A stretch of 13,098 bases of DNA, taken from assembly GCA_016839805.1 (NCBI GenBank), contig JAEOTO010000016.1, positions 1 to 13,098 of the forward strand, written 5' to 3'. The stretch comes from Candidatus Hermodarchaeota archaeon (GTDB lineage Archaea; Asgardarchaeota; Hermodarchaeia; Hermodarchaeales; Hermodarchaeaceae). A model generated the notes under the pieces. It searched no databases. It was not told the DNA's origin and saw only the letters and a list, made by a program, of their open reading frames with translations. Below, one piece after another: positions 1 through 13,098 of the stretch (position 1 is its first letter; the number at the start of each line of letters is the position of its first letter). A program made the translations under genes and the position numbers.

Positions 1-324
1 AAAAGTCATCGCCTGGATGTGGAAAGCCTGTTGGATTACAACGGGCTTCTAATCGGATTTGATTACCAAGCAAATACCGTGGTTTATGTTGTCTTTACAG
101 TCAAACTCGGAGTCATCGTGTGGTACAAGCATGCCTCGTATGCTGGGATGTTGTGCCATAACTGTCCAAAACTAAATGAATGCCGAGAAACCCTAGATAC
201 TGTTATTTCTGAGTATGACATCAAACTGCGACCCGATGAAGAGGTGTTACCGATGACACAGCAGTCTTCAGCGATTTTTAATAAACTGGCGGCGAAAGAA
301 ATTCCTCGTTATCAACGGAGTTGA
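1..324 (+). CDS. 5'-truncated conserved archaeal protein with Cys cluster (possibly C-terminal part of an HTH regulator)
   Basis: Frame is open from base 1 (KSHRLDVE...), so the GTG at 19 is probably internal. Contains WYKH...CHNCP...EC, a possible metal site. Its TGA overlaps the TTG start of the next gene. Confidence 0.65.
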   Translation, partial: KSHRLDVESLLDYNGLLIGFDYQANTVVYVVFTVKLGVIVWYKHASYAGMLCHNCPKLNECRETLDTVISEYDIKLRPDEEVLPMTQQSSAIFNKLAAKEIPRYQRS

Positions 325-1064
325 AACATTTGAAAAGAGAAAGAGAAGAGAGTCGTGTCATCCGACCTCCTGGAGAACCCATCACGCATGGACGTGTCTT
401 TACACCTTCTCCAACTTATTTCAAGAAACGCCTATTGGGTATGTTGCTCTTTGCGGCTATCCTTTATCTCATAATATTGGGCGGCTGGTTTGGGATCTCG
501 CTTATCGGATTATTTGACCCCGACTTTATTTGGATGAATATTGCATATTGGTGGCTTCCCATTACTATTGGTATGTGGCTGTTCAACTTCTTCTGGTTTA
601 TTCCTGCGACGATTTTGACTCATATGTACATTCGTAATATTGAGTACTCAGTGATTTCCGAATCAGGGGAAAGCATGCCTGAGGTTTATGTTAAGAAAGG
701 TCTGTTCAACCTCACTCGGAAGCATGTCCCGTTCCGCACTATTACTAACATCAGCACTAAAGCAAGTCTACTGGATCGTCTGTTTGGTATTGGTTCAGTG
801 AATATCGAAACCGCAGGATTCTCCGGTCAGAAAAAAGAACCAGAAGAAAAGCTTGAAGGGATTGAATTCTATGAGGAGGTCCGGGACTTTATTCTCCAGG
901 AACTACGGAAATTCCGTTCTCCCTATGTTACAGGCACTGAAACCGCGACATATTGGGATGACGAGATTCCCAAATTACCGGACTCATTGGATGACGAGAT
1001 TCTCATGACGTTACGCGATATGAAGGCTATCCTTGAGGATATCTCGAAAAAACTAACCAAGTAA
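321..1064 (+). CDS. Membrane-flanked bacterial PH domain protein (bPH_2 / YdbS-like)
   Basis: Two N-terminal TM segments followed by VKKGLF..TRKHVPFRTITNIS...LLDRLFGIGSVNIETAG, typical of bPH_2 (DUF304). Confidence 0.85.
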   Translation: MKHLKREREESRVIRPPGEPITHGRVFTPSPTYFKKRLLGMLLFAAILYLIILGGWFGISLIGLFDPDFIWMNIAYWWLPITIGMWLFNFFWFIPATILTHMYIRNIEYSVISESGESMPEVYVKKGLFNLTRKHVPFRTITNISTKASLLDRLFGIGSVNIETAGFSGQKKEPEEKLEGIEFYEEVRDFILQELRKFRSPYVTGTETATYWDDEIPKLPDSLDDEILMTLRDMKAILEDISKKLTK

Positions 1065-1086
1065 TCAAGCCTTCTTTCGCTCTCAG

Positions 1087-1119
1087 GAGGAAGGGAATCC
1101 TTCCTCTGTTTCTTTTTTT
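1087..1119 (+). terminator. Hairpin plus T-tract terminator
   Basis: GAGGAAGG-gaat-CCTTCCTC (1087-1106) followed by TGTTTCTTTTTTT, 22 nt after the stop at 1064. Confidence 0.65.
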
Positions 1120-1172
1120 AATTGGTCAAAAAGGAGAAGCATTCTTACTGTAGTCTATAATTACATTAACTA

Positions 1173-1200
1173 GGACCCGTGATCTCGGTTGAACGGGTCC
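1173..1200. other. GC-rich hairpin between convergent genes, possible terminator
   Basis: GGACCCGT-N12-ACGGGTCC, a perfect 8-bp stem. Confidence 0.45.
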
Positions 1201-1229
1201 CCCCTTCTTATTTTCAGATTTTAATTATC

Positions 1230-2213
1230 TTAAACATGGAGGATTATTGTAAGAATTTCGACAAGAAGAACGTGCATTAATGCGACAATGAGAATCTCCA
1301 CGATCGTAACAATATCAATTAGCCACGTTTTTTTCCTTTCAATGCGCGCCTCTTCTAATAACAAGAGCATCCGACGGGATGGTTCCTGCTCCTGGTCAAT
1401 TGGCCCGCTTATCAATTTCTGACGAATATTGTTAAGTTGAGTTGTTCGTGTCCTAGAAAAAAGAACATGAAAGTAATAGTGAGGAAATACCAGCGTTGGG
1501 AGGACAATTAGCAATATTGAACCATAAAGAAAGATGGGCGGTGCAGTAGCATAAGTCAATATCGCAAAAATCGAATAAATCCCTGAAACCAACAAGGCTA
1601 GCGTAATCAGGTTTCTAAACCCACTAAATGGCGACATCCACTCCGAAAGCATTTGATCATGAGTAAACGTGGTATTCACACAAATTTCTCTATAAGCCAG
1701 CGTCAACCCGAATGGAATCACATACATGAACATTCCCCCAAAAATATTCGAAGGTAACGCAGCTATTTGATAATAAATCGCGACTAAAAGTAGTTGATTA
1801 TACGAACCATAAAACGCCCAAATGGCCCAGGCTGGAGTAATAAGAATAGGCAAGTTCACTACAATCCAGAACAACACAATAGTCCAATACACCCTATGCT
1901 TGAGACGATGCATTGCTCGACTTTTCAAACGTTCAAACTCTTCTTCAGAACTAACCAGCGGTCTAATTTTATCGAGCGCATCCACAAACTTCCGATATAC
2001 GAACACAACGGATATCGCTGACAACGCCCCAATCACCGCAAGAAACACCCACTTTGGCTGGAATAAGAAGCGTTCAAAATTATCTGTGCCAATCATAACC
2101 GGTATCCCTAAAAGATACAAAATCAACCCAATCAATCCAAAAAGGAAAGGATACGGAATTCTTGCCTTACGTGCCAGAGTATCTAACCAGAAACCCAAAT
2201 TCAAACCTCCCAT
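1230..2213 (-). CDS. Hypothetical multi-pass membrane protein
   Basis: 327-aa ORF with about 7 hydrophobic segments; no family recognised. Confidence 0.75.
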   Translation of the reverse strand: MGGLNLGFWLDTLARKARIPYPFLFGLIGLILYLLGIPVMIGTDNFERFLFQPKWVFLAVIGALSAISVVFVYRKFVDALDKIRPLVSSEEEFERLKSRAMHRLKHRVYWTIVLFWIVVNLPILITPAWAIWAFYGSYNQLLLVAIYYQIAALPSNIFGGMFMYVIPFGLTLAYREICVNTTFTHDQMLSEWMSPFSGFRNLITLALLVSGIYSIFAILTYATAPPIFLYGSILLIVLPTLVFPHYYFHVLFSRTRTTQLNNIRQKLISGPIDQEQEPSRRMLLLLEEARIERKKTWLIDIVTIVEILIVALMHVLLVEILTIILHV

Positions 2214-2413
2214 ATTCCCTATCCGTTAAGATACCGAAATATCTTTCTTATTAAAAAAGACTGAAAATTTTTGAAAACCTCAAGAAAATGATCTTACAAT
2301 AATCAAATGCCTGAAATGTACTGTTTGGAAACAAAACAATAAACACTTTTAAGGAAACACTTAGAGAACCATTAGAACCCCATCGGGGGTATCAACAAGT
2401 ATTGGGTGAAACA

Positions 2414-2737
2414 ATGTCTGATACAGCTAAAACGTTAGTATTAATCGGTGGAATTCTGAACCTAATCGGCGCGCTCATTATGATCGGTGCATTTGCCATC
2501 TTTTTTGGATTCATGCTCTTCGATCCAATGGGAGTGATAATTGCACTCATGGTGGGTGCCATTTTCATCGTTCCAGCAATTCTGGGCCTCTTATTTGGGC
2601 TCCTTCCGCTCATGTGGCGAGATGAACCGGGACAGCATCGCGTCGGCCTTATCATCATCGGGATTTTGACCTTATTCTCTATTGGCGGAATTCTCCTCCT
2701 GATCGGTGGCATCATCGCAACGGAAGAGGCCGCCTAG
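2414..2737 (+). CDS. Small Gly-rich membrane protein (DUF4064-like, tentative)
   Basis: GGTGA RBS before ATG at 2414; hydrophobic helices LIGGILNLIG...GGILLLIGGII; candidate TATA (TTTTAAG) at ~2347. Confidence 0.7.
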   Translation: MSDTAKTLVLIGGILNLIGALIMIGAFAIFFGFMLFDPMGVIIALMVGAIFIVPAILGLLFGLLPLMWRDEPGQHRVGLIIIGILTLFSIGGILLLIGGIIATEEAA

Positions 2738-2797
2738 AAGCACACCGCTGTTTCAATAGGGTCACTCTTCCCCCCTTTTTCTTTTCAGAAGCTCTTA

Positions 2798-2980
2798 GTG
2801 GTCCATGACGAGACCGTTATTAAAGGGAAAAATGAAGGTGTGAATACGACCATTTTCTCAGCAGGATTGCGAACCAAACACTACCACAGACCCTCCGACA
2901 CTATTGACCCCCTCAACTTCGAGTTCATCACCAAATTATGTCAGACTACCAACGCCGCCACAATCGAATTAACTCTCTAG
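2798..2980 (+). pseudogene. C-terminal remnant of an M28-family metallopeptidase
   Basis: HYHRPSDTIDPLNFEFITK resembles the M28 C-terminal YH(T/R)PxDT motif; no upstream catalytic domain is present. Confidence 0.55.
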
Positions 2981-3039
2981 TCTGTACTCAATTGTTAAGT
3001 ACGCAAAAAATTAACTCTGAACAGCTCCTGGTGAAGAAA

Positions 3040-3504
3040 ATGAAAAATAAATCACCATTAACCGATTGGCATTTTCTCCTCGGAACCTGGAAAGGCACAG
3101 CAGAAGGACAATACAATGTAGTAGGTCAGATTACAAGCACCATCGAGTTTACCCTCGAACTCAACGGCACCTGCATCATGGCAAAACACGAAGCTTGGAC
3201 GGGCAACCAATTCGTAAACAGTAGCATTGGTCTGCTCTTCTACGACCAACTCACCAACCGGTTCCTCCGAAAAGTCCTCTACTCCTACAGCTTTATCAAC
3301 AACGATATCGAATACACACGAAGTGCCTCTGAAATCCGATTCGAAACCACCACCGAACCACTATCCCCCCAATTCCAAGGTATTCGCTGGCGTTCCTACA
3401 TCAAGAAACTCTCCGACACCGAAATCGCCCTCGGCTTAGAATCTGCAAAAGATGGAGGAAACTTCAAAGTCTATGGCGAAACGGTGGTTCAAAAAATCAG
3501 CTAG
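3040..3504 (+). CDS. Beta-barrel protein, DUF1579 / nitrobindin(THAP4)-like
   Basis: GGTGA RBS before ATG at 3040; N-terminal FLLGTWKG (calycin-type GxW motif); beta-strand-rich sequence. Confidence 0.7.
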   Translation: MKNKSPLTDWHFLLGTWKGTAEGQYNVVGQITSTIEFTLELNGTCIMAKHEAWTGNQFVNSSIGLLFYDQLTNRFLRKVLYSYSFINNDIEYTRSASEIRFETTTEPLSPQFQGIRWRSYIKKLSDTEIALGLESAKDGGNFKVYGETVVQKIS

Positions 3505-3539
3505 ACAAACAAAAAGCAATTCTCATATTACCATGCTAA

Positions 3540-3594
3540 TTCTGAATATTCATCTTCGAAATTCAGTCGAATGGAAAATAATCCTTGGGGAAAA
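3540..3594 (+). repeat. Intergenic element copy A (core only, divergent)
   Basis: TTCATCTTCG at 3549, N11, AATGGA, AAAA ending at 3594; TTCGA(3555-59) pairs with TCGAA(3567-71). Confidence 0.6.
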
Positions 3595-3626
3595 CCTCAA
3601 AAACTTCTCTCATCCTAAGATTTGAT

Positions 3627-4652
3627 ATGAAGAAGGTTCGGTTAGGCAAAACGGGTCTCCAAGTGTCACGGGTGGGGGTGGGCGGAATTCCCATTCTACT
3701 TCCACCTTTTGGTACAGCGGTGAAAGTCATTGAATGCGCCTTGGATTTAGGCATCAACCTGATTGACACCTCGGTGTATTACGATGACAGTGAACTTCGT
3801 TTTGGGAAGGCAATCGAAGGACGTCGAGACGATATCGTCGTGGTGACTAAATGTTCATGGCGATCAGCAAAGGCGACCCAACGTGCGCTAGAGAAGAGCT
3901 TGAAACAACTCAACACCGACTATATCGATATCTGGTTATTCCACAATGTGAGCACAGAGGACGCCTACAGGACGATGTTACGTCCGAATGAATCACTAAA
4001 GGTTGCAAAAGCAGCTTTGGAATTCGGAAAGGTGCACCATCTTGGACTGTCCACCCATTCGTTAGCTATGGCTCAAAAAGCCGTAGCTTCTGAATTGTTC
4101 GAAGTCGTTTTGTTTCCATTTAATTTTGTAACAAACCATGCGGAAGGGCAGCTTGTTCAATTGGCAAAGACACATGATGTGGGGTTCTTAGCCATGAAAT
4201 CGTTTGCTGGTGGGCAGTTGGCTGACCCGGATCTTGCCATTAAATATCTCCTGCAATTTGACAATGTTGTTCCCGTACCTGGGATTGAAACGGTTGAAAA
4301 TATCGAAGAGATCGTTAAGGTTGTAGAGGGGTCCTGGGAACTCACATCCCAGGATTGGCAACGTATTGAAACCATTCGAGCCAAACAGGGTTCGAAACTT
4401 TGTATGTGGTGTGAATACTGCAAACCGTGTCCCAAGGAGATCAACATACCTTGGGTAATGAATATCGAAAGCATGTGGATCCTATGGGGAAAAGCTGGAT
4501 TTCCGGGTCGTATGCTCAAACATATCGTAAAAGGAAGAGAATGTGACCAATGTGGTGAATGCGAAGACAAATGCCCCTATCAACTCAACATCCGCGAAAC
4601 CCTCACTGAACAAATCGAATACTATGATCGAGTAATCAAAGAACAACTCTAA
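3627..4652 (+). CDS. Aldo/keto reductase with C-terminal 4Fe-4S dicluster (COG1453-type)
   Basis: RLGKTGLQVS start, DTSVYY, VTK, YIDIWLFH; C-terminal CMWCEYCKPCP and CDQCGECEDKCP. ATG at 3627 preferred over TTG at 3585. Confidence 0.9.
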   Translation: MKKVRLGKTGLQVSRVGVGGIPILLPPFGTAVKVIECALDLGINLIDTSVYYDDSELRFGKAIEGRRDDIVVVTKCSWRSAKATQRALEKSLKQLNTDYIDIWLFHNVSTEDAYRTMLRPNESLKVAKAALEFGKVHHLGLSTHSLAMAQKAVASELFEVVLFPFNFVTNHAEGQLVQLAKTHDVGFLAMKSFAGGQLADPDLAIKYLLQFDNVVPVPGIETVENIEEIVKVVEGSWELTSQDWQRIETIRAKQGSKLCMWCEYCKPCPKEINIPWVMNIESMWILWGKAGFPGRMLKHIVKGRECDQCGECEDKCPYQLNIRETLTEQIEYYDRVIKEQL

Positions 4653-4654
4653 AC

Positions 4655-4727
4655 TGACTAAATCATTTGAGACGAATTACAAGTATGTCTTCGATACAGA
4701 TGTGAGTGGCATATATCGACTGAAAAA
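4655..4727 (+). repeat. Intergenic element copy B
   Basis: TCAT(4663)-N17-TATGTCTTCG(4684)-N11-AGTGGC...GAAAAA(4727); TATGTC pairs with GGCATA(4708-13). Confidence 0.8.
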
Positions 4728-4802
4728 CTACTTTGTCACTGCTGAAATCCATCGAAAGCGCGATCCGGTTTCCTCGTGAAGAGCTAGTCTCTGTGCCTGA
4801 AT

Positions 4803-4855
4803 CCAAAACTTTAAATGTTAAAATTTCAAACAAGTTTGTAATCCAAACCAGTTTG
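4803..4855 (+). promoter_or_regulatory. Promoter (BRE/TATA) with downstream palindromic operator repeats
   Basis: ccaaaac-TTTAAAT (TATA 4810-16); CAAACaaGTTTG (4827-38) and CAAACcaGTTTG (4844-55), 17-bp period. Confidence 0.6.
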
Positions 4856-4881
4856 ATACTAGAATACCAAGATGAATAACA

Positions 4882-5556
4882 ATGTCAATCTCAATGGAAT
4901 TAGACGCACTCGCCCTCAAAGCCCAACAATCATTCTATGAAGATGGCCTCGCCGACATATTCATGGGGGGCATCCTACTCCTTGTAGCCGTGTTAATTCT
5001 CCTTATCAGTCACTTCACATTTTTCCTAGTGTTTGCTATAGTCATCTTCAATCCGCTCATCTACAAGGCACTCATAGACAAAGCGAAACAACGGTGGGTG
5101 TACCCACGCGCCGGATACGTCCAACCTAAGCCACTTCACACCCCAACCAGGCGCGACAACCTCCTGGGAGTAGCCCTAATCCTGACACTTCTATTTGCAC
5201 CCATCCTGATCTTATTTGTCTCCTATAGTTACCCTGGTCTCATCATCTGGGTGACCTGGGTCGCGCCCGTATCCTTAGGCCTCCTATTCTCCATCGGACC
5301 GTTCATCGTTGCCCGCAAATATCACATCTACCGGTATTATCTCTTCGCGATACTGCCGCCCCTCCTTGGTCTCATCATTCCCTGGCTAAATCTATCCTTT
5401 CCTAGCATCTATGTTGCCTATTTCACCACCCTTGCCATCCAACTCAGCATCGCTGGCCTCATTGCACTGCTATCTGGCACCGTATTTTTCCTCCGATTCA
5501 TCCAACGATATCCCATCGAACTAACGGACGGTGATAGTACCAATGCTCTCCTCTGA
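4882..5556 (+). CDS. Hypothetical membrane protein co-transcribed with wHTH regulator
   Basis: About 6-7 TM segments; YEDGLADIFMG and YPRAGYV motifs; overlaps the downstream HTH gene. Confidence 0.8.
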   Translation: MSISMELDALALKAQQSFYEDGLADIFMGGILLLVAVLILLISHFTFFLVFAIVIFNPLIYKALIDKAKQRWVYPRAGYVQPKPLHTPTRRDNLLGVALILTLLFAPILILFVSYSYPGLIIWVTWVAPVSLGLLFSIGPFIVARKYHIYRYYLFAILPPLLGLIIPWLNLSFPSIYVAYFTTLAIQLSIAGLIALLSGTVFFLRFIQRYPIELTDGDSTNALL

Positions 5557-5869
5557 CGCTCCCGATAAATCACCCATTGCCCAAGATAAACTAGATCCGA
5601 TTATCCACTCCCCTGCCCGGCTCAAAATCTTGACCGTCCTTAAAGAAGTCGAGAGCGCGGATTTCCTCTTCATTTTACGCCACACAGGTCTCACGCGAGG
5701 CAACCTCTCCTCCCACCTCAGTAAACTAGAAACTGTCAACTATATTACGATAACCAAAGAATTCGTTGAAAAAATCCCCCGCACCCTCATCCAGCTCACA
5801 AAGGAAGGAAAAAACGCCTTAGAAACCTATCGCCAGCAAATGTTACAAAAACTTGAACGTCTAAAATAA
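5543..5869 (+). CDS. Winged-helix transcriptional regulator (HTH_34, ArsR/MarR-like)
   Basis: LDPIIHSPARLKIL..L...ADF......GLTRGNLSSHLSKLE...YI...K.F....PRT...LT.EG; GGTGAT RBS before ATG at 5543. Confidence 0.9.
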   Translation: MLSSDAPDKSPIAQDKLDPIIHSPARLKILTVLKEVESADFLFILRHTGLTRGNLSSHLSKLETVNYITITKEFVEKIPRTLIQLTKEGKNALETYRQQMLQKLERLK

Positions 5870-5873
5870 CACC

Positions 5874-5932
5874 TCATTTCTTCACAACTTTGTCTTCGAA
5901 ACTCAAGAGAATAGCACATAAAGTCCAGAAAA
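5874..5932 (+). repeat. Intergenic element copy C
   Basis: TCATTT(5874), TTTGTCTTCG(5889)-N11-AATAGC-ACATAA...AGAAAA(5932); shares AGCACATAA with copy E. Confidence 0.7.
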
Positions 5933-5976
5933 TTGCTTGTAACAAAAAGGGAATCTATGAAGGTAAAGTTGGGGCT

Positions 5977-6726
5977 TTAGGTTATCTTTTCAATGATAGC
6001 TACGTATTGTGCGTCGCCTGAATCTATAAATTCCCGAACCTGCCATCGTGTTCCATCCAGAATCTCTTTCATTTCGTCTTTGGAAACCATAAGCCAATCA
6101 AACCATTTTGTAACGAATTTCTCAAATCTTACTCGACCTCTTAATTGTCCACTCATTCGGTTTTTCTGCTTGTTGCGCTCGTAATATTCTAAATAGGTAG
6201 GGTTGTCGGTCTTGTATGGGTCACGAGTTTCCGCAATGATTAGAGCAGTTCGTTCGGTTATCCTATGAAGCTTTTTCAGCAGTCTTCGTGCTTTGGTGAA
6301 ACTGCCAAATAAACTGAAGTTGTTCCCCAACATAACAATTGTATCAAACGAGCTGGGCTTGAAAATAGCGTATTCAATTGACATGACTTTGACACGCTTC
6401 ACCCCTCTCAATTTACAAACCTTTACCGCGAGAGGAGAGCTGTCAATCCCGAGAACATCAAAACCCCTTTTTTGTAAGTACAGCGAATGTCTACCAGCTC
6501 CGCACCCAATATCCAAGACTTTTCCTTTCACGAACTCCATTGCCTTTTTTTCGTGAATCGCCCAATCGTCGTATTCTAAGAAATATCTTTTCGGCTCAGT
6601 AGAATACGCGGAAATATAACCGTCATCACTTTCCCATATTTCAAAAACTTCTCGACCCTGATAAAAAGCCCATATCTCCTGACCCACGGCATCCTCTTCA
6701 GGCTTCATAACTTTTGTTTTTCTCAT
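5977..6726 (-). CDS. Class I SAM-dependent methyltransferase
   Basis: [11 protein letters not shown] motif [16 protein letters not shown]. Start is uncertain (6747 GTG, 6726 ATG or 6708 ATG). Confidence 0.9.
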
Positions 6727-6809
6727 GAAATATTGTATATCCCACACTAGCTCTTAAATTTGAGAACTCAATTCACACAAAGTCTAAATGGATCTCCTTC
6801 AACTCATCT

Positions 6810-6902
6810 ATGACGTGAACCAAATCATCTTTCACATCATTTTTAAGAACCAGCATGTACGTCTTCGGAACTCATCCAAAGTGGCGAAAATCGCCCCTAA
6901 AA
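6810..6902 (+). repeat. Intergenic element copy D (31-bp palindrome + core)
   Basis: ATGACGTGAA-ccaaatcatct-TTCACATCAT (6810-40), N17, TACGTCTTCG(6858), AAGTGGCGAA, TAAAA(6902). Confidence 0.95.
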
Positions 6903-7061
6903 CCTCTCGCTTGTCTCATCGATGTGTCCATCCACATTGACTCTTCGTGCATCGTTTTTGATAAAACTTTATACAATTAATTCGCTGAGATTAGTGACAG
7001 CGTACAAAATTACTAACAAATAACAGAACGGAATCAGCAGTATTGGGAGGAAATCTGGAAA

Positions 7062-7811
7062 ATGCCTTTGGCTGAAGATCTTAAGAATCTCGCTCTGAAG
7101 GCGGGCTTTGTATCTGTTGGGATTGCTACACCCCAAATGCTTCAGGGCTTGCCACATGGATGGGTTAGCACAGTCATTAACCTGCAGACGCCGGAAGAGG
7201 CGTTATCGACTGTGAAATCAGTAATATTGCTGGGTTATTATGCCTGGGATAAGTCCTTCAATTTAGCAGTCGATGCATCTTATCTTGTGAGTCGCGAGAT
7301 GTACACACCAAACGTGCCAAAAGAACGCTACCAACTGTATGATGAAATCTTGAAGAATAAAGCCTGGACCATCGTGGACTACCTTACCAAGAAAGGATAT
7401 GAATCTAGCCTATCCCTTTCGATCCCGCTCAAAACAGCCGCCGTGCGATGCGGTCTCGGCAGCCAAGGGAAAAACACACTCCTAATTACTCCTAACTATG
7501 GACCGCGAATACGATTAATCGCCGTGCTAACAACAGCCGAACTAGAAGTCGATGAACCCTTCCAAGATGATTTATGTGGAGATTGTGGGAAATGCATCAC
7601 CACGTGTCCCACAAAGGCGTTGGAACCATATCAAATCACGATCAACCGGTGTCTGACGTATGCTGCAGAAGAACCCCATGCCCAAGCTGTCCCCGATGAT
7701 GTGCGAAAACTTGAAAAGAAACTCATTCAAAGACCCACTTCAAATAGCTACATAGAATGTTCCACTTGCATTGACGTTTGTCCAATCGGAAAACCGCTTA
7801 GGTCGAAATAA
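7062..7811 (+). CDS. Epoxyqueuosine-reductase (QueG)-like / reductive-dehalogenase-fold Fe-S protein
   Basis: KTAAVRCGLGSQGKNTLLITPNYGPRIRL; CGDCGKCITTCP and CSTCIDVCP clusters; GGAGG RBS. Confidence 0.85.
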   Translation: MPLAEDLKNLALKAGFVSVGIATPQMLQGLPHGWVSTVINLQTPEEALSTVKSVILLGYYAWDKSFNLAVDASYLVSREMYTPNVPKERYQLYDEILKNKAWTIVDYLTKKGYESSLSLSIPLKTAAVRCGLGSQGKNTLLITPNYGPRIRLIAVLTTAELEVDEPFQDDLCGDCGKCITTCPTKALEPYQITINRCLTYAAEEPHAQAVPDDVRKLEKKLIQRPTSNSYIECSTCIDVCPIGKPLRSK

Positions 7812-7842
7812 GTTTACAATTAGAGACACAAATACCTAATGA

Positions 7843-7935
7843 ATGACGTGAACCAAATCATCTTTCACATCATTTGTAAATAATCGCACATACGTCTTCG
7901 GCACTTACTAAATGCAGCACATAACTCACTAAAAA
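7843..7935 (+). repeat. Intergenic element copy E (31-bp palindrome + core)
   Basis: 7843-7875 is identical to 6810-6842 (33 nt); N17; TACGTCTTCG(7891); TAAAAA ending at 7935. Confidence 0.95.
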
Positions 7936-8118
7936 TAAACTGACGGCAATCAATGGGGTTAATTCACCCAGATACCGCAATATTATCTGAATTAACAGTT
8001 GGTTAAGCTCTGTTTATTATTATAATTATTGTAATATATAACTAAACATTATTGTTCATTGGGATTATATTAAGTGCGGCTACCATTAATTCATGCAAGG
8101 ATTTCTCGAGGGAGTTGC

Positions 8119-9489
8119 ATGAGATCGATTATAAAAAATCTTAGAAGATTCCTAGCTCTAATGCTGCTTTTTTCAGCGGTTTATCCGGTTTTTTATTATC
8201 CGCTAAATTCTGCTGGTTCTTCATGGGAACTTAAAACTTCAGAAACAATGCACGCCACATTACCGCATCATAAACTACAAGTGAATGATGAGCATTATCC
8301 AGAATGGAATGCAACATTAGGAGGGACTGGTACTCAAACCGGTGCTTCGATTATTGAATGCCGAAGTGGTGGTTATGCCATAGTTGGCCATGGCGCCGGC
8401 TGGGGAGTCAGAGATGCGTTTCTTATTCGTCTCGATCAGGATGGGGTGTTTCTTTGGAATCAGACGTATGGCGGGGAGGACATGGATGGGGCTGGAGGCA
8501 TTGTAGAATGTAGCGATGGTGGGTTTGCAATCACCGGGGGGTCATCGAATTTCACTACGGGAGACCACGCGTGGCTACTTCGCACTGATGCAAATGGTAA
8601 CCAACTTTGGAACTACACTTACCCAAGTATCAATTTTGATTCATTTGGGGCCATTATCGCGCTCTCAGGTGGCGGATTCGCCGTGTCAGGGAATACCGGG
8701 AGTTTTGGAGCAGGAGGAATGGATGCTTGGCTGGTCTTTTTTGACGCCCTTGGACAGCCAATTCAGAATTTCACCTATGGTGGTACTGACAACGATTACG
8801 CAACTCGTATGATCCGGTGTCAAAGTGGTGGATTTGCCATTGCAGGGACGACTAGCAGTTATGGGGAAGGAATACGGAGCTTGTGGTTGCTACGTGTCAA
8901 TGACAACGGCGATGTAGCTTGGAATCGAACCTATGGTGACGCCGGTTGGGATTCTCTATACGGTATCATCGAATGTCATAATCGAAACCTGGCCCTCGCT
9001 GGAACCGCAAACAGTACCGGGGCAGGTTCCTGGGACATGATTCTCATTCTAACTGATATGAATGGTAATGAGCTCTGGAACCAAACCTTTGGAGGCACCG
9101 ATAGAGATGGCGCCTATGATCTTGTCCAGCTAGCCGATCTAGGCTTTGCCCTAGCTGGTTGGACTTACTCCTTTGGAGCAGGCTCCGAGGATATCTGGGT
9201 TGTCCGCACCAACCAAAATGGAAACCAACTTTGGAATCAGACCTTTGGTGGAGCAAGTTATGATGAATGCTTTGACGTCGAAAAAACCTCAGACGGAGGG
9301 TTCATCCTGGTTGGTGATACCTTCAACTTCGGAGTACCCATCGATGTTTGGGTCCTTTATTTCAAAGACGACTCTCAACCCTTCACACCCTCACTTCCAA
9401 TAGAACTCATTGTAATCATAGTGATTATCATCCTTGTAATCGTTATTGCAGGACTACTATTGAATCGGCGCCGGCGAACAGCGGCTTGA
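8119..9489 (+). CDS. Secreted, C-terminally membrane-anchored repeat protein (probable 7-bladed beta-propeller)
   Basis: Signal-like N-terminus; seven ~50-aa W-N-x-T-(Y/F)-G-G...GG(F/Y)xxxG repeats; C-terminal TM followed by RRRR. Confidence 0.85.
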   Translation: MRSIIKNLRRFLALMLLFSAVYPVFYYPLNSAGSSWELKTSETMHATLPHHKLQVNDEHYPEWNATLGGTGTQTGASIIECRSGGYAIVGHGAGWGVRDAFLIRLDQDGVFLWNQTYGGEDMDGAGGIVECSDGGFAITGGSSNFTTGDHAWLLRTDANGNQLWNYTYPSINFDSFGAIIALSGGGFAVSGNTGSFGAGGMDAWLVFFDALGQPIQNFTYGGTDNDYATRMIRCQSGGFAIAGTTSSYGEGIRSLWLLRVNDNGDVAWNRTYGDAGWDSLYGIIECHNRNLALAGTANSTGAGSWDMILILTDMNGNELWNQTFGGTDRDGAYDLVQLADLGFALAGWTYSFGAGSEDIWVVRTNQNGNQLWNQTFGGASYDECFDVEKTSDGGFILVGDTFNFGVPIDVWVLYFKDDSQPFTPSLPIELIVIIVIIILVIVIAGLLLNRRRRTAA

Positions 9490-9570
9490 TCACCACCTCT
9501 AACTCCATGCAAAGCAGGAAATTGCACAAGGAATTTTACAAATTCCTAATAAAACCGTTAATCCAAAGGT

Positions 9571-9661
9571 ATGATGTGATACAAATCATCTTTCACGTCA
9601 TTTTTTAGAAACAGCATGTACGTCTTCGAAACCAATCAAAATTGCGTATAATGCAGAAAAA
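9571..9661 (+). repeat. Intergenic element copy F (31-bp palindrome + core)
   Basis: ATGATGTGAT-acaaatcatct-TTCACGTCAT (9571-9601), N17, TACGTCTTCG(9619), CGTA(9645), GAAAAA(9661). Confidence 0.95.
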
Positions 9662-9691
9662 TTATTGACTCGAACCATTTAATGTGTCTGG

Positions 9692-10969
9692 TTAATTCAA
9701 GGTGCCATTCTTTCCAGCTGTATTTTGATCCATTAAATTTTGATCACAATTATTGTTGGTTTCACTAGCACGATGGATGGCAAATTTAAGTGCAAGTGGT
9801 CCAAAGATTTGGAAAACAAGCGTTGAAATCCCAATAACACCAACAATGAGAAAAGCGTAATTTGGAAACCCTAGCTGATTTAGTCGATCCGCGATTACCA
9901 CGCTCAATCCTACTGCAACACCGGCTTGACTAAAAAGACATAATCCAAGATAACGTTTAACCGTTGGAGGATTATCCCCAATATTTGCGGCTAAACGCGT
10001 TCCGAGATATTTCGCCAAACCTCGCCCAATTACATAAAGGATGCTCGTCGTAACAATAAATATGCCTCCGATTGTTATCACGGCGGGGTCAATCATCCCA
10101 GCGCCGAAGAGAACAAAGAAAAGCAGTATTACGGGGCTAGTGATTTTTTCTGCCTCATGACTTAGTTCTTGTGCTTCCTTCGGTCCACGGTTACCCACAA
10201 CTATCCCTAAAATCATACAAGAGAGAAGAGAACTGAAGTGTAAAAATTCTGCAATCCCAATAACGAGGAGAATCACACTCACTAACAACAGTATATACCG
10301 TCCATGATCATCCACACGTTTTAATACAAATGTAAGAAGAACCCCTACACCTGCACCCAAGACCAAGGACATACTGATTTCAATTACTGGTGCTGCAACA
10401 AGAAGAGATAATGGCAAAACTACTGGGACAAGAAACAACAAAACTATACTCATTGTAATGCTGGTAAGGATAATTGCGATGACATCGTCGATGATTAATG
10501 TGAACATAACTGCATCTGTGACCGGACCCCGGCTTTTGAATTCCCAGATTACATCTGCTGTTGCTGCAGGAGCAGTAGCACTAGCTAGACCGGCTAATAG
10601 AATGGCTGGTATTGGGTCACGAAGCCAGAAGAAGACAAGACTAAAAACGAGGAGAGCAGAACCAAGGCTTTCAGCTAAGATAATGGGTATCAAGTTCCGT
10701 GACTGTTGTCGAATTTTACTAAACTTGAGTTCATTTCCAATATTATAACCGATGAATCCTAACGCTACAGCAGTAACCACTGGTGAAAGAGCAAGAAGCC
10801 TTTCATCTATCAGACCCAGAAAGAGAGGGCCAAGTACAATTCCTGTTAGGATAAAACCAAGAACTTGAGGTATTCCTAAGCGATGTTGGATTTCCGCACT
10901 TATTACTGTCAGAACTACAACTAGGCTGACGACTAACAGTAGTGGAAGATCAATAACAAGCTGTAGCAT
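9692..10969 (-). CDS. Cation:proton antiporter (Na_H_Exchanger, CPA2/Kef-type membrane domain)
   Basis: About 12 TM segments; IPQVLGFILTGIVLGP, ASATAPAAT, IIDD, FFVLFG, SQAGVAVGL motifs. Confidence 0.9.
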   Translation of the reverse strand: MLQLVIDLPLLLVVSLVVVLTVISAEIQHRLGIPQVLGFILTGIVLGPLFLGLIDERLLALSPVVTAVALGFIGYNIGNELKFSKIRQQSRNLIPIILAESLGSALLVFSLVFFWLRDPIPAILLAGLASATAPAATADVIWEFKSRGPVTDAVMFTLIIDDVIAIILTSITMSIVLLFLVPVVLPLSLLVAAPVIEISMSLVLGAGVGVLLTFVLKRVDDHGRYILLLVSVILLVIGIAEFLHFSSLLSCMILGIVVGNRGPKEAQELSHEAEKITSPVILLFFVLFGAGMIDPAVITIGGIFIVTTSILYVIGRGLAKYLGTRLAANIGDNPPTVKRYLGLCLFSQAGVAVGLSVVIADRLNQLGFPNYAFLIVGVIGISTLVFQIFGPLALKFAIHRASETNNNCDQNLMDQNTAGKNGTLN

Positions 10970-11019
10970 AGGAATTCACTAGTTTTTATGTAGTCAGAGT
11001 AAAATACAAATCTAATATT

Positions 11020-11040
11020 GTTTATATAAACTTATTTCTA
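11020..11040 (-). promoter_or_regulatory. BRE/TATA promoter for the antiporter
   Basis: Minus strand reads tagaaataag-TTTATATAAAC, ~50 nt upstream of the ATG; GTTTATATAAAC is a perfect palindrome. Confidence 0.55.
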
Positions 11041-11059
11041 TAATAAATGGAAAGGGTTG

Positions 11060-11128
11060 TTTTCGTTATGGAACTGCATGTTCGCTTTCGCTACTCAACC
11101 AAAGTGGCGAATAATACACTAGAAAAAA
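11060..11128 (+). repeat. Intergenic element copy G (core only)
   Basis: GCATG-TTCGCTTTCG-CTACTCAACC-AAAGTGGCGAA aligns without gaps to copy D GCATG-TACGTCTTCG-GAACTCATCC-AAAGTGGCGAA. Confidence 0.88.
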
Positions 11129-11202
11129 GCTCTGCCCAATATGATTTTGGCTATTCATAGAGATAGAGCTCTTTATTGAACCTGTTGTGTAAATTATTGT
11201 CA

Positions 11203-11664
11203 TCAGGTCAACGAACTTGCCTTTCGTGAATGCCAGCTCACAATGAGGATGACCACCAGCATCCACATCACACCCAGCAATAATGATCCCAAGAATATAG
11301 GAAGCGGAAGCAGTCCTGCCATTGCATAGATCAAATAAGTCACTGCGACCACCGGCTGGTAAAGGAAAATCGCCGTGATCACTCCAGGCGTGTATCTCCT
11401 TTCCCGCACGGAATTCCGAATATGGATAAGTCCATTCGTTGCAATTAACGCAGCTACAGAAAGGCTGAATAGTGGAAACGCCGCATTTACCATGAGCGCA
11501 GTTACACATAGTAGCAGGAAGAGCGCATTCACTATCCAAAACTGTCGAGCCGTCATTGAAGGCATATAGCGCTGAAACCAAGAAACCCATCCGGTGAGAG
11601 TCTCCTCGATAATATGTAATACACCTGAAATCAATACCAACCAAAAAACTACAACCAGAACCAC
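11203..11664 (-). CDS. HXXEE domain-containing membrane protein
   Basis: LHIIEE motif, NGLIHI and RRYTPGVITA; hydrophobic throughout. Confidence 0.88.
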   Translation of the reverse strand: MVLVVVFWLVLISGVLHIIEETLTGWVSWFQRYMPSMTARQFWIVNALFLLLCVTALMVNAAFPLFSLSVAALIATNGLIHIRNSVRERRYTPGVITAIFLYQPVVAVTYLIYAMAGLLPLPIFLGSLLLGVMWMLVVILIVSWHSRKASSLT

Positions 11665-11938
11665 AATAACGCCCTCAATCCGTAATTAGGATGGTTAGTG
11701 CATCGAATAATATTCATTAACAGTTCAACTCTTTAAAGATTCAAGATAAGGTTCTCCTTCTAGATTTGATTAAAAACAAGATTCTTGCTTTGTCGCGTTT
11801 GGTATGCCTTGGGCAGCTCCCTATCCCAGATCAACGAGTTCTATTATCCAAGTAGCAACTTATAACGATGGGGTTTTTCGCGATCCAATTGCTCTTATAG
11901 AACTATGAGAAAAACAATTCTCGGTTTGGACAAGAGAT

Positions 11939-12029
11939 GCGATGTGAAACAAATCATCTTTCACATCATTTGTCAGAATTGCACTTACATCTTCGAAAAT
12001 GCTACAACAAGTCTATAACACTTGGAAAA
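11939..12029 (+). repeat. Intergenic element copy H (31-bp palindrome + core)
   Basis: GCGATGTGAA-acaaatcatct-TTCACATCAT (11939-69), N16, TACATCTTCG(11986), GAAAA(12029). Confidence 0.93.
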
Positions 12030-12113
12030 GAGATCTACTCTAAGAAAATCAAGAATCTTTACTTAACTACCGTCCTCGATTTAGACCACCTTGAAAGAAA
12101 TTCAACTAGGAAA

Positions 12114-12551
12114 CTAATCGAGAACTTCATGTCGATGATGTACAAGACGTTCAGCATACGAATACGCTGCAAATCTATCTACATCTTTTTGACTGACAAT
12201 ACCGACGAGTTTCCCTTCATCATCAATAACGGCTAGTCTGCTCACCTTGGATTTCAGAAATTCATCCTCAGCCTGACTAATTGGTGTATTCATATGAATT
12301 GTTTGGACCGGGCTTACCATCACGTCCTTCGCAACATAATCCATTGGATTACGCCCCTTGGCAATCAACCTAAAGATTATCCCATCTGTCACGATTCCTA
12401 CTGGCTTCCCGTTCTCTTCGATTAAAACAGTACTAACCCAAGAATCAACCATTTTTTTGGCAACAACAGGCAGGGAATCATTCAAGTGACCTGTAATAAC
12501 TTTTTTCCGGGCCACCTCGATTATACGCTTTGACTTGGTCACCCTTATCAC
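12114..12551 (-). CDS. CBS domain pair protein
   Basis: GKPVGIVTDGII and RLAVIDDEGKLVGIVSQKDV; two CBS repeats. Confidence 0.9.
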   Translation of the reverse strand: MIRVTKSKRIIEVARKKVITGHLNDSLPVVAKKMVDSWVSTVLIEENGKPVGIVTDGIIFRLIAKGRNPMDYVAKDVMVSPVQTIHMNTPISQAEDEFLKSKVSRLAVIDDEGKLVGIVSQKDVDRFAAYSYAERLVHHRHEVLD

Positions 12552-12645
12552 TATCCAATCCTTTGCAAAGTGGTTAATTAAAAAACGATTGGTCTTCTAA
12601 ATCATTCAACAACACGAGGGCAAAAAACCGCCCTAGCTGAACCTG

Positions 12646-12709
12646 CCACTTATTGAAATAGCTGTTACGTCTTCGAATCTACTCTGAATGGCGATTAACG
12701 CACCGAAAA
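12646..12709 (+). repeat. Intergenic element copy I (core only)
   Basis: TACGTCTTCG(12666)-N11-AATGGCGA-ttaa-CGC-acc-GAAAA(12709); folds 12661-12701. Confidence 0.88.
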
Positions 12710-12932
12710 CTTGTGTGCTCTACTCTTAAACGGGCATCAAGCTCCTCCATGACCTAAGTTAGTAAACCTCAAACAATGTAGAAGCGCGCTAGCAAAACTT
12801 ACCTTCCTGTTTTTCTTTGACGAAACACAATTACTTGCCCCAGGCCGCGTCAACCATAGCTACTATAGGAAAGACCGCTTCTGTCTCCTCTAAAGTCCCA
12901 TATTTGACGAAATCAGCTTCAATTGGACACTA

Positions 12933-13097
12933 TTATTCGATGAGTCTTAATTCCCGCAGGTGATCTGCAAGGAGGTAGATGGCCTTCTTCGTAATGGATT
13001 CTTTATTCGTGCCAGCACACACAATTCGACCACTACTAAAGAGGAGAAAAACAGCCTTTGGCGTCTTCATCCGGTAGATGAGCCCGGGAAAAACTTC
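12933..13097 (-). CDS. tbp: TATA-box binding protein, C-terminal 54 aa (gene continues past the window edge)
   Basis: Manual translation: EVFPGLIYRMKTPKAVFLLFSSGRIVCAGTNKESITKKAIYLLADHLRELRLIE*, matching the TBP repeat signature FPGL.YR...PK...L.F.SG..V..G. Confidence 0.93.
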   Translation of the reverse strand, partial: EVFPGLIYRMKTPKAVFLLFSSGRIVCAGTNKESITKKAIYLLADHLRELRLIE

Positions 13098-13098
13098 G

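Follow-up and report, generated by a model that had tools for sequence, protein, structure and literature searches.

Asymmetric, co-oriented junction elements of a probable mobile gene-cassette array in Candidatus Hermodarchaeum

Among the means by which prokaryotes store single genes and shuffle them anew, only integrons are well understood; at their attC sites, single-stranded DNA folds into an imperfect hairpin (R''-L''...L'-R'). The pdif sites of Acinetobacter plasmids are complete 11-6-11 palindromes of alternating orientation. In archaea, integrons have been described (Ghaly et al. 2022, PMC9668308), and the archaeal dif site also has an 11-6-11 layout (Cortez et al. 2010, PMC2958812). 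Here we analyse a 13,098-nt stretch (the window) at the start of contig JAEOTO010000016.1 of a Candidatus Hermodarchaeota archaeon, in which we read nine intergenic elements as junction sites of a chromosomal mobile gene-cassette array that is specific to Candidatus Hermodarchaeum and most likely depends on an Xer-type catalyst; we put the probability of this reading at about three in four. No description of such a system was found in the literature searched.

The array shares much with sedentary chromosomal integrons and CALINs: long chromosomal arrays of accessory cassettes, mostly of one gene, a single co-oriented recombination site at each junction, a cassette order scrambled between relatives with breakpoints within the site, and a recombinase that is not assembled near most arrays. 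It differs in that the Hermodarchaeum site has neither a single-strand hairpin nor RYYYAAC/GTTRRRY boxes, and in that most of its conserved part lies 3' of the presumed crossover, heading the next cassette. Moreover, the genes face equally either way, without the logic of a common Pc-type promoter, IntI and its extra domain are lacking, and the enzyme proposed as candidate, a divergent Xer-like integrase that ends in a C-terminal zinc ribbon, has a simple palindrome as its own site. Like pdif modules and IMEX, the array consists of gene modules between short sites that carry Xer-type arm motifs, and an Xer-family catalyst is suspected; unlike them, all of its sites stand in direct orientation, each asymmetric, ~80–140 nt long and with a single arm next to a 7-nt core, and the sole palindromic version in Hermodarchaeum is tied to a non-XerA integrase. 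The archaeal XerA/dif system may be likened to it in combining an Xer-family tyrosine recombinase with an inverted-repeat site; dif, however, is single-copy and genus-wide, whereas the Hermodarchaeum palindrome has a 7-nt spacer and sits beside its own integrase.

A sequence-only covariance model (R1), trained on 31 genomic copies of the element, matched the window nine times, always on the + strand (E 4e-15 to 2e-7), and the nine core 10-mers of the original prediction all lie where it had placed them, likewise on the + strand; the chance of nine of nine copies sharing one strand is 2^-8. The model matches are at 3539–3599 (element 1, also placed by alignment; core ATCTTCG, 3552–3558), 4673–4738 (element 2; core GTCTTCG, 4687–4693), 5882–5945 (element 3; core 5892–5898), 6843–6908 (element 4; core 6861–6867), 7876–7952 (element 5; core 7894–7900), 9604–9678 (element 6; core 9622–9628), 11067–11140 (element 7; degenerate core GCTTTCG, 11084–11090), 11975–12048 (element 8; core ATCTTCG, 11989–11995) and 12653–12729 (element 9; core 12669–12675). 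As had been claimed, every intergenic gap between 3540 and 12709 holds one copy, and each interval holds one gene or one overlapping pair, the sole two-gene interval being 4882–5556/5531–5869. The ARTGGC-like segment and the A-run noted after the core both recur as conserved alignment columns, the former as a (G)AATGGC-like block ~19–21 nt past the core G, the latter at about +40 to +47. The element extends beyond that earlier description, with ~12 conserved nt to the left of the core (A..GCA..TAY) and a TGCTC block after the A-run. Four window copies have in addition a 30-nt palindrome ~20 nt upstream, an optional module found on the + strand at 6810–6840 (the 3' end of cassette 3), 7843–7873 (upstream of element 5), 9571–9601 (upstream of element 6) and 11941–11970 (upstream of element 8).

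Cassette 1 carries an aldo/keto reductase gene with a C-terminal Fe-S motif (Pfam PF00248; 3585–4652, +), cassette 2 a membrane protein gene with an overlapping gene for a winged-helix (HTH_34/ArsR-like) regulator (4882–5869, +), cassette 3 a SAM methyltransferase (5977–6747, −) and cassette 4 a 4Fe-4S protein (Fer4_16; 7062–7811, +). These are followed by a 471-aa repeat protein without a Pfam match (cassette 5; 8074–9489, +), a Na+/H+ exchanger (cassette 6; 9692–10969, −), an HXXEE membrane protein (cassette 7; 11203–11664, −) and a CBS-pair protein (cassette 8; 12114–12551, −). The next unit contains the 3' portion of a gene for a TBP paralogue (12933–13097, −), where the contig forks, continuing as either C19 or the reverse of C20. 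The window encodes no recombinase gene, which fits the original claim that the enzyme lies outside it; which enzyme acts is something that we still infer.

Genome-wide, ~37 copies of the element were found on few contigs only (C1, C19, C20, C39 and C25, or the ends of C42, C33 and C38), co-oriented on each. The original prediction was thus spared the scatter in both orientations that would have spoken against it: copies are clustered, and 129 of 130 are co-oriented within their contig (21 array contigs, 10 species). Arrays reach ~55 kb inside long contigs; in this genome they make up roughly 3% (as the sum of array contigs) and carry transporters, redox enzymes, regulators and a TBP paralogue. 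The model matches 13 of the 14 congeneric species, with no match in four sister-genus genomes or in 42 further genomes of the phylum. When 185,579 species were scanned for the palindrome plus core, only Hermodarchaeum-type MAGs came up, apart from six single bacterial matches against a chance expectation of roughly five. Arrays break assemblies and are therefore probably under-represented in MAGs.

Every cassette of the window recurs singly in other species, beside other neighbours, with homology beginning or ending at the invariant core GTCTTCG. Among 93 informative pairs, drawn from 130 elements, the downstream unit alone was shared in 50, the upstream unit alone in 43, and both in none. Successive window cassettes find their best matches on separate contigs or in positions that do not adjoin, and for four of them the homology blocks are bounded at the cores or no more than a few nt away (5893–6867, 9622–11090, 11087–11998 and 11940–12677). 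The cassette 3 unit (5893–6867) is 80% identical to a unit on G003 contig 83, where the homologue of cassette 8 (11940–12677, 85% identical) directly precedes that of cassette 3; cassette 4 has homologous units on G014 contig 40 and G012 contig 42; the cassette 5 unit is 87% identical to one on G014 contig 32; the cassette 6 block (9622–11090) matches G014 contig 21, and its inner part matches G008 contig 66 and G011 contig 17; and the cassette 7 unit (11087–11998) is 88% identical to one on G007 contig 43, with part of it present in a second, 95% copy at the end of contig C33 of the same genome. In downstream-homologous pairs identity jumps at +7, directly past GTCTTCG, while the best upstream-homologous pair is identical through +7 and unrelated beyond; as an exception, in 2 of ~24 cassette pairs of high identity the break falls near +45 rather than at the core. 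Gene order is thus not fixed across relatives, and the clustering, the shuffled neighbours and the core breakpoints together support the original view of the elements as recombination sites of an undescribed gene-capture system.

The ORFs of 101 cassettes were oriented 98 on + and 96 on −, so that cassette genes are not mostly co-oriented with the array, unlike in the integron criterion; because they point either way, the element is not a simple promoter or terminator, as had been argued from the window alone. The claimed absence of attC was likewise upheld. There was no attC-type fold, and the RYYYAAC...GTTRRRY box pair, sought at a distance of 45–140 nt, occurred in none of 127 elements vs. 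3 of 645 random control windows. RNAalifold found no consensus pairs on either strand for the core and right module of 31 copies, single-strand DNA folding gave z-scores of −2.3 to +1.7 for both strands of the nine copies in the window, and the sole folding part was an optional upstream 10-bp stem. No IntI was found in 15 genomes, no terminal inverted repeats in the element alignment, and, with the entire window scanned, no Rfam 15 match at E ≤ 1, in keeping with the proposal that no known family is involved.

Each cassette holds a single gene or a few of them, facing either way; it begins with the right module of a site (AAAC, ~8 nt, GAATGGC..ATAAC, A-run, TGCTC) and ends with the left module (often the 30-nt palindrome, then GTAAGAAA.AGCA..TAY), adjacent cassettes being joined via the 7-nt core GTCTTCG. 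For the chemistry, the enzyme and the circular intermediates we infer the following scheme. Conservative site-specific recombination, with its crossover in or at the core, would excise cassettes, presumably as circles, re-insert them and exchange them between species, and would keep every site co-oriented. The site would work as protein-bound double-stranded DNA, not as a folded single strand. An Xer-type tyrosine recombinase is the most likely catalyst, the first candidate being a 359-aa zinc-ribbon integrase of contig C24 and the second XerA. A single arm adjoining the core is unusual for a tyrosine recombinase on duplex DNA, and this counts against the scheme.

The C24 integrase, encoded on another contig of this genome, is a divergent Xer-like tyrosine recombinase with a C-terminal zinc ribbon. 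Archaeal XerA (NF040815) is its best family match, with 118 bits where the cut-off lies at 220; it is 28% identical to the XerA of C28 over the catalytic domain, and reaches 51 bits against the integron-integrase family TIGR02249 (cut-off 265), in its N-terminal part only. New in this analysis is its pairing with a palindromic site that has the array core and arm motif: TTGGCAGATAT-GTCTTCG-TTATATGCCAT, 54 bp upstream of the recombinase gene, with an 11-7-11 layout around the same 7-nt core as in the array elements, whose left arm (GCA..TAY) and +21 motif (GC..ATAAC) repeat the arm motif of the palindrome. The pairing recurs on L077, L098, L099 and two Logan contigs, at least four of these five being from other populations. 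L098, which comes from a metagenome and is 99.85% identical to C35, a contig of G006, adds the first codons of a C24-type integrase there. By protein search, such an integrase was found in only one (G000) of 15 congeneric MAGs, and the palindrome is present in 2 of the 15 genomes, or 3 with a hybrid junction; because homologues of the integrase occur on very short contigs, it may be lost in binning. The hybrid junction, on G005 contig 82, consists of an array cassette, the palindrome module, the left arm and GTCTTCG, followed by the right arm TTATATGCCAT; its cassette shares 82% identity with a cassette of the G014 array and 77% with one of the G008 array.

Other observations at this site are less simply placed. 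Beside the integrase, sequence variation sets in at the outer edge of the right arm and not at the core, whereas a simple attI model predicts otherwise. The junction of integrase-side arm and core with an array-type right module, which an integron-like platform predicts, was found neither in the genus nor in 241 million metagenome records nor in the Logan contigs of four runs; as the search covered assembled contigs, this absence carries little weight. In run X1 a Logan contig begins at C24:1412, with only low-depth variants covering the integrase part; these depths are suggestive of heterogeneity at the site and do not give a reading of copy number. No recombinase gene was found in or beside assembled arrays; the conserved block that adjoins the first element of G001 and G008, considered as a possible flanking recombinase locus, is an HdrA-MvhD/hydrogenase/Mtd operon. 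No convincing second dif-like site was found in the genome, whether as 11-bp arms with 6–8 nt spacers or as arm-motif pairs with 5–9 nt spacers, and neither an array element nor a related palindrome lies near the distant integrase homologues on L075, L076, G014 contig 9 and G004 contig 157. We name the C24-type integrase as the enzyme only tentatively, at somewhat under even odds; XerA or another enzyme may act instead.

A housekeeping XerA might instead shuffle the cassettes at elements acting as dif-like half sites, in the manner of Xer-dependent dif modules or IMEX, leaving the C24 integrase to an unrelated integrative element that happens to target the same core. Of 15 congeneric MAGs, 12 encode XerA (313–315 aa, above the NCBIfam cut-off), whereas other integrases are sporadic; the genome's own copy, on C28, scores 266 bits (NF040815 cut-off 220), and the arm motif GC..ATAA is presumably similar to the inner portion of the arms bound by Xer, as in E. 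coli dif. We nevertheless consider this unlikely. No dif-type palindrome that has these arms occurs throughout the genus; an arm, 8–10 nt and an inverted arm occur in only 2 of 15 genomes, both times beside a C24-type integrase; and the array elements have neither an inverted second arm nor the 11-6-11 layout, while xerA adjoins no array.

Still less probable is that no dedicated enzyme acts, the element being a protein-binding or regulatory intergenic sequence and the shuffling a product of homologous or microhomology-mediated recombination between direct repeats. Such recombination would likewise preserve co-orientation, the arrays lack a linked recombinase, and the 2 of ~24 close pairs that break near the A-run do so away from the core. 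Continuous identity between unrelated copies, however, is merely ~8–14 nt at the core, and the longest common tract is the 30-nt palindrome module, yet breaks fall elsewhere; the near-invariant 7-mer and conserved blocks at fixed spacing suggest a protein footprint, the hybrid junction meets the integrase-associated palindrome exactly at the core, and a regulatory role fits poorly with the 98:96 gene orientation. We regard as very improbable a small non-autonomous transposable element (MITE, REP or PATE-like) repeatedly inserted into the intergenic DNA of one region. The repeat is indeed short and intergenic-only, with a palindrome in some copies as in REP and IS200/IS605-derived elements, but it has no terminal inverted repeats, target duplications or Rfam match and is strictly clustered and co-oriented; flanking units recur in new contexts while the element does not, and when empty sites were sought in relatives, 0 of 93 informative pairs retained both neighbours. 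Aloposons (PMC8813620), which are giant-gene transposons at tRNA sites, were ruled out.

Returning to a cassette array served by an Xer-type recombinase, one specific form of it is gene capture parallel to that of integrons and of independent origin, in which a zinc-ribbon Xer-derived recombinase joins asymmetric double-stranded sites to its own palindrome; this is possible, if a little less probable than its negation. The site of such a system would combine one arm with a 7-nt overlap and a direct accessory arm, and the system would build and reshuffle arrays of tens of kilobases, made up of self-expressed cassettes that include paralogues of core factors of the TBP type. If true, this would be a second, mechanistically different device, and cassette-type gene capture would have evolved more than once; it would also add a new recombinase/site pair that works on ordinary duplex DNA. 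Asgard archaea are the closest known relatives of eukaryotes, and the arrays would provide a route for accessory-gene flux in these genomes.

The nine core 10-mers that the original prediction had placed on the + strand of the window were all found where predicted. The source metagenome-assembled genome (MAG) comprises 2.31 Mb in 50 contigs, of which the window is all of contig C1, and an HMM made from the nine copies and run on all contigs gave ~33-37 copies, confined to C1 (nine, all +), C19 (7-8, +), C20 (7, -), C39 (5-6, +), C25 and the ends of C42, C33 and C38. Alignment of 31 copies bore out the repeat as such but not its predicted extent, the true element being longer: an optional 30-nt palindrome (type GATGTGAAA..TTTCACATC; carried by roughly half of them), then GTAAGAAA.AGCA..TAY, the almost invariant GTCTTCG, AAAC, ~8 variable nt, GAATGGC..ATAAC, and an A-run followed by TGCTC. 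No Rfam family matched the window at E<=1, and attC-type end-box pairs were absent from all 127 copies, as predicted. For neither strand did the core and right module yield a consensus secondary structure, and the nine window copies, treated as single-stranded DNA, folded no better than shuffled sequence (z -2.3 to +1.7).

A sequence-only covariance model of the element matched 13 of the 14 other species in the genus, and none of four genomes of the sister genus or 42 others of the phylum. In positive genomes the copies were clustered on few contigs and co-oriented within each contig, rather than scattered in both orientations, the pattern that had been named as counting against the prediction. 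For example, arrays span 4.8-59 kb of contig 58 in G006 (Ca. Hermodarchaeum yapensis), 0.3-46 kb of contig 42 in G012 and 0.2-51 kb of contig 66 in G008. When the palindrome-plus-core pattern was scanned against one genome for each of 185,579 species, archaeal matches came only from MAGs labelled Hermodarchaeum, Hermodarchaeota or Promethearchaeota, plus one 'Thorarchaeota' and two 'uncultured archaeon'; there were six lone bacterial matches vs ~5 estimated by chance. The arrays are chromosomal, since a core HdrA-MvhD / hydrogenase / Mtd operon lies directly before the first element in G001, and G008 has this block upstream of its array.

All-against-all BLASTN among array contigs showed window cassettes recurring singly in other species, on separate contigs or at non-adjacent spots. 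Four homology blocks have both ends at, or few nt from, cores: 5893-6867 (matching G003), 9622-11090 (G014, with its inner part matched by G008 and G011), 11087-11998 (G007) and 11940-12677 (G003). Two more terminate at a core on one side: 7045-7900 (G014 contig 40, with G012 matching the inner part) and 7838-9631 (G014 contig 32). Unit order thus differs among relatives with breakpoints at the element, as would be expected under the original prediction; in G003 the cassette 8 homologue is immediately followed by that of cassette 3. Scoring every pair of elements whose members lie on different contigs for homology in the 330 nt farther out on either side, we found 50 with the downstream unit alone in common, 43 with the upstream unit alone and none with both; therefore cassette neighbours are never kept across an element, even though cassettes are 70-97% identical. 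Where the downstream unit is the homologous one, identity stays at background before the core and rises sharply at +7, directly after GTCTTCG, and the closest upstream-homologous pair (C19:8803 vs G006 contig 58) is identical through +7 and unrelated afterwards. Two of ~24 close pairs break instead near +45, in the A-run, so some events were not at the core. Within the source genome, part of the HXXEE cassette has a second copy at the end of C33 with another right junction, and past the TATA-binding protein (TBP) gene the assembly forks, C1 continuing either into C19 or into reverse C20, then C39. We put the probability that the region is a cassette array at about 0.75-0.8.

The window's cassettes carry mutually unrelated accessory genes: an aldo/keto reductase, a membrane protein with winged-helix regulator, a methyltransferase, a 4Fe-4S protein, a 471-aa repeat protein, a Na+/H+ exchanger, an HXXEE membrane protein, a CBS protein and the terminal part of a TBP paralogue. 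None of the window's genes encodes a recombinase. Over 101 cassettes from ten species, 98 ORFs run with the element and 96 against it, unlike in integrons, which excludes the promoter or terminator role already doubted in the prediction. The 471-aa protein (8074-9489), predicted to be secreted or membrane-anchored and without Pfam match, has an internal period of 156 nt (52 aa; motif ..LWNQT.GG..) and looks like an uncharacterised beta-propeller-type repeat. The TBP paralogue lies at 12933-13097 of the window, at 1-624 of C19 and at 9088-9712 of C20; because one 116-nt contig end continues into two versions of it (92.6% identical), and because G006 and G014 arrays hold homologues, this core transcription factor seems to travel as cassette cargo. 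In the element-free part, 1-3540, the five genes left of the first element have weak homologues on G001 and G011 array contigs (72% over 200-450 nt), and the array may formerly have reached into it and since lost its sites there. A 21-nt direct repeat, TCCCCCCTT.TT.TTTTCAGA (1198-1218 and 2769-2789, 90% identical), lies 3' of a gene in each case, with a GC-rich hairpin before the first copy, and may be a terminator-type signal.

No assembled array adjoins a recombinase, and the genome has two tyrosine recombinases. The 315-aa protein on C28 is a bona fide XerA (266 bits) of a kind found in 12 of 15 congeners; we consider it an unlikely array recombinase. The second, of 359 aa (C24:288-1367, minus strand), is an Xer-like but divergent integrase carrying a C-terminal zinc ribbon and scoring 118 bits with the XerA model (cut-off 220) and 51 with that of IntI (cut-off 265). 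Its start codon is preceded, at a distance of 54 bp, by the palindrome TTGGCAGATAT-GTCTTCG-TTATATGCCAT, two inverted arms flanking the 7-mer invariant in arrays; the arm motif is that of the array left arm (GCA..TAY), and the GC..ATAAC block at +21 of the array element is one more copy, in direct orientation. Outside arrays, TAYGTCTTCG occurs only four times in 2.3 Mb, once in this palindrome. The integrase-palindrome pair recurs on an independent metagenome contig (L077, integrase 89% identical), on two JGI metagenome contigs (L099, and L098, which is 99.85% identical to G006 contig C35 and reaches the integrase start) and on Logan contigs from two other runs.

A junction on G005 contig 82 ties palindrome and array. 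There a cassette with counterparts inside the arrays of G014 (82% identity) and G008 (77% identity) has at its end the palindrome module followed by a left arm of array type; GTCTTCG then leads into TTATATGCCAT, which in the integrase-associated palindrome is the right arm. Some 1.1 kb further on lies a homologue of the 256-aa ORF found after the palindrome in both G000 (the source MAG) and G006, whose flanks downstream of this ORF are syntenic. Recombination between palindrome and array element at their common core would be expected to yield this hybrid, which links the two site types to a single recombination system. The hybrid's reciprocal, in which the integrase-side arm would lead through the core into an array-type right module, was absent from all genus, metagenome-record and Logan data searched. 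Beside the integrase, populations diverge from the outer edge of the palindrome's right arm, not from its core, with at least seven different continuations. The palindrome is not demonstrably an array platform; nor is it a genus-wide dif, as only 2 of 15 genomes have it. Protein search found the integrase in only one of 15 MAGs, perhaps because its nearest homologues sit on short contigs (1.3-3.4 kb). We therefore propose the C24-type integrase only tentatively as the array recombinase, ahead of XerA, the remaining probability falling to another enzyme, or none, acting on the arrays.

Other features lie near the integrase gene or a homologue of it. Direct repeats of ~27 nt (ttacacgg..tttcgcactatagtgc; C24 1585-1612 and 4690-4722) flank a 3.1-kb block of GYD, PQQ-propeller and YbjN-like genes missing from G006, where the motif lies ~20 nt from the palindrome; they may represent insertion sites of another type. 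Four iteron-like copies (ACCGTGCAT / ACCGTGTAT / ACCATGTGC) occupy C24 30-200, 3' of the integrase gene and near the contig end, and two independent assemblies stop within ~300 nt of the integrase 3' end. On a JGI metagenome contig (L076 7116-10081) a 45%-identical homologue precedes Arf/Ras/Roc-type small GTPase genes, suggesting a spread of this integrase family across Asgard-like genomes.

The integrons described to date from archaea carry IntI and canonical attC sites (PMC9668308), the description of Hermodarchaeota mentions neither cassettes nor recombinases (PMC8163825), and further literature searches found no description of arrays of this kind. The array also differs from Xer dif modules, which are full palindromes in alternating orientation. 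At the sequence level it departs from integrons in attC fold, end boxes, IntI and gene orientation alike, but in its working it resembles a sedentary chromosomal integron or CALIN.
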